NCBI GenBank assembly: GCA_021463845.1 | Contig: JAJTXV010000001.1 | Coordinates: 646,174 to 710,173, forward strand | Reading direction: 5' to 3' | Length of the DNA stretch: 64,000 bases | From: Anaerolineales bacterium | Lineage (GTDB): Bacteria > Chloroflexota > Anaerolineae > Anaerolineales > UBA11579 | Part shown: positions 1-64,000 of the stretch, one piece after another | How positions within the stretch are numbered: position 1 is the first letter of the stretch | Layout of the letters: each line of letters opens with the position of its first letter | Notes under the pieces: model-generated | What the model saw: only the letters and a program-made list of their open reading frames with translations | What the model was told of the DNA's origin: nothing | The model's database searches: none | Position numbers and translations under genes: made by a program

Positions 1-1
1 A

Positions 2-685
2 CGCGCCGAGCTGGACATTACCAAGCTGGCGCTCGCCCAGGTGACCGACCAGTTCCTGGCCTATATGCGCACGCTGCAGGAGCTCAAAGCCGAGCGCGTC
101 TCCGAATTCATTGTCGTGGCCGCCCGCTTGATGCAGATCAAGTCTGAGGCGCTGCTGCCGCGCCCGGTTGTGCGCCAGCCTGACGAAGAGGACCCCGGCG
201 AAGCGCTGGTGCAGCAGCTGCTGCTCTATAAGCGCTTCAAGGAGCTGGCCAGCCTGCTGACCCTGCGCCAGGACGGCGCGCTGCGCAGCTACTTGCGCAT
301 GGCCCCGCCTCCCAAGGTGGAAGGCCGCCTAGATCTGAGCGGCATGACTGCCGAGGACGTATACCGCGCCGCCATGAAAGTGTATGCCAAGGCGGATGCA
401 CGCGCGCCGTTGCGCACCGTGGTGGCCGCCCCGCGCGTGACCATTCGCGAGAAGATCAAGGCCATCGCGGATGTGCTGCGTCAAAAGACCGTCACAACCT
501 TCCGTGAGCTGGTCTCCAAGACTCCGGACCGCCTGCATGTGGTAGTGACCTTTCTGGCCATGCTGGAGCTGGTGCGCCGTTACCGCATCGCCGCCAAACA
601 GGATGATCTCTTCCAGGAGATCGAGCTACGCCGTGACGAGAATTGGAACGAAACCCTGGACTTTGAGTTGGAGTTCACGGAGTAA
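2..685 (+). CDS. scpA: Segregation and condensation protein A (ScpA), 5' end cut by window edge
   Basis: The frame is open from base 2 (RAELDITKLALAQVTDQFLAYMRTLQ...), so the GTG at 41 in the ORF track is internal. The sequence is ScpA-like throughout (IVVAARLMQIKSEALLP, C-terminal VVTFLAMLELV). Confidence 0.85.
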   Translation, partial: RAELDITKLALAQVTDQFLAYMRTLQELKAERVSEFIVVAARLMQIKSEALLPRPVVRQPDEEDPGEALVQQLLLYKRFKELASLLTLRQDGALRSYLRMAPPPKVEGRLDLSGMTAEDVYRAAMKVYAKADARAPLRTVVAAPRVTIREKIKAIADVLRQKTVTTFRELVSKTPDRLHVVVTFLAMLELVRRYRIAAKQDDLFQEIELRRDENWNETLDFELEFTE

Positions 686-693
686 CTCGACTC

Positions 694-833
694 GTCATTC
701 CGACGAGGGCGAAGCCCGAGGAGGAATCCTTTAGGGCACTGCAAGAACCAGCTTGACTCTTATTGTCCTAAAGGATTCCTCGGCTAAGTAAATAGAATTC
801 AACGTAGACTTATGGATACCGCCTCGGAATGAC
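694..833. repeat. Nested-palindrome intergenic element, copy A (GTCATTCCGA...TCGGAATGAC family)
   Basis: GTCATTCCGACGAGGGCGAAGCCCGAGGAGGAATCC, then the inner inverted repeat TTTAGGGCAC...TTGTCCTAAA, then GGATTCCTC ... CGGAATGAC. Nearly identical to copy B over about 95 nt; the 3' arm is interrupted by about 35 extra nt. Confidence 0.85.
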
Positions 834-852
834 GCAGATTTCAAAACACCTT

Positions 853-966
853 GTCATTCCGACGAGGGCGAAGCCCGAGGAGGAATCCTTTTAGGGCACT
901 GCAAGAACCCGCTTGACTCTTATTGTCCTAAAGGATTCCTCACTCGCTACGCTCGTTCGGAATGAC
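853..966. repeat. Nested-palindrome intergenic element, copy B
   Basis: Same outer arms (GTCATTCCGACGAGGGCGAAGCCCGAGGAGGAATCC / GGATTCCTCACTCGCTACGCTCGTTCGGAATGAC) and same inner palindrome as copy A. In direct orientation, 159 bp downstream of copy A. Confidence 0.85.
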
Positions 967-977
967 TAAACACCACG

Positions 978-1271
978 ATGCCCTACTACGTCTACATCAT
1001 GTCCAACCGCACGCGCACGATCTATACAGGCGTAACCAGCAACCTGGAAGGCCGGGTCGCACAGCACAAAGCCAAGAAGATTGACGGATTTACCAAGAAG
1101 TACGACATAACCAGCCTGGTTTACTATGAGGAACTTCGCACGGCACTTGAAGCAATAAGCCGCGAAAAGCAATTAAAATCCTTCCGTAGGGCAAAGAAGA
1201 TGGCCCTCATAAAATCACTCAACCCCAAGTGGCAAGACTTAGCTGAGGATTGGGAAACAGATGCCCCCTAA
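978..1271 (+). CDS. Stand-alone GIY-YIG nuclease family protein (UPF0213-like)
   Basis: 97 aa. YYVYIMSN..RTIYTGVTSNLEGRVAQHK ... YYEE...AISREKQLK matches the GIY-(N10)-YIG plus conserved R/E/K layout of small GIY-YIG proteins. Confidence 0.8.
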   Translation: MPYYVYIMSNRTRTIYTGVTSNLEGRVAQHKAKKIDGFTKKYDITSLVYYEELRTALEAISREKQLKSFRRAKKMALIKSLNPKWQDLAEDWETDAP

Positions 1272-3372
1272 GAAAACCACCAAAACCGCCCGCTCAAAGA
1301 ATGCTAGGGCCAAGGCAACCAAGAAGCCTGCCGCATCAGCACCCAAAGTAGACTGGGCGCAAGTCGCCCGGCTGCTGCTCACTTCACGTACCATCGACGA
1401 GATCGAAGAGCAGGAGCTGGCTCCTGCCGGCAAGGTAACCTACCAGTTCTCCTCCAAAGGGCACGAGCTCTCGCAGATCCTGCTTGGCCTGCAGCTCACC
1501 CAGGGGCACGACGCCGCCACGGTGTACTACCGTTCGCGGCCGTTCATGCTCGCCGCCGGCCTGACCCCGCAGGAAGCCTTCGCCGCCGATATGGCCCGCA
1601 CTGGCTCGCCGTCCGAAGGGCGCGATGTCGGCGTGGTGTACAGCCTTCCGCCGCGCCGTGGCGTGACGGTGCTGCCCTCCTCCGGCGATGTGGGCGCCCA
1701 ATACACGCCCGCCGCCGGCTGGGCGCAGGCCATCACCTACTACCAGAACGAGCTCAAAGACAAGGACTGGAAGAATGCCGTCGCAGTTGCCTTGGGCGGC
1801 GACGGTTCGGTGGCTACCAATGGGTTTTGGGCTGCGCTTACCATCGCCACCACGCTTGAGCTGCCCATGCTGTTCTTCATTGAGGACAACGGCTACGGCA
1901 TTTCCGTACCGCGTCACTACCAAACTCCCGGCGGCGACATCAGCGCCAACTTGCAGTCGTTCAAGAACCTGCGCATCACGACTGGCTCAGGCACTGCACC
2001 TGCTGAAGCCGCCAGCCTGATCGCGGACGCGGTCGGCTATGTACGCTCCGGCGCCGGCCCGGCCCTGCTCAAACTCAATGTGCCGCGCCTCACCGGCCAC
2101 ACCTTTGGCGAGGACCAGACCGCCTACAAGAGCGAGAAGCAGCTCAAAGAAGAGCGCAGCCGCGACCCGATCGAAACGCTGCGCAAGCACCTCGGCGCCA
2201 AGTTTGATTGGGATGGGCTCAAAGCCGAGGTCGAGCACGACGTGCGCAAGCAGTTGGCCGCGGCCGAGCAGAATCCGGAGCCGGCCGCTCTCACTGGCAC
2301 GCTGCACCTCCTCGCCAGTGGAGAGCACCGCGCCCAAGTGCCGCACACCCTCAACAAGCCCGCGCTGCGCTTTGACGCTCAGCCCGCCGCGGATGGCGCA
2401 CGTATCAACATGTCCGAAGCCATTCGCCGCACGATGGAAGTTGAGCTCGAGCACAACCCGCGCCTGCTCATCTTCGGCGAAGATGTTGGCCCGCGTGGCG
2501 GTGTGCACCGCGTCACGCTCGACCTGCAAAAGAAGTACGGCGCGGCCCGCGTCTTCGACACCTCGCTGTCCGAAGAGGGCATCATCGGCCGCGCCGCTGG
2601 CATCGCCCTGGCTGGCCTTACCGCCCTGCCTGAGATCCAGTTCCGTAAATATGCCGACCCGGCCACCGAGCAGATCAACGACACCGGCTGGATCCGCTGG
2701 CGCACCAACGGCAAGTTCGCCGCCCCGGTCGTGATCCGCATCCCCGTCGGCTACAGCAAGAAAACCGGCGACCCCTGGCACTCCGTCTCGGGCGAAGCCA
2801 TCTACGCCCACAGCCTGGGCTGGCGGGTGGCCATGCCCTCGAATGCCGCCGATGCGGTTGGCCTGCTGCGCGCCGCCCTGCGCGGGCAAGACCCCACCAT
2901 CTTCCTCGAGCACCGCGCCCTGTACGACACGCCGCCTTCGCGCCGCCCATACCCGGGCGACGAGTATGCCCTGCCCTTCGGCCAGGCCGCGATTGTGCAG
3001 CCGGGCAGCCAGCTCACCGTGGTGAGCTGGGGCGAGATGCTGCACCGCTGCCTGGAAGCCGCCGAACCCTTCGCCGGCCAGGTGGAGATCATTGACCTGC
3101 GCACCGTCTCACCCTGGGATCGCGAAGCCGTACTGGCCTCGGTGCGCAAGACCGGGCGCTGCCTGGTGGCCCACGAGGATACGCACACGGGCGGCTTCGG
3201 CGGCGAGATCGCCGCCACCGTAGCACAAGACGCCTTTGCCTATCTCGACGCGCCGGTTTCTCGCATCACCACGCCAGACGCGCTTATCCCTTACAACATC
3301 GCTTTGATGAACGCCATCATCCCCAGTGTGGAGGCCTTACGAACACGTATAGAAGAATTGCTCAAGTGGTAG
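1261..3372 (+). CDS. Thiamine-diphosphate-dependent 2-oxoacid dehydrogenase E1 component, fused alpha/beta subunits
   Basis: 703 aa. The alpha part has the TPP motif GGDGSVATNGFW...FFIEDNGYGISV. The beta part has FGEDVG..GGVHRVT..L...YG..RVFDTSLSEEGIIG. There is a roughly 30-aa Lys-rich N-terminal tail, and the start overlaps the GIY-YIG stop. Confidence 0.85.
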   Translation: MPPKKTTKTARSKNARAKATKKPAASAPKVDWAQVARLLLTSRTIDEIEEQELAPAGKVTYQFSSKGHELSQILLGLQLTQGHDAATVYYRSRPFMLAAGLTPQEAFAADMARTGSPSEGRDVGVVYSLPPRRGVTVLPSSGDVGAQYTPAAGWAQAITYYQNELKDKDWKNAVAVALGGDGSVATNGFWAALTIATTLELPMLFFIEDNGYGISVPRHYQTPGGDISANLQSFKNLRITTGSGTAPAEAASLIADAVGYVRSGAGPALLKLNVPRLTGHTFGEDQTAYKSEKQLKEERSRDPIETLRKHLGAKFDWDGLKAEVEHDVRKQLAAAEQNPEPAALTGTLHLLASGEHRAQVPHTLNKPALRFDAQPAADGARINMSEAIRRTMEVELEHNPRLLIFGEDVGPRGGVHRVTLDLQKKYGAARVFDTSLSEEGIIGRAAGIALAGLTALPEIQFRKYADPATEQINDTGWIRWRTNGKFAAPVVIRIPVGYSKKTGDPWHSVSGEAIYAHSLGWRVAMPSNAADAVGLLRAALRGQDPTIFLEHRALYDTPPSRRPYPGDEYALPFGQAAIVQPGSQLTVVSWGEMLHRCLEAAEPFAGQVEIIDLRTVSPWDREAVLASVRKTGRCLVAHEDTHTGGFGGEIAATVAQDAFAYLDAPVSRITTPDALIPYNIALMNAIIPSVEALRTRIEELLKW

Positions 3373-3746
3373 CTCTCGGCGCCCTGGCAGCCAGCCTATT
3401 GGCTGCCTGCGGCGGCCCGCCTGAGACCACGCTGCCAACCGAGCCTGTTGTCGAACTCAGCCCGCAGGAACAGCAGGGCAAGCGTCTCTTCAGCCAGTAT
3501 TGCGGCGCCTGCCACAGCATCGTCGGCGAGGCCACCATCGTTGGCCCCGCCATGACCGGCATTGCGGTCCGCGCTGAAACCCGCATTGAGGGCATGAGCG
3601 CCCACGACTATCTGGTCGAATCCATCCTTGACCCCGGCGCCTACCTGGTGCCCGGCTTCGACAACCTGATGCCCAGCACCTGGGGCACCACCCTCACGGG
3701 CGAAGAGATGGATGCGATCATCGCCTTCATGCTGACACTCAAATAG
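3366..3746 (+). CDS. Mono-haem c-type cytochrome, probable lipoprotein
   Basis: 126 aa. Lipobox-like LLAACGG and a single CXXCH motif (CGACH). The GTG start overlaps the stop of the E1 gene. Confidence 0.75.
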   Translation: MVALGALAASLLAACGGPPETTLPTEPVVELSPQEQQGKRLFSQYCGACHSIVGEATIVGPAMTGIAVRAETRIEGMSAHDYLVESILDPGAYLVPGFDNLMPSTWGTTLTGEEMDAIIAFMLTLK

Positions 3747-3763
3747 ACGTACAGGGTTATTAT

Positions 3764-3801
3764 CCTGTGAACACTATTCCTTGCGGAATAGTGTTCACAG
3801 G
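3764..3801. promoter_or_regulatory. Perfect 17-bp inverted repeat with 4-nt spacer (RNA hairpin or operator candidate)
   Basis: CCTGTGAACACTATTCC-TTGC-GGAATAGTGTTCACAGG lies between the cytochrome c stop (3746) and the AGGAG/ATG (3827) of the peroxidase gene. No U-run follows it. Confidence 0.5.
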
Positions 3802-3826
3802 ACTTAAAGAGGAGATTGATTCGCCG

Positions 3827-6067
3827 ATGAAAACATTACTGACCTGGGTTCTTCGCATTCTTGGCCTGCTGCTGGCCGCGTTGGTGATCGCGCTGGCCGT
3901 GGCGGCCTTCACCCCCGTGCCGCACGACGAGCTGCCCGCCGTGTACGGGGCCGGCGCCAGTTCCGTGCAGCCTTCTACCACTGGCTTGCTGCGCGCCTTC
4001 CCAGAACTCAACTCTCCGATCGACAATCCGCAAACGCCACAAAAAGCCGAGCTTGGCCGCCTGTTGTTCTTCGACCCGGTGCTCTCCGAAAGTAACGAGA
4101 TGAGCTGCGCCAGCTGCCATCACCCGGACCTGGGCTTCTCCGACGGCATGCAATTGGCCCAAGGTGTGAACGGCGAAGTGCAGCGCAATGCCCTCAGCTT
4201 GTGGAACGTTGGCTACAGCGCCCACTTCTTCTGGGACGGCCGCGCCCCTTCACTCGAAGCGCAGGTGCTGGTGCCGCTTGAGCACCCCAACGAAATGCAG
4301 GTCGGCGACCGCGCCGCGCTGGAAGCCGAGCTGGCTGCCATCCCTGGCTATGTAGACCTCTTCGAAAATGCCTTCCCCGGCGAGCCCATTACCGTGCTCA
4401 ATGTGCAGCGCGCCCTGGCCGCCTTTGAGCGCACGCTCATCAGCAATGACAGCCCCTTCGATGCCTACGCCGCCGGCCAGCTGGACGCGCTGACCGCCAG
4501 CCAGCGCCGCGGCTTCGCCATCTTCCGCTCGGCGGCCACGCGCTGCTTTGAGTGCCACACCGCGCCCACCTTCGGCAACGATACCTTCCGCATCACCGGC
4601 GTGGCAGACCTGCCCGATCAGGAGCACGACACCGGCCGCGCCGCGGTGGGCGATGCGCCCGATGGCGCCTTCAAGGTGCCCACCCTGCGCAACATCGTGC
4701 TGAGCGCGCCGTACATGCACAACGGCATCTTCTCCAGCCTGGAGGAAGTGATCGACTTCTACGCGGCGGGCGGCGGGCGTGCTGACGGCATCGCGAATGT
4801 CGACCCGCTCATCCGCGCCTTTGAACTCACCGATCAGGAAAAGACCGACCTGATCGCGTTCCTCTACAGCCTCACCGATGAAAGCACCCTGCCCGCCATC
4901 CCCAGTGCGGTGCCCTCCGGCCTGCCGGTGGTGACGCCGTTGCGCAACCCGCAGCGCGACATTGCCAGTGAGACCAACGCCAACCCCAGCGGTGAAACCG
5001 TGGGCAGTGGCAGCGGCCAGCAGATCGAAGTGCAGGCTGGCGAGACAATCCAGGCTGCCGTAGACCGGGCTCGCTCTGGCGATACCGTGCTCATTCCCTA
5101 CGGCGTCTACAACGAGCGCGTCGTGGTGGACCTCAACGACATCACCATCCTCGGCGTGCCCAACGATGCCGGCGAGAACCCCATTCTGGACGGTCAGGGC
5201 AAGCTCACCGAAGCGGTCATCGCCTCAGGCAATGACTTTGAGATCGGCTACCTGACCGTCAAGAACTACACCGACAATGGCGTCATCGTTGAGGGTGTAA
5301 CCAATGTGTACATGCACCATATCTACGCCGAGAACACTGGCACCTACGGCCTGTACCCTGTGCAAAGCACTGGGGTGCTGATCGAATACAGTGAAGTCAC
5401 CGGCGTGGACGATGCCGGGATCTATGCCGGGCAGAGTGAGGATGTGGTGATCCGTCACAACGTCTTGCACGGCAACGTGCTGGGCATCGAGGCTGAGAAC
5501 ACGGTGGGCGCCGAGCTGTACGGCAACCACGCCTACAACAATACCTGCGGCATTCTGGTTGTGGTGCTGCCTCACCTCACCTCCAAAGTGTCGCTCAATA
5601 CGGTGGTGTACGACAATCTGATCGAAGCCAACAACCACAGCAACTTTGCCAAAGAAGGCACGGCGGCTGCCATCATGCCGCCCGGCACCGGCATCGCCCT
5701 GATCGGCTCCGACAATGTTGAGGTCTACAACAACACCATCCGAGACAACAACACCGGCGGCATCGGCATCTTCAGCCTGACCATCGCCTTCGACAAGAGC
5801 GAGATCGATGTGGGTGACCGCCCCGAGAACATTCACATCTACGGCAACCTGCTGAGCGGCAACGGCCAGCAGCCGGATCCGTTCCTGGCCCAGCTTGGAG
5901 TGCCCGGCTCCGACATCCTGTGGGATGTCAGTGGCGCTGGCCTGAAAGTGGACCAGCCCGAGGACATCAGCATCTTCCCGCCGCTGCTGCCCACCTCCAC
6001 CTGGGGTGATTGGGCCTACAACATGTACTGGAACACGCTCAACTTCCTGATCGGCTTGATCAGCTAA
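3827..6067 (+). CDS. Di-haem cytochrome c peroxidase (CCP/MauG family) fused to a right-handed parallel beta-helix (NosD/PbH1-like) domain
   Basis: ATG 3827 is preceded by AGGAG, and the ORF-track start at 3767 lies inside the palindrome. There is an N-terminal TM/signal. Two CXXCH motifs (CASCH, CFECH) and FKVPTLRNIVLSAPYMHNG mark the peroxidase part. The C-terminal ~350 aa have recurring G.I...S.NV.I.NN repeats typical of parallel beta-helix proteins. Confidence 0.75.
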   Translation: MKTLLTWVLRILGLLLAALVIALAVAAFTPVPHDELPAVYGAGASSVQPSTTGLLRAFPELNSPIDNPQTPQKAELGRLLFFDPVLSESNEMSCASCHHPDLGFSDGMQLAQGVNGEVQRNALSLWNVGYSAHFFWDGRAPSLEAQVLVPLEHPNEMQVGDRAALEAELAAIPGYVDLFENAFPGEPITVLNVQRALAAFERTLISNDSPFDAYAAGQLDALTASQRRGFAIFRSAATRCFECHTAPTFGNDTFRITGVADLPDQEHDTGRAAVGDAPDGAFKVPTLRNIVLSAPYMHNGIFSSLEEVIDFYAAGGGRADGIANVDPLIRAFELTDQEKTDLIAFLYSLTDESTLPAIPSAVPSGLPVVTPLRNPQRDIASETNANPSGETVGSGSGQQIEVQAGETIQAAVDRARSGDTVLIPYGVYNERVVVDLNDITILGVPNDAGENPILDGQGKLTEAVIASGNDFEIGYLTVKNYTDNGVIVEGVTNVYMHHIYAENTGTYGLYPVQSTGVLIEYSEVTGVDDAGIYAGQSEDVVIRHNVLHGNVLGIEAENTVGAELYGNHAYNNTCGILVVVLPHLTSKVSLNTVVYDNLIEANNHSNFAKEGTAAAIMPPGTGIALIGSDNVEVYNNTIRDNNTGGIGIFSLTIAFDKSEIDVGDRPENIHIYGNLLSGNGQQPDPFLAQLGVPGSDILWDVSGAGLKVDQPEDISIFPPLLPTSTWGDWAYNMYWNTLNFLIGLIS

Positions 6068-6090
6068 CCGCGAGCCAAGCTCGCCGAAAA

Positions 6091-6121
6091 GAGCCTATGG
6101 CAAACGCCATAGGCTCTTTTT
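6091..6121 (+). terminator. Rho-independent terminator
   Basis: GAGCCTATGG-CAAACG-CCATAGGCTC followed by TTTTT. Confidence 0.8.
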
Positions 6122-6230
6122 ATGCCTGCCCGCCGCCGCACTCGGCGCTCAACTGTGCTAAAATTCCACGCTTTTAATCAACTCGCTCTTGGCCGCGCAG
6201 CTGAGGGCTTGCCCACGAGAAGGAGTTTAG

Positions 6231-6521
6231 ATGCGCAAGTACGAAGTAACCTTTATTGCCCACCCCGACCTTGACGGCGAAGCCTTCAAGGCCCTCAACG
6301 AACAAGTCCAGGGCTGGGTATCCAACGCTGGCGGCAAGATCGAGAAGACCGACGTGTGGGGCAAGCGCAAGCTGGCCTACCCCATCAAGAAGCAGGCCGA
6401 GGGCCAATACGTGCTCCTGCACGCTGAGATGGACCCTGCCTCCTGTGCTGAGCTGGAACGCCAGTTCCGCCTGCAAGAATCCGTCATGCGCTTCCTCATC
6501 GTGGCGGTAGACGAGGACTAA
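6231..6521 (+). CDS. rpsF: 30S ribosomal protein S6
   Basis: 96 aa. MRKYEVTFIAHPDLD...KRKLAYPIKK...GQYVL is the canonical S6 sequence. GAAGGAG lies upstream. Confidence 0.95.
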   Translation: MRKYEVTFIAHPDLDGEAFKALNEQVQGWVSNAGGKIEKTDVWGKRKLAYPIKKQAEGQYVLLHAEMDPASCAELERQFRLQESVMRFLIVAVDED

Positions 6522-6539
6522 CCCTCGTACAGAGGCACC

Positions 6540-6956
6540 ATGAGCCGCGGCCTCAACAAAGTGATGCTCATCGGCCATCTTGGCCGAGACCCTGAGCTGC
6601 GCTACACGCCCGGCAACCGGGCGGTAGCCAGCTTCAGCCTGGCCAGCAGCCAAAGCTGGACCACAGCCGAGGGTGAAAAGCGCACCGAGACCGAGTGGTT
6701 CAAAGTAGTGGCCTGGGCTGGCCTGGCCGAATTCGCAAACCAGTACCTCAAAAAGGGCCAGCAAGTCTACATAGAGGGACGGCTAAAGACACGGCGCTGG
6801 AAAGATGAGCAAGGTAACCCGCGCAGCATTGTTGAAGTGGTGGTGCGCGAGATATTGATGCTTAGTGAGCGCCGCGAAAAGCTGGAGCCTGAAGCTGAGG
6901 CCAGCTTCCCCGAAGATACGTACCCCGAAGGCGAAGAAGACGAGTTCCCCTTCTAG
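6540..6956 (+). CDS. ssb: Single-stranded DNA-binding protein
   Basis: 138 aa. The OB-fold N-terminus is NKVMLIGHLGRDPELRYTPGN, and the acidic C-terminal tip EEDEFPF is typical of SSB. Confidence 0.95.
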   Translation: MSRGLNKVMLIGHLGRDPELRYTPGNRAVASFSLASSQSWTTAEGEKRTETEWFKVVAWAGLAEFANQYLKKGQQVYIEGRLKTRRWKDEQGNPRSIVEVVVREILMLSERREKLEPEAEASFPEDTYPEGEEDEFPF

Positions 6957-6983
6957 AGAAGTTCATCTCGCAGAAAGTACAGC

Positions 6984-8228
6984 ATGGCTCGTAAATCTTT
7001 CAATCTCACTCCCAAAAATCTGGTCGGCGCCGAGCGCGACCAGTTCTACAGCCGCTTGCTCACCATTGGCACGGCCGTGGTCGTGCTGCTGGTGGTTGGC
7101 CTGGTGGGCTACTCCATCTTGCAGCAGAGCTACATCATCCCGCGCCAGACCCTGGCCGAAGTGGAAGGCACCGCCATCACTGGCGAACAGTTCCAGCAGC
7201 GCGTACGCCTCAACCGCACTCGCCTGGTCAATACCTTTCTGCAGTATTACCAGATGCAAAGCATCGTGATGGACCCCACCTTCCAGCAGCAGATCTATGT
7301 CCAGCTGCTTGGCTTGCAGCAGGAACTGGATCCTCTGGTGACGGGTGAAAACACGTTGAACGAACTCATCGATGACGAGCTGCTCAAGCTCGAAGCCGCT
7401 GAGCTGGGCATCACCGTCAGTGCAGCGGATGTGGACCGCGAGCTGCAAACATTCTTTGGCTATTTCCCTGACGGCACACCCACCAGCGTGCCAACCCGCA
7501 CGCCGTATGCCACCGCCACCTTCACTGCTCTGCAGTTGGAGATGCTCGGCGCCACTCCCACTTCTGAAGTGCCGCCCACGGCCACCGCAACCCTGGCGCC
7601 CGTGCCCACTGGCACCGCGGCCCCCACGGCCACTCCGGTGACCGAGGAGGGCTACCGCGGCCTGCTGACCGAGTACTTCAACAGCCAGAGCGCGGACTCC
7701 CAAATTAGCGAACAAGCCATCCGTGAGGCCATCTACGCCGGCCTGCTGCGCCAGGCCTTCCGTGAGCGCCTGGAAGGCGATGTGGCCCGTACGGAAGAGC
7801 AGGTTTGGGCCCGTCACATCCTCGTGGCCACCCAAGAAGAAGCCGACGACGTGATTGCCCGCCTGGATGCTGGCGAGGACTGGGCCATCATTGCTGCGGA
7901 AGTCTCCACCGATATGTCCAACCGCAATATTGGCGGCGACCTGGGCTGGTTCAACCGTGAGCGCATGGTTGCGCCATTCGCAGAGGCCGCCTTCAGTCTG
8001 CGCGTCGGCCAGACCAGTGACCCCGTGCAGACCGACTTCGGCTGGCACATCATCCAGGTGCTCGGCCACCAGGAGCAGCCCGTAAGCGAAGAAGACTTCA
8101 ACCAGCGCGTCTACACTGTGCTGAACGATTACCTGGCTGGGTTGCGCGAGAAATATTCCTGGGAGATCATTGGCGAGCGCTGGAAAGCCGCCACCCCAGA
8201 CAAGCCTAGTTTGCCCGCTTTGCAATAA
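6984..8228 (+). CDS. Parvulin-type peptidyl-prolyl cis-trans isomerase (SurA/PrsA-like), membrane anchored
   Basis: 414 aa. An N-terminal TM (LLTIGTAVVVLLVVGLVGY) is followed by the PpiC domain ARHILV...GGDLGWF.R..MV..F..AAF.L.VGQ.SDPV.T.FGWHII. Confidence 0.85.
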   Translation: MARKSFNLTPKNLVGAERDQFYSRLLTIGTAVVVLLVVGLVGYSILQQSYIIPRQTLAEVEGTAITGEQFQQRVRLNRTRLVNTFLQYYQMQSIVMDPTFQQQIYVQLLGLQQELDPLVTGENTLNELIDDELLKLEAAELGITVSAADVDRELQTFFGYFPDGTPTSVPTRTPYATATFTALQLEMLGATPTSEVPPTATATLAPVPTGTAAPTATPVTEEGYRGLLTEYFNSQSADSQISEQAIREAIYAGLLRQAFRERLEGDVARTEEQVWARHILVATQEEADDVIARLDAGEDWAIIAAEVSTDMSNRNIGGDLGWFNRERMVAPFAEAAFSLRVGQTSDPVQTDFGWHIIQVLGHQEQPVSEEDFNQRVYTVLNDYLAGLREKYSWEIIGERWKAATPDKPSLPALQ

Positions 8229-8264
8229 TAAAAAAGCCGCTCCAAATGGAGCGGCTTTTTTGTT
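8229..8264. terminator. Bidirectional rho-independent terminator
   Basis: AAAAAAGCCGCTCC-AAAT-GGAGCGGCTTTTTT has an A-run and a T-run flanking the stem. It sits between the convergent PPIase and PspC-domain genes. Confidence 0.85.
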
Positions 8265-8278
8265 TCAGGCTGTACGGA

Positions 8279-8476
8279 CTATTCAGCCGGGATGATCAGC
8301 CAGGCCAGGAAATACAGCAGCAGGCCGGGCACGCCCCCAGGCAGGAAAGCGATCACAAACGCCAGGCGGAACCAGAAGGTGCTGATGCCAAAGAAGGCGC
8401 CCAGGCCGCCACACACGCCTGCGAACACTCGGTCAGTACGGGAGCGGCGCAGCGGCCGCCCAGAAGCATTAAACAT
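8279..8476 (-). CDS. PspC domain-containing small membrane protein
   Basis: 65 aa. R....R...GVCGGLG.YFG......R..F.......G....Y...W...P is the PspC domain pattern. Confidence 0.8.
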   Translation of the reverse strand: MFNASGRPLRRSRTDRVFAGVCGGLGAFFGISTFWFRLAFVIAFLPGGVPGLLLYFLAWLIIPAE

Positions 8477-8558
8477 GTTTCACCTCGTCTCTAATCACTG
8501 AGCGAAAGCGCCCATCTGAATATGTACGCAAGTGCAACAGCTTGGTTGCATTTATTTT

Positions 8559-11500
8559 CTAGCGTGAGTAACGCTCGTCCACCTGGTCCAAGCGCAGGCT
8601 GATCACCTGGCTGGCGGTATCGCGACCCATGGTGATGCCGTAGATCACATCCGCCACCTGCACCGTGTTGCGGTTGTGCGTGATCACCACGAACTGCGTC
8701 TCCTGGCTCAATTCACGCAGCACCTCGGTAAAGCGGCCCACGTTGGCTTCATCGAGCATGGCGTCGACTTCATCCATCACACAGAACGGCGTGGGCGACG
8801 CTTTGAGCAGCGCGAACACCAGCGCCGCCGCGGTCAGACTGCGCTCGCCGCCGGAGAGCAGCGCCAGGCGCTGCGTGCGTTTGCCGGGCAGGCGCGCCTC
8901 AATGTCAATGCCGGTCTGGCCGCTCTCGGTGCCGGCCTCGGTCAGCAGCAGGCTGGCCGAACCGCCATTGAACAAACGGCCGAAGATCACCTTGAACTCC
9001 GCCGCCACCCGCTCAAAGGTGACATGGAATTCTTTCTCCATCATGACGTCCAGCTCAGAGATGACCTGCTTCAGGTCGGCCTCGGCAGAGCGCAGGTCGA
9101 TCACCTGGGCTTCCATGCTTTCGACGCGCTCTTTGATCTCCAGATACTCCTTCTGGGCTTCCGGGTTGACGGCGCCCAGGCGGCGGATCTGATTGCGTTG
9201 TTGTTTTAGGGTCTCTTCCAGTTCCGGCGCAAGCACTTCCACCACCGGAAGCATTTCGACCAGCTCGCCAAGAGGCAGCGGGGTCGGCCCTGAGACGATC
9301 TCGTCGTACTGAAAATTCACCAGCCCGAAGTCATCCTCAATGCGCCCACGCAAGGTCTCCAGCGCTTCCTGCTGGCGGGCCAGCAGGATCTGCGCCTGGG
9401 TATGGTTGCGCTCGGCCGCGCTCAGGGCTTGCAGCGTGGCAGTTTCGTTCTTCTGTGCCTCCAGCTGGGCTGCGTCTGCAGCGGCCAGCTCCGTCTCAGT
9501 CGGCTCGATCTGCACCTGCAGACTTTCGATCTCTACGCCTACTACGCCTTCCTGCTGGCTCAGCTGCTGCTTCTCGACACCGATCGCTTGCACCTGAGCC
9601 TCAAGCTCCTGTACACGCTCCTGGTGCGAGCTCAGCTGGCCCTCAGCACGTTGCAGCTGCTGCAAACGCTCGGCCACGCGGCGCTGGGCCTCCTGCTGGG
9701 CGCGCTGGGCGACCGCCAGGCGCATCTCCCAGTGAGCCACCTGGGCGTGCAACTCCTCGGCGGGTTCTTCCACCGCGATCGCCATCTCGCTCTCGAACTC
9801 AGCTTCGGCGGCGGCCATCTGAGTGGCTAGTTCGGTTTGCTTGGCGCTCAGCGTGGCGACCGACTCTTCGCCGGCGGCCTGCTCGGTTTGCAGGGTGCGC
9901 TGCTGGGTCACGAACCAATCCAGCTGGCGTTGCAATTGGCCGGCTTCCATCTCCTGGCCTTGTACCTCGCGCCGCGCCGCCTCCACCGCTGCCTGAGCCT
10001 GCTCTACGTCACGTACGGCGGCCTGGCGGGCCAACTCGCTTTGGTCAGCGCGCTCAGTTAGTTTGGCAAGTTCAGTTTCCAACGCGGCCAGATCGGCCGC
10101 GGCTTGTTCAAGTTCAACGCGCAGCTCGCGCTCCTGGCGCGGCCGGGCCAGCGCTGCAGCCGCCTTGGCGGCCCGCACCTCAATGGTGCCGGTGCGGTGG
10201 AAGACTTCGCCGCGCAGGGTAACCACCTGGCTGGCATCCGCATGCTCGGCCAGCAGGCGGCGGGCGGCCGGGCGGCTCTCAGCCACCAATACGCGGCCAA
10301 GCAATAGTTCCACCGCCGAGCGCAGTTCAGGCTCAGCCTCCACCAGATCAGCCGCCACGCCCACCAGGCCATTGCCCGGCTGGGCGTTCAGCCGCCCGGC
10401 GGACTTTAGACCGCCCAGCGGCAGCAAGGCCGCCGAGGCCTCACCGCTTTCCAGCAGGCCCAGGGCGGCTTCCGGGTCATCAACGATGACGCCATCCGCA
10501 TAGGCGCCCAGGGCGGCCGCGATGGCCGCCTCGTACTGTGTGGCTACACGCAATTCACGCCCTAAGGTACCTTTGCCGAGCTGCAGGCCTTTCTCTTTGG
10601 CGGCCTGCAGCAGCAGCTTGGCGCCTTCGGCAAATCCCGCCGCATTGGCTTCTTCCAACGCGCTGATCTCTGCCGCCAAACGCGCCTGGCGGCCCTGCAG
10701 CTGGCTGCGGCCGGCTTCCTGCTGCTTGACCTGCTCCTGCAGCCGGGTCACTTCGGCCGCCGCCTGCTCCAGGGCGCGCTGTTGCTCGCTCAGGCGGCTT
10801 TCTGCCTCTACTACCTTAGCGCGCAGCTGCTCGGTGGCCTGGTTCTGCTCAGCAATGTCGCCCTGCCCCTTGGCGATCGTGCCCGCCAGCTCGGCCAGTT
10901 CGGTTTGCTTGCGGTCCAGGCTGGCGATCAGCATTTCACGCTGGGCGCGGGAGTTGGCCAGTTGGGCCTGCAGCTCCACTACGCGCTCACGGGCGGCCCG
11001 GGTTTTGGCTTCCTTCTCGTGCTGGGCGCCCTGCTTGCTTTGCAGTTCAGCCCGTGCTTCATCCAGCTTCTTTTGGGCTTCAGCGCCTTCTTCCTCATAG
11101 CGGGCAGCGTCGTGCTCGGCTTCCTTGAGGCGCGCCTGCAAGCCAGCCAGCTCGCCTTCGACGCGCTGGCGCTCTTCTTCCAGCGCCTTGCGGCGCTCGC
11201 CCAGGGCGCGCTCGCGTTCATCCGCCACTGCCAGGTCACGGCTGGCGCCTTGCCGGCCGGAATGCAATTCGGCCAGCTTGCGATGCCATTCGTTCAGCAG
11301 GACACGCAGCTCCTGGGTCTTGCTGCGCAGCTTGTTCACTTCTTCACTGTGCTGCGCTTGCTTCTGGCGCGCTTGCGCCAGATTCTGTTCATGCAGATCA
11401 GCATCCTGGCGCAGCTGGCGCATCTCGACCTGCGAGCGGTTCCAGTGATAGCCGTACCACTCGCGCAGGGTGTCCCGCAAGCTGGCCCGCAGCGTCGAGA

Positions 11501-12152
11501 ATTCCTCAGCCCGCTCGGCCTGGCGCTGCAGGCTGCGCAAGCGCGGCTTGAGCTCAGCCAGGATGTCTTCGACCCGCTCCAGATTGCGCATGGTGGTATC
11601 CAGGCGGCGCAAGGATTGATCCTTGCGGTCACGGTAGAGACCAATGCCGGCTGCTTCTTCAAACAGGCGGCGGCGCTCGTCTGACTTCAGGGTCAGGGCC
11701 GCATCCACCAGGCCCTGGCCAATGACGGTATAGGTGCGCTCAGACAAGCCGGAGGCAGCCAGCAGTTCGCTGACGTCCTTGAGGCGCACCTTTTGATTAT
11801 TGATCAGATACTCGTTCTGGCCGTCACGGTAGGCGCGGCGGGTGACTGCCACTTCGGCAAAATCCACCGGCAGCCAGCCTTCGCTGTTGTCAAAGGTGAT
11901 CGTGACGCTGGCCATGCCGGATCGCGGGCGCGATTCAGAGCCGGCGAAGATCATGTCTTCGGTTTTGCGGCCGCGCAGCAGGGCATAGGACTGCTCGCCC
12001 AGCACCCAACGCAGCGAGTCGGCAATGTTGGATTTGCCCGAGCCGTTCGGCCCTACGACAGCCGTGATCGGCGCGCCAAACTCAAAGTTCTGCGCCGTGG
12101 CGAAGGTCTTGTAGCCATTTAGTTCAAGGGACTTTAGTCGTAATGTTTTCAC
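8559..12152 (-). CDS. smc: Chromosome segregation protein SMC
   Basis: 1197 aa. It has a Walker A motif (GPNGSGKSN), long coiled coils, a central hinge, and a C-terminal signature LSGGE plus Walker B (FCVMDEVDAMLDE). Confidence 0.97.
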   Translation of the reverse strand: MKTLRLKSLELNGYKTFATAQNFEFGAPITAVVGPNGSGKSNIADSLRWVLGEQSYALLRGRKTEDMIFAGSESRPRSGMASVTITFDNSEGWLPVDFAEVAVTRRAYRDGQNEYLINNQKVRLKDVSELLAASGLSERTYTVIGQGLVDAALTLKSDERRRLFEEAAGIGLYRDRKDQSLRRLDTTMRNLERVEDILAELKPRLRSLQRQAERAEEFSTLRASLRDTLREWYGYHWNRSQVEMRQLRQDADLHEQNLAQARQKQAQHSEEVNKLRSKTQELRVLLNEWHRKLAELHSGRQGASRDLAVADERERALGERRKALEEERQRVEGELAGLQARLKEAEHDAARYEEEGAEAQKKLDEARAELQSKQGAQHEKEAKTRAARERVVELQAQLANSRAQREMLIASLDRKQTELAELAGTIAKGQGDIAEQNQATEQLRAKVVEAESRLSEQQRALEQAAAEVTRLQEQVKQQEAGRSQLQGRQARLAAEISALEEANAAGFAEGAKLLLQAAKEKGLQLGKGTLGRELRVATQYEAAIAAALGAYADGVIVDDPEAALGLLESGEASAALLPLGGLKSAGRLNAQPGNGLVGVAADLVEAEPELRSAVELLLGRVLVAESRPAARRLLAEHADASQVVTLRGEVFHRTGTIEVRAAKAAAALARPRQERELRVELEQAAADLAALETELAKLTERADQSELARQAAVRDVEQAQAAVEAARREVQGQEMEAGQLQRQLDWFVTQQRTLQTEQAAGEESVATLSAKQTELATQMAAAEAEFESEMAIAVEEPAEELHAQVAHWEMRLAVAQRAQQEAQRRVAERLQQLQRAEGQLSSHQERVQELEAQVQAIGVEKQQLSQQEGVVGVEIESLQVQIEPTETELAAADAAQLEAQKNETATLQALSAAERNHTQAQILLARQQEALETLRGRIEDDFGLVNFQYDEIVSGPTPLPLGELVEMLPVVEVLAPELEETLKQQRNQIRRLGAVNPEAQKEYLEIKERVESMEAQVIDLRSAEADLKQVISELDVMMEKEFHVTFERVAAEFKVIFGRLFNGGSASLLLTEAGTESGQTGIDIEARLPGKRTQRLALLSGGERSLTAAALVFALLKASPTPFCVMDEVDAMLDEANVGRFTEVLRELSQETQFVVITHNRNTVQVADVIYGITMGRDTASQVISLRLDQVDERYSR

Positions 12153-12157
12153 TCGTG

Positions 12158-12889
12158 TTAGCGACCCATTTCTTCTTTTTCAAGCAAACTTAGCGCTTCG
12201 CGGGCAGCCGCTTTGCTGGCCGACTGCTTGCTCTGCCCTTCCCCGCGGGCAATGCCGCGGCCCTGCACCTGCACTTCCACCACGAAAGTCTTGCTGTGGT
12301 CCGGGCCGCTCTCCGCCACGATCTTATAGTGCGGCGCGCCCTGCCCGCGGGCCTGCGCCCACTCCTGCAGCAGGCTCTTGGGGTCACGGTCACTTTCGCT
12401 GTCCATGATGCGCTTGACCGCATCCGGCAGCAGCCGCGCCAGGAACTGGTCGACCGCCGGGATGCCCCCGTCCAGGTACAGCGCGCCGATCAGGGCCTCG
12501 AAAGCATTGCAAAGCATCGAGGTGCGCGTGCGGCCGCCGCCTTCCTCCTCGCCGTGGCCCATGCGCAGAGCCCGGTCGATGCGGATCTGGCGGCCAAACT
12601 CCCCCAGGCGCTCCGTACTCACCAGGCTGGCGCGCAGGCGGGTCATCTCGCCTTCGTTCATTTCTGGGAAATGCTGGTAGAGCCAGGCGCCCACGACAAA
12701 ATCCAGCACCGCATCCCCGAGGAACTCCAGGCGCTCGTTGTCTTCCAGCGCCTGGGGGTTCTCGTTAAGGTACGAGCGGTGCGTGAGGGCGCGCAGCAAC
12801 AAGCGAGAGTCTTTGATAGGCAACGCCAGGCGCGCGGCAAAACTTTGGGGGTCTTCCCGTTCTTGTGTTAGCTCAGGGTCATTGTGCAT
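12158..12889 (-). CDS. rnc: Ribonuclease III
   Basis: Signature ALTHRSY..E......NERLEFLGDAVL plus a C-terminal dsRBD. The start is set at MHNDPEL (ATG 12889); the ORF-track start at 12931 is also possible. Confidence 0.93.
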   Translation of the reverse strand: MHNDPELTQEREDPQSFAARLALPIKDSRLLLRALTHRSYLNENPQALEDNERLEFLGDAVLDFVVGAWLYQHFPEMNEGEMTRLRASLVSTERLGEFGRQIRIDRALRMGHGEEEGGGRTRTSMLCNAFEALIGALYLDGGIPAVDQFLARLLPDAVKRIMDSESDRDPKSLLQEWAQARGQGAPHYKIVAESGPDHSKTFVVEVQVQGRGIARGEGQSKQSASKAAAREALSLLEKEEMGR

Positions 12890-12982
12890 ACCCAGGCAAC
12901 TCCTTCCGGGAACTGAAGGAACGCTAGCCACCCCACAACAAGATGTGGGTGGCTGGCGACCCGCTAGTTCCAGAAGGCTATT

Positions 12983-14215
12983 TTATTCGTATTTTCGCAA
13001 AACGAGGACGGCATTGTGGCCGCCGAAGCCAAACGCGTTGCTGATGGCTACGTTGATCTTGGATTCGCGCGCCTTGTTGGGAATGTAGTCCAGATCACAA
13101 TCCGGGTCCGGCTCTTCGTAGTTGATGGTGGGCGGCAGAATTCCGTCACGGATCGCCAGGGCGCAGAACATGGCTTCTAGCGCGCCGGTGGCGCCCATCA
13201 TGTGGCCGGTCATGGACTTGGTGGATGAGATGGGGATGTTGTAAGCCTGCTGGCCGAAGGCGGCTTTGATGGCGGCGGTTTCCGACGCGTCGTTGAGCGG
13301 AGTGCCCGTGCCGTGGGCGCTGATGTAACCGACTTCGTCGGGGTTGACGCCGGCCGAGGCCAGGGCTTGCCTGATGGCCTGGGCACCGCCCGCCCCCGTC
13401 TCCGACGGAGCGGTGATGTGGCTGGCGTCCGCCGAGGAGGCATAGCCCGCCAGCTCAGCAATGATGTTGGCGCCGCGCTTCTTGGCGTGGCTTTCACTTT
13501 CGAGCATGAAGACGGCGGAGCCCTCGCCCATCAGGAAGCCGTCGCGGTTCTTATCGAAGGGGCGCGGGGTGGCCTCGCCCAGGGGTTTGCGCGACATGGC
13601 CTGCATGCGGTCAAAGGCAGCTACCGCTACTTTGGTGATGGTAGCTTCGGCCGCGCCGGCAAATGCGGCGTCGATGACACCGGCACGGATCAGCGTCCAA
13701 GCCAGGCCGATGCCGTCCTGGCCAGAGGCGCAGGCTGAGGCCACAGAAAGCGCCGGGCCTTTTGCGCCGTGGTCAATGCTGGTCAGACCCGCCGAGCCAT
13801 TCGGCATCATCATGGGGATGAGGAAGGGGCTGGCACGCCGTGGGCTGTCGGTATGCACATCCACGATGCCGATCTCCATGGCGGTGAGACCGCCGATGGC
13901 GGCCGAGATGATGCTGCCGACGCGGGCGGCATTGGCCTCGTTGATCTCAAGGCCGGAGTGCTTGATGGCCTGCGCCGAGGCCGCCGTGCCGAACAGCTGG
14001 TAGCGATCACGGCGGCGCGCCTCGCGGGCGTCAATATATTCGGTGATGTCAAAATTCTTGACTTCGCAGGCGATCTTGACCAGGAAGTTCTCAGGATCAA
14101 AGCAGGTAATGGGACCAATCCCGGAAACACCCTTGGTGGCGTTCTCCCAGGTTTGCTCCACAGAATTCCCAAGCGGGTTAACGGTCCCCATGCCGGTGAT
14201 GACAACTTTTTCCAT
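12983..14215 (-). CDS. fabF: Beta-ketoacyl-ACP synthase II
   Basis: 410 aa. VVITGMG..TP.G, the active-site ACASG, HGTGT, and the C-terminal NSFGFGGHNA-like NAFGFGGHNAVLV. Confidence 0.95.
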   Translation of the reverse strand: MEKVVITGMGTVNPLGNSVEQTWENATKGVSGIGPITCFDPENFLVKIACEVKNFDITEYIDAREARRRDRYQLFGTAASAQAIKHSGLEINEANAARVGSIISAAIGGLTAMEIGIVDVHTDSPRRASPFLIPMMMPNGSAGLTSIDHGAKGPALSVASACASGQDGIGLAWTLIRAGVIDAAFAGAAEATITKVAVAAFDRMQAMSRKPLGEATPRPFDKNRDGFLMGEGSAVFMLESESHAKKRGANIIAELAGYASSADASHITAPSETGAGGAQAIRQALASAGVNPDEVGYISAHGTGTPLNDASETAAIKAAFGQQAYNIPISSTKSMTGHMMGATGALEAMFCALAIRDGILPPTINYEEPDPDCDLDYIPNKARESKINVAISNAFGFGGHNAVLVLRKYE

Positions 14216-14236
14216 GCTAGACCTCTGTTTCCTTTT

Positions 14237-15340
14237 CTAAAGCGACTTTAGCCCGGACCCGGTAAGAATGAGTGCAACCGGCTCAGGCAGCTGGCTGGCG
14301 AAATCAGGCTGGTTGGATAACTGCCCCAGGCCTGCCCAGACAATGGCAGATGTTGGCTCTACAAATAACCCTGCACGAGCCAGTGCGTCGCGGGCTGGCA
14401 CTATCTCCTCCTCATCCACGGCTACGAAGCGACCGCCGGTGGCCTCCACGGCCCGCAGCAGCTCATCACCGCGCACCGGCTGGCGCACCCGCACGCCCTC
14501 GGCCAAGGTCTGGCCTTCGGTCACCCAGGCCAGGCCGGCCGGGCCTTGGGTGGTGAGCGCCCACATCGGCGCACAGGCACGCGCCTGCACGCCGATCAAA
14601 ACCGGCAAGCGCTCAATGCGCCCGGCAGCCTTGAGCGCCTCGAAACCCAGAGCGATCCCCAGCAGCAAGCTGCCGTGGCCAACAGGTGCGATGACGCTGC
14701 CCGGCGCCCGGTTGCCCAGCTGCTCATAGAGCTCAAACGCGATGGTGGCGATGCCTGGCAGCCCGAAGGGCATGTAGGCGTGGCTGGCGTAGACCGCGCC
14801 GCCCTCGGCGGCGCGCAGCACCGCGTTGGCGGCCTCCGAGCGCGGCCCGAGGATGCTGACCAGCTCGGCGCCATAGGCTTCGATCTGGGCGCGCTTCGGG
14901 CCGGAGGCATAGTCGGGAACGAAGACGCGCGCTTTCACGCCCGCCCGGGCCGCATAGGCTGCGAAGGAGGCCCCCGCGTTGCCGGAAGAATCTTCCAGCG
15001 CTTCACCAACGCCGCGCCCTTTTAGGAAACTCAGTAGCGGCGCGCTGCCGCGATCTTTGTATGAACTGGTCGGGTTGAGATATTCCAGCTTGAAAGCTAA
15101 GCGCTTGCCAAAAGCGGCGCCTTCGACCAACGGCGTGTTGCCCTCCCCCAGGGTGATGGCTTCGGCATTTTCCGGCAGGCCAAAGCTAGCGCGGTAACGC
15201 CACAGGCCGCTGTGCATCTCATCTGGCGCGTAGGCCAAGCCCCCACTTAGGCTGAAGACACCGCCGCAATGCGGGCAGCGGAACGGCGCTCCGCTGTCAG
15301 GATACGGGCGGCGGCAGTTGGTGCAGGCGTAGGCAGTCAT
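14237..15340 (-). CDS. Threonine synthase-like PLP-dependent enzyme with N-terminal zinc ribbon
   Basis: 367 aa. The N-terminus has C..C...17...C..C (CTNCRRPY...CPHCGG). The PLP-lysine motif is NPTSSYKDRG, followed by SSGNAGAS. The ATG overlaps the moaD-moaE stop (ATGA). Confidence 0.75.
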   Translation of the reverse strand: MTAYACTNCRRPYPDSGAPFRCPHCGGVFSLSGGLAYAPDEMHSGLWRYRASFGLPENAEAITLGEGNTPLVEGAAFGKRLAFKLEYLNPTSSYKDRGSAPLLSFLKGRGVGEALEDSSGNAGASFAAYAARAGVKARVFVPDYASGPKRAQIEAYGAELVSILGPRSEAANAVLRAAEGGAVYASHAYMPFGLPGIATIAFELYEQLGNRAPGSVIAPVGHGSLLLGIALGFEALKAAGRIERLPVLIGVQARACAPMWALTTQGPAGLAWVTEGQTLAEGVRVRQPVRGDELLRAVEATGGRFVAVDEEEIVPARDALARAGLFVEPTSAIVWAGLGQLSNQPDFASQLPEPVALILTGSGLKSL

Positions 15341-16053
15341 CGCGAGTCTTTGTCAGTCTGGGTGGGCAGGTATTCGCCTTCCACCCATTCTTCGCCATGG
15401 GGGCCGATCTCTTTCTTCCAGATCGGCACGATCTCTTTGAGGCGGTCAATGCCGTAGCGGGCCGCCTCGAACACGCCGCTGTCGCGGTGGCCCGCCGTGC
15501 AGGCGATCAGCACGGTGGGCGTGCCGGGCAGCAGCCTGCCAATGCGCTGGGCAATAGCGATGCCCTCCACCTGCGGCCAGCGCTGGCGGATCTCATCGGC
15601 GACCTGCTGCATCTTTGCTTCGGCCATCGGCACATAGGCCTCGTAGACCAGTTGCTGCGTGGCACGCGGCTCGCTGCGGCCAGTGACGGCGCGCACCATA
15701 CCGCTGAAGAAGCAGGCCGCGCCGGTGCTGGGCAGCGTGATGCTGGCCAGCATGGCGTTGAGGTCGAGCGTGTCTTCGGTGACGGTGAAGTGTGTGGGCC
15801 AGCCAGAGCCGCCGCTTACCGGCGGAAACAGAGCGATCTCGGCGCCCGGCGGCACTGGGTCAGCGTCGAAGGCGTATTCCTTGTTGACCGCCACCAGCAC
15901 CGCGCCGGCATAGGCAGCCAGCTGCGGAAACTTGGCGAACAGCGCCTGCTTGAAGGTGGCGATGTTGGCGCTGACCGGCAACTCAAGCTGGGTCTGCGGT
16001 ACGCCGGCTTTGTCCCGCAAGGTGGCGAAGAACAGCACAGTTACCGTGTTCAC
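15337..16053 (-). CDS. Fused molybdopterin synthase: MoaD (sulfur carrier) - MoaE (catalytic subunit)
   Basis: 238 aa. The N-terminal ~82 aa are MoaD-like and end in the internal PPVSGG. The rest is MoaE-like (GA...F.G.VR....G........YEAY..MA...M..I). The GTG start overlaps the upstream small-ORF stop (GTGA). Confidence 0.85.
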   Translation of the reverse strand: MNTVTVLFFATLRDKAGVPQTQLELPVSANIATFKQALFAKFPQLAAYAGAVLVAVNKEYAFDADPVPPGAEIALFPPVSGGSGWPTHFTVTEDTLDLNAMLASITLPSTGAACFFSGMVRAVTGRSEPRATQQLVYEAYVPMAEAKMQQVADEIRQRWPQVEGIAIAQRIGRLLPGTPTVLIACTAGHRDSGVFEAARYGIDRLKEIVPIWKKEIGPHGEEWVEGEYLPTQTDKDSR

Positions 16054-16244
16054 TTGGCCGTCTTCCGGCTGCGCGTGGCAGTCTTCTTGGTACGCGGCTT
16101 GGTTTTGGGTTTAGCTTTGCGGGCCGCGTCGGCTTTCTTTTTCTGCACTTCCTGCAAGGTGAACACGCTGCGCCCGCTCACTTGCATGCCGTACTTCTTC
16201 TTGCGCTGCTTTTCCTCGCGGCGGGTCCATTTGGCTTCCGCCAT
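16050..16244 (-). CDS. Small highly basic protein (Lys/Arg-rich), function unknown
   Basis: 64 aa. It is wedged between moaC (TAG immediately followed by its ATG) and moaD-moaE (4-nt overlap). The tight coupling argues that it is translated. No recognisable domain. Confidence 0.5.
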   Translation of the reverse strand: MAEAKWTRREEKQRKKKYGMQVSGRSVFTLQEVQKKKADAARKAKPKTKPRTKKTATRSRKTAK

Positions 16245-16724
16245 CTAGCCCGCCTCGGTGTAGTCGCCGCCCGCGCCACCCGTCTTGCTGACCAGGCGGA
16301 TGTTTTCGATACGCATGCTCTTCTCTGCGGCCTTGGCCATGTCGTACATGGTCAGGGCCGCCACCGAGACCGCGGTGAGCGCTTCCATCTCCACGCCGGT
16401 CTTGCCGCTGGTGCGGGCCGTGGCGCGGATGCGGATGCCGGGCAGGGCATCATCGAGCTCAAACTCGAGCGCGATGTGCTCCAGCGGCAACGGATGGCAG
16501 AAGGGGATCAACTCGGCGGTGCGTTTGGCAGCCTGGATGCCTGCCACCTGTGCCACGGTGAGCACATCCCCTTTTTTGAGCTGGCCGGCGCGCACCAAGG
16601 CCAACGTCTCCGGCAGCATGCGCACCTGGCCCGCCGCCACGGCGGTGCGCTGGGTCACATCCTTGCCGCCCACGTCCACCATGCGGGCGTTGCCACTCTG
16701 ATCCACGTGCGAAAGCTTAGCCAT
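16245..16724 (-). CDS. moaC: Cyclic pyranopterin monophosphate synthase MoaC
   Basis: [24 protein letters not shown]...V...........[21 protein letters not shown] is canonical MoaC. The start is set at MAKLSH; the ORF-track start at 16754 adds 10 aa. Confidence 0.92.
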
Positions 16725-16807
16725 GGCGACATTATAGCTTTCAGCGCTCAGCAAAAAGACGGCTGGCTGAACGCTGAAAGCTGATGCCTAATCGCTATAA
16801 TAGGCTC

Positions 16808-17897
16808 ATGCAAGACATCGCCGACCGCCTTACGCAAGCCCAAGATCGGATCCAATCTCTCCTGGAGCGTCTTTGACCTGCCCCAAAAAGAAGCCGAACT
16901 AGCCAGCCTTGAGCAGCAAGCCGCTGCCCCAGACCTGTGGGACAACCCCAGCCAAGCCCAACAACTGATGAAGGGTGTCTCGGCCCTGCGCGAGCAGGTG
17001 GAGAGCTGGCGCAAGCTGGAGCAGCGCATCAGCGAGAGCCGCGAGCTGGCCGAGCTGGGCGACGAGAGCCTGCGGGCCGAACTGGAAACCGAAGCCGAAG
17101 CGGTGGAGCGCGAGGTGGACCAGCGCGAACTGCGCACCCTGCTCTCCGGCCAGCATGACGGCGGCAACGCCCTGCTGAGCATCAATGCCGGCGCAGGCGG
17201 CACCGACTCGCAGGATTGGGCCGCCATGCTGCAGCGCATGTACCTGCGCTGGGCGGAAGAAGAGGGCTACAAGACCGAGATCATCGACTCGACCGCGGGC
17301 GAGGAAGCTGGCATCAAAAGCGTCACCATCGAAGTGAGCGGCCCATACGCCTATGGCTACCTGCGCCCCGAGAAGGGCGTGCACCGCCTGGTGCGCCTGT
17401 CGCCGTTTGACTCGGCTCGGCGCCGCCACACCTCGTTTGCCCAGGTGGAAGTGCTGCCCCAGGTGGAAGATGTGGACCTCGACATCAACCCAAACGATCT
17501 CCGCATCGATACCTTCCGCTCTGGCGGCGCGGGCGGCCAGAACGTGCAAAAGAACGACACCGCCGTGCGCATCACCCACATCCCCACTGGCATTGTGGCC
17601 AGCTGCCAGAACGAACGCTCGCAGGCCCAGAACCGCGAGAACGCCATGCGAGTGCTGAAAGCGCGCCTGCTGGAAGTGCTGGAGGCCGAGCAGGCCAAGG
17701 AGCTGGCCCAGCTGCGCGGCGAGTACCAGAAGGCGGAATGGGGCAGCCAGATCCGCTCGTATGTGCTGCACCCCTACCAGCTGGTCAAGGACCACCGCAC
17801 CGAGTACGAAGAGGGCAACAGCCAGGCTGTGCTGGATGGCCGGCTGAATGGGTTTATCGAGGCGTATTTGAGAAGTCAGGTGGGTGAGAAGAAGTAA
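16808..17897 (+). CDS. prfB: Peptide chain release factor 2, requiring a programmed +1 frameshift (join 16808..16873, 16875..17897)
   Basis: A short frame MQDIADRLTQAQDRIQSLLERL ends at CTT TGA C (16871-16877). The +1 frame continues DLPQKEAELASLEQQ... into the ORF-track ORF 16968-17897, which carries the SPF and GGQ motifs (RLSPFDS, FRSGGAGGQNVQK). Confidence 0.93.
16864..16877 (+). other. RF2 recoding site: SD-like GGAG, 3-nt spacer, CUU UGA C
   Basis: GGAGCGTCTTTGAC has the same architecture as the classical autoregulatory prfB frameshift site. Confidence 0.9.
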
Positions 17898-17903
17898 CTA
17901 CTA

Positions 17904-17958
17904 GAGATTCGGGAGTGGAGATTCGTGATGAAAGCGTGAATCTCCAATCTCAAATCTC
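17904..17958. repeat. GGAGATTC / GAATCTCC hairpin repeat (family shared with 58830-58877)
   Basis: TGGAGATTC (17916-17924) pairs with GAATCTCCA (17938-17946). The motif GAATCTCCAATCTC is shared with the element after the aldolase gene. Confidence 0.65.
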
Positions 17959-17976
17959 TGTTTTCAATAGGATCTA

Positions 17977-18888
17977 TTGATGGAACCCCGCCCAAATCTA
18001 ACTCGCTATGCCTGGCTCTCGATCGGCGCGGCCATCGTCACCATCGGGCTCAAGGCCGCGGCATACTGGGTGACCGGCTCGGTAGGCTTGCTGTCAGACG
18101 CACTCGAATCGCTGGTGAACCTGGCCGGCGCGGTGATGGCGCTGGGCATGCTGACCCTGGCCGCGGCCCCACCCGACGAAGAACACGCCTACGGCCACAC
18201 CAAGGCGGAATATTTCTCCAGCGTGATCGAAGGCGTGCTGATCCTGCTGGCGGCGGGCAGCATTGGGTACACGGCCATCAAGGGTCTGATCGACCCGAAA
18301 CCTATCGAAGCCATCGGCCTGGGTCTGGCGGTCTCGGTGCTGGCATCCGCCATCAACCTGGGCGTGGCGCAGGTGCTGCGGCGGGCCGCCCGCCGGCACA
18401 ACTCGGCCAGCCTGGAAGCCAATGCCCAGCACCTAATGACAGATGTGTGGACCTCGGCGGGCGTGCTGGCGGCAGTGGGCCTGGTGGCGCTGAGCGGCTG
18501 GCAGGTGCTCGACCCGATCGTGGCGCTGGTAGTGGCGGCCAACATCACCTATAGCGGCATCAAGATCGTGCGCACATCGGCAGCCGGCCTGCTGGACGCC
18601 GCCCTGCCGCCCGAGCAGCTGGCGGCGGTGCGGGCCGCGATCGAGAGCAGCCTGCCCGAGGGCGCCCAGTACCATGCGCTGCGCACGCGCCAGAGCGGAG
18701 CGCGCAGCTTCGTTTCGCTGCATGTGCTGGTGCCGGGCGGCTGGACCGTGGTACGCGGCCACCGCCTGCTGGAGCGGGTGGAGGCCGCGGTGCGGGCGGC
18801 GCTGAGCGGCGACGTCACCGTGTTCACGCACCTGGAGTCGATTGGCGATGTGGCCAGCTACGAGGACGAGGGGCTGGATAGAGATTAG
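17977..18888 (+). CDS. Cation diffusion facilitator (CDF) family metal transporter
   Basis: 303 aa. Six predicted TM segments with [18 protein letters not shown] and HLMTDVW motifs, plus a C-terminal cytoplasmic domain. Confidence 0.88.
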
Positions 18889-19985
18889 TCAGACTTAATG
18901 CAGGAATTTGATTGCAGAATAGTTCCAAGGCTTCTATTCTCCCAAGTAAAGGGAAGCCAATTCAAGGAGTAATCATCTCCTCTTGGACACAACCGCACAA
19001 CTCCACCAGCTTCTTCTAGGATGTAGGGAAACCCATCTGTCTCATTAACTTCAATAAAATCTACTGAGGACCGAATTTGAAACTCGCCACCATATGAAGA
19101 AATGACCGCATCGATTCTCTCAGATGAACCCTCATACAAAATCACAGCATCAGCAAATGAAACACTTTGCTCGGTTTCTATCTCTTTATAGCAGACAAGC
19201 CCAACTCCTTCTTGTCCCAAATTAGTGTCTGGCTCTGCAACCGTCAATATAATTGTGTTTTTAGCAAGCTCACCGTGATAAGTAGAATTTCCATTTTCTA
19301 AATAGCTTGGAGCCATAATAATTGCAGTTGCACCTGCCGGAATTACAGTAGTGTCATAAATCACATCCGCATCCGTAATCGTAAAGGCAGAGCGCTCATC
19401 CCAGCTTATCAATTGCTGCCCACCAGATGTCTCTCGGCTAGCAACAATCCAAGTCTTCGATAAATCAAAATCAGAATCTCCGTAATTAAATAGCTCTATG
19501 TACTCATTTTGCATAGCATCCTGAGGATTAGAAGAAGGTGACCGTGGGTTGCACATTACCTCGACAATAGCAATTGCTGACGATGAATTCATGCTGCCGC
19601 CCGTGGCCTCACCAGTCTCTTGAACAGTCACGGATTGACCTTCTGAGATCGACTGATCGCTAATCAGACAGTTTCTCGTCTCATAGCTGCTTAACAAGAA
19701 TTGAAACATATAGAAAACACAAAAGACCAACAAAAATATAGGGAAGATCATGGATTGAAGCCGGCTACTGATATGACCCTGTTTTATAATTGCCAGTATT
19801 AGCAACACAACAATAAATATAAGCACCGCAGCAAGTGCTTTAGCATGTACTTCATATTTTTGATAGGCATGAACACAGCCGACTGTTAAGAAGACAGAGC
19901 ATATAATAGATATCGGGGAAGCTACAACAATTCCCAGATTCTTGCCCATCGATTGCCACAAGTCAGCAAGAATTAGTTTGACCAT
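18885..19985 (-). CDS. Membrane-anchored lamin-tail-domain (LTD) protein encoded on an AT-rich island
   Basis: N-terminal hydrophobic helices are followed by [10 protein letters not shown]....[20 protein letters not shown], which matches the LTD pattern (I.E....P......E.IEL.N.G....DLS.W). The start is uncertain (19985, 19949 or 20039). The gene is strongly AT-rich relative to its flanks. Confidence 0.7.
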
Positions 19986-20097
19986 CCAGGCAAGTATAAA
20001 ACCAACTTGACACCCCACCCCAGCCCTTGTATAATCCAACCTGCCTGCCTAACCGCAGGCGGTTTTGTGAATTGACTATATAGAGAGAACAGCTGAA

Positions 20098-20283
20098 ATG
20101 ACACCGCTTCCGAAACGCAAGCATTCCAAGGGCCGCCGCGACCGCCGCCGCGCCCATGACGCGCTGCAGGCCCGCAACACGGTCACCTGCTCCAACTGCG
20201 GCCAGATGCGCCTGCCCCACCAGGTCTGCGCTAACTGCGGCTACTACAAGGGCCGCGAGGTCGTAAAGGTCGAGCGCGAGTAA
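20098..20283 (+). CDS. rpmF: 50S ribosomal protein L32
   Basis: 61 aa. PKRKHSKGRRDRRRAH followed by C..C...C..C (CSNCGQ...CANCG). Confidence 0.93.
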   Translation: MTPLPKRKHSKGRRDRRRAHDALQARNTVTCSNCGQMRLPHQVCANCGYYKGREVVKVERE

Positions 20284-20297
20284 GCTCGTTTGCACAT

Positions 20298-20335
20298 AAA
20301 AAAAAAAGACCCGCCTTTTGGCGGGTCTTTTTTTG
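20298..20335. terminator. Bidirectional rho-independent terminator
   Basis: AAAAAAAAAAGACCCGCC-TTTT-GGCGGGTCTTTTTTTG. Confidence 0.9.
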
Positions 20336-20350
20336 TTTTGCGGGAAATTC

Positions 20351-20437
20351 ACCACAGATAAACACGGATGCAAAGAGATAGACGCAGATAACTTCACATC
20401 TGTGTAAATCCGCCTTTATCAGTGTTCATCTGTGGAT
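20351..20437. repeat. CAGATAAAC / GTTTATCTG palindromic repeat family, copy 1
   Basis: ACCACAGATAAACACGGATG...GACGCAGATAAC...ATCTGTGTAAATCCGCC...GTTCATCTGTGG. Related copies lie at 21896, 33901 and 54019. Confidence 0.8.
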
Positions 20438-20440
20438 AGC

Positions 20441-20875
20441 CTATTTAGAGTCCAAATAGGCTTTTAGCTTCTGCAGGTGGTCGCCGTCTTCCTTCTTCAT
20501 GATGCCGGCCACCATGGGCAGCATCATCTTACGCAGGCCGCTGGCTTCCAGCTCGCAGACCCAACGCACCTGCGTGCCACCGGCTTCGGGCGACAGGTGG
20601 TAGTGGTACTCCACCTTGATGCCCTCGACCTCGGTGCTGATGCCGAGATGGGTATGCGGTTCGTAGGCGGTCACCAGCAGATCCGTGCTGGCTTCCTTGC
20701 CGCCCATGATACGGGTCTCGCGGAAGGTGGTGCCAACACCGATCGGGCCAGCGCTGGTCTTCTTGCTCTCCTTGATGTTGTCAAGGAACTTGCTGGCATT
20801 GGTTAGATCAGCGAGGGTGTCAAAGACCTGCTTGGGCGGCTTGGCAATATGCTCGTTGAATTCAAATCCGTTCAT
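20441..20875 (-). CDS. SRPBCC (START/Bet v1-like) family protein
   Basis: 144 aa. The length and pattern (I.A....VF..L.D......F...........G..GVGT.F.E...) are typical of polyketide-cyclase/AHSA1-like SRPBCC proteins. It is coupled to the upstream AraC gene by a 4-nt overlap. Confidence 0.65.
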   Translation of the reverse strand: MNGFEFNEHIAKPPKQVFDTLADLTNASKFLDNIKESKKTSAGPIGVGTTFRETRIMGGKEASTDLLVTAYEPHTHLGISTEVEGIKVEYHYHLSPEAGGTQVRWVCELEASGLRKMMLPMVAGIMKKEDGDHLQKLKAYLDSK

Positions 20876-21831
20876 TTCTTCCTCGTGATTTTACGTTTGA
20901 TGGGTTCGAGCGGAACATACGCGTCCGTGTGCAGCCGCTCCAAGTTTCCGTTGATACGCTCGCAGGTGTAGACCTCAAAAGGCGGTGCGGCGCGCAGGCA
21001 GAAATCGCTGCCGGGCAGCCAATCAACCCCAATGTGAGCAAAGGTCTTGGCGATCTCTTCCATGCCGCCCAAATGGCGGCGGGCTACACACAAACCCGGC
21101 TGCAGCTGCCGGTAGCCGACGGGATAGCTGGCCGCGACCGGCCGGCTGACGGGCAGGCAGGCGTCAAAGCGGATGTTGGCTTCGCTGGTCACGTAGGGAT
21201 CGTCGTGGGTGATGCCGATCAGGGTTTCGTGCGAATACTCAAGACCCTGGCGGTTGGCAAACTCGAACAGCGGCGTCCAGAGATCAAAGAAGGCTTGCGA
21301 GCCGGCGAGCAGGTTCTCGTAACCCTTGTAGCGAATGAAGAGCAGATGCTGGCCGGGCACGTTCTCCACATGCACCGGCTCCTTTTGCATATCAAAGCGC
21401 AGGGTCAGCGGAGTCTCGGGAGTAAAGCCTTGGTTGACATGCTGGCCGAATATTTCCTCGGCGCAGGCGCGGTACTCCTTGACCACATCACGGAACTGCG
21501 ACGGGTGGATATCGAACTGGCGCACGAAGGCCCGCGTGAAAGTTTCGTGGGTCTTGAAGCCAGCATCGAGGGCGATCTGCAGCACATTGTCCGGGCTGAC
21601 CTTGAGGCGATAGACGGCCCGCTCCATACGCAGGCGGCGTAAGTACTCCTTGGGCGCCTCGCCGGTGATGTGCTGGAAGATGCGGTGAAAGTGGTGCGGC
21701 GAGAACCCGGCCAGCGCGGCCAGGTGGTTGAGCGACAGCGGCTCGTCCAGGTGCTCTTCGATGTACACCAGCACGGGCAGCAGACTCTGCTTGTACTTGC
21801 TGGCTGTGGCGGAGCGGAGCGGGGCTAACAC
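20872..21831 (-). CDS. AraC family transcriptional regulator with GyrI-like effector-binding domain
   Basis: 319 aa. The N-terminal double HTH reads LNHLAALAGFSPHHFHRIFQHITGEAPKEYLRRLRMERA. The C-terminal ~160 aa resemble a GyrI/SbmC-like domain. Confidence 0.85.
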   Translation of the reverse strand: MLAPLRSATASKYKQSLLPVLVYIEEHLDEPLSLNHLAALAGFSPHHFHRIFQHITGEAPKEYLRRLRMERAVYRLKVSPDNVLQIALDAGFKTHETFTRAFVRQFDIHPSQFRDVVKEYRACAEEIFGQHVNQGFTPETPLTLRFDMQKEPVHVENVPGQHLLFIRYKGYENLLAGSQAFFDLWTPLFEFANRQGLEYSHETLIGITHDDPYVTSEANIRFDACLPVSRPVAASYPVGYRQLQPGLCVARRHLGGMEEIAKTFAHIGVDWLPGSDFCLRAAPPFEVYTCERINGNLERLHTDAYVPLEPIKRKITRKK

Positions 21832-21895
21832 GCTGTCACTATAGCATTCTGGAAGTGGCGATACTCGACATTTTTTGCGAATTCAAGACAATCAG

Positions 21896-21980
21896 CCGCA
21901 GATGTGCGTGGCTTCGCCACGCCGCAGATAGATACAGATGAAAATCATGTATCTGTGTTCATCTGCGTCTATCTGCGGCA
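21896..21980. repeat. CAGATAAAC / GTTTATCTG palindromic repeat family, copy 2
   Basis: GCCGCAGATG...GCCGCAGATAGATACAGATGAAAATCATGTATCTGTGTTCATCTGCGTCTATCTGCGGC. It generates the false N-terminal extension of the fabD ORF in the track. Confidence 0.8.
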
Positions 21981-22002
21981 ATTTGTAGTCTACAATTCAC
22001 GC

Positions 22003-22950
22003 ATGACTTTAGACCCCAAGACCACCGCCTTCCTCTTCCCCGGCCAGGGCTCACAAAAAGTGGGCATGGGCAAGGAGCTTGCCGCCGCCCATCCCGAAGC
22101 CAGGCAGGTGTTCGAAGAGGCCGACGCCACGCTGGACATCGGCCTCTCCACGCTGGCCTGGGATGGCCCCGAGGCTGAACTCAACGATACGGTGAACACG
22201 CAGCCGGCCCTGCTGGTGCATTCGGTGGCGGCGCTACGCGCGCTGCAGAAGCTGCAGCCCGGCTTCACGCCTGCCTATGTGGCCGGCCACAGCCTGGGCG
22301 AGCTGAGCGCGGCCGTGGCGGCCGGCGCCATGGACTACCCCTCTGCGCTGCGCCTGGTGCGTCGTCGCGGCGAGCTGATGAAAGAGGCCGGCGCCCAGCA
22401 GCCGGGCGGCATGGCCGCCATCCTGGGCCTGGACATCCCGGCGCTGGATGCGATCTGCGCAGAGGCCAGCACCGACGGCGAAGTGGTGCAAGTGGCCAAC
22501 GACAACTGTCCCGGCCAGGTGGTGATCAGCGGACATGCCGGCGCGGTGACCCGCGCGATGGAGGCTGCCAAGGCGGCCGGCGCCAAGCGGGCATTGCCGC
22601 TACCGGTCAGCATCGCGGCCCACTCGGCGCTGATGAGTACCGCACAGGCGGGCTTCAATGATGCCGTGGCGGCGGCCAACATCGTAGACCCCACCACCCC
22701 GCTGATCGGCAATGTGAGCGCCGCCCCGCTGGCGGACGCAGCCGCCCTGCGGGCAGACCTGCAAGCCCAGCTGACCAGCCGCGTGCGCTGGACGGAGACG
22801 ATCCAAGCACTGCGGGCGGCAGGTGTCACGACGTTCATCGAATTGGGCACGGGCAACGTGCTCGCCGGGTTGCTCAAGCGCATCGATGCCGAAGCAGTCG
22901 GCATGGCGCTCGGCAACCCCGAAGATTTCGAGAAACTGCAAGCCAGCTAG
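22003..22950 (+). CDS. fabD: Malonyl-CoA:ACP transacylase
   Basis: Starts MTLDPKTTAFLFPGQGSQKVGMG. The active site is GHSLGE and there is a later AHS motif. The ORF-track start at 21904 reads through the repeat and is rejected. Confidence 0.93.
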   Translation: MTLDPKTTAFLFPGQGSQKVGMGKELAAAHPEARQVFEEADATLDIGLSTLAWDGPEAELNDTVNTQPALLVHSVAALRALQKLQPGFTPAYVAGHSLGELSAAVAAGAMDYPSALRLVRRRGELMKEAGAQQPGGMAAILGLDIPALDAICAEASTDGEVVQVANDNCPGQVVISGHAGAVTRAMEAAKAAGAKRALPLPVSIAAHSALMSTAQAGFNDAVAAANIVDPTTPLIGNVSAAPLADAAALRADLQAQLTSRVRWTETIQALRAAGVTTFIELGTGNVLAGLLKRIDAEAVGMALGNPEDFEKLQAS

Positions 22951-22955
22951 AAGCA

Positions 22956-22988
22956 ATAATAGGCGGGTCATAGACCCGCCTATTATTT
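22956..22988 (+). terminator. Terminator-like hairpin after fabD
   Basis: AATAATAGGCGGGTC-ATA-GACCCGCCTATTATT followed by TT. Confidence 0.7.
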
Positions 22989-22995
22989 CGGTGGT

Positions 22996-23447
22996 GTCAT
23001 TGCGATCGCAGCGAAGCAATCTGCTTCTTATAGAAATTCTTTGGGGATTGCATCTTCCGTCTGGAGCTTGCATTACATGCAAGCTCCAGTATTCCTCGCA
23101 ATGACGGTGACTCTATGGAGCGAAGCATGCCCGTATTTCGTGCATCCCGAGCGTAGCGAGGGATCCTCGCTGGCATATAGATGAAACATGCCTTGCGTGG
23201 AAATGTGCCAGCAAGGATCCTTCGCTGGCCTGAGTTCGGCGGTCTGATGGGGATGTAGAAACCCGCTCAGGATGACACGGGTGTTGTGGGCGAAGCATGC
23301 ATCACCCTCTCGGCTGGCAGAGGCTTGTCATTCCGAGCGTAGCGAGGAATCCGTACTCAGATAATTTGTGCGGCAACATATATGCTGCAATTCAAATTTG
23401 CGTTTAGCGGATTCCTCCTCGCGGCTACGCCGCTCGTTCGGAATGAC
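22996..23447. repeat. Cluster of at least four GTCATTSCGA / TCGSAATGAC-type palindromic elements
   Basis: GTCATTGCGATCGCAGCGAAGCAATC (22996); GATTGC..hairpin(GGAGCTTGCAT..ATGCAAGCTCC)..CTCGCAATGAC (23046-23106); CATCCCGAGCGTAGCGAGGGATCC...GGATCCTTCGCTGG (about 23143-23250); GTCATTCCGAGCGTAGCGAGGAATCC...GGATTCCTCCTCGCGGCTACGCCGCTCGTTCGGAATGAC (23327-23447). Confidence 0.8.
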
Positions 23448-23466
23448 AAAGTAGCCCTTCACGCTT

Positions 23467-25107
23467 TCAAGGCGCAAAGTACTCTTCGTACAGGGCCTCG
23501 TTCACAAAAACCAGCCCAAACCCATCGCGATAGACCAGCTCATAGCCCACGATCTCGCCTGCATTAGCGTCGGCGTAGAAGAGGCGGCTGATCTCCAGAC
23601 GTTGCGGGTCGATACCCACCGCGTCCTCGTTCAAATAATCCCAAATGCGTGACTGGCTGAGGAAGAGGACCTGGAAAGCGTTTGAGCGGATGAAGTCATA
23701 GTCCAAGGTTTCGAAGCGAGCGCTGCGCGTCCAGCCGGCGTCTTGCGGGATATAGATGTTGACATCGGCGTAGATGTTGTAGGCGGCCGGCGGCAACGGG
23801 GCCAGCGCCGCGCTGGCATCCGCGTAGAAAGCCAGCGCGGGATGATTATCCTGCCGCGCCAGCTGGGTCTGATAGATAGCCAGGGTATGCGGCAGCATGC
23901 TGGCGGCCGCATAGACCCACACCGCCAACACGGCTGCGGCCAGCAGCGCCCAATTGCGTTGCTTATCCCACCACTCGACCGCCTGCACGCGGCTGTACGG
24001 CAGCGCAACGACGAGGCAAGAGAGCAGCGGCAGCGCCGCCGGCAGCCAGTACTGAAACTTGACAATAGAAAATCCAAACACGTATACGGCCAGGGGCAAA
24101 GCCCAGGCCAGGATAAGGCGGTACAGCAGCGGCTGCGGGCGGCGCAGGGCGGCGTAGGCAGCGGCCAGCGTGCTGGCGGCCAGCAGCAGCCAGCCGCCAA
24201 AGTTGTCGTTGAGCATACGCGTCACTTCCGGCAGGCCGCGCGCATACTGCAGCTCAAAGCCCTGCGCCATCAGGCCGGACTGGGCGCCAAGTGTATTGAA
24301 GTAGGTACTGCGCGCCCCGGCGTAAAGCAAAATAGGATTGCTGGCGAAGAAGGCCGACACCATGACAGCCACGAAACCGGCCGCGGCCAGCAGCAGCTGG
24401 CGCAGCCCGCGGCCATCCCGGTATCCATGCCACAGATACACGAGCACGGCCAGGAAGAAGTACACGCCGATCAGCTTGGTCTGGGCGCTCAGGCCGCAGG
24501 CGGCAGCTGCCACATAGAAGTTGCGCCCGAAACGCAAGTCATCCCGCATCAGGAAGAACAGGGTTAGCACGGCGAACAAGATCGCCAGGCTGTCCGGATG
24601 CCACCAGAAGTTGTTGTACATGACACCGGGTAGTAGAGCGAGGAACGCGAACAGCACCACGGCGCGGTAGTCATTGAAGCGCGTGTGCAAATACACCAGC
24701 AGCCAGATAGCGGCCAGCATGGGCAACACGCTGACAAAGTTGCGCAGCACGCCCATCACCAGCGGCAGGTTGCCCAGCTGGCCCAGCCACTTTAGCGGCA
24801 GCAGCAGCAGGGCTGAGTAAGCAAAGTGGGGAAAGCCGTAGAAGTAATATTCGTAAGCGAGGAAGTTGGCTACCGTGTGCTTAAGGCTCCCCTTCGCCTC
24901 CAACATGTCTTGCAAGTACGGAAACGGGATGGCCTCGTCGGCTTCGAAGGCCAGCACCATGCCGAGATCTTCGGAGGCGGTGGTGTTGGGCAGCCACAGC
25001 GCCGCGAACAGCGCCACGGAAAGCAGGGCCAACACGGCCGCGAAATAGAGTCGGTTGGGCTGCGCCATGCGCCGGAATGGTATCACCTTGACTATGCCCG
25101 AGGCCAT
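23467..25107 (-). CDS. Polytopic membrane protein, GT-C-fold glycosyltransferase-like (ArnT/PMT-like)
   Basis: About 547 aa from MASGIVKV (ATG 25107). It has more than 10 hydrophobic segments, an acidic first-loop motif (FEADEAIPF) and a soluble C-terminal domain. The longer ORF in the track runs across the tRNA-Asp gene and is rejected. Confidence 0.6.
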   Translation of the reverse strand: MASGIVKVIPFRRMAQPNRLYFAAVLALLSVALFAALWLPNTTASEDLGMVLAFEADEAIPFPYLQDMLEAKGSLKHTVANFLAYEYYFYGFPHFAYSALLLLPLKWLGQLGNLPLVMGVLRNFVSVLPMLAAIWLLVYLHTRFNDYRAVVLFAFLALLPGVMYNNFWWHPDSLAILFAVLTLFFLMRDDLRFGRNFYVAAAACGLSAQTKLIGVYFFLAVLVYLWHGYRDGRGLRQLLLAAAGFVAVMVSAFFASNPILLYAGARSTYFNTLGAQSGLMAQGFELQYARGLPEVTRMLNDNFGGWLLLAASTLAAAYAALRRPQPLLYRLILAWALPLAVYVFGFSIVKFQYWLPAALPLLSCLVVALPYSRVQAVEWWDKQRNWALLAAAVLAVWVYAAASMLPHTLAIYQTQLARQDNHPALAFYADASAALAPLPPAAYNIYADVNIYIPQDAGWTRSARFETLDYDFIRSNAFQVLFLSQSRIWDYLNEDAVGIDPQRLEISRLFYADANAGEIVGYELVYRDGFGLVFVNEALYEEYFAP

Positions 25108-25129
25108 GTGATAAACTCCTGCCGTTAAC

Positions 25130-25208
25130 GGTCTCGTGGTGTAGCCTGGTTCAACACGCTGCCCTGTCAAGGCAGAGACCGCGGGTTCAAATCCCGTCGA
25201 GACCGCCA
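25130..25208 (+). tRNA. tRNA-Asp (anticodon GTC), CCA encoded
   Basis: Manual cloverleaf: acceptor GGTCTCG/CGAGACC, D stem GTGT/ACAC, anticodon stem CTGCC/GGCAG with loop CTGTCAA, T arm GCGGG-TTCAAAT-CCCGT, discriminator G, then CCA. Confidence 0.9.
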
Positions 25209-25210
25209 GC

Positions 25211-25241
25211 AAAAAGCCGCTCTTCGGGAGCGGCTTTTTTG
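25211..25241 (+). terminator. Rho-independent terminator after tRNA-Asp
   Basis: AAAAAGCCGCTC-TTCGG-GAGCGGCTTTTTTG. Confidence 0.85.
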
Positions 25242-25284
25242 TTCCTGAGGGTGCGATGCTCGCCTTGTGTTTATAATCCGCCCC

Positions 25285-26487
25285 ATGCCCATCCCTTCCC
25301 CACTCTACAGCCGCACCGCTGCCTTGTGCACCACCCAAGAGTGGCGAGACTGGTCCGGCTACTTCTCCGCCATCACCTACGGCCCCAGCCACGAAGTGGA
25401 GTACTACGCTGTGCGCAACGCCGCCGGGCTGATGGATGCCTCTCCTCTATATAAATACGAGATCACCGGGCCGGACGCCGAACGCCTGCTCGACCGCATG
25501 GTGACCCGCAACGTGGCCAAGAGCCGGGTCGGCCAGGTGCTGTACACGCCCTGGTGCGACGAGGACGGCAAAGTCATCGACGACGGCACGCTGGCCCGCC
25601 TCGGCCCGCAGCACTTCCGCCTCACCGCGGCCGACCCCAGCCTGCGCTGGCTGCAGGACGTGGGCTATGGATTGGACGTGGAGCTGCGCGATGTCTCGAC
25701 CCAGCTGGCCGCATTGGCCCTGCAAGGGCCGAAAAGCTACGCCATTCTCCAATCTCTATTCTCCAATCCCAAATTGGCAACACTGCGCTACTACAACCTG
25801 CTTCAAACCGAATTCAACGATTCTCCGCTCACCATCACCCGCACTGGCTACACCGGCGACCTCGGCTATGAGCTCTGGATCACGCCTGAACAGGCGCCGG
25901 CGCTGTGGGACCGTATCATGGAGACTGGTGCAGGCTACGGCATCATGCCGTTGGGCCTGGCCGCGCTCGACATCTTGCGGGTGGAAGCCGGCCTGCTGCT
26001 GATCGAGGTGGACTACAGCAGCACGCTGCACGCACGCATCCCGGAGCAGCAGAGCAGCCCGTACGAGATCGGCCTCGGCTGGGCGGTGGACCTGGACAAG
26101 CCGGATTTTATTGGGAAGCAAGCCCTGCAGGCCGAGCATGCGGCTGGCACGCCGCGTAGCCTGGTGGGATTAGAAGTGGACTGGCACGACCTGGAGCGTC
26201 TGTTTGGCGAAGCCAAACTGCCGCCCCAGGTAGCAGGCCGAGCCAGCCGCACGGCGGTGCCGGTCTACGCCGACGGCGAGCATGTGGGCCAGGCCACCAG
26301 CATGGTGTTCTCGCCAATCCTAAAAAAGTACATCGCCCTGGCCACCGTGCGCAGCGAATATGCGGCGTCTGGCACCCCACTCGAATTCGAGATCACCGTT
26401 GAATATGTGCGCCAGCGGGCCAGCGCCACCGTGGGCAAAATGCCCTTCTACAACCCGCCGCAGAAACGAGCGCTGCCCAATGGCTAA
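25285..26487 (+). CDS. Aminomethyltransferase (GcvT) family, folate-binding protein
   Basis: About 400 aa. Y.AVRNAAGLMD.S.L.K.EI.GPDA..LL......N......G...YT..C.E.GK.IDD and TRTGYTGDLGYELW are GcvT-family signatures. The start ATG 25285 lies 7 nt after a TATAAT. Confidence 0.8.
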   Translation: MPIPSPLYSRTAALCTTQEWRDWSGYFSAITYGPSHEVEYYAVRNAAGLMDASPLYKYEITGPDAERLLDRMVTRNVAKSRVGQVLYTPWCDEDGKVIDDGTLARLGPQHFRLTAADPSLRWLQDVGYGLDVELRDVSTQLAALALQGPKSYAILQSLFSNPKLATLRYYNLLQTEFNDSPLTITRTGYTGDLGYELWITPEQAPALWDRIMETGAGYGIMPLGLAALDILRVEAGLLLIEVDYSSTLHARIPEQQSSPYEIGLGWAVDLDKPDFIGKQALQAEHAAGTPRSLVGLEVDWHDLERLFGEAKLPPQVAGRASRTAVPVYADGEHVGQATSMVFSPILKKYIALATVRSEYAASGTPLEFEITVEYVRQRASATVGKMPFYNPPQKRALPNG

Positions 26488-28078
26488 GCAACAAGAGTAC
26501 GACGCGATCGTGATCGGTGGCGGGCACAACGGGCTGGTCAACGCCGCCTACCTGGCCCGCGCCGGCCTGAAGACGCTGGTGCTGGAGCAGCGCCATGTGT
26601 TGGGCGGCGCCACGGTGAGCGAGGAGATCTACCCGGGCTTCAAGTTCAGCGTGTTCTCGTACGTGGTCAGCCTGATGCGGCCTGAGATCATCCGCGAGCT
26701 GGAACTGGTGCGCCACGGGCTCACCATCCTGCCACTGGAATCGACTATCACCCCCCTGCCCGACGGGCGTTACATCTACCGCGGCCCCGACTCGGCGGCC
26801 ACCTTCCGCAACATCAGCCAGTTCTCGACGCGCGACGCCGAGGCGTACCGCGAATACAGCTACGCCATGTATCACATGGCCAAGGCGGTCAAGTACATCC
26901 TAAGCATCCGCCCGCCCGACCCGACATCGTTCGATCCGCGTGAGCTGCTGGCTTTGCTCAAGCTGGGCAAGCACTTTCTCAGTCTGGGCGAGGAGAACAT
27001 CTACACTCTGGCCAAGCTGATGACGATGAGCTCGGCTGATTTTCTGGAGGAGTGGTTCGAGACCGACCCGCTCATAGCCACCCTCTCAGCCAGCGGCATC
27101 ATCGGCACCTTCCTCGGCCCGCGCTCGCCCGGCAGCGCGTATGTGCTGCTGCACCACTACATGGGCGAGATCGATGGCGTGTTCCGCGCCTGGGGCTTTG
27201 CCCGCGGCGGCACTGGCGGCGTGGCCGAAGCCATCGCCAGCTCGGCGCGTGCGCTGGGCGCCGAGCTGCGCACCGAAGCGCGCGTGGCGCATGTCATCAC
27301 CCGCAACGGCCGCGCCGTGGGCGTGGCGCTGGAGAACGGCGACGAGATCTACGCCAAGCGCATCATCTCCAGCCTCGACCCCAAGCTGACCTTCCTGAAA
27401 TTGGTTGACCGCAGCGAACTGCCGGATGATCTGGTAGCCCGCGTGGGCAAATTTGACAGCTACGGCTCCTCTGGCAAGGTCAACCTGGCGTTGGACGGCA
27501 TGCCCGATCTCAGCTGCCTGCCCGGTTACGGCGAGCACATGCGTGGCGCGATATCGATCAGCCCCAGTGTGAATTACATCGAGCGTGCCTACGACGAAGC
27601 CAAGTACGGCCGCTTTGCCAAGAAGCCGTATGTGGACATCATCTTCCCCTCAGCGATCGATCCGGGTATGGCGCCGCCCGGCAAGCACGTCATGTCGTGC
27701 TTCGTGCAGTACGCGCCCTACACGCTGGCCGAGGGCGACTGGAACAGCCAGCGCGAAGCCTTTGGCGATGCGGTGGTGGACACCCTGAGCGAGTACATGC
27801 CCAACTTGAAGAATCTGATCCTGCACCGCCAGGTGCTTTCGCCGTGGGATATTGAGCAGACCATTGGCTTGAGCGGCGGCAACATCTTCCAGGGCGAGTT
27901 GAGCTTGTCGCAGTTGTTCTTCCTACGCCCGGCGCCGGGCTACGCCCAGTACCGCACGCCGATCACCAACTATTACCAGTGCGGCTCCGGAACCCATCCC
28001 GGTGGCGGCATCACCGGCGCCCCTGGACGCTTGGCCGCCATCGAGATCCTCAAAGACGCTGGCAAGGTGCTGCAATGA
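26480..28078 (+). CDS. Phytoene desaturase (CrtI)-family NAD(P)/FAD-dependent oxidoreductase, paralogue 1
   Basis: MAKQQEYDAIVIGGGHNGL..AAYLARAGLKTLVLE.R...GG is a dinucleotide-binding fold, and the C-terminus reads CGSGTHPGGGITGAPG. The ATG overlaps the GcvT-like stop (ATGGCTAA). Confidence 0.8.
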   Translation: MAKQQEYDAIVIGGGHNGLVNAAYLARAGLKTLVLEQRHVLGGATVSEEIYPGFKFSVFSYVVSLMRPEIIRELELVRHGLTILPLESTITPLPDGRYIYRGPDSAATFRNISQFSTRDAEAYREYSYAMYHMAKAVKYILSIRPPDPTSFDPRELLALLKLGKHFLSLGEENIYTLAKLMTMSSADFLEEWFETDPLIATLSASGIIGTFLGPRSPGSAYVLLHHYMGEIDGVFRAWGFARGGTGGVAEAIASSARALGAELRTEARVAHVITRNGRAVGVALENGDEIYAKRIISSLDPKLTFLKLVDRSELPDDLVARVGKFDSYGSSGKVNLALDGMPDLSCLPGYGEHMRGAISISPSVNYIERAYDEAKYGRFAKKPYVDIIFPSAIDPGMAPPGKHVMSCFVQYAPYTLAEGDWNSQREAFGDAVVDTLSEYMPNLKNLILHRQVLSPWDIEQTIGLSGGNIFQGELSLSQLFFLRPAPGYAQYRTPITNYYQCGSGTHPGGGITGAPGRLAAIEILKDAGKVLQ

Positions 28079-29655
28079 ACGCAGCTGCAATGAACGCCAA
28101 CTACGACGCAGTCATCATCGGCGGCGGGCACAACGGCCTGGTCGCCGCGCTCAAGCTGGCCCGCGCCGGGCGCAGCGTGCTGGTGCTGGAGCGCCGCACG
28201 CAGCTGGGCGGCGCCGCCAGCACTGAGGAGCTGATTCCCGGCTTTCGTTTCAACACAGGTGCGCCCAACGCCAACCTGCTGGCCGAGCAAGTTTTTGCCC
28301 TGTTCCGCCAGCACTCGCCAGCCTTCATCATGCCCGCCGTGCGCGCCTTCGCACCGCAGCCAGATGGCACTGGCGTGACCATCTGGCGTGACAGCGAGCG
28401 CACCGCCATGGAACTGGCGCAGCGTTCGGCCAGCGATGCCAAAGCCTACTGGGAGTTCGCTCGCCAGCTCGACCGCTTTGCTGGCGTGCTCTCCAAGATG
28501 GCGCAGCTGCGCCCGCCCAGCCTGACCCAAAACCCGGCCCGTCTGCTTTTTGCTTGGGCGCGCCTGGCATTGCAGGTACGCGGCCTGGGCGGCAAGGACA
28601 TGATGGACTTCATGCGCGTGCTGCCCATGGGCGCCGCCACCTGGTTGAACGAACACTTTGAAAGCGACGCGATCAAGGGCCTATACGCGGCCTATGCCAC
28701 GACCGGAATCATGCAAGGCCCGCGGGCCAGCGGCACCGCCTTCATGCTGCTGTACCAGCACATGGGCGGCGCGCTGCAGCGAGTTGTGCAAGGCGGGGTT
28801 GGCGCGGTGAGCGGGAGCCTGGCCAAAGAAGCCAAACTGGCCGGAGCAGAGATTCGCACCGGCGCCAGCGTGGCGCGCATCCTGACCACAGATGGCCGCG
28901 TGAGCGGCGTGGAACTGGAAGATGGCGAGCGCATCACCGCCCGCCAGGTGCTCTCGAATGCCGACCCGCACACCACTTTCCTGAAACTGCTCGGCCCGGC
29001 CCAGCTGGAGCCGCGGGTCTACCGCCGCTTCCGCAGCCTTAAGCTGCGCGGCAGCAGCGCCAGCGTGCACTTTGCGCTCAGCGGCGCGCCGCAGTTCCTC
29101 GGCGCGGTTGGCCACCAGGACCAACTGCAGGGCGACATCATCATCAGCCCCAGCGCCGATTACGCCGAACAGGCCTATGACGACGCCAAACACGGCCGCC
29201 TCTCGGCCGCGCCGGTGCTGATGGCGCGCATCCCCAGCCTGCTGGACAGTACGCTGGCCCCGGCGCGCAAGCACACCCTCTCCGTCACGGTGCGTTACGC
29301 GCCTTACGCGCTGGCTGAAAGCCACTGGGATGCCGAGCGCGAACGCCTGGGCGACCTGGTGCTCGAAACCCTGGCTGAATACGCGCCCAACCTGCGCACC
29401 TTGGTCGAAGACCGCCGCGTCATCACCCCGCTCGATTACGAACGCGAGTATGGGCTTAGCGGCGGCAGCGAGATGCACGGCCAGATGGGGCTTGACCAGT
29501 TGCTGCTGCAGCGCCCGGTTGCCGGCAACGTAGGCTACCGCCTGGGCGGCCATGCCCCGCGCGGCATATACATTTGCGGCGCGGGCGGCCACCCCGGCGG
29601 CGGGCTCACCGGCCTGCCCGGGCTGCTGGCAGCCGAGCAAGCCCTGAAAGAATAA
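28075..29655 (+). CDS. Phytoene desaturase (CrtI)-family NAD(P)/FAD-dependent oxidoreductase, paralogue 2
   Basis: MNAAAMNANYDAVIIGGGHNGLVAALKLARAGRSVLVLERR..LGG at the N-terminus and CGAGGHPGGGLTGLPG at the C-terminus. Collinear similarity to paralogue 1. ATGA overlap with the upstream stop. Confidence 0.8.
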   Translation: MNAAAMNANYDAVIIGGGHNGLVAALKLARAGRSVLVLERRTQLGGAASTEELIPGFRFNTGAPNANLLAEQVFALFRQHSPAFIMPAVRAFAPQPDGTGVTIWRDSERTAMELAQRSASDAKAYWEFARQLDRFAGVLSKMAQLRPPSLTQNPARLLFAWARLALQVRGLGGKDMMDFMRVLPMGAATWLNEHFESDAIKGLYAAYATTGIMQGPRASGTAFMLLYQHMGGALQRVVQGGVGAVSGSLAKEAKLAGAEIRTGASVARILTTDGRVSGVELEDGERITARQVLSNADPHTTFLKLLGPAQLEPRVYRRFRSLKLRGSSASVHFALSGAPQFLGAVGHQDQLQGDIIISPSADYAEQAYDDAKHGRLSAAPVLMARIPSLLDSTLAPARKHTLSVTVRYAPYALAESHWDAERERLGDLVLETLAEYAPNLRTLVEDRRVITPLDYEREYGLSGGSEMHGQMGLDQLLLQRPVAGNVGYRLGGHAPRGIYICGAGGHPGGGLTGLPGLLAAEQALKE

Positions 29656-30173
29656 TGGCACCCACCCCGATCATCCTGCGCCCCTACAGCGAAGACGACT
29701 TTGAAATTCTGCGGGCCACGCTGGGCGTGGCGGAGATGACCGCCTATCTCGGCGGGCCTGAAAGCGAAGAGAAGTTACGCTCGCGTCACGCCCGCTATGT
29801 TGCATTACCGAACACCGGCCACGACGCCATGTTCGTGATCCTGGCTGGCCCGCAGCAACAGCCCGCTGGCACCGTGGGTTACTGGGAACATGACTACCAG
29901 GGCCAGCCTGCCTGGGAGACTGGCTGGGCGGTGCTGCCCGGCTGGCAGGGCCAGGGCATTGCCACCCAGGCTACGCTAGCCGCCGCGGCGCTGGCCCATG
30001 CGCAGCAGCGCCATCGCTATTTCTTCGCCTACCCGACTGTCGAGAACCTGCCATCCAACGCGGTCTGTCGCAAAGCCGGCTTTGAGCTGCTCGGCACCAG
30101 CGCCTACGAATATCCAAAAGGCAATCCCATCACCAGCAATGTATGGCGGTTGGATCTGCAGGCGCTGCCTTAA
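29655..30173 (+). CDS. GNAT family N-acetyltransferase (RimJ/RimL-like)
   Basis: 172 aa. LRPYSEDDFE.L at the N-terminus, then the acetyl-CoA motif WQGQGIATQA and ENLPSNAVCRKAGFEL. TAATG overlap with the upstream gene. Confidence 0.8.
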   Translation: MAPTPIILRPYSEDDFEILRATLGVAEMTAYLGGPESEEKLRSRHARYVALPNTGHDAMFVILAGPQQQPAGTVGYWEHDYQGQPAWETGWAVLPGWQGQGIATQATLAAAALAHAQQRHRYFFAYPTVENLPSNAVCRKAGFELLGTSAYEYPKGNPITSNVWRLDLQALP

Positions 30174-31630
30174 CGCATACTCATCTGATTTCATCTATAC
30201 TTCCGTTGTACGTGGCAAAGAGCAAGGCATTCCCCTTTATTCCATTTCTTATACTGGCAGTTTCCATCAGCATCGCTCTTGGAGTGTTTGCATGGGCTGG
30301 AACCTATGCACGCATGTGGGCTGACGATTATTGCTATTCAGCGGTGGCGCAAGACCACGAAGTGCTCGATAGTGCGTGGTTCTGGTATCAGAATGGCGGC
30401 AATCGATTCTCCGCGATCCTGGCTGTAGAAGCTAGCGACCGCTTCGGCCCGTACATCGTGGCAGGGCTGCCCAGCTTAGTGCTCTTGGCCTGGGTGCTGG
30501 CAAGCTGGCTACTGCTGCATCAAATTGCCAAACGCGTTTTTGTCGCCGCCAATGGATTATGGAGCTTACTGGGCGGATTGACTTTGGTGTTCTTTAGCGT
30601 GCTCATGTTTCCCAGTCTGCAAGAGTCGCTGTACTGGCGCATGGGCATGCTGCACTACACGTTGCCGCTTTTGCTTTTTACGCTGTTTGCTGGGCTGCTG
30701 ATTCTGCTCTGGCCACATCTCCGTTCCAGTAACAATCTCCGCTGGGTAACCGCTCTCACCCTGGCGCCCATCGCTTTCCTGGCGGCCGGGTTCTCAGAAA
30801 CATACGCTGCCTTCCAGGCCAGTGCGCTTGGCCTAGCGATCCTGCTCAGCGTTTGGCAGCGCAGAGGTGCGTTAGCGGCAATATTGCTCCCCGGGCTGAT
30901 CGGAACACTTGCGGCGATCGTGCTCATGGCCCTGTCGCCTTCCAATGAATGGCGGCAGGAACTGATGCCGCCGCCCAGCAGCCTGCTTGAACTCATACTC
31001 TTTACGCTGCGTTTCACGGTTGATTTCTACATTGCCACACTAAGCTCCCTGCCGGTGCCCAGCGCAGTCTTTAGTGTCACCAGCCTTAGCCTGGGCGCGA
31101 TTGCTTACACCCAGCTGCGCCATACGCCCAAGCCTCGCGAACTGGCAGCCTGGATGCTGCTTGGCTTCGCTGCCGGCTTCGTTCTTGTTGCCGCCGCGAT
31201 CGCGCCCAGCGCCTATGCAGGTTTGCAGTACCCAGCCGAACGGGCTCTCTCCGTAGCGCTCTATGGTCTGCTGCTGGGATTAGGCAGCGGCATGCTGCTG
31301 GCCGGAAGCCTGCTGCGCTCTGTGCTGCGTCCCGAAGCCAAGCTGTGGCGTATCACAGTTGCACTAACCCTGCTTGCAGCCGCTGTCTATGTTCCAACTA
31401 CCCTGGACTATCCTCTAACAGAGGTACAGGGGTTGCAGCGGCGCGCAGCTCGCTGGGACAACCGTCACGCCTTCATTCTTGAAGCGCACCAGAACGGTGA
31501 GCAAAACATTACTGTGCAGGATGTTGTGATCGTTTCAGGATTGGAAGACCTGCGACGCAATCCACAACACTGGGTCAATTCGTGTGTGGCGCGCTACTAT
31601 GATCTGACCTCAATTGTAGAAACACCCTAA
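30143..31630 (+). CDS. Polytopic membrane protein, GT-C-fold glycosyltransferase-like
   Basis: About 480 aa with more than 10 hydrophobic segments. An acidic motif WADDYCYS follows the first TM. The 5' part is lower in G+C. The start is uncertain because the ORF-track ATG overlaps the GNAT gene by 31 nt. Confidence 0.55.
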   Translation: MAVGSAGAALTHTHLISSILPLYVAKSKAFPFIPFLILAVSISIALGVFAWAGTYARMWADDYCYSAVAQDHEVLDSAWFWYQNGGNRFSAILAVEASDRFGPYIVAGLPSLVLLAWVLASWLLLHQIAKRVFVAANGLWSLLGGLTLVFFSVLMFPSLQESLYWRMGMLHYTLPLLLFTLFAGLLILLWPHLRSSNNLRWVTALTLAPIAFLAAGFSETYAAFQASALGLAILLSVWQRRGALAAILLPGLIGTLAAIVLMALSPSNEWRQELMPPPSSLLELILFTLRFTVDFYIATLSSLPVPSAVFSVTSLSLGAIAYTQLRHTPKPRELAAWMLLGFAAGFVLVAAAIAPSAYAGLQYPAERALSVALYGLLLGLGSGMLLAGSLLRSVLRPEAKLWRITVALTLLAAAVYVPTTLDYPLTEVQGLQRRAARWDNRHAFILEAHQNGEQNITVQDVVIVSGLEDLRRNPQHWVNSCVARYYDLTSIVETP

Positions 31631-31708
31631 ACTAGCACATAAAAAATCCCTAAGCCCATCCAAAACAAAGTCAGCTAGAATGCGGCAATAGACCTAACGG
31701 AGAAACCA

Positions 31709-32578
31709 ATGTCATTCAATGATCGTAAACGACTAGACCCATCACAAGTGCAAGACCGCCGCGAGCGCAGCACAGGCCGCACGGTGTTGGTAGGCGGAGG
31801 TGGGCTGGGTCTTATCCTGCTATTGGTTTCCATGTTCCTGGGCGTTGACCCTTCCGTCTTGCTTGGCGATCCATCCTCAAGCTCGGATGGCTACTATCAG
31901 GACGCCGCCGACCTGGCCTCTGAGTGCCAGACCGGCGCAGACGCCAACCAGCGCGAGGACTGCCAGCTGGTCGGGTATGTGAACAGCATCCAGGCGTTCT
32001 GGGCCAGCGAATTGCCGCAATACGGCATGAACTATGTGCCGGCCCAAACCGTGCTCTTTTCCGGCTCTACGGAAGCCGCCTGCGGTTTCGCTTCCAGCGC
32101 GTCCGGTCCCTTCTACTGCCCGCGCGATCAAATGGTGTATGTGGATCTGTCGTTCTTCGACACGCTGGTCAGCCGCCTGGGCGCACGAGGCGGCCCGTTG
32201 GCGATGGCCTATGTCATTGCTCATGAATATGGGCATCACATCCAGAATCTTTTCGGCGTGCTCAACACCTCTGGCATGATCCGGGACACCGGGCCTGACA
32301 GTGAGATCGTCTTCACGGAGCTGCAGGCCGACTGCCTGGCCGGCATCTGGCTGCACCACGCCACCGAAACCGGCTACATCACCAACCTCACCCGCGAGGA
32401 CATCATCCAGGCGCTCGACGCGGCCGTTTCCGTAGGCGATGACCGCATTCAGCAGCAAACGCAAGGCTACATCGTTCCGGATGCATGGACGCACGGCTCG
32501 TCTGAGCAGCGCCTGGAGGCGCTGCAGGATGGTCTGGCCTCTGGCGACATCGACAGCTGCAACACGCCCGGCTGGTAA
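31709..32578 (+). CDS. Neutral zinc metallopeptidase (YpfJ-like)
   Basis: 289 aa. The N-terminus has a basic stretch, a Gly-rich stretch and a TM (GGGGLGLILLLV). GP.YCP.D..VY.DL.F and AYVIAHEYGHHIQ (HExxH) follow. Confidence 0.82.
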   Translation: MSFNDRKRLDPSQVQDRRERSTGRTVLVGGGGLGLILLLVSMFLGVDPSVLLGDPSSSSDGYYQDAADLASECQTGADANQREDCQLVGYVNSIQAFWASELPQYGMNYVPAQTVLFSGSTEAACGFASSASGPFYCPRDQMVYVDLSFFDTLVSRLGARGGPLAMAYVIAHEYGHHIQNLFGVLNTSGMIRDTGPDSEIVFTELQADCLAGIWLHHATETGYITNLTREDIIQALDAAVSVGDDRIQQQTQGYIVPDAWTHGSSEQRLEALQDGLASGDIDSCNTPGW

Positions 32579-32591
32579 CTCTCTTGAAACA

Positions 32592-32618
32592 AAAAGCCCT
32601 TCTTACGAAGGGCTTTTA
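32592..32618. terminator. Bidirectional terminator between convergent genes
   Basis: AAAAGCCCTTC-TTAC-GAAGGGCTTTT. Confidence 0.8.
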
Positions 32619-32623
32619 TTGTT

Positions 32624-33874
32624 TTAAGTGTCCAGGCTGGCCACCCAGGCGGCGGCGACGAACAGCGCCGCCGCCAAGCCGTACAAAGTCAAATAGCCCA
32701 GCGTGCCGGCTGGGGTGAGCATATTGAGCGGGTCGATCAGCAGGCCGCCCAGCACACGCGCCACCGTGCCGCCGGCCGCGCCAGCAATGCCCGCCAGACC
32801 GATATAGCGCCCTGCCTCCAGCTTGGGCACGATATCGGTCAGTTGGGCAAAGTTGGCCGAGAGATAGGTGCCCGCCCCGCAGCCGATCAGGCCAGCGGCC
32901 AGGGTCAGCCAGTTGAGGTCACGCAAAAACAGCACCAGCAGTGTGCCCAGCGCCGCCATCAGGCAAGCGACGATGACGACGGGCGCGCGGCCATAGCGGT
33001 CCGCCAGGCGGCCGGCGGGCACCGCCACCGCCAATATCGCGCCACCCAGCACGATGGAGAGGCGCGCCAGGTAGCGCTGGGCATCGGCTTCGGGCAGGCC
33101 AACCACATCCACCACGAACAGCAGCAGGAACTGGCTCAGGGTGACAAAGCCGATCCAGAACAGGAAGCGGTTGGCAAACCACCAGCGGAAGGCGCGCTGG
33201 CCGCGCCAATCGAAACGGAAGCTATCAATGTAGGTCTTGAGCAGCGGCTCGCGCACCGGCTCGCCCTGCTCATATGGTTCGTCGCGCATGCCCAGCCAGG
33301 TGAACAGCAGCGCCAGCAGCAGCCCGGCCACCGGCACCGCCATGGCGGCGAAGACCGCCGCATCGCCGAGTTGGGGCTGGCGCGCCAGCAGCTCGCCGGC
33401 GGCCAGGCGGCCCACCAGCACAGCCAGGATCTCGGTCAGCGATTTGAGGCCAGACGCCAGGCCGCGCTGGGTCGCCGGCACGCGGTCGGCGTACAGCGCC
33501 TCCCAGGGGGCGAAGATAATGTTGTCACCAAAGCGCCATAGCAGCACGCCCAGCACGAAGACCCACACCGCCGGCGCCATGCCCACAATGAGCAGCCCTG
33601 CGATCATCAGCGGCACGCCGACGAGGAAGTATGGCAGGCGGCGACCCAGCGGTGAGCGCGTGCGGTCTGACAGCAGGCCCACCAGCGGCCCCATTAGCAG
33701 CACCAGCAGCGAGCCGGCCGCGGTGCTGAAGCCCAGCAGCGTGTTGGGATTGTCAGGGGCCAGCTGCAGTACCTTGTAGCCATACAGCGCCGGGTCGAGC
33801 GTGTTGCTGAACAGGGTCAGCGCAAAACCAAACGATGCGATAGCCAGCAGGCGCAGCAGCGGCAGCGGATTCAT
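32624..33874 (-). CDS. MFS transporter
   Basis: 416 aa with 12 predicted TM segments and a loop motif GLLSDRTRSPLGRR between TM2 and TM3. Confidence 0.85.
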   Translation of the reverse strand: MNPLPLLRLLAIASFGFALTLFSNTLDPALYGYKVLQLAPDNPNTLLGFSTAAGSLLVLLMGPLVGLLSDRTRSPLGRRLPYFLVGVPLMIAGLLIVGMAPAVWVFVLGVLLWRFGDNIIFAPWEALYADRVPATQRGLASGLKSLTEILAVLVGRLAAGELLARQPQLGDAAVFAAMAVPVAGLLLALLFTWLGMRDEPYEQGEPVREPLLKTYIDSFRFDWRGQRAFRWWFANRFLFWIGFVTLSQFLLLFVVDVVGLPEADAQRYLARLSIVLGGAILAVAVPAGRLADRYGRAPVVIVACLMAALGTLLVLFLRDLNWLTLAAGLIGCGAGTYLSANFAQLTDIVPKLEAGRYIGLAGIAGAAGGTVARVLGGLLIDPLNMLTPAGTLGYLTLYGLAAALFVAAAWVASLDT

Positions 33875-33900
33875 GGCGAAGATTGTAAATCTAACTTATC

Positions 33901-33967
33901 CACAGATAAACACAGATGAACACAGATGGAGGCTTCATCCGTGTTTATCTGTGTACATATGTGGACG
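33901..33967. repeat. CAGATAAAC / GTTTATCTG palindromic repeat family, copy 3
   Basis: CACAGATAAACACAGATGAACACAGATGGAGGCTTCATCCGTGTTTATCTGTGTACATATGTGG. Confidence 0.8.
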
Positions 33968-34025
33968 ATCCTGCGGTTAGAATACGCTCACACTACCGGT
34001 CTTTACATTCACAGGAGCATCCCCA

Positions 34026-35156
34026 ATGTCCACATACATTCCTGGCCTGCAAGGCGTCGTTGCCGTGCAGACCAACAAGAGCAAAGTAGATGGCCAGGCC
34101 GGCGAGCTGGTCATCGCAGGTTTCAAGCTGGAAGAGATCGCCAGCCGAGCCAGCTTTGAAGAAATGGTCTATCTGCTGTGGTTCGATAAGTTGCCCAACG
34201 CAGCCGAGCTCAAAGACTTCACCGAATCGCTGGCGCAGTTGCGCGCCCTGCCGGATGCCACGCTAGCGCTGCTGAAAGCCAGCGCCAGCCCCAAGCTGGA
34301 TCTAATGGACGCGCTGCGCATGGCCACCGGCACGCTGGGCCTCGACGCGCCGGAGGCGGACGCCGACGATTGGCTGGCCAAGCGTCTGCTGGCCACCTTC
34401 CCCACCATCGTGGCCGCTGCCTGGCGCCTCTCGCAGGGCAAAGACGCCATCGCTCCGGACCCCAGCCTGGGCCATGCCGCCAACTATCTCTACATGCTGG
34501 AGGGCGCCGCACCCAGCGCCGCCCGCGTGCGCGGGCTGGAAACCTACCTGAACACTGTGATCGATCACGGCTCGAATGCGTCCACCTTCACGGCCCGCGT
34601 GATCATGTCCACGGATACGGATTTCGTCTCGGCCATCGTCGGCGCCATCGGCGCCCTCAAAGGCCCGCTGCACGGCGGCGCACCCGGCCCGGCGCTCGAC
34701 ATGGTGTTCGAAATTGGCAAAGCGGAGAACGCCGAAGGCGTGCTGCGCAAAAAGCTCGACGCGGGCGAGTTGCTGATGGGCTTCGGCCACCGCGTCTACA
34801 AAGTGCGTGATCCGCGCGCCGATGTGCTCTCCAAGGCGGCGCGCGAATTCTACGAAGCCGACGGCGACATGGCGCTGTACAACCTGGTGCAGGACGTGGA
34901 GAAGACCGCCATCCGCCTGCTGGAAGAGTACAAGCCCGGGCGAAATTTACAGACCAACGTGGAGTTCTACACCGCCCTGCTGCTACACGGGCTGGACTTC
35001 CCCATTCCGCTGTTCACGCCCACTTTCGCCGTCAGCCGTGTGGGCGGCTGGCTGGCGCACTGCTTCGAGCAGCGCGCCGAGGGCCGCATCATCCGCCCGC
35101 AGTCTGAGTACACGGGCGTGGATGATCGCAAGTGGGTGTCGGTGGAACAACGGTAA
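34026..35156 (+). CDS. Citrate synthase (small, CitZ/2-methylcitrate synthase type)
   Basis: 376 aa. YIPGL.GV.A..T.I, LHGGA (GPLHGGAPG), GFGHRVYK..DPRA and the C-terminal IRP...Y.G. Confidence 0.92.
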   Translation: MSTYIPGLQGVVAVQTNKSKVDGQAGELVIAGFKLEEIASRASFEEMVYLLWFDKLPNAAELKDFTESLAQLRALPDATLALLKASASPKLDLMDALRMATGTLGLDAPEADADDWLAKRLLATFPTIVAAAWRLSQGKDAIAPDPSLGHAANYLYMLEGAAPSAARVRGLETYLNTVIDHGSNASTFTARVIMSTDTDFVSAIVGAIGALKGPLHGGAPGPALDMVFEIGKAENAEGVLRKKLDAGELLMGFGHRVYKVRDPRADVLSKAAREFYEADGDMALYNLVQDVEKTAIRLLEEYKPGRNLQTNVEFYTALLLHGLDFPIPLFTPTFAVSRVGGWLAHCFEQRAEGRIIRPQSEYTGVDDRKWVSVEQR

Positions 35157-35168
35157 CCACGAGCAACC

Positions 35169-35345
35169 AGATTGCTTCGTCGGCGCAGCAATGCTGCGCC
35201 TTCTCCGAGGGCCGCAAACGGCCCTCGGCTCGCAATGACGGAACGGGCACCCCTCACTCCGTGCGGCTGCGCCGCACACCCTCTCCCTTAGGGAGAGGGG
35301 AAACCACAAGTCACCCCTGGCAGGAAATCCTCGGGGTGAGGGTTG
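35169..35345. repeat. Composite palindromic repeat block
   Basis: AGATTGCTTCG..hairpins (GCGCAGCAATGCTGCGC; GAGGGCCGCAAACGGCCCTC)..CTCGCAATGAC, then CCCTCTCCCTTAGGGAGAGGG and CCTCGGGGTGAGGG motifs. Confidence 0.75.
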
Positions 35346-35375
35346 AAGTTTATAATCACTAATTGCCACACGAAA

Positions 35376-35407
35376 AAGAAAGAGCCGCTTTCAGCGGCTC
35401 TTTCTTT
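35376..35407 (-). terminator. Rho-independent terminator of the DUF2200 gene
   Basis: GAAAGAGCCGCT-TTC-AGCGGCTCTTTC, flanked by A/T runs. Confidence 0.8.
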
Positions 35408-35408
35408 G

Positions 35409-35780
35409 TTACGCACTCACGGGTTGGCGCAATATCTTCTCCATCGCTTTGCCCTTGGCCAGTTCATCCACCAGCTTGTCAAGGTAGCGCATCTCTTTCA
35501 TCAGCGGGTCTTCGATCTCCTCGAGGCGCACGCCGCACACCACGCCGGTGATCAGCTCGCGGGCCGGGTTCATATCCGGCGCTTCGGCGAAGAAGGTCTC
35601 GAAGGTGGTCTCGCGTTTGATCTGCGATTCCATCTGCTTCTTGTTGTAGCCGGTCAGCCAATGAATGATCTTGTCGACCTCAGCCTTGGTGCGGCCCTTC
35701 TTCTCCGCCTTTTGCACGTACATGGGGTACACGCTGGCGAAGGTGATCTTGTAGATCCGCGGGTTGAAGGTTTTGGCCAT
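35409..35780 (-). CDS. DUF2200 domain-containing protein
   Basis: 123 aa. [35 protein letters not shown] matches my memory of the DUF2200 family. Confidence 0.7.
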
Positions 35781-35808
35781 GGCTCAGCTCCGTAAGAAAG
35801 ATTCTACC

Positions 35809-36558
35809 TTACCCGCCGAGCAGGCTGCCGATCACATCGCCGGCCACGCCGCCGCTCTTCTTGCCGCCGGAGCGCTTGGCCCCCGCCAGGATGCGGTCGG
35901 CCAGGCGCGAGAGCGGCAGGCTCTGCAAATACACCTTGCCCGGCCCGGTCAGCTGGGCCAGGAACAGGCCCTCGCCGGCGAACAGCGCATTGGTGAAGCC
36001 CTTCATCATCTTGATGTCGTAATCCACGCTGGGCGCAAAGGCCACCAGGCAGCCGGTATCCACCCGCAGGGTTTCGCCGGGGGCCAGGGTCTTCTCGATC
36101 AGCGTGCCGCCGGCGTGCACCCAGGCCATGCCGCTGCCTTCCAGGCGCTGCAGGATGAAGCCTTCGCCGCCGAAGAGGCCCGCACCCAGCCGCCTGGTGA
36201 AAGCGATCTCGATCTCGACGCTGGTGTCCGCACACAGGAACGAATCCTTCTGGCAGATGAACTTGCCGCCCTCGGCGGTCAGGTTGATGGGCAGGATGCT
36301 GCCCGGGTACGGCGCAGCAAAGGCCACATGCGAGACGGCCTGGCTGGTATTGCTAAAGGTTGAGATGAAAAAGCTCTCGCCGGTGAACATACGCTTCAGG
36401 CCCTTGAAGATGCCGCCGACACCGGTCTGCATCTCGACGCCGCTCTCCATGAAGGTCATGGTGCCGGCTTCGCCGCGCACCGCCTCGCCGGGGTCAAGCT
36501 CGATCTCGAGCAGCTGCAGGTCATCACCGTGGATCTTGTACGTAATCTCGTTTGGCAT
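35809..36558 (-). CDS. AIM24/TIGR00266 family protein (DUF124)
   Basis: 249 aa. Y.I.G...Q.L.I.L.PGE.V..E.G.M..M..GV and F..Q..G.G..W..A.G are characteristic. There is a Gly/Lys-rich C-terminus. Confidence 0.75.
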   Translation of the reverse strand: MPNEITYKIHGDDLQLLEIELDPGEAVRGEAGTMTFMESGVEMQTGVGGIFKGLKRMFTGESFFISTFSNTSQAVSHVAFAAPYPGSILPINLTAEGGKFICQKDSFLCADTSVEIEIAFTRRLGAGLFGGEGFILQRLEGSGMAWVHAGGTLIEKTLAPGETLRVDTGCLVAFAPSVDYDIKMMKGFTNALFAGEGLFLAQLTGPGKVYLQSLPLSRLADRILAGAKRSGGKKSGGVAGDVIGSLLGG

Positions 36559-36707
36559 TTTTACTCTCCTACTTCTATAAGGATCACTTCACCGGGGGAG
36601 CGTCTTGGTATTTTGCATCAAGGCGCTTAACCCAAACGCACGGCTGTGCATCCGAGTATATACGCTGGGCCGGGCGGCTGGTTTCAGCAAACACTCATCT
36701 GAAAGGC

Positions 36708-36739
36708 TTGACGTTGAGCCTATTTGTTTTATAAAATAG
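36708..36739 (+). promoter_or_regulatory. Sigma-70-type promoter of the PadR operon with overlapping palindrome
   Basis: TTGACG (36708-36713), a 16-nt spacer, then TATAAA (36730-36735). The inverted repeat CTATTT-N8-AAATAG (36720-36739) spans the -10 box. The ATG is at 36747. Confidence 0.55.
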
Positions 36740-36746
36740 AAAAATA

Positions 36747-37073
36747 ATGGAGAAAATACTCTCACGAACAGAAGAGACCCTGCTGCTGGCGGTGTGGGCG
36801 CTGGCGCCGAACGCCTACGGCCTGGCGATCGGCGAGCACTTACGCAAGCTGACCGGCAAACGCTGGTCCGTCGGCGCGATCTACATCCCGCTGGAGCGCC
36901 TGGAGGCGCGCGGCCTGTTGGCGGCGCATGAAGGCGAGCCGACCCCGCAGCGCGGCGGGCGCAGCAAGCGCTTCTTCACGCTGACCCCGCAGGGGCTGAA
37001 GGCGCTCAACGAGGCCCGGCGGCTGCACGAAGCGCTGTGGGCCGCGGTGCCTGATGAGGGAGGGCTGGCTTGA
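36747..37073 (+). CDS. PadR family transcriptional regulator
   Basis: 108 aa. The winged-HTH pattern is LLLAVW......YGLAI..HL.....K.WS...GAIY..L.RLE.RGLL. Confidence 0.82.
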   Translation: MEKILSRTEETLLLAVWALAPNAYGLAIGEHLRKLTGKRWSVGAIYIPLERLEARGLLAAHEGEPTPQRGGRSKRFFTLTPQGLKALNEARRLHEALWAAVPDEGGLA

Positions 37074-37720
37074 TGCACAACACCATCCAGCCGCCCGCCC
37101 AGGCCACCCGCCTGCTGCGCAGCGTGTTGCCACAGCCGAGCGCCGAAGCCATTCTGGGCGACCTGCACGAAGCCTTCGTGCAGGCGGCCCACGAAGACGG
37201 CTTGCTGGCGGCCCGCATCTGGTATTGGAAAGAAGCGCTGCTGGCGCTGCCTGGCTTCGCCCTGCTGGCATTGCAAAACACGCACACTCGGAGGCAACTT
37301 GTGAACGGAAACATGGTTAGCGAAAACTGGTTTGGCAAGAACAATGGCCGCACGGCGGCCATCACGGGGATGCTGCTGCTGGTACCCGCCCTGCTAGTTG
37401 AAGGCTTTGCAGTGGCCTACGTACTGTCTGGCCGGCCGATGGCGGCGGTGATGAACACGCCGGGCCTCTCGCACCTGATGGCGGCCATGGAGAGCGGCTA
37501 TCTGAACATCGCCGGCGCCGAGCTGCCGATCGGCATTCTGGTGCTGGCGGGCATCCTGCTGGCGGCCATCATCAACTTCTTCGCCGTGGTGCAGGTCAAG
37601 CTGGAAACGGTGGAGGACGGCTACCAGGCCACGCTGACCGCTCGCCGCAAGCTGTGGAACCTGCTGCTATTGGCGCTGGTCGCAGTGCTGCTGCTGGGCA
37701 TGGACTGGCTCATCAGCTAG
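37073..37720 (+). CDS. PadR-associated membrane protein
   Basis: About 215 aa. The N-terminal cytoplasmic segment (ILGDLHEAF....R.WYWKEAL) resembles the prefix domain found next to PadR genes, and it is followed by 3-4 TM helices. TGATG overlap with padR. Confidence 0.6.
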   Translation: MHNTIQPPAQATRLLRSVLPQPSAEAILGDLHEAFVQAAHEDGLLAARIWYWKEALLALPGFALLALQNTHTRRQLVNGNMVSENWFGKNNGRTAAITGMLLLVPALLVEGFAVAYVLSGRPMAAVMNTPGLSHLMAAMESGYLNIAGAELPIGILVLAGILLAAIINFFAVVQVKLETVEDGYQATLTARRKLWNLLLLALVAVLLLGMDWLIS

Positions 37721-37810
37721 CCACCTAAGTAATCCAAAGCCTCAGGCATATGCCTGGGGCTTTTTTATTTGCCCTAAAATCGGCTAAACTTGCATTCTAG
37801 GAGCGCACAC

Positions 37811-38164
37811 ATGAAATCAATCGCGAAAATTGCATCCTGGATCCTGATCTTCTTTGGCGTGCTCTTCATCTGGGCTGCGTTTGGCACCCAGACCAGTTGG
37901 GGCAACCTGGCCACCGGCCTGATCACCGTGGGCCTGGGCTTTGGCCTGATGTGGTACGCCAACCAAAAGCTGGCCGCCCCCGGCGAACAAAAGGTGACCT
38001 ACAACGTGGACCTGACCGGCGATGTGAAGCTGGAGAAGTTCCTGTGCCAGCAGTGCGGCGGCGCCCTGAGCGACAAGAACGTGGCCCTAGTGGGCGGCGC
38101 GCTCAACGTCACCTGCCCCTACTGCGGCGCGGTCTACCAGATCGAAGAAGCCCCCAAGTGGTAA
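37811..38164 (+). CDS. Small membrane protein with C-terminal zinc ribbon
   Basis: 117 aa from MKSIAK, with AGGAG 9 nt upstream. Two TM helices are followed by CQQCGG...17...CPYCG. Confidence 0.6.
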   Translation: MKSIAKIASWILIFFGVLFIWAAFGTQTSWGNLATGLITVGLGFGLMWYANQKLAAPGEQKVTYNVDLTGDVKLEKFLCQQCGGALSDKNVALVGGALNVTCPYCGAVYQIEEAPKW

Positions 38165-38231
38165 GCGCCCTGAGCGCAGTAACCAACTTCATCCCTCAGC
38201 CGTTCACTTCAAGCAGGACAGGTTCTGACCG

Positions 38232-39920
38232 ATGAAACTACGACACCGCATTCTCTCTCTTATTCTGTTGCTGCTGGTCGTGTGCGTGCCGCTCAGCGTG
38301 GCCTATGCACAGACCTATGCCTTCCAGGTGCCAACCCAGCGCGTAGATGTGTACTGGGAGCCCAACGGCACCCTGAGCGTCACCTACGAGATCACCTTTC
38401 GCAATGAGAGCTACGCGGACCCGATCGATTATGTAGACGTGGGTCTGCCCAACAATAGCTATTCGGTCTCCAACGTCAGCGCATCCATTGACGGCCGCCC
38501 CATCACCCACATTGCCTACTCGCCCTACATTGATGTTGGCGTGGAACTGGGGTTGGGCGCGTATGCGATCCAGCCCGGCCAGACCGGCACGGTGCGCATG
38601 ACCGCCACCAACGTCAGCAACGTGCTGTATGAGGATAACGAGGACAGCAGCTATGCCAGCGCGCTGTTCATGCCCAACTATTTTGACTCGGACTTTGTCA
38701 ACGGCAGCAGCGACATCACGGTGGTGTTCCACTTGCCGCCGGGCGTACAGCCCAGCGAGCCGCGCTGGCACACCGCCGGCCACCCTGGCTTCCCCGATAC
38801 ACCTGTCACCGGCGTGGATAACTCCGGCCGCATCACCTACACCTGGCGCAACACCAGTGCCAACGCCGGCGAAGACTATTTGTTCGGCGCCTCGTTCCCG
38901 GCCCGCTATGTCGCCAGCGGCAGTGTGACCGTGCCCACTTTCTGGCAGCGCTACGGCATCGATCCTGACGTGGTCATCGGCCTCCTGGTGTGCCTGTGCT
39001 TCGCCGGCTTCTTTGCTTTCATCGTGATCATCGCAGTGAGGGCTGAGCGCAGCCGCAAGCTCAAGTATTTACCGCCCAAGATCTCGGTCGAAGGGCACGG
39101 CATCAAGCGCGGCCTGACCGCGCCGGAAGCCGCCATCCTGCTTGAACAGCCGATGGACAAGATCCTCTCAATGATCATGTTCTCGGTGGTGAAAAAGGGC
39201 GCGGCGGAAGTGGTGACCCGTGACCCGCTGGATGTGGCGCGCGTCACCAAACAGCCAACCGGCTTGAAGGAATACGAGAACGACTTCCTGAACGCGTTCG
39301 CCGAAAGCGACAAAGCCAAGCGCCGGCGCGAGCTGCAGCAGATGATGGTGCGTATGGTGCGCGGCGTGGCCAACAAGATGCGCGGCTTCAGCAAGCGCGA
39401 GACGGTTGAGTTCTACAAGAAGATCACCGCTGATGCCTGGGCCGAAGTGGAAGCCGCGGATACGCCCAAGGTGAAGAGCGAAGCGTTCGACGAGAACCTG
39501 GAATGGACCATGCTGGATCCGAACTACGACCGCCGCACGCGGGATGTGTTCTCAGATGGGCCGGTGTATCTGCCGCGCTGGTATGGCGGCTACAACCCGG
39601 CCTACAACACAGCGGGCAAGACCTCATCCGCCCCCAGCGTGGGCCGCAGCAGCGGCAGCCCCACCCGCAGCACCGGCAGCCCCTCGCTGCCCACCCTGCC
39701 CGGCGGCGACTTCGCCGCCTCGGTGGTGGGCGGCGTGCAGAGCTTTGCCAGCAGCGTGGTGGGCAACCTGTCTGACTTCACCGGCGGCGTGACCAAGGTC
39801 ACCAACCCGCCGCCCCCGCCCTCTACCAGCAGCGGCGGTGGCGGCTTCAGCGGCGGCGGCTCGTCGTGTGCGTGTGCATGCGCAGGCTGCGCCTGCGCAT
39901 GCGCCGGAGGAGGCCGCTAA
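38232..39920 (+). CDS. DUF2207-like single-pass membrane protein with Ser/Gly-rich C-terminus ending in a Cys-Ala repeat (CACACAGCACACAGGGR)
   Basis: 562 aa. It has a signal peptide and an extracytoplasmic domain (Y.F.V....VDV...NG.L.V.YEI.F.N), one TM, and a cytoplasmic domain with the GIKRGLTAPEAAILLE motif. The low-complexity tail is PPPPPSTSSGGGGFSGGGSSCACACAGCACACAGGGR. The cytoplasmic domain is paralogous to 41700-42701. Confidence 0.75.
   Translation: MKLRHRILSLILLLLVVCVPLSVAYAQTYAFQVPTQRVDVYWEPNGTLSVTYEITFRNESYADPIDYVDVGLPNNSYSVSNVSASIDGRPITHIAYSPYIDVGVELGLGAYAIQPGQTGTVRMTATNVSNVLYEDNEDSSYASALFMPNYFDSDFVNGSSDITVVFHLPPGVQPSEPRWHTAGHPGFPDTPVTGVDNSGRITYTWRNTSANAGEDYLFGASFPARYVASGSVTVPTFWQRYGIDPDVVIGLLVCLCFAGFFAFIVIIAVRAERSRKLKYLPPKISVEGHGIKRGLTAPEAAILLEQPMDKILSMIMFSVVKKGAAEVVTRDPLDVARVTKQPTGLKEYENDFLNAFAESDKAKRRRELQQMMVRMVRGVANKMRGFSKRETVEFYKKITADAWAEVEAADTPKVKSEAFDENLEWTMLDPNYDRRTRDVFSDGPVYLPRWYGGYNPAYNTAGKTSSAPSVGRSSGSPTRSTGSPSLPTLPGGDFAASVVGGVQSFASSVVGNLSDFTGGVTKVTNPPPPPSTSSGGGGFSGGGSSCACACAGCACACAGGGR
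39876..39902 (+). other. Perfect 12-bp hairpin inside the Cys-Ala codons, just upstream of the next gene's SD
   Basis: GCATGCGCAGGC-TGC-GCCTGCGCATGC, followed by GGAGGAGG (39906-39913) and ATG 39920. Confidence 0.7.
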
Positions 39921-41083
39921 TGGGCTTTCTGGACAAACTGCGCGGCGGCGAGAAGGCTCAGCCGCTGGAACCCGGGCTGTTCTCCTACACCTCGCCGGCC
40001 AGCCACCCCAACCACTACCGTTTGCACTTGCGGGTTGAGCCGGGCGGCGAAGGCCTGCTGGTCATCAACGCCAGCACGGTATTGCACCTCAACCAAACCG
40101 CCACAGAGATGGCTTGGCACTTCATCCGCCTGACGCCGCCTGAGCAAGTGGCCGAGCAGGTATCCAAGCGCTATAGCACCAACAAGAAGCAGGCGGCCGA
40201 CGATTACGCCGAATTTGCCAAGACGATCCAGACCCTGATCGAAACGCCCGACCTGGACCCGGTGACGTATCTGGATGTCGACCGCGCCACACCCTATGAG
40301 GACCTGAGCGCGCCGTACCGGCTGGATATTGCACTGACCTACCGCCTGCCGGAGGGCGCCCCTGCCGAGGCGGCGCCCAGCAAGCGCGTTGAGCGCGAGC
40401 TGAGCACGGACGAGTGGAAGCAGGTGATCGACAAGGCCTACAACGCCGGCATCCCGCACATCACCTTCACGGGCGGCGAGCCGACCCTGCGCGAAGACCT
40501 GGCCGAGCTGCTGCAGCACGCCGAAGCCCGCGGCCTGGTAACCGGCCTGGTGACCGACGGCCACAAGCTCACCGACACGCGCTACCTCAAGACCCTGCTA
40601 GACGCGGGTCTGGACCATGCCATGATCGTGCTGCAGCCCAGCGGCACGCAGACCTGGGACTCGCTGGCCAGCTTTGCCTATTGGCGTGAAGTGCTGAACG
40701 ATGACATCTTCATCGCTGCCCACCTGACGCTGACCAAGGACAACGCCAGCCAGGCCAATGCGCTGATCGACAAGCTGTCGGGCAGCGGCATCCGCGCCCT
40801 CTCGCTGAGCGAAGCGGACACCTCGCTGCACGAGGCGCTGCAGGCCGCCCGCGACCATGCCGGCGCGCTGAACTTGCCGCTGGTGTGGGACCTGCCCGTG
40901 CCGTATTCGGCGCTCAATCCGGTCAGCTTGGAGCTGGCAGCCGCCCACGGCCAGGATACTCCGCAGGGGGCAGGCAAGGCCTGGCTCTACGTAGAGCCGG
41001 ATGGCGACGTGCTGCCCGGCCAGGGCGGCAAGAAGGTGCTAGGCAATTTTGTGCGCGATGAGTGGAGTGGGATTTGGAGGTAG
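39920..41083 (+). CDS. Radical-SAM-like pseudoenzyme (no CxxxCxxC, no SPASM cysteines) with N-terminal PqqD/RRE-like domain
   Basis: 387 aa. Collinear with 42876-44510, but APYRLDIALTYRLPEGAP replaces APYKVDIALTYGCNNECPHCYN, and LYVEPDGDVLPGQ replaces LCIEPNGNVLPCQ. The GGE-type motif ITFTGGEPTL is retained. The ATG overlaps the upstream TAA (TAATG). Confidence 0.75.
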   Translation: MGFLDKLRGGEKAQPLEPGLFSYTSPASHPNHYRLHLRVEPGGEGLLVINASTVLHLNQTATEMAWHFIRLTPPEQVAEQVSKRYSTNKKQAADDYAEFAKTIQTLIETPDLDPVTYLDVDRATPYEDLSAPYRLDIALTYRLPEGAPAEAAPSKRVERELSTDEWKQVIDKAYNAGIPHITFTGGEPTLREDLAELLQHAEARGLVTGLVTDGHKLTDTRYLKTLLDAGLDHAMIVLQPSGTQTWDSLASFAYWREVLNDDIFIAAHLTLTKDNASQANALIDKLSGSGIRALSLSEADTSLHEALQAARDHAGALNLPLVWDLPVPYSALNPVSLELAAAHGQDTPQGAGKAWLYVEPDGDVLPGQGGKKVLGNFVRDEWSGIWR

Positions 41084-41123
41084 TAGCGTAACAACTGCTG
41101 GCCAGTTACGCTAAAATTATCCC

Positions 41124-41378
41124 ATGAGCGCAGAGCGAAATTTCTCTTTTCGAGTAGTGATCGAGCCGGATGACCCGGAAGGGTTTCATGGATTCGTGCC
41201 ATTGCTACCCGGCGTTCACACTGTGGGGGATACTGTCGAACAGACTAAGCAAAATCTGCGCGAGGCAATTTTGGTTCATGTAGAAGGCCTTCTGAAGGAT
41301 GGCGAAGAAATCCCTCAAGAAGGCAAGGTGCTCGAGTTGGTTGAGACCTTTTCCAGCAAGGATTTTTCCTCAAGCTAG
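41124..41378 (+). CDS. hicB: HicB family antitoxin (short form, no DNA-binding domain)
   Basis: 84 aa. The F.V.IE.D...GF...VP.LPG..T.G.T.E....N..EAI..H.E pattern is typical of HicB/UPF0150. Confidence 0.8.
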   Translation: MSAERNFSFRVVIEPDDPEGFHGFVPLLPGVHTVGDTVEQTKQNLREAILVHVEGLLKDGEEIPQEGKVLELVETFSSKDFSSS

Positions 41379-41609
41379 ATGCCAAAGCTGCCTGTTGTAA
41401 AAGCGAGGGAACTATTGAACGCGCTTCAAAGAATGGGCTTTGTTGTCCATCACCAGCGCGGCAGCCATATTCAACTCAAGCATGCGGATGGCAGACGCGT
41501 CACTGTTCCCATGCATGCAGGTACAGACATACGCAGAGGCACGCTGCGAGCAATCATCAGAGACATCGGGCTTAGTGTCGACGAATTTTTGGAACTACTG
41601 AACCGCTAA
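41379..41609 (+). CDS. hicA: HicA family mRNA-interferase toxin
   Basis: 76 aa. K.RELL.AL...GF......GSH.QLKH..GRR.TVP.H.G.DI..GTL..I..D.GLS..EF. It starts immediately after the hicB stop (TAGATG). Confidence 0.85.
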   Translation: MPKLPVVKARELLNALQRMGFVVHHQRGSHIQLKHADGRRVTVPMHAGTDIRRGTLRAIIRDIGLSVDEFLELLNR

Positions 41610-41634
41610 GCATCCTTCATAGAGAGTACAAGCC

Positions 41635-41692
41635 AGATTGCTTCGGGCTGAAAGTTGCATGCTCATGCAACTTTCAGCATCCTCGCAATGAC
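41635..41692. repeat. AGATTGCTTCG-hairpin-CTCGCAATGAC element (near-identical inverted copy at 62552-62609)
   Basis: AGATTGCTTCGGGCTGAAAGTTGCATGCTCATGCAACTTTCAGCATCCTCGCAATGAC. The reverse complement of 62552-62609 differs at only a few positions. Confidence 0.85.
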
Positions 41693-41699
41693 GGGGAGA

Positions 41700-42701
41700 T
41701 CACCCGTAAAACGTAGTTCTACGAATATCGCTTAGCAGCGCGGCGGTCACTGCATCGCTCTCATCCCCCAAGTCGAGCTTGACGTCGCCTTCGTCTACTA
41801 TGCCGTCGAGCTCGGTGTAGACAGCCTGCACCCAGCGGGCGAAGGTGTGGCCGCCGAGGTGCACCGGCTGCTTGCGCAGCCATTGCGGCACATAGGAATA
41901 GTCCGGCTGGTCGAGCACGCTGACGAAGTCGGCGCCCAGCAGTACCCAGCCTAGGTTGCGGTTGAATATCCGCTCACGGTCGAAGGTCAGCTTGCCGTCG
42001 CTGCGGGCTTCCTTGGGGGCGCGGTCAATGATGAGGTCGTAGTAGGTGCGGGTTTCGTCGAGGCTGTAGCCCCCCGCCCGCCCGGCCACATAGCGCACCA
42101 GCGGCTGCACCGCCACGCCTAGGTCAAGCTGGCGCACGGGAACTCCAGGATGGGTCTCGATGATCTCAAGGAACGGCTCTTCAAAGGCGTGGAGGGCCGC
42201 ATTGATGGCCTGGGCGGCCAGGCGGCGGCGCTCGCCGCGCTGCTGGACGGTCAGCGCGAGACCATGCGTGCGGAAGGCTTCCTCGACTTCGACAGTGAAC
42301 GGCTCGCCGTGCGTCTGGCGCAGGATGCCTTTACGCAACAGCTCGAACAGCAGCAGAGTCAGCGTGATGTTGATCGGCCGGCCAAGCAGCACAGCCGCCT
42401 CGGGCGGCGTGAGGCCGCGCTTGACGCCGCCGCCCTCGATGCGGGCTACGGCGGGCTGGTAGCCCGCCGCCCGTGCCCGGCGCCAGGCAGCCCAACCCAG
42501 CAGGCCCAGCAACGGCACGAAGGCCAGCAGCTGCGCCAGCGGCCAAACGGCGAACAGCGCCAGCAGCCCGGCGGCTAGGGCGGCAAAGAGCAGCCGGCCC
42601 TGTCCGCGGGCCAGCTGCAAGAACAATAGCCACAGCAACGCCGTGAACACGGCGGCTGTGGCTATGCGCAGGATAGCGTTGGCTTCAAGGGCGGCGAGCA
42701 T
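41700..42701 (-). CDS. Membrane protein paralogous to the cytoplasmic domain of the DUF2207-like protein (no Cys tail)
   Basis: 333 aa. Three N-terminal TM helices precede ARIEGGGVKRGLTPPEAAVLLGRP (compare ISVEGHGIKRGLTAPEAAILLEQP). Further collinear matches: GYSLDETRTYY vs GFSKRETVEFY, RNLGWVLL vs ENLEWTML, YVPQWL vs YLPRWY. Confidence 0.7.
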   Translation of the reverse strand: MLAALEANAILRIATAAVFTALLWLLFLQLARGQGRLLFAALAAGLLALFAVWPLAQLLAFVPLLGLLGWAAWRRARAAGYQPAVARIEGGGVKRGLTPPEAAVLLGRPINITLTLLLFELLRKGILRQTHGEPFTVEVEEAFRTHGLALTVQQRGERRRLAAQAINAALHAFEEPFLEIIETHPGVPVRQLDLGVAVQPLVRYVAGRAGGYSLDETRTYYDLIIDRAPKEARSDGKLTFDRERIFNRNLGWVLLGADFVSVLDQPDYSYVPQWLRKQPVHLGGHTFARWVQAVYTELDGIVDEGDVKLDLGDESDAVTAALLSDIRRTTFYG

Positions 42702-42707
42702 GGAGCG

Positions 42708-42737
42708 ATTATACGAGCTGCAAAGCTTTCACCACAA
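42708..42737 (-). promoter_or_regulatory. Candidate promoter giving a leaderless transcript for 41700-42701
   Basis: Minus strand: TTGTGG (42737-42732), an 18-nt spacer, TATAAT (42713-42708), then CGCTCC and ATG (42701). No SD is present. Confidence 0.45.
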
Positions 42738-42872
42738 AGACACGAAGAACACAAAGTTTGGAAATCGTGCGCAGTTCTGTGCGGCTGGCAATAACAGGAT
42801 GGGCGTATAAATCTGCAATCAGAAATCGAAAATCAGAAATACCTTTGTGCTCTTTGTGATTTTGTGGCCCGG
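42725..42872. repeat. MITE-like element with imperfect terminal inverted repeats (CCACAAAGACACGAAGAACACAAAG family)
   Basis: CACCACAAAGACACGAAGAACACAAAGT (42730-42757) and CCTTTGTGCTCTTTGTGATTTTGTGG (42842-42867) are inverted copies matching at about 22 of 26 positions. They flank about 85 nt that contain CAGAAATCGAAAATCAGAAAT. Confidence 0.7.
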
Positions 42873-42875
42873 TAT

Positions 42876-44510
42876 TTATTGCCCGCTCATTACACCGATC
42901 TCGTCCAGCCCGATCATGTCAAAGTTGCCGCTGGCGCGGGTCTTGGTGCGGGTCGTGCTGGGCGACGGCGTGAAGCCGCCAGCAGGAATATACCCAGCGG
43001 TGTGCGAGTGCCCCTTCACCTGATGGGCTGAGTTGCCAGTGCCGCAGCTGCCGCTGCAGCCCGAGCAGCCGCCCCCGCTGCCCTCGGCCACACGCACACC
43101 GTCACGCGCTTCGCGTTCGATGCGGCAGCCGCCGCCGCACAGCGGCAGGTCCGGGCAGGTCCAGCATTTTTCGGGCAGGCCGTAACCCTTGGGGTCCAGC
43201 TCGCGGTAGCGGAAGCTGCGGAACAGCTCGCCATCCCAGATCTTTTCCCATGGGTCGTGCAGGATGTTGCCGGCCGACACGTAGTACGACTGGCACGGCA
43301 GCACGTTGCCGTTGGGCTCGATGCACAGCGAATACTCGCCGGCGTTGCAGCGCTTGGCGCCAATCTCAAGCTCAACCGGCGACATGCGGCAATACTCAGT
43401 GGGCGTGTACCACAGGAAGCGCATGCCAAGCTCGCGGGCCTTGTCACGCACGCGCACCAGCAAGGCCGGCATCTCTTTCTCGTCAATGGCGTTGGAGTGC
43501 GCAAAACCACCGCCGGAGTAGATGAGGCCATTCATAGCGAAGGTGCGGATGCCGAGCGAATACAGGAACTCAATGATCTCCTCGACATGGCCCATGTTGG
43601 CGCGCATCAGGGTGGTGTTGGTGATCACATGCACCCGGCTGGCGATGGCATTCTCGATACCTTGCACGGTCTGGTGCCAGGCCTTGGCGCCCATCATGGC
43701 GTTGTGTACATCCGGGCGGTTGGAATCGAGCGTGAACTGCACATGGTTCAAGCCGGCCTCAGCCAGCTCTTGCATGTACTCATTGTGGGCAATGTGGCGG
43801 CCGTTGGTGTTGAGGCCGACGACCATGCCGAGCTGATCGGCATAGCGAATGACCTGCGGCAGGTCCGGGTGCAGAGTGGCTTCACCGCCAGTGAGGATCA
43901 GGTGCGGCACGCCCAGCTCGGCCAGGCGGTCGAGCACCGCGTACCATTCATTCAGCGGCAGCGAGGGCATGTTGAGGCGGTCGGCCTCGTTATAGCAGTG
44001 CGGGCACTCGTTGTTGCAGCCATAAGTCAGGGCGATGTCGACTTTGTACGGCGCGTTGACTTCCACGCTGAACATAGGCGACATTTCCAGCGTATCGCTC
44101 AGCTCGCAGGTCGGGCAGTCACCGTCCGGGTGGGCAAAGCCCTCGACCATGTCGTAGATCTGGGTCAGCTCGCGCTCGATCTGGGCCAGCGGCGCCTCAG
44201 GGTGCCAGCCGCCGATGCGGGCGCGAGCTTGCGCCCGCGGCACGCCGTCGAGGGCCATCTTGGCCATCAGGGCGGCGGTGTGGTTGAGGTGGACCACATC
44301 GGTCACATCCACGAACATCACGCCGTTGCCGCTGGGCTCGATGCGTAAGTGAATACGCATGCTGCGCCCATTGGCCATTGCGATGTCATAGGTATGCAAA
44401 CCGGTGCGGGGTTTTTCGGGCTGGGAAAAGGCCGCCAGGAAATTGGCCGTGTCGCTGCGCACTCCCTGCCACAATTTATTGACGGAAGCAGAACGGATAT
44501 CGAGGGCCAT
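42876..44510 (-). CDS. Radical SAM/SPASM enzyme with N-terminal PqqD/RRE-like domain and Cys/Ser/Gly-rich C-terminal extension
   Basis: 544 aa. CNNECPHC is the CxxxCxxC motif and LILTGGEATL is the GGE motif. The SPASM motifs are C..8..CIEPNGNVLPC and CWTCPDLPLCGGGC. The N-terminal ~130 aa resemble PqqD/RRE domains (VVHLNHTAALMAKMAL...). About 85 aa extend beyond SPASM and contain GSGGGCSGCSGSCGTG. Confidence 0.85.
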   Translation of the reverse strand: MALDIRSASVNKLWQGVRSDTANFLAAFSQPEKPRTGLHTYDIAMANGRSMRIHLRIEPSGNGVMFVDVTDVVHLNHTAALMAKMALDGVPRAQARARIGGWHPEAPLAQIERELTQIYDMVEGFAHPDGDCPTCELSDTLEMSPMFSVEVNAPYKVDIALTYGCNNECPHCYNEADRLNMPSLPLNEWYAVLDRLAELGVPHLILTGGEATLHPDLPQVIRYADQLGMVVGLNTNGRHIAHNEYMQELAEAGLNHVQFTLDSNRPDVHNAMMGAKAWHQTVQGIENAIASRVHVITNTTLMRANMGHVEEIIEFLYSLGIRTFAMNGLIYSGGGFAHSNAIDEKEMPALLVRVRDKARELGMRFLWYTPTEYCRMSPVELEIGAKRCNAGEYSLCIEPNGNVLPCQSYYVSAGNILHDPWEKIWDGELFRSFRYRELDPKGYGLPEKCWTCPDLPLCGGGCRIEREARDGVRVAEGSGGGCSGCSGSCGTGNSAHQVKGHSHTAGYIPAGGFTPSPSTTRTKTRASGNFDMIGLDEIGVMSGQ

Positions 44511-44550
44511 AGATGAAAGTATATATGATTAATCGACGGAGTGACTAACA

Positions 44551-44568
44551 GACTAGTCAACTAGTCAG
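44551..44568. promoter_or_regulatory. Tandem ACTAGTCA / palindromic GACTAGTC motif in the divergent promoter region
   Basis: GACTAGTCAACTAGTCAG lies 3 nt upstream of TATAAT (44572-44577). It sits between the radical SAM gene (minus strand) and the methyltransferase gene (plus strand). Confidence 0.4.
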
Positions 44569-44586
44569 CCATATAATCCCTGAACG

Positions 44587-45318
44587 ATGCAACCTGCCCT
44601 CGCACACCAGCGCTATACCCAGCAAGCCGCCTGGACCGCCCCAGCCCGCCGCCACCTGCTGGCGGCGGCCGGGCTGCCGAATGCGCGCCGCATACTGGAG
44701 GTGGGCTGCGGCACAGGCGCCATCCTGCGCGGCGTAGCCATGCCGCCGGGCGGCCGTCTGCATGCGCTGGACATAGACCGCGCCGCCCTCACGCTGGCCC
44801 GCCAGCACGCGCCGCAGGCGCACCTGGCGGCGGGCGACGCGCATACCCTGCCCTACCCTCACGCCAGCTTTGACATTGCCTATTGTCATTTTGTGCTGCT
44901 ATGGCTGGCAGACCCAGAACGCGGTCTGGCTGAGATGCGCCGCGTGGTGCGGCCCGGCGGCGCGGTGCTGGCATTGGCCGAGCCGGACTACAGCCAGCGC
45001 AGCGACGAGCCAGCCGAACTGGCCGCGCTGGGGCATGCGCAGACCGAAGCCCTGCGCGCCCGCGGCGCTGACCCCGCTGCGGGCGGCCAACTGCCTGCGT
45101 TGTTTGCGGCGGCCGGGCTGCACATCGTCGACGCCGGGCCGCTGCAAGTCAGCAGCCCGGCCGCAGAAGGCGAAGCCAGCACGCTGCGCGTCGACCTGAG
45201 CGGGCATGTGCCCGCCGAGCAGCTGGAGCGATGGCTAGCGCAGGACGCTGCGGCCTGGGCAGCGGGCACGCGCAGGCTACATGTGCCCACCTACTACGCC
45301 TTCGGGCGGGTGCGGTAG
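44587..45318 (+). CDS. Class I SAM-dependent methyltransferase
   Basis: 243 aa. Motif I is ILEVGCGTGAILRG, followed by the post-I region and FDIAYCHFVLLWLADPERGLAEMRRVVRPGGAVL. Confidence 0.85.
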   Translation: MQPALAHQRYTQQAAWTAPARRHLLAAAGLPNARRILEVGCGTGAILRGVAMPPGGRLHALDIDRAALTLARQHAPQAHLAAGDAHTLPYPHASFDIAYCHFVLLWLADPERGLAEMRRVVRPGGAVLALAEPDYSQRSDEPAELAALGHAQTEALRARGADPAAGGQLPALFAAAGLHIVDAGPLQVSSPAAEGEASTLRVDLSGHVPAEQLERWLAQDAAAWAAGTRRLHVPTYYAFGRVR

Positions 45319-45369
45319 CGCTGAAACCTAATTGCCGCCCAGGCGTATAATCAGTCAGACGGAGGCTTC

Positions 45370-46023
45370 ATGTTCAAAGACAGCCGCAACATTCTTGGAA
45401 TCGTACTTATCCTGGCCGGAGCCTTTCTGGCGCTCGAGCAGTTTGACCTGATCCCTGGCTCAGCGCGGGATGGATTCTTCGGCGTGCTGTTGGCCATCGC
45501 CGCGATCGCGCTGCTCTCGCTGTTCCTGGCCGACCGCAGCCGCTGGTGGGCCGTGATGGTGGGCTGCTTCGTTTCCGGCCTGGCCCTCATAAGCCTGCTG
45601 GGCACCTTCCTGCCGGAAGTGAGCGAAACCCTCGGTGGGCCGATCTTCCTGGGCTTTATGGGCTTGGGCTTCCTTTCGGTATTCACTTTGAATCGCGAAA
45701 TGTGGTGGGCGCTGATCCCTGGCGGAGTGATGTTCTCGCTGGCTGCGGTCGCTTATTTTGAAAGCCTGCCGGGCAACCTGCCTTTTGATCCTGCTGGCCT
45801 GCTCTTCATTGGCCTGGGCCTCACCTTCATTGTGCTATCAACGGTCAAAGTCGGCAATCTTCGCCTTGGCTGGGGCGTGTACCCCGGCATCCCGCTGCTG
45901 CTGTTCGGCCTTATGCTGGCGCTGGGCTCGGAAGCGCTGTGGTCCTATATCGGCCCGCTGATGCTGATCGCGGGCGGTGCGTGGCTGCTATACAGCTCTC
46001 TGCGAAACAAAAGCGGCGCCTAG
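45370..46023 (+). CDS. Integral membrane protein with internal duplication
   Basis: 217 aa and about 8 hydrophobic segments. Repeated half-motifs are DRSRWWAVMVG and NREMWWALIPG. GGAGG lies upstream. Confidence 0.6.
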   Translation: MFKDSRNILGIVLILAGAFLALEQFDLIPGSARDGFFGVLLAIAAIALLSLFLADRSRWWAVMVGCFVSGLALISLLGTFLPEVSETLGGPIFLGFMGLGFLSVFTLNREMWWALIPGGVMFSLAAVAYFESLPGNLPFDPAGLLFIGLGLTFIVLSTVKVGNLRLGWGVYPGIPLLLFGLMLALGSEALWSYIGPLMLIAGGAWLLYSSLRNKSGA

Positions 46024-46034
46024 GCGCCGCTTTT
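46009..46034. terminator. Bidirectional terminator
   Basis: AAAAGCGGCGCC-TA-GGCGCCGCTTTT, followed by TTG. Confidence 0.8.
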
Positions 46035-46054
46035 TTGTTCGCTTGTTTCTAAGT

Positions 46055-46834
46055 TTAATCGATTGACTCTGCAATGCGCACGAGCTCGCGCAGTGGCAGA
46101 TTGGCCTCGATGCGATAGGTCAGCTCACCCATCTGCCAGATCAAAGCCGGAGCCTGTACTAAAACGCCTCTGTATGTTTCGTTGTGCGTACTCAGGAAAT
46201 GGTCGCCAATCACTAGCGCACCCAAACTGTCGTGCACCCATAGCCGTTCCACCACCTCAGGCTCATCCTTATGCAAGCGCACGCTCGGGCCTAAGATGTA
46301 GAGTGCCGTCTCAACCTTATCGGCATTCTCGTCGTCCAGCCACACCAGGATCACGTAACGCGCATCCACTTCGCCCTGCAAGTAGACTTTGTCCGGTTCA
46401 CCCAACCCTGCAGGGTAACGAGGCAGCGTGATCTCAAAGCCGGCTTGCTGGCGCACTTGTGCCAGCGTCAGCGCGCCGCTCAAATCAGCCAGCGGCACGA
46501 TCTCGCCATATTGCCCAAGCGCTTTGGCCAGGGGTTTCGTTGTGCTCAATTTGGAAACTCCCTCCGCCGGGAGGTTGATGTGCACGCCGCCCACCTGCAG
46601 CGCGGCCAGCACACGGGCGCGCACATCCGGCACGGCCAGCAGGCTGGCCGCCAGCGCCAGCACGGCTGCGGCGGCCCAGGCCAGCCGCGGCAGTGGGTGC
46701 GTGCGGCGCAATGCCGCACGCGGTGCGGGCTGTGGCGAAATTTGCGCTGCAATATCCGGCGTAGCTGGATATTGCAAGCCGCGCCCGGCCTGCTGCAGTG
46801 AAACTTCCAGATGAGCCAGCCTGCGGTCATCCAT
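46055..46834 (-). CDS. Anti-sigma factor-like single-pass membrane protein
   Basis: 259 aa. A short cytoplasmic N-terminus precedes one TM (LAWAAAAVLALAASLLAV) and an extracytoplasmic domain. It overlaps the stop of the upstream ECF sigma gene by 8 nt. Confidence 0.6.
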   Translation of the reverse strand: MDDRRLAHLEVSLQQAGRGLQYPATPDIAAQISPQPAPRAALRRTHPLPRLAWAAAAVLALAASLLAVPDVRARVLAALQVGGVHINLPAEGVSKLSTTKPLAKALGQYGEIVPLADLSGALTLAQVRQQAGFEITLPRYPAGLGEPDKVYLQGEVDARYVILVWLDDENADKVETALYILGPSVRLHKDEPEVVERLWVHDSLGALVIGDHFLSTHNETYRGVLVQAPALIWQMGELTYRIEANLPLRELVRIAESID

Positions 46835-47411
46835 GGCGGTCCTCCTCCAACTGCGGAAACTCTGAACGAATGATCTCGTGCAATTTTTGCAGAGCTCGGT
46901 GCGTCTGCGACTTCACTGTGCCGGTGGCCTGGCCCAGCGCCTCGGCAGTCTCCTCCACCGAAAGCTGCATGAAGTAACGCAGATAGATCACGCTCTGCAG
47001 GCGGGCCGGCAGTGTGCGCACCGCGCTCCATAGCTCATGGGCCTGCTGCGCGGCTTCGCTGCCGGCCTGCGGTCCCTCGGCCGCTTGCGGCTGCTGGCGG
47101 GCTGCCCGCTGCAGCGCGGCCCAATAGCGGCTGGCGCTACGCTGGCGGTTGCGCGCCAGGTTGGATACGATGCGCAGTAGCCAAGGCCGCAGCGGCCGCT
47201 GGGCGTCAAAGCGGCCGAGGTGCTTGTAGGCGCGCACGAAGCAATCCTGCGCGGCGTCCTGAGCCTCGGCCGCATCGCCCAGGTGCAAATACGCCAGGCG
47301 GAACACAGCCTCCTGGTGCAGGCGCACGAGTTCGGCCCAGGCGGCCTGGTCACCGCGGCGGGCTAGGGCTACGACGTTGGCTTCATCCAAACATTGCCTC
47401 GAGGCGGTCAT
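46827..47411 (-). CDS. ECF-type RNA polymerase sigma-70 family factor
   Basis: Region 2 (AF..L...H...V.RLAY..LGD..EAQDAAQD.FVRAY) and region 4 (VIYLRYF..LSVEETAEALG...GTVKSQ.HRAL.KL). The start is set at MTASRQ. Confidence 0.85.
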   Translation of the reverse strand: MTASRQCLDEANVVALARRGDQAAWAELVRLHQEAVFRLAYLHLGDAAEAQDAAQDCFVRAYKHLGRFDAQRPLRPWLLRIVSNLARNRQRSASRYWAALQRAARQQPQAAEGPQAGSEAAQQAHELWSAVRTLPARLQSVIYLRYFMQLSVEETAEALGQATGTVKSQTHRALQKLHEIIRSEFPQLEEDRHG

Positions 47412-47533
47412 GAAGACCGCTAGCACTGATACTACCCCGCTGCCCTCGTGCAGGTTCCCATCCCGGCACTTTGCTATATAATTCAACTAATTACGAACTT
47501 CACAAAAGTTCTATCACTACCCAAGGAGCTCCA

Positions 47534-48586
47534 ATGGCAACACGAGCTGCGGCCCGCAAGACCGCAAAGACCCACCCCATCCCGCTGGTCAAGCGCTGGC
47601 AGATGGTTCTAAATGGCTGCAACATCCCCCAACTTGAACTTGCCGATGGCCTCACCCGCTGGCTGGTGATCTCACGAGCTTGCGTGTTCTCGATGTCGTT
47701 CACGTCTGGCATGCTGGGCTTGCTAATTGCGGCCGAGCAGGTGGGCATCGGCAATGTGGACTGGCTGCTGGGCTTCCTGGCCGTGATCGGCATTGTGGCC
47801 GCCCATGCCTCCAACAACCTGCTCAACGATTATTTTGACGTGCGCCAAGGTGTTGACACTGAAGATTATCCGCGTGCACAGTACAGCGTGCATCCCATCC
47901 TGGGTGGTCTCACCACCCCCAAGGGTTTGCTGCTGGCCGCCGGCCTGCTGAACCTGGTGGACCTCGCCATCATGCTGTACTTGTACAGCCAGCGCGGCGT
48001 CCTGATCGTTGGCTTTGCACTGGCCGGCTTGCTGCTGAGCCTGCTCTACACCAGCGTGCTGAAGCGTGCCGGCCTGGGCGAGCTGACCGCCCTGGTGGTA
48101 TGGGGTCCGCTGATGATCGGCGGCACCGCTTTCGCTGCCTCGGGCGTGATCTCCCCCGCCATCTGGGTGCTCTCGCTGCCCTACGGCCTCATCGTGGCCT
48201 CGGTGCTGATCGGCAAGCACATCGACAAGATCAAGCCCGACAAGAAAGTGGGCGTGAACTCGGTGCCGGTGCTGCTGGGCGAGAAGCGCTCCCTGCAGCT
48301 CAACAAGGTCACCTTCATCATCTTCTATATCCTGATCATTGCCATGGTGGTGCTGAAATACACCGGCCCCTGGGTACTGCTGACCTTCCTGGCGATCCCG
48401 CGCCTGCGCCAGACCTGGAAGGCCTACTCCGAGCCCAAGCCGGCCAAGCCCCCCGCGGGCTGGACAGTATGGCCGCTGTGGTACGTGAGCTGGGCCATGC
48501 TGTTCAACCGCAAGGCCGGCGAGTTCTTTACGCTGGGCCTGCTGCTGAATCTGGCTACTCCGTACGTGATGGGGTTATTTAGCTAA
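47534..48586 (+). CDS. UbiA-superfamily prenyltransferase (MenA-like)
   Basis: About 350 aa with 8-9 TM segments. The Asp-rich motif is NNLLNDYFDVRQGVD. AAGGAG lies 6 nt before ATG 47534. Confidence 0.8.
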   Translation: MATRAAARKTAKTHPIPLVKRWQMVLNGCNIPQLELADGLTRWLVISRACVFSMSFTSGMLGLLIAAEQVGIGNVDWLLGFLAVIGIVAAHASNNLLNDYFDVRQGVDTEDYPRAQYSVHPILGGLTTPKGLLLAAGLLNLVDLAIMLYLYSQRGVLIVGFALAGLLLSLLYTSVLKRAGLGELTALVVWGPLMIGGTAFAASGVISPAIWVLSLPYGLIVASVLIGKHIDKIKPDKKVGVNSVPVLLGEKRSLQLNKVTFIIFYILIIAMVVLKYTGPWVLLTFLAIPRLRQTWKAYSEPKPAKPPAGWTVWPLWYVSWAMLFNRKAGEFFTLGLLLNLATPYVMGLFS

Positions 48587-48589
48587 GAC

Positions 48590-50016
48590 GTGCTCAGGTA
48601 TACCAAGACCAGACAAGGTTTCTGGGACGCAGTGCATGCAAAAGCTAGCCGGAGTTTCCGGCTAGCTTTGCATTATCACAGGCAGCTTGCGCGGCACTAC
48701 CAGGCCCTGGTGCCCAAAGGCCAGCGCGTGCTGGAGCTGGGCTGCGGCGACGGCAAGCTACTGGCCGCGCTGGAGCCAGGCTTCGGGGTTGGCGTAGACT
48801 TCAGCAGCGCCGCGGTGCAGGCCGCCCGCAAGGCGCACCCGCACCTGCATTGGGTGCAGGCCGATGTCCACAGCCTGCCGCTGCAGGGGCGCTTTGACGT
48901 CATCATCCTGTCTGACCTGCTGAACGATGTGTGGGATGCCCAGCTTTTGCTGGAGCGGCTGCGGGCTCTTTGCCATACGCGCACGCGCATCATCATCAAC
49001 TCGCACAGCCGGCTGTGGCAGCTGCCGCTCTCCGCAGCAGAAGCGTTTGGCCTTAAAAAGAAAGTGCTGACACAGAACTGGTTCACTACAGAAGACGCTG
49101 TCAATCTGCTGGACCTGGCCAGTTATCAACCCGTTAAAGGCAGCCGCGAAATTCTGCTGCCACTGAACATTCCTTTGCTCACTGACTTCTTGAACAGCTT
49201 TCTGGTGAAGCTCCCTTTTTTTAGCGTGTTTGCGCTCACCAACTACATTGTGGCCCGGCCGCTGGATGCAGGCCCGCGGGTTGGCGCCAGCACGCCACCC
49301 AGCGTTTCGGTGATCATCCCGGCCCGCAATGAAGCGGGCAACATCGCCGAGATCTTCCGGCGCGTGCCGGCGCTGGGCAGCCACACCGAGCTCATCTTCG
49401 TCGAAGGCCACTCCAAGGACGATACCTACGCAGTGATCGAGCAGGAGATCAAGCGGCATCCGCACATCAAGGCCCAACTGCTGAAGCAAACCGGGATCGG
49501 CAAAGCCAACGCATCATGGCAGGGTTTTGCGGCCGCCAGCAACGATGTGTTGATGATCCTGGATTCTGATCTCTCGGTACCGCCCGAGGATCTGCAGCGC
49601 TTCTATGACGCCATCGCTGCCAATAAGGGCGAATTCATCAACGGCACGCGCCTGGTCTACCCCATGGAGCAGAACGCCATGCGCACGGCAACCTGATCGG
49701 CAACAAAGCCTTCAGCCTGATCTTCTCCTGGCTGCTAGGCCAGACGGTCAAGGACACCTTGTGCGGCACCAAGGTGCTGTATCGCGAGGACTTTGAACTA
49801 CTCAAGCGTGAATACACGCTGTTCAGCAAAGTGGACCCGTTTGGAGATTTTGACTTGCTGTTTGGAGCGACCAAACTCAACTTGCGCATCGTCGACCTCC
49901 CCATCCGTTACCGCGAACGCGTCTATGGGCAGACCAACATTCAGCGCTGGCGGCACGGCGTAATGCTCCTGCGCATCACGGTCGCCGCAACACTCTCGCA
50001 GAAATTCGTGGCATGA
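48590..50016 (+). pseudogene. Methyltransferase-glycosyltransferase family 2 fusion, interrupted by a frameshift near 49682-49690
   Basis: The N-terminal methyltransferase part has VLELGCGDGKLL and the GT2 part has VSVIIPARNE...DSD. The frame stops at TGA 49694. The -1 frame continues without a stop as ..GNLIGNKAFSLIFSWLLGQTVKDTLCGTKVLYRED...DPFGDFDLLFGA...PIRYRERVYGQTNI to 50016. Confidence 0.75.
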
Positions 50017-52007
50017 AACCCAAACAAAACGCAATCCGCGTTGATACCAAAGAGTCGAAGTGGCATACAAAGCTGCTATTAGTCTCCGCAGCCTTGTTCT
50101 TAACTGTCCAGACATACCTGACACTGGCTCCCTTCCTGGTCAGAGAGCTACCCGTTGAAGCGGACGACGCATACTCCTACATTCAGAAGGCAGAGCAAAT
50201 GCGCACCTGCTTTCTCCAAGATTGTGAAGCGCTGGCTAACCTACAAGAGCAGTTGCTTGCACCATCTGACCAGGAAAGCGTCAGCGCACAGCAAATCCGG
50301 CAATATCACCGCCTCTTTGTTATCTATCACCCGTTGCACTCAGTCCTCCTGCTTGCTTTGGGCGGGCTGGGCTTTAGTTTTGAGACGGCATATTTGCTTT
50401 TAGCAGTGACTACGAAGCTTTTTCTGTCAGTAGGGATCGTCTACTGGCTCTCCACATTGTTCAAACACTCGGTCAGCGCGATAGCAGTGTTACTGCTCAT
50501 ACCCGTGGTGTACATAGGCACAGGCATCCATACCATCGTTCCAAGCTCTATGGCATTGGCGCTTGCTTTATGGCTTTGGGCATTCGTGATCAGGCGTAAA
50601 CACAATATTCAAGCAATTTTCATCCTGCTTTCTCTAAGCATGATTGTTTTTCACCAAGCAGGCAAACTGTACGCTGGCGTTGCGCTTGGCCTGTATATCC
50701 TACTTAACCTCCCACTAATGAAAGAGAGGCGGCAGCAACTCTTTGTGGCTGGGATAGGTTTGCTAATTGGAGTCTCGCTGCTATTGCCTTATCTGCTCAC
50801 CAAGCCACAACTAAATTTCGATCCGACAAGCTTCTACCCTTTTGATTGGGACCTGCTGGCTGAGATCATCCCAGCCAGTGCGTACCCAATTGATATCATG
50901 ACAACATGGCTCTGGGCGTTCAGCTTTCCAATTGTTGGGGCGCTGCTACTCCTGGTTGGCTTACATGGCGCGTGGCAGCAGAAGAGACGGGCAGCTCTTT
51001 ACATGGCCGCTTTACTCACGCTATTGGCAGCTGTAAGCATGCTTTATGTGGTTCCCTGGTTTGGCGCCTTATTTTTTGAACGCGCCTGGGTACCCTTGGC
51101 TATCCTTCTGACTGGTTTCGTGGCACTGGGTATTCACGCCGCTATAACCCAGTTGCCTGCTGCTCTAGCAAATCTTAAGCAGCGAAATCTCAGAGCCCTG
51201 TATCGCCAGCCCATTCTGCTTGCTGGAGCCACCATGGCCTTGGTTGCAGCAGCCAGCATCACCTACCCTCAATTCTACGCTCGCCACTACGGGCTTACTC
51301 TCCACAATCAAATCGATCGCCAGGATTTCTCTTTTAGCCAGGAGCAACCGCAAGACCTATTTTCGCTGCGGATCCTGCCAGGAGAGTTTGTTCTGTATTC
51401 GCACGAGCTGCCGCTTTACTATTACCTCACGTATGGCGGCCTGGCACATGGTGCGATTTTCCTGCCAGTTATACAAGGCACTCCTGAAGAGGAGTACTGG
51501 TTGGCAGAGCACGCAGAAGACATTCGCTACTTAGCTGCCCTGTCTCCTGTACCTGAGCGAAAAGGCATCCCAATGGAAGGCGAAGTTAGGATCTCGACGC
51601 CAAGTACAAACAAGATCATCGCAGATATTGTTCAGATATACATCACTAGCCTTGACGCAGACGCCAGATTGGATGTGCGCCTACAGCAAGGAGATGAAAG
51701 CATCTCCTTGCCAGTGACCATTCCAGCAGGCTTCCAAGGCTGGCTTGAGCTTGCAACTTCAGTGGAAGCCGACGAGATTTTGCTTTCTACAAACACGCAA
51801 CTCCGCATTTCAGGTTTGCGAGTAGGCAGTGAGCAGCACACATATTGGCCATGGCAGGCTGGCATCAGTATGCAAGTTGGCTTGGACTCTGAAGTCACCC
51901 AATATGATTTCAGGCCGTCATCGCTACTGCCAGACGCCGGTTTCAACGTAGAAGTTCTTGACGATGAAGGCTCAATCATTCTTGCAGAGCTGAGTGCGGC
52001 AAAATGA
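50013..52007 (+). CDS. Large polytopic membrane protein, GT-C-fold glycosyltransferase-like, with soluble C-terminal domain
   Basis: 664 aa with more than 12 hydrophobic segments. The acidic motif EADDAYSY follows the first TM. G+C is lower, and the ATGA start overlaps the upstream stop. Confidence 0.6.
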   Translation: MKPKQNAIRVDTKESKWHTKLLLVSAALFLTVQTYLTLAPFLVRELPVEADDAYSYIQKAEQMRTCFLQDCEALANLQEQLLAPSDQESVSAQQIRQYHRLFVIYHPLHSVLLLALGGLGFSFETAYLLLAVTTKLFLSVGIVYWLSTLFKHSVSAIAVLLLIPVVYIGTGIHTIVPSSMALALALWLWAFVIRRKHNIQAIFILLSLSMIVFHQAGKLYAGVALGLYILLNLPLMKERRQQLFVAGIGLLIGVSLLLPYLLTKPQLNFDPTSFYPFDWDLLAEIIPASAYPIDIMTTWLWAFSFPIVGALLLLVGLHGAWQQKRRAALYMAALLTLLAAVSMLYVVPWFGALFFERAWVPLAILLTGFVALGIHAAITQLPAALANLKQRNLRALYRQPILLAGATMALVAAASITYPQFYARHYGLTLHNQIDRQDFSFSQEQPQDLFSLRILPGEFVLYSHELPLYYYLTYGGLAHGAIFLPVIQGTPEEEYWLAEHAEDIRYLAALSPVPERKGIPMEGEVRISTPSTNKIIADIVQIYITSLDADARLDVRLQQGDESISLPVTIPAGFQGWLELATSVEADEILLSTNTQLRISGLRVGSEQHTYWPWQAGISMQVGLDSEVTQYDFRPSSLLPDAGFNVEVLDDEGSIILAELSAAK

Positions 52008-52792
52008 ACGGCCACAAGCTCAAGCAGTGGCTGGCCCACCCACTCACCCAAGGCAAGGACATTGATAGTCCTGAAACAACGGCGCTACGCCGTACGATCA
52101 TCAACAGTAAGCCATTCCTAAAAAGGATCTATGCTGAATGGTACGCCATTATTCAGCAAGCCTTGTCTGAAGGCCCGGATAATCTATCAGTACTGGAACT
52201 AGGCTCAGGTGCAGGGTTTCTTGACGAGTATGTTCCAAATCTGATCACCAGCGAGGTTTTTTATCTTCAAGGCATTAAGATCGTGCTTGACGCGCAATAC
52301 TTGCCATTTAAACCGGGCGCTCTAAAGGGCATTGTGATGACAAACGTGCTCCACCATATTCCTGATCCAGAGCTGCTATTCGGTGAAGCCCAGCGCTGCA
52401 TTGCCCGAGGCGGAAAGATGGTGCTACTAGAGCCCTGGCTGACACCCTGGTCTCGTTTTGTCTATGGCAACTTGCATCACGAACCCATTGATGATGCAAC
52501 CGCGAGCTGGAAAATAGATGGTGATGGTCCGCTTTCACGAGCAAATTCTGCTCTGCCTTGGATCCTTTTCGGGAGAGACCGAAGTGAATTTGAAGAGGCC
52601 TTCCCCAAGCTTAAGATCGAACGGGTAGAGCCATACATGCCGTTCAGGTACCTTGTTTCAGGAGGCATCTCGCTGCGCAGCTTGATGCCCGGCTGGAGCT
52701 TTACCGCATGGCGTTGGTTTGAGGCACTCTTATACCCCCTTAGAAAGTGGCTTGGCATGTTTGTAATTGTTACACTTACACGAGAAACGTAG
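52004..52792 (+). CDS. Class I SAM-dependent methyltransferase
   Basis: 262 aa. VLELGSGAGFL (motif I) and MTNVLHHIPDPELLF.EA.R.I..GGKMVLLEP. ATGA overlap with the upstream gene. Confidence 0.8.
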   Translation: MNGHKLKQWLAHPLTQGKDIDSPETTALRRTIINSKPFLKRIYAEWYAIIQQALSEGPDNLSVLELGSGAGFLDEYVPNLITSEVFYLQGIKIVLDAQYLPFKPGALKGIVMTNVLHHIPDPELLFGEAQRCIARGGKMVLLEPWLTPWSRFVYGNLHHEPIDDATASWKIDGDGPLSRANSALPWILFGRDRSEFEEAFPKLKIERVEPYMPFRYLVSGGISLRSLMPGWSFTAWRWFEALLYPLRKWLGMFVIVTLTRET

Positions 52793-52798
52793 GCGCAT

Positions 52799-53524
52799 AT
52801 GACAACACAACGCTCACTACATGAGATCGAACATGGTAAGTTCCTTGCCAGCCAGGGAGCTGAGGATTCTTGGGGCTGGGGCACTCCTGCAGGCAAGAAG
52901 CGCTCGGAAAAGCGCGCCCAGAAAGTCATCAGTGCCGCCCAGCTAGCAAGCGGAAAGACGGCGCTGGAGCTCGGCTGCGGAACGGGCATGTTCACACGAA
53001 TGTTCAGCGAGAGCGGCGCCAGGGTCACGGCCAACGACATTTCGCCTGACCTGATCAAGATCGCTGAAGCCAACAATCCCGAAGTCGAATTCATTTGTGC
53101 ACGCTTTGAAGATCTGCCAGAAAACCAACTCTACGATGCGGTGATTGGCTCCTCGGTACTTCATCACCTTGAAGTGGAACAAGCCATCGCCAAAAGCTAC
53201 CGTTTGCTGAAACCGGGCGGCAGGTTTGCGTTTGCAGAACCCAATATATTGAACCCACAGGTCTTTGCCGAGCGAACCTTTCTACGCAAAGCTCTGACAT
53301 ATGTTTCACCAGATGAGACCGCTTTCATACGCTGGCCACTTGCTCAAATGCTACGTACTCACGGCTTTGTAAACATCCAGATCACTCCATTTGATTGGCT
53401 GCACCCCGCGATCCCTGCGAGTTTGATCAAGTTTGTCGAAGGCATTGGCACCATATTTGAGATGCTTCCTGTCGTCCGCGAATTTTCAGGTTCGCTATTG
53501 ATCAGAGCACAAAAGGCGGAATAA
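52799..53524 (+). CDS. Class I SAM-dependent methyltransferase
   Basis: 241 aa. ALELGCGTGMFT, V.A.DISPDLI and VLHHL......A....LLKPGGRFAF.EP. Confidence 0.8.
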   Translation: MTTQRSLHEIEHGKFLASQGAEDSWGWGTPAGKKRSEKRAQKVISAAQLASGKTALELGCGTGMFTRMFSESGARVTANDISPDLIKIAEANNPEVEFICARFEDLPENQLYDAVIGSSVLHHLEVEQAIAKSYRLLKPGGRFAFAEPNILNPQVFAERTFLRKALTYVSPDETAFIRWPLAQMLRTHGFVNIQITPFDWLHPAIPASLIKFVEGIGTIFEMLPVVREFSGSLLIRAQKAE

Positions 53525-53526
53525 GC

Positions 53527-54045
53527 ATGACCCTCCAAGACTTCCGTGCTGGCAAAGATGAATTCTTTGCCAGCAGCCCACAATCCCCACTCACACCGGA
53601 GCAGCGCGAGCACTTCACCGCGCTGAGCTACTTCCCTGAGAACCCGGCCCTGCGCCTGGAAGTGGCGATCGAGCCGTTTGCCGAGCAGACGATGGTTGAG
53701 ATGCCCACCTCCACCGGCGATGTGAAGAGTTACAAGCGCTATGGCCGTTTTGGCTTCGAAGTCGATGGCCAGACCGCCGAGCTGACCCTGTTCTCAAGCC
53801 CGCACGGTTACTTCCTGTTGTTCGTCGACTCGCTGGCAGGCGCCGAAACCTATGGCGCCGGCCGCTACCTGGACCCCGAGCAGCTGCCGGATGGTCGATT
53901 CCTGATCGATTTCAACCTGGCGTATAACCCGTACTGTGCCTACAACGAAATGTGGAACTGCCCCATCCCGCCGGCAGAGAACCGGCTGAGCGTGCCGATT
54001 CGCGCCGGCGAAAAAATACCGCAGATGAACGCAGATAAACGCTGA
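53527..54045 (+). CDS. DUF1684 domain-containing protein
   Basis: 172 aa. R..KD.FF......SPL..E.R..F..L.YFP.......... and GRYL...........DFN.AYNP.CAY...W.CP..P..N.L...I.AGEK. The last 8 codons and the stop lie inside a repeat element. Confidence 0.8.
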   Translation: MTLQDFRAGKDEFFASSPQSPLTPEQREHFTALSYFPENPALRLEVAIEPFAEQTMVEMPTSTGDVKSYKRYGRFGFEVDGQTAELTLFSSPHGYFLLFVDSLAGAETYGAGRYLDPEQLPDGRFLIDFNLAYNPYCAYNEMWNCPIPPAENRLSVPIRAGEKIPQMNADKR

Positions 54046-54086
54046 TAGAAGGCTTTTATCTGCGTCCATCCGCGTTTATCTGCGGT
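54019..54086. repeat. CAGATAAAC / GTTTATCTG palindromic repeat family, copy 4
   Basis: CCGCAGATGAACGCAGATAAACGCTGATAGAAGGCTTTTATCTGCGTCCATCCGCGTTTATCTGCGG. Confidence 0.8.
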
Positions 54087-54109
54087 AAAGCTGCCTTTAG
54101 AATTGTGAA

Positions 54110-55294
54110 ATGACTAATACTTCCAAAATCCTCATCGTCGGCGGCGGCACCTTTGGCATCAACACCGCCCTGGAGCTGCGCAGCCGCGGCCACGCCGTGA
54201 CGTTACTCGAGCCCGGCCCGGTGCCCCACCCTGACGCGGCCTCCACTGACATCAGCAAAGTCATCCGCATGGACTATGGCCGCGATGAGTTCTATATGGA
54301 GATGATGGAGGAGTCGCTGGCGCTGTGGCGCCAGTGGAACGCCGAACTCGGCGAGACCGTCTTCCACGAAACCGGAGTGCTGTACTTCACGCTGGATGGC
54401 ATGGGGCCGGGTGACTTTGAGTACGAGAGCTACCAATTGCTGCTCAAGCGCGGTCACGCCATTGAGCGCTTGAACTCTGATGAGATCCGCAAGCGCTACC
54501 CCGCCTGGAACGCGGATAAATACCCGGATGGCTACATCAATCCGCAGGGCGGCTGGTCACCCAGCGGGCGCGTGGTCACGCTGTTGGCGGCCCGTGCCCG
54601 CTCCGCCGGCGTCAGCATCATCGAAGGCGCTCGCTTCACCGAACTCATTCAGGATGGCAGCAAGGTCATCGGCGCCCGCACCGCCGACGGCGGCGCGCAT
54701 CACGCCGATACGGTGGTGGTGTGCGCCGGCACCTGGACCAGCACGCTGCTGCCCTGGCTACAGAACGTGATCTGGTCCACCGCCCAGCCGGTGATGCACT
54801 TCCAGGTGCCCGCCGCCGAGCTGGCCCGCTACCAGCCGCCGCTGTTCCCGGTGTGGACGGCGGATGTGGGCAAGACTGGCTGGTACGGCTTCCCCGCCCA
54901 GGCAGACGGCACGCTCAAGCTGGCCAACCACGGCCCGGGCTGGCCCATGGACCCCACCCTGCCGCGCATCATGCCCGCCGAGACCGAGGTGATGTTCCGC
55001 AAGTTCCTGGGCGAAAGCCTGCCCGGTCTGAAAGACACCCCGCGCATCTTTGAGCGCCTGTGCTTCTACAGCGATACCTTCGATGGTGATTTCTGGATCG
55101 ACCGTGACCCCGAACGGCCCGGCCTGGTGGTCAGTGCCGGGGGCAGCGGGCACGCCTTCAAGTTCACGCCGCTGATCGGCAAGGTCACCGCCGATGTAGT
55201 GGAAGGCAAGCCCAACAAATACGCCCACCGCTTCACCTGGCGCGAACGCGGCGAGGTGACGGCGGAAGAAGCAAGATTTGTGGAGCGGAAGTAG
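54110..55294 (+). CDS. FAD-dependent oxidoreductase (sarcosine oxidase / fructosyl-amine oxidase-like, DAO family)
   Basis: 394 aa. ILIVGGGTFGINTALEL..RGH.VTLLE at the N-terminus and C.Y.DT.DGDFWID..P...GL.V..GGSGHAFKF.P..G at the C-terminus. Confidence 0.8.
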   Translation: MTNTSKILIVGGGTFGINTALELRSRGHAVTLLEPGPVPHPDAASTDISKVIRMDYGRDEFYMEMMEESLALWRQWNAELGETVFHETGVLYFTLDGMGPGDFEYESYQLLLKRGHAIERLNSDEIRKRYPAWNADKYPDGYINPQGGWSPSGRVVTLLAARARSAGVSIIEGARFTELIQDGSKVIGARTADGGAHHADTVVVCAGTWTSTLLPWLQNVIWSTAQPVMHFQVPAAELARYQPPLFPVWTADVGKTGWYGFPAQADGTLKLANHGPGWPMDPTLPRIMPAETEVMFRKFLGESLPGLKDTPRIFERLCFYSDTFDGDFWIDRDPERPGLVVSAGGSGHAFKFTPLIGKVTADVVEGKPNKYAHRFTWRERGEVTAEEARFVERK

Positions 55295-55354
55295 AGGGTT
55301 GACAAGTCAGTGGTGAATATGACATGATTATTTATCAGCTATTTAGGAGGGAAT

Positions 55355-55636
55355 ATGAATGTCCAAATTTCTTGCATCAACAAGGTAAATCGCCATGACC
55401 CATATGACGCTATCGACAATTTTGGTGGTCTTAACGCGGATGGTTCTAGGTGGAAAGCAGATCTTGCCAAGATGATTAACTGGATTGAAACTGGGACACA
55501 TTCTTTTTATGTCAAACGTGATGCAATGCAAGTAAAAGTGATTATCGCAGTCTCACCGAGCGGCAACAAATATCTGAAGACAGAAGCAGATAATGCAACC
55601 TCAAACAATCTACTAAGCCTGCCTGAGTGCCCATAG
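55355..55636 (+). CDS. DUF3892 domain-containing protein
   Basis: 93 aa. I.C.NK..R.DP...I...GG.......W.......I..IE.G.. F.V and the overall layout match my memory of DUF3892. The gene is AT-richer than its flanks. Confidence 0.65.
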   Translation: MNVQISCINKVNRHDPYDAIDNFGGLNADGSRWKADLAKMINWIETGTHSFYVKRDAMQVKVIIAVSPSGNKYLKTEADNATSNNLLSLPECP

Positions 55637-55657
55637 CCCGGAAATCCATTTGGTTTA

Positions 55658-55687
55658 AAAAAGGCCGCAGCGAAAGCTGCGGCCTTT
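55658..55687. terminator. Bidirectional terminator
   Basis: AAAAGGCCGCAGC-GAAA-GCTGCGGCCTTTT. Confidence 0.85.
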
Positions 55688-55711
55688 TAGATTCTTGCAT
55701 ACAAGCCAGTA

Positions 55712-56743
55712 TTACCCGCCGAGGAACTTTTCCATGGCCTTCTTGGTGATGCGGTAGCTGCCGCCCACCTTCTTGGCGCTCAGTTCCTTGGCTTCGATGG
55801 CGGCCACAATGTCGGCTTCGGTCACTTTCAAGACCTGGGCCGCTTCCGCGGCGGTCATCACATCCGGCATGGCGGCAGCCGCCGCGGCCGCGGTGGTGCC
55901 GGCGCCCTTGAGCGCCTCGCTCATCACCTGGCCAATGCCCACACCGGCGCCGATGCCGGCCGTCAGGCCGGCGCCGCCGCTGGGGTTGTTGGCCGCTTCA
56001 CGCATGGCGTCAGCCGCCTGCAGCTGCGTATAGGTGGCGGTGTCGAGCAGGCCCATACTGCGCAGCGCCTCAGCCGTGGTGGCCGAAGGCGTCATGTTGG
56101 CAATCACGAACGCTTTCAGGGTCAGGCCGCGGGCTTCAAAGTCATCCTGCGCCTTGGCGCGCACGGCCGCGCTGATCTCTTCCTGATTGCCGATGATGTC
56201 CTGCACGGTGGTGTACTTGCCCTTCATCTCACCCAACAGGTCAGAGAAGGAGCGCAGCAAGCGCGAGCGCAGATCGTTCTCGATGTCCACGGTGTCGTAC
56301 ACGCCCTGCGTGCCGACCACCTGGGTCACGAACTGCTGCGGATCCTCCACCGAATAGGCGTAGGTGCCGAAGCCCTGCAGCAGCAGCCAGCCCAGGCCCA
56401 CGCCAGGGGTCTGCATGACGATAGGCTGGGGCGTGCCCCACTTGCGATCAAGGAACTCGCGGCGGGAGACGAAATAGACCTCAGCCGTGAACGGGCTGCG
56501 GTCATTGAAGGCCTTGCCGATCAGATCGATCAGAAACGGTATATTGGCAGTGGCGATCGTGTGGCGGCCGGGCTTGAACACATCCAGCGCCTTGCCGTCT
56601 CGGAAGAAGACCGCGCTCTGCGATTCGCGCACGATCACCTGCGAGCCGATGCGGAAGTCGCCCGCTCCGCTCTCAGGGAAGCGATGGACGATCTCTTCCT
56701 TCATTTCATTGGGGTATTCGATTACGTCAAAAATGCGAGCCAT
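55712..56743 (-). CDS. SPFH (band-7, YdjI/COG4260-like) domain protein fused to a C-terminal excisionase-type HTH domain
   Basis: 343 aa. The N-terminus F.VIE.........HRFPE.G...I..GSQ.IV.E.Q.AVF..DGKA.D.F.PG.H is COG4260-like. An Ala/Gly-rich linker follows. The C-terminus MTAAEAAQVLKVTEADIVAAIEAKELSAKKVGGSYRITKKAMEKFL is an excisionase-family HTH pattern. Confidence 0.7.
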   Translation of the reverse strand: MARIFDVIEYPNEMKEEIVHRFPESGAGDFRIGSQVIVRESQSAVFFRDGKALDVFKPGRHTIATANIPFLIDLIGKAFNDRSPFTAEVYFVSRREFLDRKWGTPQPIVMQTPGVGLGWLLLQGFGTYAYSVEDPQQFVTQVVGTQGVYDTVDIENDLRSRLLRSFSDLLGEMKGKYTTVQDIIGNQEEISAAVRAKAQDDFEARGLTLKAFVIANMTPSATTAEALRSMGLLDTATYTQLQAADAMREAANNPSGGAGLTAGIGAGVGIGQVMSEALKGAGTTAAAAAAAMPDVMTAAEAAQVLKVTEADIVAAIEAKELSAKKVGGSYRITKKAMEKFLGG

Positions 56744-56767
56744 GGTCTAGTCTCCTCTTGAGGCCGG

Positions 56768-57292
56768 TTACTCAGCCGGCTGAGCCGTGATCACTTCACT
56801 GCGCTGGTCGAAGGCGGCCACCAGGTCACGGCTCTGCGTCACCACATGGCGCACAGCCGCCTCCATGCCGTCAGTCCCCACCGAAGCAGCCACATTCTGC
56901 ACGCCGCGCTCAATGTCATCGGCGTGGGTCAGCAGCGCCAGGTCATACTCGTACAGGCTGGCCAGCTCGTCCTCATTGATCTTGATGGCCTCAAAGAAGC
57001 TGCTGTTACCGTAGGCGGCGGTGCGCACTTTGTCCACAAAGGTTTGCAGCTTGGTAGCCGCCCCTTCCAGGTCGTCAATGTATTTCAGCTCCTGGGCAGA
57101 TGCCAGGTCCTTCTGTACGTTGCTGAGTTGCTTGCGAATGGCCTCAAATCGGTCAGCCAGGCTCTCACGCAGGATCTTGTCAGCCGCGCGGCGGTTCTCC
57201 CGCTCAATATAGCCGGAGAAACCGGGCAGCTTGCTTGCCAACCTACGAAATGGGTCCTGGTCTGCAGTCACTTGGTCAAACAAATCGCTCAT
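56768..57292 (-). CDS. Predicted all-helical protein of unknown function, co-oriented with the SPFH gene
   Basis: 174 aa from MSDLFDQ, with GAGG 6 nt upstream. There is a 24-nt gap to the SPFH gene. No recognisable motif. Confidence 0.55.
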   Translation of the reverse strand: MSDLFDQVTADQDPFRRLASKLPGFSGYIERENRRAADKILRESLADRFEAIRKQLSNVQKDLASAQELKYIDDLEGAATKLQTFVDKVRTAAYGNSSFFEAIKINEDELASLYEYDLALLTHADDIERGVQNVAASVGTDGMEAAVRHVVTQSRDLVAAFDQRSEVITAQPAE

Positions 57293-57400
57293 GTTTAGCC
57301 TCACTCTGCACGGTTAACGTACATCAACCGGATTATACGACAGATGATATATACGTTTTATAAATATCAGCAGCGGCGCCTATAGTAAAATCAGCCTATC

Positions 57401-58822
57401 ATGACTGCTGAAGCCCCCTCCTCCATCCTCTCCGCCCTCGGTTCGGCCGCCGCCCAATACACGAACGGTGCCGTTCACATCTCAGATGAAGCCGCCGTGC
57501 GCCGCAACATCGGCCAGCTGGTACGCCTGGCCGGCCTCGGCAGCGAGACCGAGCAGGCCTGGGCGCGCTACCTGGTGCGCCTGATCGCGCTGGAGCTTGG
57601 CGCCATCCCGGCCAGCGTTCACGACCTGTATATGGCGCGGGGCCGCGGCGAGGTGCCGCCCAGCTTCACCGTGCCGGCCATGAACCTGCGCGTGCTGGCC
57701 TACGAGGCCGCCCGCGCCGTCTTCCGCGTGGCCCAGCGCATGGATGCGGGGGCCTTTATTTTCGAGATCGCCCGCTCGGAGATCGGCTACACCGCCCAGC
57801 GCCCGGCCGAGTACGCCGCCAACATCCTAGGCGCCGCCGTTGCCGAGGGCTACCGCGGCCCGGTCTTCATCCAGGGCGACCATTTTCAAATTTCCGCCTC
57901 CCGCTACAAGCAAGATGCAGACAAAGAGATCGCCGCAGTGGAGGAACTCACCGCTGAGGCGCTGCAGGCCGGCTTCTTCAACATTGACGTGGACACCTCG
58001 ACCCTGGTGGATATTCACCTGGATGGTGAACGCGCCCAGCAAGCCATGAACGCCGAGCTTTCGGCGCACTTTACCCAATTCATCCGCCAGCACGAGCCCG
58101 CCGGAGTGACTGTCTCCGTGGGCGGCGAAATTGGCGAGGTGGGCAGCCAGAACTCCACCGAGGAAGAGCTGCGCGCCTATGTGGATGGCTACCAGGAAGC
58201 CCTGTCAGCCAAAGACGGCAGCCTCGAAGGGTTGAGTAAGATCAGCATCCAGACCGGCACCTCCCACGGCGGCGTAGTGCTGCCGGATGGCAGCGTGGCG
58301 CAGGTCAAGGTGGACTTTGACACCCTGCTGCACCTCAGCCGCGTGGCGCGCAGCTACGGCTACGCCGGGGCCGTGCAGCACGGGGCCAGCACCCTGCCGC
58401 AGGACGCATTCAGCAAGTTTGTGGAAGCGGAAGCCTGCGAGGTGCACCTGGCCACCAACTTCCAGAACATGGTCTTCGAGCGTCTGCCCAAGCCCTACCT
58501 GAGCGCGGTATATGCCTACGTCAAAAAGCACTACAGCGTTGACCGGAAGGCCAACCACACCAACGAGCAGTTCCTTTATGAGAACCGCAAGCGCGCCATT
58601 GGCCCGTTCAAGGAAGCGCTGTGGGACCTTTCCGCCGAGGACCGAGACAAGATCACTGCCGCGTGGGAGCAGCAGTTCGCCACGCTGTTTGACTCACTGG
58701 CCCTGGCTGGCACGCGCCGCTATGTTGAGCAAACCGTCAGCCCGGCCAAGGTTGCCCCGCAACGCAGCTTCTACTTCGGCAAAGAAGCCGAGCAGGAAGA
58801 AGTGAAGGACCTTTCGGACTAG
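57401..58822 (+). CDS. Class II ketose/fructose-bisphosphate aldolase family protein (long form)
   Basis: 473 aa. P.....QGDHFQ, NIDVDTS, QTGTSHGG and VQHGASTLP are metal/substrate motifs of class II aldolases. Confidence 0.8.
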   Translation: MTAEAPSSILSALGSAAAQYTNGAVHISDEAAVRRNIGQLVRLAGLGSETEQAWARYLVRLIALELGAIPASVHDLYMARGRGEVPPSFTVPAMNLRVLAYEAARAVFRVAQRMDAGAFIFEIARSEIGYTAQRPAEYAANILGAAVAEGYRGPVFIQGDHFQISASRYKQDADKEIAAVEELTAEALQAGFFNIDVDTSTLVDIHLDGERAQQAMNAELSAHFTQFIRQHEPAGVTVSVGGEIGEVGSQNSTEEELRAYVDGYQEALSAKDGSLEGLSKISIQTGTSHGGVVLPDGSVAQVKVDFDTLLHLSRVARSYGYAGAVQHGASTLPQDAFSKFVEAEACEVHLATNFQNMVFERLPKPYLSAVYAYVKKHYSVDRKANHTNEQFLYENRKRAIGPFKEALWDLSAEDRDKITAAWEQQFATLFDSLALAGTRRYVEQTVSPAKVAPQRSFYFGKEAEQEEVKDLSD

Positions 58823-58829
58823 AGAAAAC

Positions 58830-58877
58830 GAGAATAGAGATTGGAGATTGCAAACTGAATCTCCAATCTCTATTCTC
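58830..58877. repeat. Perfect 19-20-bp hairpin of the GGAGATT / AATCTCC family
   Basis: GAGAATAGAGATTGGAGATT-GCAAACTG-AATCTCCAATCTCTATTCTC. It shares GAATCTCCAATCTC with 17938-17951. Confidence 0.8.
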
Positions 58878-58887
58878 TAGTCACCAC

Positions 58888-59403
58888 ATGACCAATAATC
58901 CCCAAAAATTCAACAAGACTCGCTACCAGTTCATCCCGCGCGTACTGGTCTTCCTCACGCGTGGTGACGAGGTGCTGCTGATGCGCCGCGCCGATGACCG
59001 CCCGGTCTTCCCGGGCCTGTACAATGGCCTGGGCGGCCACGTGGAGCGTAGCGAGAGCATGCTGGCGGCGGCCTTCCGTGAGATCGAAGAAGAGTCTGGC
59101 TTGAAGCCGCAGCGCCTGTGGCTATGCGCAAATGTGGCCATCGACACCGGCGACCCTGACGTAGGCATCCACATGAGCGTCTTTTGCGGCCCGGCGCCTC
59201 AAGACGGCGAACTACGCCAATCAGACGAAGGCACGCTGCAGTGGGTCAAAGTGGCTGAGCTGGCCGACCTGGCGATGGTGGAAGACATCCCCACCCTGCT
59301 GCCAAAAGTGCTGGCCGTGCCGCCCGGTGGCGCGCCGCTGTGGGCCTTGTACACCTACAACGCCGCCGGGGAGCTGCATATGCATTTTGAAGAGACGGAA
59401 TAA
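58888..59403 (+). CDS. NUDIX hydrolase
   Basis: 171 aa. The Nudix box is GLGGHVERSESMLAAAFREIEEESGL. Confidence 0.85.
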   Translation: MTNNPQKFNKTRYQFIPRVLVFLTRGDEVLLMRRADDRPVFPGLYNGLGGHVERSESMLAAAFREIEEESGLKPQRLWLCANVAIDTGDPDVGIHMSVFCGPAPQDGELRQSDEGTLQWVKVAELADLAMVEDIPTLLPKVLAVPPGGAPLWALYTYNAAGELHMHFEETE

Positions 59404-59414
59404 ACCAGCCGACC

Positions 59415-60458
59415 CTACGGCCCCCAGCGCGGCTGCCAATCACAAATATCGTTGCTGGTCAGACGCCGGGCATCGCTACCATCCACACGCATGATGTAAA
59501 TTTCGCAGCCCAGGTCCTGGCGCGGGTTGTCGCGGTACGACATAAAAGTGAGCCACTGCCCATCCGGAGAGAAGCTGGGCGCCAGGTTGTTGCCGCCATC
59601 GGTCAGCTGCACCACGTTCTCGCCCTGCGTGTCGAACACATATATATCGCGGTCCCACGAGCTGCCCAGGTAAGTTGCCAGCAGGCCATCGACTGACCAG
59701 TCATTGCGGCCGCGCACGCCGCTCAAGTCTGTGACCTGGCGAGTCTGCGAGCCATCTGCATTCATGGCGAACAGCTGCGGGAAGCCATTGACTTCTCCGG
59801 CGAACTGGATGCGGGCGCCATCCGGCGACCAGACCGGGTCCCAGCCGCCGCCGCGGCGCTGGGTGAGCTGCAGCGCGCCCGTGCCATCCCGGCGCATCAC
59901 CCAAATATTCTGGCTCTCGGGGTACTGCTGGCCGTCGAGCGCGGCGTAGAACACCACCCAGCGCCCATCCGGTGAAGCTGCTGGCGCATAGGCGCTGATA
60001 TTGTTGAACTCGGTGAGCTGGGTCAGCTGGTCAGTGGCCAGTTCGTACTCGTAGATCTGATAGCGCCCGGTGCGGTTGGAGACGAACAGCACAAACTGCC
60101 CATCCGGCGTGATGGAGGGAAAGAAATCATCATACTGCCCACCCTGCGTCAGCACGCGCGGGTCGCTGCCGTCTGCGTTCATGATGCAGATCTGGTTGCG
60201 GCCAGACCGCTTGCTGTATTGGCACACGTAGACGATCTTGCCACGCGGCCGCCCGCCGGGCTCAAAAGTGGCGGTCGGCATGGGCGGCACCTCGGTGGCG
60301 GTTGGCGGCGTGCTGAACGGCCGCGCCGTCAGCGTGGCGGCGATGGCGGTCTGCACCGGGTTGCCCTCGGGGGCAGCCGGTGCGCAGGCCGCCAGCAGCG
60401 CGGCAAGCAGCGCCAGCAGCCAGACGCGCAGGGTCTTGCCTAGGCGGCGTTGCTCCAT
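59415..60458 (-). CDS. TolB-like beta-propeller (PD40 repeat) lipoprotein
   Basis: The start is set at MEQRRLGKTLRVWLLALLAALLAAC (lipobox). There are multiple SPDG-containing PD40 repeats. The ORF-track start at 60692 overlaps the DUF456 gene and is rejected. Confidence 0.8.
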   Translation of the reverse strand: MEQRRLGKTLRVWLLALLAALLAACAPAAPEGNPVQTAIAATLTARPFSTPPTATEVPPMPTATFEPGGRPRGKIVYVCQYSKRSGRNQICIMNADGSDPRVLTQGGQYDDFFPSITPDGQFVLFVSNRTGRYQIYEYELATDQLTQLTEFNNISAYAPAASPDGRWVVFYAALDGQQYPESQNIWVMRRDGTGALQLTQRRGGGWDPVWSPDGARIQFAGEVNGFPQLFAMNADGSQTRQVTDLSGVRGRNDWSVDGLLATYLGSSWDRDIYVFDTQGENVVQLTDGGNNLAPSFSPDGQWLTFMSYRDNPRQDLGCEIYIMRVDGSDARRLTSNDICDWQPRWGP

Positions 60459-60955
60459 ACCCACAAACCCCACGTGAAGATCATCACCACGCCGATGGCA
60501 AAACGCGCCAGGAAGGACCAGCCCCAGCCCACGGCCAAACCGCGGGTGGTCTTGAAGGCCCTGCTCCAGTCGCGATGGCGCCACCACTCCGAGAGGGCCA
60601 GGCCAACCGGCGCGCCGATCAGCCCGCCGAACGGCGGTACGAACAGCGTGCCCAGCACGCCGGCCGTGGCGGCCCAGAACAGGCTCCACCACGAGGCGCC
60701 GCTGCGCAGGGCTTCCTTGCCCATGAGCACATTGTCCACCAGCGAGCAGGCCACCATCAGCAGCGTGATGATGGCGAAGAATATCCAGCCCCAGGTGCTG
60801 AAGCCAACGGCAATGCCATACAACAGCGCCCCGATCCAGATGATGACCCCACCCGGAAAGATGGGGATGATCAGGCCAAACAGGCCCACCAGCATCAGCA
60901 GGAACGGCAGGCCGATCTGGAACAAGCGCATCATCACTTCAGAGAATTCAGTCAC
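60440..60955 (-). CDS. DUF456 domain-containing membrane protein
   Basis: 171 aa with four TM segments. IPIFPG..I...G.L.Y and G...G...G.F...PFGGLIGA..G....E motifs. Confidence 0.7.
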   Translation of the reverse strand: MTEFSEVMMRLFQIGLPFLLMLVGLFGLIIPIFPGGVIIWIGALLYGIAVGFSTWGWIFFAIITLLMVACSLVDNVLMGKEALRSGASWWSLFWAATAGVLGTLFVPPFGGLIGAPVGLALSEWWRHRDWSRAFKTTRGLAVGWGWSFLARFAIGVVMIFTWGLWVWSNAA

Positions 60956-62224
60956 TTAGCCAGTGATCCTTTCTATGCCACCCATCCAGGGCCGCAGCAC
61001 TTCAGGCACTATTACCGAGCCGTCAGCCTGCTGGTAGTTCTCCAGCACGCCGATCAGCGTCCGCGGCAGGCCCAGGCCGGAGCCGTTGATGGTGTGCAAA
61101 AAGCGGCTGCCCTTCTCGCCGCTGGGGCGGTACTTGATGGCCGCCCGGCGGGCTTGAAAATCGCCTACACGAGATATAGACGAAACTTCGAGCCATTCGT
61201 TGCACCCAGCCGCCCATATCTCGATGTCGTAGCTGATATGGGCCGACTCGCTGGTGTCGCCGGCTGCTTTCAGCAGCAGGCGGTACGGCAGGCCCAGCGC
61301 CTGGCAGGTGGCCTCGGCATCCGCCACCATCTGCTCGAACTCGGCCTCGGATTGCTCGGGCGTGGTGAACTTGTACATTTCTACCTTATCGAACTGATGA
61401 CCACGCTTAATGCCGCGCACATCCCGCCCGGCGCTCATCTTCTCGCGGCGGAAGCACGGCGAATAGGCCGTATAGCGCAGCGGCAGTTGCTCCTCGGCCA
61501 GGATCTGGTCCATGTGCAGCCCGGTCAGCGGAACTTCGGCGGTGGGGATCATGTACAGGTCTTCTTCGGCATCCTTGTACAGGTTGTCCTTGAACTTAGG
61601 CAGCTGACCGGCGCCGTACAGTGTCTCACCCTTGACCATGAAGGGCGTGTATTTCTCGGTATAGCCCTGGCGGGCGTGCAAATCCAGCATCCAGGCGATC
61701 AGTGCACGCTGCAAGCGGGCGCCGGCCCCGCTGAGCACGTAGAAGCGGCTGCCGGTGACCCGCACCCCGGCATCAAAATCAATGATGCCGAGCTGCTCGC
61801 CCAGCTCCCAGTGCGGCTTGGGCTCAAAATCGAAGGCGGGCTTGCCACCCCACTCCTTGGCGACGATGTTGTTCTCCTCACCGCCGGCTGGCACTTTATC
61901 CTCGACGAGATTGGGGATGACCGAGATGGCTGCGTCAAAATCTGCATCCACAGCAGCCAATTCCGCATCGAGCGCGGCGATCTTGTCACCAACGACACGC
62001 ATATCTGCAATGCGGGCGTCTTTGGCGGCCTTGTCCTGCATGGCGCTGATCTCTTTGGAGACCACGTTGCGCTCGGCTTTCAGCGCTTCGACCCCTTTGA
62101 GCAGGTCACGCCGGCGGGCGTCCAGCCCGGCGGCCTGGTCCACCAGGGCCGGGTCCATGTTGCGTTTGACCAGGCTGGCCTTGACCAGCTCAGGCTCTTC
62201 ACGAATGAGATTAATATCCAGCAT
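60956..62224 (-). CDS. serS: Seryl-tRNA synthetase
   Basis: 422 aa. MLDINLIRE...V is followed by the coiled-coil arm and the class II motifs (FRRE, GLHMDQIL, TINGSGLGLPRTL). Confidence 0.96.
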   Translation of the reverse strand: MLDINLIREEPELVKASLVKRNMDPALVDQAAGLDARRRDLLKGVEALKAERNVVSKEISAMQDKAAKDARIADMRVVGDKIAALDAELAAVDADFDAAISVIPNLVEDKVPAGGEENNIVAKEWGGKPAFDFEPKPHWELGEQLGIIDFDAGVRVTGSRFYVLSGAGARLQRALIAWMLDLHARQGYTEKYTPFMVKGETLYGAGQLPKFKDNLYKDAEEDLYMIPTAEVPLTGLHMDQILAEEQLPLRYTAYSPCFRREKMSAGRDVRGIKRGHQFDKVEMYKFTTPEQSEAEFEQMVADAEATCQALGLPYRLLLKAAGDTSESAHISYDIEIWAAGCNEWLEVSSISRVGDFQARRAAIKYRPSGEKGSRFLHTINGSGLGLPRTLIGVLENYQQADGSVIVPEVLRPWMGGIERITG

Positions 62225-62465
62225 GTTCGCTCCTTAACAAAAAACGCCCCATTCCTTTGCAGGACGGGGGCGCCGTGGTGCCACCTGCATTCGTGCCCGC
62301 CAGCTTTCGGCGCACACCTCGATGCTCGCGTTATCGGGCGAAACCCGTTGCCTTTGCGCTGCTGCGCAGCGCGGCGGAGTGGAAAGCGGGCGGTCTCTGC
62401 TGCCTTGCATCGTCCGGCAGCTTGCTGGGAGAGAGTGTGCTCGCGTAGTTCCGCAGGCGAATAAT
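62225..62465 (-). promoter_or_regulatory. T-box riboswitch leader of serS (transcription attenuation type)
   Basis: Minus strand. The antiterminator is GCAGG-UGGCACC-ACGG-CGCCC-CCGU-CCUGC (62288-62259). It is mutually exclusive with the terminator GGCGCCCC...GGGGCG + U6 (62274-62239). The Stem I-like hairpin is UCUCU/AGAGA and CUGCC/GGCAG, with a 5' bulge CCCAGCAAG and an 11-nt loop GGACGAUGCAA (62434-62394). UCC-A lies at 62383-62380. Confidence 0.8.
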
Positions 62466-62467
62466 TG

Positions 62468-62476
62468 ATTATAGCA
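62468..62476 (-). promoter_or_regulatory. Extended -10 promoter element (TGCTATAAT) for the serS leader
   Basis: The minus strand reads TGCTATAAT. No good -35 is visible. Confidence 0.5.
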
Positions 62477-62487
62477 GAGAAGCTACG

Positions 62488-62856
62488 CTGCGCGCATTGT
62501 CATTCCGAACGAGCTGCGTAGCAGCGAGGAGGATGACTGAACAACAAGTCCGTCATTGCGAGAATGCTGAAAGTTGCATGCGATGCAACTTTCAGCCTCG
62601 AAGCAATCTAGGTTTATGTTCCAGAAGCTAACCCAGATTGCCACGCACACAGGCCGCAAGCGGCCTGTGGCTCGCAATGACGAAAAAGACTTCACTGGGT
62701 CGGAAAGAATGGAGCAATGGAGCTAGCAATAAATCCGTCATTGTGAGAGAGGCCGCATGCCAATGCGGCCGACCGAAGCAATCTGGGTTTATTTTCCAGC
62801 AGCTAACCCAGATTGCCACGCACACAGGCCGCAAGCGGCCTGTGGCTCGCAATGAC
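62488..62856. repeat. Repeat block: one GTCATTCC...GGATGAC hairpin plus a 185-bp tandem duplication of a composite palindromic unit
   Basis: Unit 1 is 62552-62681 and unit 2 is 62737-62856. Each reads GTCATTG(C/T)GAG-hairpin-GAAGCAATCT(A/G)GGTTTAT(G/T)TTCCAG(A/C)AGCTAACCCAGATTGCCACGCACACAGGCCGCAAGCGGCCTGTGGCTCGCAATGAC. The 3' halves are nearly identical, while the first hairpins differ. Confidence 0.85.
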
Positions 62857-62875
62857 GGGAACAGCCGGGTGAGGG

Positions 62876-63085
62876 TTACTTCCTAAACGCCAGCACAGCG
62901 TCCTTCAACGCCTTTCGCAAGGTGGGCATCGAAGCTGGCCCCACCCCATGCAGCGCCAGAATCTCTTTCTCGGTGTACTTAGCCAGTTTGGTAAGTGTGT
63001 TGATGCCGGCGTGCTCCAGTGCGCTGCGTGCCGGGTTGGACAGCTGCGCCAGAAAAGCGCTAGCGGGCTTTTTCTGCGCGGCCAC
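62876..63085 (-). CDS. Small helix-hairpin-helix protein (RNA polymerase alpha-CTD-like)
   Basis: 69 aa. L....AR..L...GI.TL..L......E.L.L.G.G......L...L is an HhH pattern. The GTG start overlaps the lysS stop by 1 nt. Confidence 0.5.
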   Translation of the reverse strand: MAAQKKPASAFLAQLSNPARSALEHAGINTLTKLAKYTEKEILALHGVGPASMPTLRKALKDAVLAFRK

Positions 63086-64000
63086 TACTCCCCTTCGCGC
63101 TTACGCAGGTGCGGGAACAGGATGACTTCACGGATATTGGGTTGGTCGGTGAACAGCATAGTGATGCGGTCAATGCCCATGCCAAAGCCGCCGTTGGGCG
63201 GCATGCCATAGCGCATGGCCCGCAAATAGTCTTCGTCCATCGGGTGCAGGTCTTCGTCGCCAGCCTTGAGGCTGCGGCCCATCTCTTCGAAGCGGGCCTG
63301 CTGATCCAGCGGGTCGTTGAGTTCGCTGAAGGCGTTGCAAATCTCAAAGCCGCCCATGTAGCCTTCGAAGCGCTCCACCGTGCTGGCATCGCCCGGCTGG
63401 CTCTTGGCCAGCGGCGAGACTTCGCGCGGGTAGTCGTACAGGAAGCTGGGCTGGATCAGGCGCGGCTCCACATGGTCGCCCACCAGGTCCTCGATCAGCT
63501 TGCCGCGGCTGCCGCCGGCGCGCACTTTGTATTTCTTCTCGGCCATCACTTTGGAGAGGCTGGCCGCGTCGGGATACTTGCTCAGGTCAATCCCGGCGAA
63601 CTCCTGCACGGCATCCGCGATCGAGATGCGCGGCCAGGCATTCGCCAGGTCGATCGCATGGCCCTGGTAGCTGAACTTGCTGCCGCCCAGCACCTGCTTG
63701 CCGACGAAGTTCATCATCTCTTCCGTAAATTCCATCACACGCTGGTAGTCGGCATACGCCATGTAAAACTCCAGCATGGTGAACTCAGGATTATGGGTGC
63801 GGTCCACGCCTTCGTTGCGGAAGTCGCGCCCGATCTCATACACACGCTCGATCCCGCCCACCAGCAGGCGCTTGAGATACAGCTCGAAAGAGATACGCAG
63901 GTACAGATCCTGCTTGAGCTGGTTGTGGTGAGTGACGAACGGCCGCGCCGCTGCGCCGCCGTACACTGGCTGCAGCACAGGCGTCTCGACTTCGAGGAAG
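63085..64000 (-). CDS. lysS: Lysyl-tRNA synthetase (class II), C-terminal part; 5' end beyond window
   Basis: The frame is open to the window edge ([21 protein letters not shown]...). FRNEG.D..HNPEFT.LE.Y.AY.DY and the C-terminal GMGIDR..M are LysRS motifs. Confidence 0.93.

Follow-up and report, generated by a model that had tools for sequence, protein, structure and literature searches.

Gene content of the locus

The window, a stretch of 64,000 nucleotides from an Anaerolineales bacterium, contains a group of genes that we refer to as A, B, C, F, G and H. Their positions, together with those of neighbouring features and of the domains discussed below, are as follows:

37736-37763, plus strand: terminator-like hairpin, a 12-bp stem followed by a T run (consensus scan, pattern match only)
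37811-38164, plus strand: A, small zinc-ribbon protein with two transmembrane (TM) segments (start agrees with the orthologue alignment)
38232-39920, plus strand: B, single-pass membrane protein, 562 aa (ORF)
39066-39596, plus strand: predicted cytoplasmic domain of B, aa 279-455 (BLASTP, hhalign, block conservation)
39690-39815, plus strand: conserved pre-tail segment of B, aa 487-528 (invariant columns, AlphaFold2 helices)
39867-39917, plus strand: tail core of B, CACACAGCACACAGGGR, the final 17 residues of the protein (invariant in 68 orthologues)
39920-41083, plus strand: C, cluster-less paralogue of G, 387 aa (Pfam, 18-orthologue alignment, AlphaFold2 model)
41124-41378, plus strand: HicB antitoxin (Pfam HicB_lk_antitox, 7e-13)
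41379-41609, plus strand: HicA toxin (Pfam HicA_toxin, 8e-21)
41700-42701, minus strand: F, polytopic membrane protein, 333 aa (BLASTP and hhalign to B)
42876-44510, minus strand: G, RRE-radical-SAM-SPASM enzyme, 544 aa (Pfam, orthologue alignment)
42879-43103, minus strand: clade-specific C-terminal extension of G (GGGCSGCSGSCGTGN...)
43125-43349, minus strand: SPASM domain within G
43995-44018, minus strand: CNNECPHC (CxxxCxxC) within G
about 44151-44402, minus strand: RRE within G
44587-45318, plus strand: H, class I SAM-dependent methyltransferase, 243 aa (Pfam Methyltransf_11, 6e-23)

The hairpin divides the upstream PadR and membrane-protein genes from the A-B-C operon. The coordinates that an earlier note had given for B, C, F and G are real by ORF reading, as is the TAATG overlap between B and C, where the start codon of C is the ATG within CGC-TAA-TGG. 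The same note placed a zinc-ribbon membrane protein upstream and a divergent SAM methyltransferase downstream, and both (A and H) are indeed present and conserved. The HicB/HicA pair (41124-41609), which was missing from that note, is a local insertion where the convergent genes meet, outside the system; neither family was listed among the called genes of loci L001-L003.

Membrane protein B and its invariant Cys-Ala tail

B comprises, in order, a signal peptide, an extracellular beta-sandwich, a TM helix (aa 251-269), a winged-helix plus helical domain, a linker, a pre-tail segment and a Cys-Ala tail. Hydropathy and the positive-inside rule predict that the N-terminus faces out and that the part C-terminal to the helix is cytoplasmic. 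An AlphaFold2 model of B has a mean pLDDT of 75, with values above 90 in the ectodomain, and Foldseek matched it to ribophorin I/OST1 and the M1-peptidase N-domain. The cytoplasmic domain contains a GIKRGLTAPEAAILLEQP winged-helix motif, is the region held in common with F, and includes a block (aa 291-300) with a conservation of 0.94.

B and F had been described as DUF2207-like. Like DUF2207 proteins (Pfam PF09972/PF20990), B has a signal peptide, an extracellular beta-rich domain, a TM helix, a cytoplasmic region and a Gly-rich tail, and the DUF2207 N-terminal domain aligns full-length with it (B aa 37-212 against profile positions 6-164 of 172), but insignificantly. The window's B scored 10 bits against a cut-off of 24.4 (E=0.99), and DUF2207_C matched 2/40 B orthologues at E of 0.065 or weaker, so DUF2207 membership was rejected as far under threshold. 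TIGR04222 membership was also rejected as sub-threshold: this model matches the winged-helix region (E=0.016, 14.8 bits against a cut-off of 43) and was matched by 4/40 orthologues at E of 0.01 or weaker. By HMM thresholds B belongs to no Pfam or NCBIfam family, and an exhaustive search with its profile yielded no more than 1093 representatives, which shows that the profile does not run into a much larger family. A literature search found no paper on DUF2207 proteins with a Cys-Ala motif or a radical-SAM partner.

The C-terminus of B, in which a variable linker, a conserved pre-tail segment, a variable Gly/Ser spacer and an invariant core follow one another, resembles a tethered precursor. The pre-tail segment (aa 487-528) has the pattern LPGxDFAASVVxGVQxF...FTxxVTxxTNPxP, with invariant columns at P487, L489, P490, G491, F494, A495, G511, F516, T517, T521, T524, N525 and P528, and AlphaFold2 predicts two amphipathic helices within it (492-510 and 513-524). 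This makes it a candidate recognition ('leader-like') element; as a TM segment it was ruled out, being too hydrophilic. The core, (CA)3-4-G-(CA)3-GGGR-stop, is the most conserved block of B (0.98): 68 orthologues share it without change, although over the rest of the protein their identity is only 40-60%. The codons of the core vary synonymously at every position across these orthologues, which between them use each of the six Arg codons and each of the three stop codons. With its amino acid sequence fixed and its synonymous codons free to change, the tail is under protein-level selection and is not a product of low-complexity drift. The tail is predicted to be cytoplasmic and disordered, hence accessible.

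The motif is present in 109 of the 150 best B-family representatives, and the window has a single match to it where chance predicts 0. Its carriers in metagenomes are B-type ORFs only, with no short carriers. No alternative substrate gene was found: intergenic gaps are tiny, and in the metagenomes the motif is never on a stand-alone small ORF.

Enzyme G and its cluster-less paralogue

G matches the Pfam models Radical_SAM (1e-27) and SPASM (2e-11). CxxxCxxC (CNNECPHC in the window's G) is kept in all G orthologues with a near-complete ORF, and a CxxCx5CGGGCP ending in nearly all. The nearest solved sequences are SkfB (6.8e-17) and PqqE (1.1e-16), while GDGT-MAS, a tetraether-lipid synthase, is among the Foldseek and PDB matches. 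Like the sactisynthases SkfB and AlbA and the maturases SuiB and PqqE-PqqD, which are also its closest solved relatives by fold, G combines a PqqD-type RRE, a radical-SAM barrel and a SPASM/twitch domain, with CxxxCxxC and auxiliary-cluster cysteines, and it looks like a peptide maturase. It nonetheless falls far under every NCBIfam equivalog cut-off: the best match is PqqE (121.5 bits against 381), with SkfB at 78.9 against 300 and AlbA at 71.6 against 850, and the mycofactocin maturase model also matches. The G orthologues of the majority layout (roughly 455 aa) lack the C-terminal extension. A Cys-rich tail had been noted once in each half of the locus, and both are present, but they are not equivalent and amount to no rule: that of B is an invariant family hallmark, whereas that of G is a clade-specific extension.

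BLASTP aligned C with G over 411 collinear columns, N-terminal domains included (E=1e-49, 27% identity), confirming that the two are collinear paralogues. C begins with a PqqD-type RRE (about aa 19-108) that scores 25.8 bits with Pfam PqqD against a gathering score of 23.4. The same model matches 32/42 G orthologues (best E-value 4.8e-9) but does not reach Pfam significance in the window's own G, so the earlier assignment of this domain to both proteins holds for C and for the G family, though not for the window's G taken alone. The Radical_SAM match of C is weak (3.6e-11) and covers a degenerate barrel that retains FTGGEPTLR. Both CxxxCxxC and the SPASM cysteines are absent from C and from all 18 aligned orthologues; as had been observed, only the minus-strand enzyme keeps them. 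The alignment, with 97 invariant columns among 18 sequences, indicates that C is under purifying selection despite the loss of the cluster. Its AlphaFold2 model, of low confidence (mean pLDDT 61), shows a run of several beta strands and then three helices, and Foldseek ranks SkfB, PqqE and SuiB as its best matches. The second-best NCBIfam match of C is TIGR04347, a haloarchaeal pseudo-SAM/SPASM family that has likewise lost its cluster-binding cysteines and is presumably non-catalytic. The score is far under the cut-off (57.8 bits against 525), and unlike TIGR04347 proteins, C retains an N-terminal RRE and is a paralogue of an active enzyme in the same locus.

B and G remain linked through rearrangement

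The conserved unit is up to five genes: A, B and G, plus C and H, both of which are usually present. Most Anaerolineae carry it as a single operon on one strand, A-B-G-C-H, without F, and the system extends to other bacteria and some archaea. Cultured strains with B include Pelolinea submarina MO-CFX1, Bellilinea caldifistulae GOMI-1 and Ornatilinea apprima P3M-1. The two convergent modules described earlier are thus present in the window but are a derived, clade-specific rearrangement, and F and the Cys-containing C-terminal extension of G are specific to the window's clade. At 53 C-anchored genome loci, G was found at 53/53, B at 51/53, and A and H at 49/53 each. F was found at 2/53, and is also present in L001-L008. 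The idea that each membrane protein is paired with its own radical-SAM paralogue fails on these counts, given the rarity of F and the absence of C from archaeal and some bacterial loci.

Among 34 motif-anchored metagenome loci with enough flanking sequence, a G-type enzyme was near the B-type motif in 33/34, in bacteria and archaea alike, and A in 29/34. The gene orders observed include A-B-G-C-H, A-B-C with F-G convergent, A-G-B-B-H, and A-B-G. The last is all that archaeal loci carry; these were assigned by their neighbours (TBP and Alba at L086/L087, Nre at L084). C and H are absent there and hence dispensable for the core function. Some genomes split the set, with C-H located away from A-B-G; at L013, G is missing from the vicinity of A-B-C-H. 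The linkage of B and G therefore survives rearrangement and crosses the divide between bacteria and archaea.

Such adjacency could in principle be inherited synteny without a functional link, with the tail reflecting compositional low complexity, and Gly/Ser/Cys-rich tails are common on DUF2207/TIGR04222-type proteins (PMC12452194). This explanation is already contradicted by the codon variation, in which invariant amino acids are encoded by scrambled codons, and by the motif-anchored linkage, kept through at least four gene orders in bacteria and archaea; nor does it fit the single, unexpected occurrence of the motif in the window. We give it almost no credence.

The tail of B as a putative substrate of G

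Comparative genomics and predicted structures, the basis of the whole reading, suggest that G modifies the cytoplasmic Cys-Ala tail of B in a RiPP-like manner, and that the substrate is most likely the full-length protein and not a small peptide. We consider this probable, if only by a little. RiPP-like modification of a membrane-protein tail had been suggested earlier, and it is the best explanation for the tail invariance, the exclusivity of the motif and the linkage, although the two-module pairing and the DUF2207 identity that accompanied it have fallen away. G, with its PqqD-type RRE, radical-SAM cluster site and two-cluster SPASM domain, would dock on the pre-tail segment, as RiPP maturases do on leader peptides, and its 5'-deoxyadenosyl radical would then modify the Cys-Ala core. 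By analogy with the nearest characterised relatives, the likeliest chemistry would be Cys-derived thioether cross-links, with Cys-derived heterocycles as an alternative; the tail of B, as the putative substrate, is Cys-rich like those of thioether-forming enzymes. C probably arose from an ancient duplication of G, losing every Fe-S ligand while strong selection preserved its recognition element. It may serve without catalysis of its own, by holding the substrate or as a scaffold for G, in keeping with the adaptor role once proposed for it. H would add methyl groups.

Against this reading, an unmodified metal-binding site would also look like a CxCxC repeat. The tail may thus be a metallothionein-like metal or Fe-S site, with seven thiols in a CxC arrangement that tolerates only Cys and small residues, and G may act on a lipid, small molecule or cofactor while B, A and F tether enzymes or sense the outside. 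The match to GDGT-MAS fits a lipid substrate, as do phospholipid genes (CDP-alcohol phosphatidyltransferase, acyltransferase, PAP2 phosphatase) inserted between G and C, but these are found at few loci only. Metal binding alone does not explain the strict Ala/Gly invariance or the GGGR end, and it leaves the conserved pre-tail segment unaccounted for. With peptide-recognition domains of the PqqD type on both G and C, and peptide maturases (SkfB, PqqE, SuiB) as the nearest characterised relatives, we regard a metal site as unlikely, while worth keeping in mind.

Partner proteins A, F and H

A has a CxxCGG...CPYC zinc ribbon with weak zinc-ribbon Pfam matches. Only its first hydrophobic segment passes the hydropathy threshold, the second TM segment being read from the sequence and alignment, and the ribbon probably faces the cytoplasm. 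Almost every layout begins with A, whose C-terminus, (T/E)EEPKW, is nearly invariant from Anaerolineae to archaea (23 orthologues aligned). The RRE could bind this equally conserved C-terminus in place of the pre-tail segment of B. The substrate may also be A, or A and B both, with (T/E)EEPKW as the modified element. Relatives of G do form Lys-Trp (SuiB) or Glu-Tyr (PqqE) cross-links. We think this rather improbable: motif-anchored loci lack A more often (5/34) than G (1/34), the conserved cysteines of A are those of a standard zinc ribbon, and the Cys-Ala tail, which is exclusive to the system, is conserved to a greater extreme. If B is the substrate, A may organise the complex at the membrane or supply electrons.

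F shares the cytoplasmic domain of B and lacks the ectodomain, pre-tail segment and Cys-Ala tail. The paralogy of the two cytoplasmic domains, already proposed, was confirmed by BLASTP (E=1e-10, 28% identity over about 200 aa) and by hhalign of the family profiles (probability 99.8%, E=7e-29, B 279-462 against F 76-281). Its homologues number only 94, all unnamed and none with Pfam domains. In the window's clade, G would have moved to the opposite strand and gained its C-terminal extension and a dedicated membrane partner in F, itself probably a copy of the cytoplasmic domain of B. H is divergent from G in the window and lies directly 3' of C in most genomes; among NCBIfam models it comes closest to the DVU_1556 family, with 68 bits where the cut-off is 155.

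Relation to known systems

The system has no protease or exporter and is therefore not a classical RiPP pathway. Compared with other RRE-containing radical-SAM/SPASM systems, it also lacks a short precursor gene, its putative core forms the end of a membrane protein of 562 aa, and the enzyme is paired with a putatively catalytically dead paralogue. B might alternatively be a membrane-tethered precursor whose modified tail is cut off as a redox cofactor or peptide natural product, as PQQ is from PqqA and mycofactocin from MftA, in which the core is likewise at the extreme C-terminus. The PqqE and mycofactocin maturase matches of G point this way, as does the methyltransferase, which is present in some cofactor pathways, but these matches are far under the equivalog cut-offs. 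Moreover, the compared clusters have no peptidase, exporter or additional tailoring enzyme in common, and every carrier keeps a large ectodomain and cytoplasmic domain, which would be wasteful in a consumable precursor. Release of the tail therefore seems to us improbable.

Enzyme-tethered or protein-sized precursors and protein-derived cofactors are represented by the borosin OphMA and by QhpC, which is cross-linked by the radical-SAM/SPASM enzyme QhpD through Cys thioethers made inside the protein subunit. As proposed for B, the modified core lies within a large functional protein and not a short leader-core peptide, but these carriers are unrelated to B, and no membrane protein ending in a Cys-Ala repeat is among them.

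The earlier note knew of no described system of this kind, and our searches found no Pfam or NCBIfam model for it and no paper describing it, but an analogue has been published. This nearest counterpart is a bioinformatic proposal in which TIGR04222 membrane proteins with Cys-containing tails adjoin MNIO (DUF692) enzymes (Microb Genom 2025, PMC12452194). There, too, a full-length membrane protein with a Gly/Ser-rich, Cys-containing C-terminal tail is the proposed substrate of an adjacent RiPP-type enzyme. That enzyme is a multinuclear iron oxidase, in contrast to a radical SAM/SPASM enzyme with a fused RRE; its proposed target is a variable, Cys-sprinkled periplasmic region, whereas the tail of B is one strictly invariant motif with a predicted cytoplasmic location; and there are further conserved partners here, namely A, H and the cluster-less C. 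The gene set suggests that a full-length membrane protein is modified in a way not yet described.

Gene content of the locus

All open reading frames described in the earlier note were found as reported, and the region reads as follows:

37736-37763: strong terminator-like hairpin, preceding A
37811-38164, plus strand: A, small zinc-ribbon protein with two transmembrane (TM) segments (37811 is the best start)
38232-39920, plus strand: B, single-pass membrane protein with a Cys-Ala tail, 562 aa
39920-41083, plus strand: C, cluster-less paralogue of G, 387 aa
41124-41609: HicB/HicA toxin-antitoxin pair (Pfam)
41700-42701, minus strand: F, membrane protein, 333 aa
42876-44510, minus strand: G, radical-SAM-SPASM enzyme with a putative RiPP recognition element (RRE), 544 aa
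44587-45318, divergent from G: H, class I SAM methyltransferase

B and C overlap by one base, with the ATG start of C located inside CGC-TAA-TGG. Two paralogies proposed from sequence inspection were both borne out: B and F have a cytoplasmic domain in common, as seen by BLASTP (E=1e-10) and by profile-profile comparison (99.8% probability, E=7e-29), which aligns residues 279-462 of B with 76-281 of F, while C and G are collinear over 411 aligned columns that include their N-terminal domains (E=1e-49).

The HicAB pair, which the earlier note did not mention, lies at the precise point where C and F converge; its adjacent small genes match HicA_toxin (74.4 bits against 27) and HicB_lk_antitox (49.2 bits against 27). 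Neither family is listed in related loci L001-L003, and in L004 and L005 other DNA of 1-3 kb fills the same junction. The pair is a local insertion at the junction, which, from the other DNA found there in L004 and L005, looks like an insertion hot spot.

Several flanking genes were also recorded. A PadR regulator and a 216-aa membrane protein occupy the upstream flank (36747-37720), and a gene of the AIM24 family is located a few kb upstream of A (window 35809-36558, L001 3913-4674, L004 3134-3895; 67-68% identity), in the window on the strand opposite to that in related type-1 loci. The downstream flank (45370-47486) encodes a LiaI/LiaF-like membrane protein and an ECF sigma factor, and the 259-aa ORF upstream of the latter, which has no Pfam match, may be its anti-sigma factor. 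L005, L032 and L071 likewise have a LiaI/LiaF-like gene close to H, and an ECF sigma/anti-sigma pair flanks L085. A UbiA-family prenyltransferase (47471-48586) is found about 2 kb downstream of H.

The invariant Cys-Ala tail of B

B ends in (CA)3-4-G-(CA)3-GGGR-stop, a terminus that is identical in 68 full-length orthologues whose sequences are 40-60% identical elsewhere. The underlying codons show free synonymous variation at all 17 positions, using all six Arg codons and all three stops. Scrambled codons encoding a constant peptide indicate selection on the peptide and not on DNA or RNA, which rules out a nucleic acid-level cause of the repeat. The tail is not low-complexity drift: it is the highest point in the conservation profile of B (0.98), with the winged-helix motif GIKRGLTAPEA second (0.94). 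A pre-tail segment (aa 491-530) is conserved at 0.6-0.7 and is bordered by a linker (0.24-0.47) and a Gly/Ser spacer (0.47), both of them variable. This order of linker, conserved segment, spacer and invariant core looks like a leader-core precursor appended to a protein terminus.

B served as the query of an exhaustive profile search, which retrieved 1093 cluster representatives (50% identity) with E-values no higher than 1e-3, 433 of them with E-values no higher than 1e-30. The strict motif pattern was present in 109 of the best 150 of these representatives, and most of the remainder of the 150 are either fragments of genes or variants of the kind of CVCACVSCACACAGGGAR. The proposed substrate motif is CACACAGCACACAGGGR. 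When the motif and its stop codon were back-translated and used to scan metagenomes, 127 occurrences were recovered at 120 loci. B-like ORFs carry 115 of these; the others are end-truncated or frameshifted fragments, with no credible short peptide gene among them, and a stand-alone motif-bearing precursor peptide was rejected on the basis of these contigs. Within the window, there is no room between the genes for a short separate precursor of leader and core, which places the locus outside the classical definition of a RiPP cluster. A rival reading, in which the tail is cut from B to release a cofactor or peptide product, we regard as improbable.

Linkage and taxonomic distribution

A genome scan anchored on C identified 536 relatives. 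The top 80 loci all belong to Anaerolineae and include the cultured Pelolinea submarina, Bellilinea caldifistulae and Ornatilinea apprima. The layout of the window, with A-B-C convergent with F-G and accompanied by H, is confined to one clade (L001-L008), whereas the majority layout is A-B-G-C-H on a single strand, without F. The interpretation of the locus as two paired convergent modules must therefore be dropped. The gene neighbourhood itself is well conserved: among 53 C-anchored loci with enough flank, G is present in 53, B in 51, A and H in 49 each, and F in two.

The system extends beyond bacteria. Neighbouring TBP and Alba genes in L086 and L087, and Nre in L084, identify these loci as archaeal, and all three encode A-B-G only. 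The bacterial locus L085 is arranged A-G-B-B-H, with a Cys-Ala tail on both copies of B. Tandem B genes that each encode the tail were observed in several genomes (L022 3639-7153; L085 8001-11776). In 34 motif-anchored metagenome loci with enough flank, G-type genes were found in 33, A in 29, H in 21, C in 19 and F in three, in at least four gene orders, and some genomes split the set, for example with C-H away from A-B-G. Together, the linkage counts and split sets define A-B-G as the obligate core, with C and H as frequent accessories and F as a rare one. Set beside these counts, chance association of the genes is scarcely conceivable. A tail so rich in cysteine might instead bind a metal or an Fe-S cluster without being modified, while G acts on something else; we consider this unlikely.

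G is a radical SAM enzyme and C its cluster-less paralogue

G belongs to the Radical_SAM family (PF04055; 97.8 bits against 29.5, 1e-27), with CNNECPHC at aa 165-172, and to the SPASM family (PF13186; 44.4 bits against 21.5, 2e-11), with invariant cysteines at C374, C388, C396, C406, C449, C452, C458 and C462. The CxxxCxxC motif is kept in every G orthologue with a near-complete ORF, and the SPASM ending in nearly all. As had been proposed, the minus-strand G retains the cluster cysteines and C has lost every one. At the position of CxxxCxxC, the aligned segment of C is LTYRLPEGAPAEAAPSKR, and none of 18 orthologues carries the cysteine motif. Homology of C to Radical_SAM is limited to the residual barrel (44 bits, 3.6e-11). 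FTGGEPTLR is kept in all C orthologues, which lack the cluster motifs, and their 97 invariant columns indicate purifying selection on C.

Both proteins had been suggested to begin with PqqD-type domains. This held directly for C, which matches PqqD (PF05402) at aa 50-102 with 25.8 bits against 23.4, while G of the window has no match at E<0.1. However, PqqD is matched by 32 of 42 G orthologues (best E 4.8e-9), and the N-terminal region of G is collinear with the RRE of C inside one HSP. C was modelled with AlphaFold2 at only moderate confidence (pLDDT 61), and the model was used for domain topology alone. It places four strands within residues 19-57, followed by helices at 59-69, 74-85 and 89-108, and its best PDB matches in Foldseek are the RRE-containing maturases SkfB and SuiB, along with PqqE.

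SkfB (6.8e-17) and PqqE (1.1e-16) are also the closest solved relatives of G by sequence. Both G and C fall far below every NCBIfam equivalog cut-off, with G scoring 121.5 against 381 for PqqE, 78.9 against 300 for SkfB, 71.6 against 850 for AlbA, 90.8 against 265 for MftC and 94.1 against 625 for StsB. In the majority layout, G is about 455 aa long and ends directly after the SPASM domain, whereas G of the window's clade has a Cys-containing C-terminal extension (GGGCSGCSGSCGTG...). The majority lacks both this extension and F, so both are clade-specific additions, and the extension can no longer be read as a counterpart of the B tail in a second module. G orthologues also feature a conserved PDGxCPxC between the RRE and the radical-SAM core (window 44106-44129, aa 128-135), in which C132 is invariant. 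This motif, which is absent from C, could supply a further ligand for a metal or cluster.

Predicted structure and topology of B

The B model (mean pLDDT 75, ectodomain above 90) consists of a signal peptide, an extracellular beta-sandwich (aa 30-230) and one TM helix, followed by a cytoplasmic winged-helix and helical domain, a disordered linker, two amphipathic helices (492-524) and the disordered tail. In a Foldseek search, the ectodomain matched ribophorin I/OST1 and the M1 aminopeptidase N-domain. Hydropathy analysis detected only two hydrophobic segments, the signal peptide and a TM helix at 251-269 with a +5 charge on its C-terminal flank, and the archaeal version of the pre-tail is hydrophilic and rich in Asn, Lys, Arg and Gln. 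These features predict a cytoplasmic tail, in the compartment where G, C and H reside. A topology with the pre-tail as a third TM segment and the tail outside was rejected, as hydropathy past aa 480 peaks at 1.2, within the tail itself.

Neither Pfam nor NCBIfam has a family that covers B or F. The label of B as a DUF2207 protein had to be abandoned, since the N-terminal model (PF09972) gave E=0.99 and 10 bits against 24.4; DUF2207_C (PF20990) was matched by two of 40 orthologues, at E of 0.065 or weaker. TIGR04222 scored 14.8 bits against 43 (E=0.016), with four of 40 orthologues at E of 0.01 or weaker. Window B and all 40 orthologues are thus below threshold for both families, to which B may at most be distantly related, and "DUF2207-like" describes an architecture and not membership. 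Some B homologues of about 770 aa (P0293, P0335, P0336 and P0340) each align with the B profile over two separate stretches, suggesting that the N-terminal ectodomain is duplicated or that an extra one is present.

A, H and additional neighbouring genes

A consists of two TM segments and a CxxCGG...CPYC zinc ribbon. Its last six codons encode a nearly invariant (T/E)EEPKW from Anaerolineae to archaea, a second conserved C-terminal motif in the system. Possible roles for A are as an organiser at the membrane, an electron donor resembling rubredoxin or a further substrate. That A is the actual substrate, a role for which this terminus might qualify it, seems very unlikely beside the Cys-Ala core of B.

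H, A and G were compared with the DVU_1556 methyltransferase/DVU_1557 redox/TrsS set and rejected as members, scoring 68.4 against 155, 15.5 against 60 and 83 against 490, respectively. Judged by these scores, the similarity to DVU_1555-1557/TrsS is generic only; the one paper found simply lists TrsS. A role in anti-phage defence was also rejected: PADLOC reported only generic similarity to viperin (radical SAM) and a methyltransferase, and the cluster is chromosomal and class-wide.

Other genes occasionally interrupt or adjoin the set. In several Anaerolineae genomes, three membrane-lipid genes separate G and C (L009 5671-7670, L011 5824-7940, L015 5772-7912 and L057 5211-7348). Sequence motifs suggest that their products resemble a CDP-alcohol phosphatidyltransferase, an acyltransferase of the LpxL/PatA type and a PAP2 phosphatase. 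Between B and G, L047 encodes a multi-TM protein of 527 aa that resembles a glycosyltransferase. A fusion of Band_7/SPFH and zinc ribbons adjoins A-B-G in two unrelated divergent loci, the archaeal L084 (11109-12092) and the bacterial L085 (5056-6258).

A proposed pathway for tail maturation

The analysis establishes which genes are present, how they are related and linked, the invariance of the motif and the topology predicted for B; that the B tail is the substrate of G, as well as the chemistry and the accessory roles, is inferred. In the best-supported model, which we consider slightly more likely than not, the putative RRE of G would bind the pre-tail segment of B, and G would use radical chemistry to alter the Cys-Ala core. 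Going by the nearest characterised relatives, thioether cross-links would be the most likely product, with Cys-derived heterocycles as an alternative. C would act as a non-catalytic, RRE-bearing partner, H would methylate, and A, along with F in the window's clade, would hold the machinery at the membrane. The earlier reading thus survives in part: its central point, modification of the tail, is strengthened by the comparative data, and its module framing and DUF2207 label are lost.

[quoted passage not shown] What sets the present system apart is its enzyme class, a tail that is a single invariant motif, the predicted cytoplasmic location of that tail and the presence of a pseudo-enzyme partner. 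Based on these differences, we class it as RRE-guided maturation of the radical-SAM/SPASM type whose target would be the terminus of a full-length membrane protein. Literature searches on the motif, on DUF2207 with radical SAM, and on SPASM/membrane/cysteine-rich/Chloroflexi combinations returned nothing relevant.

A bolder reading, which we hold tentatively as it may well prove wrong, is that an ancient bacterial-archaeal system equips a receptor-like single-pass membrane protein, at its cytoplasmic C-terminus, with a Cys-derived structure not seen before. Candidates are a thioether ladder, a thiooxazole-type metal-ligand string or an alternating D/L segment. The degenerate maturase paralogue would then be a dedicated chaperone and the invariant (Cys-Ala)n-GGGR its signature. 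No earlier case would then exist of a protein-tethered "cofactor" that is made by a radical-SAM enzyme on a membrane protein.

The locus is of interest for the extreme conservation of its motif and its spread across two domains of life, in genes that lack annotation and a literature. The hypothesis is directly testable, as it involves a precise motif (CACACAGCACACAGGGR) and a small partner set (A, G, C and H) in cultured carriers (Pelolinea, Bellilinea and Ornatilinea). C also appears to be a clean example of a pseudoenzyme, a catalytically dead radical SAM paralogue under strong selection. If G modifies the B tail, RRE-guided radical-SAM/SPASM chemistry reaches the terminus of a full-length membrane protein, in a protein-maturation system and not a natural-product pathway. 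About a thousand protein clusters that currently carry only a hypothetical annotation would thereby acquire their first function; these are widespread in Anaerolineae (abundant in sludge, sediments and the subsurface) and also found in archaea. Two unrelated enzyme classes, radical SAM and MNIO, may have converged on Cys-rich membrane-protein tails.

What the first reader, a model, noticed from the sequence alone, without database searches (positions are those of the whole stretch)
39861..39920. C-terminal Cys-Ala repeat tail (SSCACACAGCACACAGGGR) coinciding with a perfect RNA hairpin and a coupled downstream start
The 562-aa membrane protein ends in six cysteines alternating with Ala/Gly, after a PPPPPSTSSGGGGFSGGG spacer. 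The codons are heterogeneous (TGT GCG TGT GCA TGC GCA GGC TGC GCC TGC GCA TGC GCC), so this is not a simple slippage microsatellite.

The same DNA forms a perfect 12-bp palindrome (GCATGCGCAGGC-TGC-GCCTGCGCATGC, 39876-39902). It ends 3 nt before the GGAGGAGG Shine-Dalgarno of the overlapping pseudo-rSAM gene.

Two non-exclusive readings follow. The tail could be a built-in substrate or a metal/Fe-S ligand for the adjacent radical-SAM machinery; SCIFF and ranthipeptide precursors are similarly Cys-dense. Alternatively, the hairpin could gate translational coupling. From memory, Gly/Cys-rich tails exist on some bacterial membrane proteins, but I cannot verify how similar they are.
Basis: seen in the sequence. 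Interest (0 to 1): 0.72.

Follow-up and report, generated by a model that had tools for sequence, protein, structure and literature searches.

The report
Invariant Cys-Ala tail, radical-SAM cassette
The cysteine-alanine tail is real and is the most conserved part of a large, undescribed family of Anaerolineae membrane proteins that almost always sits beside a radical-SAM enzyme, its inactive twin and a zinc-ribbon protein, so it is probably a built-in target of that enzyme; the RNA hairpin is a one-strain accident of codon choice.

Summary

The selected feature is the peptide, not the RNA.
- About 200 homologues, down to about 30% identity, end in (CA)n..CACAGGGR-COOH.
- This holds when they are found with a tail-less query. 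Conversely, all assessable ORFs found by a scan for the tail DNA alone belong to this family.
- Synonymous sites in the tail vary freely.
- The hairpin is missing in 85 orthologues, including a 93%-identical one (longest stem 2-8 bp). That matches a synonymous-codon null model.

The gene belongs to a conserved Anaerolineae cassette:
- a zinc-ribbon membrane protein ending in EEPKW;
- the Cys-Ala-tail protein;
- a radical-SAM (rSAM)/SPASM enzyme, PqqD-type RRE shown in an orthologue;
- a Cys-free pseudo-rSAM paralogue;
- often a SAM methyltransferase.
Gene order differs between subfamilies, but the set persists. No conserved small precursor ORF exists.

Best reading, inferred and unproven: the flexible cytoplasmic tail is a tethered substrate of the rSAM pair, probably for thioether cross-links. 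The main rival is an unmodified metal or Fe-S binding arm.

Translational coupling is ordinary and lineage-specific. I found no Pfam or NCBIfam model and no paper describing the system. I rate it a new variant of a known kind, with fairly high interest.

The parts
37808..38164 (+). Small membrane protein: two predicted TM helices plus a C-terminal CxxC...CxxC zinc ribbon, ending in the conserved ...YQ.EE.PKW-COOH. First gene of the cassette.
   Evidence: Translation. tblastn places it immediately upstream of the tail gene in 79 of 80 genome loci. The PKW end and both CxxC pairs are conserved in at least 95% of 77 orthologues. Only weak zinc-ribbon Pfam hits.
38232..39920 (+). 562-aa type-I membrane protein of an uncharacterised Anaerolineae family; it carries the Cys-Ala tail.
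   Evidence: ORF. No Pfam or NCBIfam family. More than 3653 homologous clusters at 90% identity, 828 representatives at 50% identity, at least 391 GTDB species. AlphaFold2 model with mean pLDDT 88.9.
38232..38309 (+). Predicted signal peptide (aa 1-26, ...AYA|QTY).
   Evidence: N-terminal helix 2-21 in the model. A24, A26 and Q27 are conserved. The cleavage site is inferred from the sequence.
38322..38900 (+). Extracytoplasmic beta-sandwich domain (aa 31-223).
   Evidence: Strands 31-223 with pLDDT above 90. Foldseek matches the ribophorin I/OST1 subunit of oligosaccharyltransferase and the N-domain of M1 aminopeptidases (E 2.5e-8 to 1e-6). Pfam DUF2207 N-domain matches only at E 0.99.
38964..39059 (+). 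Single transmembrane helix (aa 245-276), followed by RAERSRKLKY. The positive-inside rule places the C-terminal half in the cytoplasm.
   Evidence: Helix 245-276. The topology is inferred from the sequence.
39075..39803 (+). Cytoplasmic helical/winged-helix-like domain (aa 282-524). It carries the conserved GIKRGLTAxEAA, KMKGFS, EWTMLD and FTxxVTxxTNP motifs.
   Evidence: Conserved columns. Model pLDDT about 90-98. A paralogue of this domain is encoded next to the true rSAM.
39804..39860 (+). Flexible Pro/Ser/Gly linker (NPPPPPSTSSGGGGFSGGG).
   Evidence: Variable length and sequence among orthologues. pLDDT falls to about 56 over residues 531-540 and below 50 from residue 536.
39861..39917 (+). 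C-terminal tail SSCACACAGCACACAGGGR-COOH. This is the selected feature and the candidate tethered substrate or metal-binding arm.
   Evidence: C555-G561 are seven of the only eight invariant columns in a 130-sequence alignment with 21% mean column identity. 80 of 80 sequences share the peptide CACACAGCACACA while codons vary (TGC 245/TGT 229; GCC 258/GCT 94/GCG 81/GCA 41). The tail is found only in this family.
39876..39902 (+). Perfect 12-bp inverted repeat with a 3-nt loop. A strain-specific by-product of GCA/TGC and GGC/GCC codon complementarity.
   Evidence: Stem of 12 bp here against 2-8 bp in 85 orthologues, including close relatives. No Rfam match.
39906..39913 (+). GGAGGAGG Shine-Dalgarno site for the downstream gene, written in the Gly-Gly-Gly codons.
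   Evidence: Sequence. GGAGG occurs in these codons in 13 of 18 loci with an overlapping downstream start against 18 of 51 without (Fisher p = 0.012).
39918..39922 (+). TAATG stop/start overlap (translational coupling).
   Evidence: An overlapping start is seen in 18 of 69 loci, with either the true or the pseudo rSAM gene.
39920..41083 (+). Pseudo-rSAM: PqqD-type RRE plus a radical-SAM-like barrel plus a truncated SPASM region. Every Fe-S cysteine is replaced; the GGE motif is kept.
   Evidence: Pfam Radical_SAM 3.6e-11 and PqqD 1.4e-5. 27% identical to the true rSAM (E 1e-49), with CNNECPHC aligned to LPEGAPAE. Nearly all full-length (about 380-aa) orthologues have 0-3 Cys.
41700..42701 (-). 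Membrane protein paralogous to the cytoplasmic domain of the tail protein (GVKRGLTPPEAA...). It has no ectodomain and no tail, and lies just downstream of the true rSAM on the same strand (likely co-transcribed) in this lineage.
   Evidence: BLASTP E 4e-16. The same gene is present in L001, L002, L081, L082, L083 and L086.
42876..44510 (-). True radical-SAM/SPASM enzyme (CNNECPHC; CX2CX5CX3C). Its N-terminal region aligns with the PqqD domain of its paralogue.
   Evidence: Pfam Radical_SAM 1e-27 and SPASM 1.8e-11. Best solved relatives are SkfB (7e-17) and PqqE (1e-16). Its orthologue lies directly downstream of the tail gene in most loci. The L057 orthologue has a PqqD hit of 26.8 bits.
44587..45318 (+). 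Class-I SAM-dependent methyltransferase; a frequent fifth member of the cassette.
   Evidence: Pfam Methyltransf_11 6e-23. Present in 43 of 81 loci, in distant-subfamily loci L088 and L089, and in 22 of 36 metagenome loci.

Best explanation
The tail is a functional peptide module, not an RNA element.

Shown:
- It sits at the end of a disordered Pro/Ser/Gly linker on the cytoplasmic side of a single-pass membrane protein.
- It is the hallmark of a family found so far only in Anaerolineae (Chloroflexota).
- The gene belongs to a conserved cassette: a zinc-ribbon membrane protein, the Cys-Ala-tail protein, an rSAM/SPASM enzyme (PqqD-type RRE shown in an orthologue), a Cys-free pseudo-rSAM paralogue that keeps its RRE, and often a SAM methyltransferase.

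Inferred mechanism:
- The tail is a tethered, cis-encoded 'core peptide'.
- The rSAM/SPASM enzyme is helped by its catalytically dead paralogue, which acts as a docking or chaperone subunit.
- Together they bind the C-terminal region of the membrane protein and modify the alternating Cys/Ala residues.
- The most plausible chemistry is Cys-S-to-carbon thioether cross-links, as in sactipeptides and ranthipeptides.
- The product would be a rigid, possibly metal-binding, protein-attached structure of fixed chemistry. A fixed product would explain why every residue is invariant.
- The methyltransferase may add a further modification.

The 12-bp hairpin in this window arises because Cys (TGC) and Ala (GCA) codons, and Gly (GGC) and Ala (GCC) codons, are reverse complements of each other. 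It is not selected. The GGAGG in the Gly codons is an ordinary SD site, used in lineages where the next gene overlaps the stop codon.
For: 1. Selection acts on the peptide.
- All 79 complete genes in the 80 GTDB species loci end in ...CACAGCACACAGGGR.
- Synonymous sites are scrambled.
- In a 130-sequence alignment with 21% mean column identity, the only invariant columns are D69 and C555-G561.

2. This is not an ascertainment artefact.
- A query lacking the tail recovered 150 representatives. Of these, 106 end in the tail, and most of the other 44 look like truncated or frameshifted ORFs from their C-terminal sequences.
- A DNA scan for the tail alone gave 127 matches. 114 are homologous to the family body. 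The other 13 are too short to place: 11 are cut by contig ends and two are short fragments.

3. Gene linkage.
- The zinc-ribbon gene lies upstream in 79 of 80 loci.
- A true rSAM and a pseudo-rSAM lie downstream in most loci, and in 76 of 80 by tblastn.
- The same set appears in a different order in a distant subfamily (L087, L088).
- Of 36 metagenome loci found by the tail alone and having enough flank, 32 carry the true rSAM, 25 the pseudo-rSAM, 32 the zinc-ribbon gene and 22 the methyltransferase.

4. The enzyme is of the peptide-maturase type.
- CxxxCxxC plus a SPASM CX2CX5CX3C motif.
- A PqqD/RRE domain.
- Nearest solved relatives are SkfB (a thioether synthase), PqqE and SuiB.

5. No other substrate candidate: no conserved small ORF lies in or around the cassette.

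6. Topology and flexibility fit.
- Signal peptide, one TM helix, then a cytoplasmic C-half.
- Tail pLDDT is below 50 while the folded domains are above 90.

7. In the rearranged lineage of this window, the true rSAM sits directly upstream, on the same strand, of a paralogue of the tail protein's cytoplasmic domain. This suggests that domain is the docking partner.

8. Hairpin.
- Stem of 12 bp here against 2-8 bp in 85 orthologues, including a 93%-identical one.
- No Rfam hit.
Against: - No chemistry is shown. Synteny links the genes but does not say what the rSAM acts on.
- The substrate would be unusual for an RRE-dependent rSAM/SPASM enzyme: the C-terminus of a roughly 560-aa membrane protein rather than a short leader-core peptide.
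- No protease or exporter is conserved in the cassette.
- The zinc-ribbon protein also has an invariant C-terminus (EEPKW-COOH) and could be the real or a second substrate.
- The PqqD domain of this window's own true rSAM does not reach Pfam significance. It is inferred from the orthologue and from the alignment with the paralogue.
- CxCxC clusters are also classic metal ligands (metallothionein-like), so an unmodified metal-binding role fits the sequence equally well.
- A few loci carry the tail gene without a detectable rSAM within the fetched flank.
Confidence: 0.5

Rival explanations
1. The tail is an unmodified metal- or Fe-S-binding arm, resembling a metallothionein or a carrier 'swinging arm'. 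Six or seven thiols on one face of an extended (CA)n strand would bind Zn, Cu(I) or an Fe-S cluster. The rSAM pair would act on something else: the EEPKW end of the zinc-ribbon protein, a lipid or a small molecule. Alternatively, it would use the tail as a cluster or electron donor.
For: - CxCxCxxCxCxC spacing with small intervening residues is typical of metal-thiolate clusters (established knowledge of metallothioneins; not tested here).
- Some orthologues have His just before the first Cys (HSCAC, HHSCAC).
- A second invariant C-terminus exists in the cassette. Lys-Trp and Trp-Gly-Lys cross-linking rSAM/SPASM enzymes are known; the WgkB model is among the NCBIfam hits.
- The tail is flexible and cytoplasmic.
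Against: - In metal-binding Cys clusters the residues between the cysteines normally vary. Here the Ala and Gly residues and the terminal GGGR are as invariant as the Cys. That fits an enzyme-recognised substrate or a defined covalent product better.
- The tight, order-independent linkage with an RRE-bearing rSAM and its dead paralogue would be left without an explained peptide target, apart from the zinc-ribbon protein.
Confidence: 0.3
2. The selected feature is the RNA hairpin. It would occlude or time access to the SD site and so gate translational coupling of the downstream pseudo-rSAM gene.
For: - The window has a perfect 12-bp stem, 3 nt from the SD site.
- The minimum-free-energy fold also pairs the SD region (-45.3 kcal/mol).
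- The stem needs rare codons for this genome. GCA is used 3 times in the tail against 11 of 185 Ala codons elsewhere; TGT is used twice against 0 of 20 Cys codons elsewhere.
- P(stem of at least 12 bp) is about 1.5e-4 under local codon usage.
Against: - The stem is absent from all 85 orthologues examined.
- That includes L081 (protein 93% identical, same TAATG overlap; stem 4 bp) and L082-L086 (stems 3-8 bp).
- The orthologue stem distribution equals the synonymous-resampling null.
- The z-score is only -2.34 against dinucleotide shuffles.
- No Rfam family matches.
- Most lineages do not have the overlapping arrangement at all.
Confidence: 0.04
3. The tail is a non-functional low-complexity or slippage-derived extension, or an annotation artefact.
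For: - It has a repetitive dipeptide composition.
- It lies next to a Gly/Ser-rich low-complexity linker.
Against: - The peptide is invariant over hundreds of species while its synonymous sites are saturated, and the neighbouring linker varies freely.
- The reading frame is intact in all complete genes.
- The number of CA units varies only within narrow limits.
Confidence: 0.01

Closest known systems
RRE-dependent rSAM/SPASM thioether RiPP systems: sactipeptides (SkfA/SkfB, subtilosin/AlbA) and ranthipeptides/SCIFF (CteB, PapB-freyrasin)
   Same: - An rSAM enzyme with CxxxCxxC, SPASM auxiliary-cluster cysteines and an N-terminal PqqD-like RRE.
- A Cys-dense, repetitive target sequence.
- SkfB is the best solved-structure relative by sequence.
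- The StsB sactipeptide maturase, the SCIFF-type and other RiPP maturase models are among the sub-threshold NCBIfam hits.
   Different: - There is no short, separately encoded precursor. The candidate core is the C-terminus of a 562-aa membrane protein.
- The core is invariant rather than hypervariable.
- No protease or exporter is conserved in the cassette.
- A dead rSAM paralogue is an obligatory partner.
- No NCBIfam equivalog reaches its cut-off.
rSAM/SPASM enzymes that modify whole proteins: QhpD acting on QhpC (Cys-Asp/Glu thioethers) and anaerobic sulfatase-maturing enzymes (from established knowledge; not tested here)
   Same: - A SPASM-family rSAM acts on Cys residues of a folded protein that keeps the modification as part of its function.
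   Different: - Those substrates are soluble enzyme subunits with different motifs.
- No membrane anchor, no (CA)n repeat and no pseudo-rSAM partner is involved.
- No sequence-level membership was found.
Peptide-derived cofactor systems PqqA/PqqD/PqqE and MftA/MftB/MftC
   Same: - PqqE is the top NCBIfam hit for both rSAM proteins (121.5 and 84.5 bits) and the second-best PDB hit.
- These systems depend on an RRE.
- Their core residues are invariant because the product is a single defined molecule.
- In mycofactocin the C-terminus itself is modified.
   Different: - Scores are far below the equivalog cut-off (381 bits).
- The substrate is not a small peptide.
- The Glu/Tyr or Val-Tyr motifs are absent.
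- The accessory genes of those pathways are absent.
TIGR04347 pseudo-SAM/SPASM proteins of Haloarchaea
   Same: - A radical-SAM/SPASM-like protein that has lost its cluster cysteines and is encoded beside a true rSAM. This is the same pseudo-enzyme-plus-enzyme logic.
   Different: - The score is only 57.8 bits against a cut-off of 525.
- The taxon and gene context differ.
- This is an independent case of the same idea, not a member of that family.
DUF2207 (PF09972/PF20990) membrane proteins and the ribophorin I/OST1 fold
   Same: - The same overall plan: signal peptide, beta-sandwich ectodomain, TM helix, helical cytoplasmic domain and a Gly-rich C-terminal tail.
- Foldseek's best hits are ribophorin I/OST1.
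- There are faint Pfam DUF2207 hits.
   Different: - The Pfam hits are far below threshold (E 0.99 and 0.065).
- To my knowledge, DUF2207 tails are Gly-rich without cysteines and are not linked to rSAM genes.
Metallothionein CxC clusters and the SoxY GGCGG-COOH swinging arm (from established knowledge)
   Same: - Cys residues are separated by single small residues.
- A Gly-flanked Cys-bearing C-terminus sits on a flexible arm.
   Different: - There is no homology.
- Metallothionein spacer residues vary.
- SoxY has a single Cys and is periplasmic.
- Neither is linked to rSAM enzymes.

Membership tests
RRE-dependent rSAM/SPASM peptide-maturation (RiPP-type) system | A radical-SAM enzyme with the CxxxCxxC motif | tested here: met
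   CNNECPHC in the 42876-44510 (-) product. Pfam Radical_SAM 1e-27. The motif is present in the orthologue adjacent to the tail gene in most loci.
RRE-dependent rSAM/SPASM peptide-maturation (RiPP-type) system | A SPASM auxiliary Fe-S domain (CX2CX5CX3C and upstream Cys) | tested here: met
   PF13186 at 1.8e-11. CWTCPDLPLCGGGC in the window; C..C.....CGGGCP in orthologues.
RRE-dependent rSAM/SPASM peptide-maturation (RiPP-type) system | A PqqD-like RiPP recognition element (RRE) | tested here: met
   PF05402 above its gathering score in the pseudo-rSAM (25.8 bits) and in the true rSAM of L057 (26.8 bits). The window's own true rSAM aligns over this region with its paralogue but does not hit Pfam on its own.
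RRE-dependent rSAM/SPASM peptide-maturation (RiPP-type) system | A short, separately encoded precursor peptide (leader plus core) | tested here: not met
   No small ORF of 18-95 aa is conserved in more than 14 of 81 loci, and those that recur look like out-of-frame or antisense ORFs inside larger neighbouring genes. The only Cys-rich candidate is the tail of the 562-aa protein.
RRE-dependent rSAM/SPASM peptide-maturation (RiPP-type) system | A demonstrated post-translational modification (for example thioether bridges) | not testable with these tools
   Needs mass spectrometry of native or co-expressed protein.
RRE-dependent rSAM/SPASM peptide-maturation (RiPP-type) system | A leader protease and/or exporter in the cluster | tested here: not met
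   The gene families conserved in the loci are only the zinc-ribbon protein, the tail protein, the rSAM family and the methyltransferase.
SCIFF / ranthipeptide precursors | A peptide of about 45 aa matching the curated SCIFF model, beside its cognate maturase | tested here: not met
   The tail protein matches no NCBIfam family at E up to 0.01. The protein is 562 aa long. The rSAM reaches no equivalog cut-off.
TIGR04347 pseudo-SAM/SPASM | A score above the curated cut-off (525 bits) | tested here: not met
   57.8 bits.
DUF2207 (PF09972 + PF20990) | Pfam matches above the gathering score | tested here: not met
   The best matches are E 0.99 (10 bits against 24.4) and E 0.065, each in one of 12 members. 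The architecture and fold class are similar.
Conserved cis-regulatory RNA hairpin / translational-coupling element | The structure is conserved among orthologues (kept despite sequence change) | tested here: not met
   Longest perfect stem is 2-7 bp in 79 orthologues and 3-8 bp in 6 close relatives, against 12 bp here. The distribution equals the synonymous null. No Rfam match.
Metallothionein-like metal-binding tail | Clustered CxC motifs | tested here: met
   CxCxCxxCxCxC in the window, and 6-8 Cys in most orthologues.
Metallothionein-like metal-binding tail | Demonstrated metal binding | not testable with these tools
   Needs metal analysis or spectroscopy of the purified C-terminal domain.

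The most novel reading that the evidence does not exclude
Anaerolineae carry a cassette, apparently widespread in the class, in which an RRE-bearing rSAM/SPASM enzyme and its catalytically dead paralogue convert the invariant (CA)n-GGGR C-terminus of an integral membrane protein into a covalently cross-linked structure that may bind a metal or cluster. The structure would stay attached to the protein. This would be RiPP-style radical chemistry used to build a tethered, protein-derived cofactor on a membrane protein rather than a secreted peptide. The zinc-ribbon protein's invariant EEPKW-COOH end could be a second partner or substrate.
Probability: 0.35. Interest if true: 0.85.

Novelty: new variant of a known kind. 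Interest (0 to 1): 0.68.

Why it matters
- If the tail is modified by the rSAM pair, RRE-dependent rSAM/SPASM chemistry would extend from small secreted peptides and soluble enzyme subunits to the cytoplasmic tail of a membrane protein.
- It would give a function to a conserved pseudo-rSAM.
- It would define a lineage-wide trait of Anaerolineae, which are abundant in sludge, sediments and anaerobic digesters but poorly characterised biochemically.
- The absolute invariance of a 15-19-residue Cys/Ala/Gly sequence predicts one defined product, either a cofactor or a metal site. That is rare and directly testable by co-expression and mass spectrometry.
- It is also a useful caution: Cys-Ala repeats generate DNA palindromes automatically, because TGC/GCA and GGC/GCC are reverse complements. 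A perfect hairpin in such a region is not evidence of RNA-level function.

Tried and rejected
1. Conserved hairpin: rejected. Stems are 2-8 bp in 85 orthologues, matching a synonymous resampling null.
2. Known RNA family: none. The only Rfam match has E 0.66, far below its gathering score.
3. Known protein family for the tail protein: no Pfam or NCBIfam hit. DUF2207 matches only at E 0.99 and 0.065. No PDB sequence relative.
4. Hidden small precursor gene in the cassette: none conserved.
5. The tail as a portable module on other proteins: rejected. Of 127 DNA matches to CACACAGGGR-stop, 114 are in the family and the other 13 are too short to place (11 cut by contig ends, two short fragments).
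6. PadR, the permease-prefix protein and the HicAB genes near the window gene: not part of the system. None has a tblastn hit in any of the 80 loci.
8. Taxonomy of the distant subfamily: cluster look-up returned no organism names.
9. Literature: no paper holds the tail sequence, and searches on DUF2207, pseudo-SAM, Cys-Ala repeats and Chloroflexi rSAM RiPPs found nothing relevant.
10. Pfam PqqD on the N-terminus of the window's own true rSAM: no hit. The RRE assignment for that protein rests on its orthologue and its paralogue.


Full report
**Observation**

The ORF at 38232..39920 (+) encodes a 562-aa protein ending in NPPPPPSTSSGGGGFSGGGSSCACACAGCACACAGGGR. The tail codons are heterogeneous.
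- Positions 39876-39887 and 39891-39902 form a perfect 12-bp inverted repeat with a TGC loop.
- GGAGGAGG lies at 39906-39913, inside the Gly codons.
- The TAA stop (39918-39920) overlaps the ATG of the next gene.
- That next gene has a PqqD domain and a partial Radical_SAM domain but no CxxxCxxC motif.

**Peptide or RNA?**

I fetched homologues in three independent ways.
1. A word-indexed protein search returned more than 3653 clusters. All but one of the best 120 (41-99% identical) end in C-A-C-A-C-(A-C)-A-G-C-A-C-A-C-A-G-G-G-R; the exception (P0048) has a tail that looks frameshifted.
2. A full HMMER scan used a query from which the tail had been removed. It gave 828 representatives at 50% identity. 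Of the best 150, 106 end in the tail, and most of the other 44 look like truncated or frameshifted ORFs from their C-terminal sequences.
3. A DNA-pattern scan of metagenome contigs for CACACAGGGR-stop knew nothing about the rest of the protein. It gave 127 matches. 114 are homologous to the family body. The other 13 are too short to place: 11 are cut by contig ends and two are short fragments.

So the tail and the family define each other.

In a 130-sequence alignment with 21% mean column identity, the only invariant columns are D69 and C555-G561. Variants exist:
- CACACACAG-CACACAGGGR, the main type;
- CACAG-CACACACAGGGR, in a subfamily of about 600 aa that is often tandemly duplicated;
- CACACACACAGGGR;
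- rare short forms.
Nearly all end in CACAGGGR; the one exception seen ends in GGGA (P0246).

At the DNA level, 80 sequences that share the peptide CACACAGCACACA use TGC 245 times and TGT 229 times. For Ala they use GCC 258, GCT 94, GCG 81 and GCA 41 times. Synonymous sites are therefore saturated.

The longest perfect stem is 2-7 bp in the 79 orthologues. That distribution is the same as one obtained by resampling synonymous codons. P(stem of at least 12 bp) is 5e-5 with the orthologue codon pool and 1.5e-4 with this window's codon usage.

Six closer relatives settle the point.
- L081 encodes a 93%-identical protein with the same TAATG overlap, and its stem is 4 bp.
- The others have stems of 3-8 bp.

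The palindrome arises because TGC/GCA and GGC/GCC are reverse-complement codon pairs. This strain happens to use GCA three times.
- Rfam finds nothing.
- The local fold has a z-score of only -2.34.

Stop/start overlap with the downstream rSAM-family gene occurs in 18 of 69 loci. In those, GGAGG sits in the Gly codons more often (13 of 18 against 18 of 51, p = 0.012). This is ordinary, lineage-specific translational coupling.

**The protein**

An AlphaFold2 model (mean pLDDT 88.9) shows these parts:

| Residues | Feature |
|---|---|
| 1-26 | signal peptide |
| 31-223 | beta-sandwich ectodomain |
| 245-276 | single TM helix |
| 282-524 | helical / winged-helix-like domain |
| 536-562 | disordered (pLDDT below 50) |

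- Basic residues follow the TM helix, so the C-terminal half and the tail are cytoplasmic (inferred).
- Foldseek places the ectodomain near ribophorin I/OST1 and the N-domain of M1 aminopeptidases.
- Pfam DUF2207 appears only far below threshold.
- There is no Pfam, NCBIfam or PDB sequence match.

**Context**

I examined 80 loci from distinct GTDB species. All are Anaerolineae or Chloroflexota, including the complete genome of Leptolinea sp. HRD-7. At least 391 species carry the gene.
- A small membrane protein with a zinc ribbon lies immediately upstream in 79 of 80 loci.
- rSAM-family genes lie downstream in 76 of 80.
- ORF clustering shows the dominant order: zinc-ribbon gene, tail gene, true rSAM/SPASM (CxxxCxxC, 12-19 Cys), pseudo-rSAM (about 380 aa; 0-3 Cys in nearly all), then often a class-I SAM methyltransferase (43 of 81 loci).

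The window belongs to a rearranged lineage (WIN, L001, L002, L081-L083, L086; L003, L006 and L010 share at least the pseudo-rSAM-first order).
- The pseudo-rSAM directly follows the tail gene.
- The true rSAM/SPASM (42876-44510, -) lies a few kb away.
- The true rSAM sits directly upstream, on the same strand, of a paralogue of the tail protein's cytoplasmic domain (41700-42701, -; E 4e-16).
- It is divergent from the methyltransferase (44587-45318).

Further links:
- The pseudo-rSAM is a full-length paralogue of the true enzyme (27% identity, E 1e-49). Every cluster cysteine is replaced, and the SPASM region is truncated.
- PqqD/RRE domains are detected in the pseudo-rSAM and in the true rSAM of L057.
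- The nearest solved relatives of the true rSAM are SkfB, PqqE and SuiB.
- A distant subfamily (about 30% identity) keeps the same genes in another order. L087 has zinc-ribbon, rSAM, pseudo-rSAM, tail gene. L088 has rSAM, tail gene, methyltransferase.
- Of 36 tail-ascertained metagenome loci with enough flank, 32 have the true rSAM, 25 the pseudo-rSAM, 32 the zinc-ribbon gene and 22 the methyltransferase.
- No conserved small ORF exists in or near the cassette.

**Interpretation**

Shown:
- The tail is under extreme purifying selection at the peptide level.
- It is exclusive to this family.
- It is flexible, and by inferred topology cytoplasmic.
- It is genetically locked to an RRE-type rSAM/SPASM enzyme and its dead paralogue.

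Inferred:
- The tail is the tethered substrate of that enzyme pair.
- The most plausible modification is thioether cross-linking of Cys to neighbouring carbons, possibly followed by methylation.
- This would yield one defined structure, which would explain why Ala, Gly and the terminal GGGR are as invariant as Cys.

The main rival is an unmodified metal- or cluster-binding arm, with the rSAM acting elsewhere. One possible target is the zinc-ribbon protein, whose C-terminus ...YQLTEEPKW is also nearly invariant. I cannot separate these two readings computationally.

**Comparison with known systems**

The system works like an RRE-dependent rSAM/SPASM maturation system (sacti- or ranthipeptides, PQQ, mycofactocin). 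It also resembles the protein-modifying SPASM enzymes QhpD and anSME. It fails the membership tests for all of them.
- There is no separate precursor peptide.
- There is no protease or exporter.
- No NCBIfam equivalog reaches its cut-off.

The pseudo-enzyme partner parallels the haloarchaeal TIGR04347 proteins but is not a member (57.8 against 525 bits).

Six literature searches found no description of the tail or the cassette.

**Verdict**

- The 'substrate or ligand of the rSAM machinery' reading is supported by conservation and synteny, but it needs chemistry.
- The hairpin reading is not supported.
- I rate it a new variant of a known kind, with interest about 0.68.

Noticed in passing
window 37808-38164 (+); orthologues in L001-L080: The zinc-ribbon membrane protein upstream of the tail gene has its own nearly invariant C-terminus, ...CPYC.T.YQLTEEPKW-COOH; 76 of 77 orthologues end in PKW and one in PRW. 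It could be a second substrate or a docking motif for one of the two RRE domains. Lys-Trp cross-linking rSAM/SPASM enzymes are known.
   Followed up: partly
window 41700-42701 (-): A 333-aa membrane protein is a paralogue of the tail protein's cytoplasmic domain (GVKRGLTPPEAA...; E 4e-16). It lacks the ectodomain and the Cys-Ala tail. It lies just downstream of the true rSAM on the same strand, only in the rearranged lineage (also seen in L001, L002, L081-L083, L086).
   Followed up: partly
window 41124-41378 and 41379-41609 (+): A HicB antitoxin (Pfam hit) is followed by a 76-aa ORF that looks like a HicA toxin. The pair is inserted between the pseudo-rSAM and the paralogue gene. L086 has a Pfam-annotated HicB/HicA pair at the equivalent place, so this junction looks like an insertion hotspot.
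   Followed up: partly
window 36747-37073 and 37070-37720 (+): A PadR-family regulator overlaps the start of a membrane protein carrying a 'permease prefix domain 2', just upstream of the cassette. A PadR gene followed by an overlapping, unannotated 228-aa gene lies at the same place in L084, but the pair has no tblastn hit in any of the 80 genome loci, so it is probably unrelated to the system.
   Followed up: partly
window 39866-39922 (+), alternative frame: The GCATGC motifs of the tail create in-frame ATG codons (39878, 39896) upstream of the pseudo-rSAM start. They would give a possible Arg-rich N-terminal extension (MRRLRLRMRRRRPL-MGF...). These ATGs are absent in close relatives that use GCC, so the extension is probably not used.
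   Followed up: partly
P0058, P0062, P0067, P0079, P0100 and others; L094, L100, L103, L124, L155, L171, L184, L089: Two architectural variants of the family exist. One is a roughly 770-aa form with a duplicated ectodomain. The other is tandem gene duplicates, seen mostly in the CACAG-CACACACAGGGR subfamily (L184 is a main-type exception). In L089 one copy has a shortened tail (SCACAGGGR) beside a full-tail copy.
   Followed up: partly
window 42876-43050 (-), C-terminus of the true rSAM; also L002: The true rSAM of this lineage has an extra C-terminal extension of about 80 aa. It starts with a Gly/Cys-rich stretch (GGGCSGCSGSCGTG) that is absent from most orthologues, which end soon after the SPASM CGGGCP motif.
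   Followed up: no
window 35809-36558 (-) and 34026-35156 (+): An AIM24-family protein and a citrate synthase lie upstream. They are syntenic with the cassette only in the closest relatives (L081-L083, L085).
   Followed up: no
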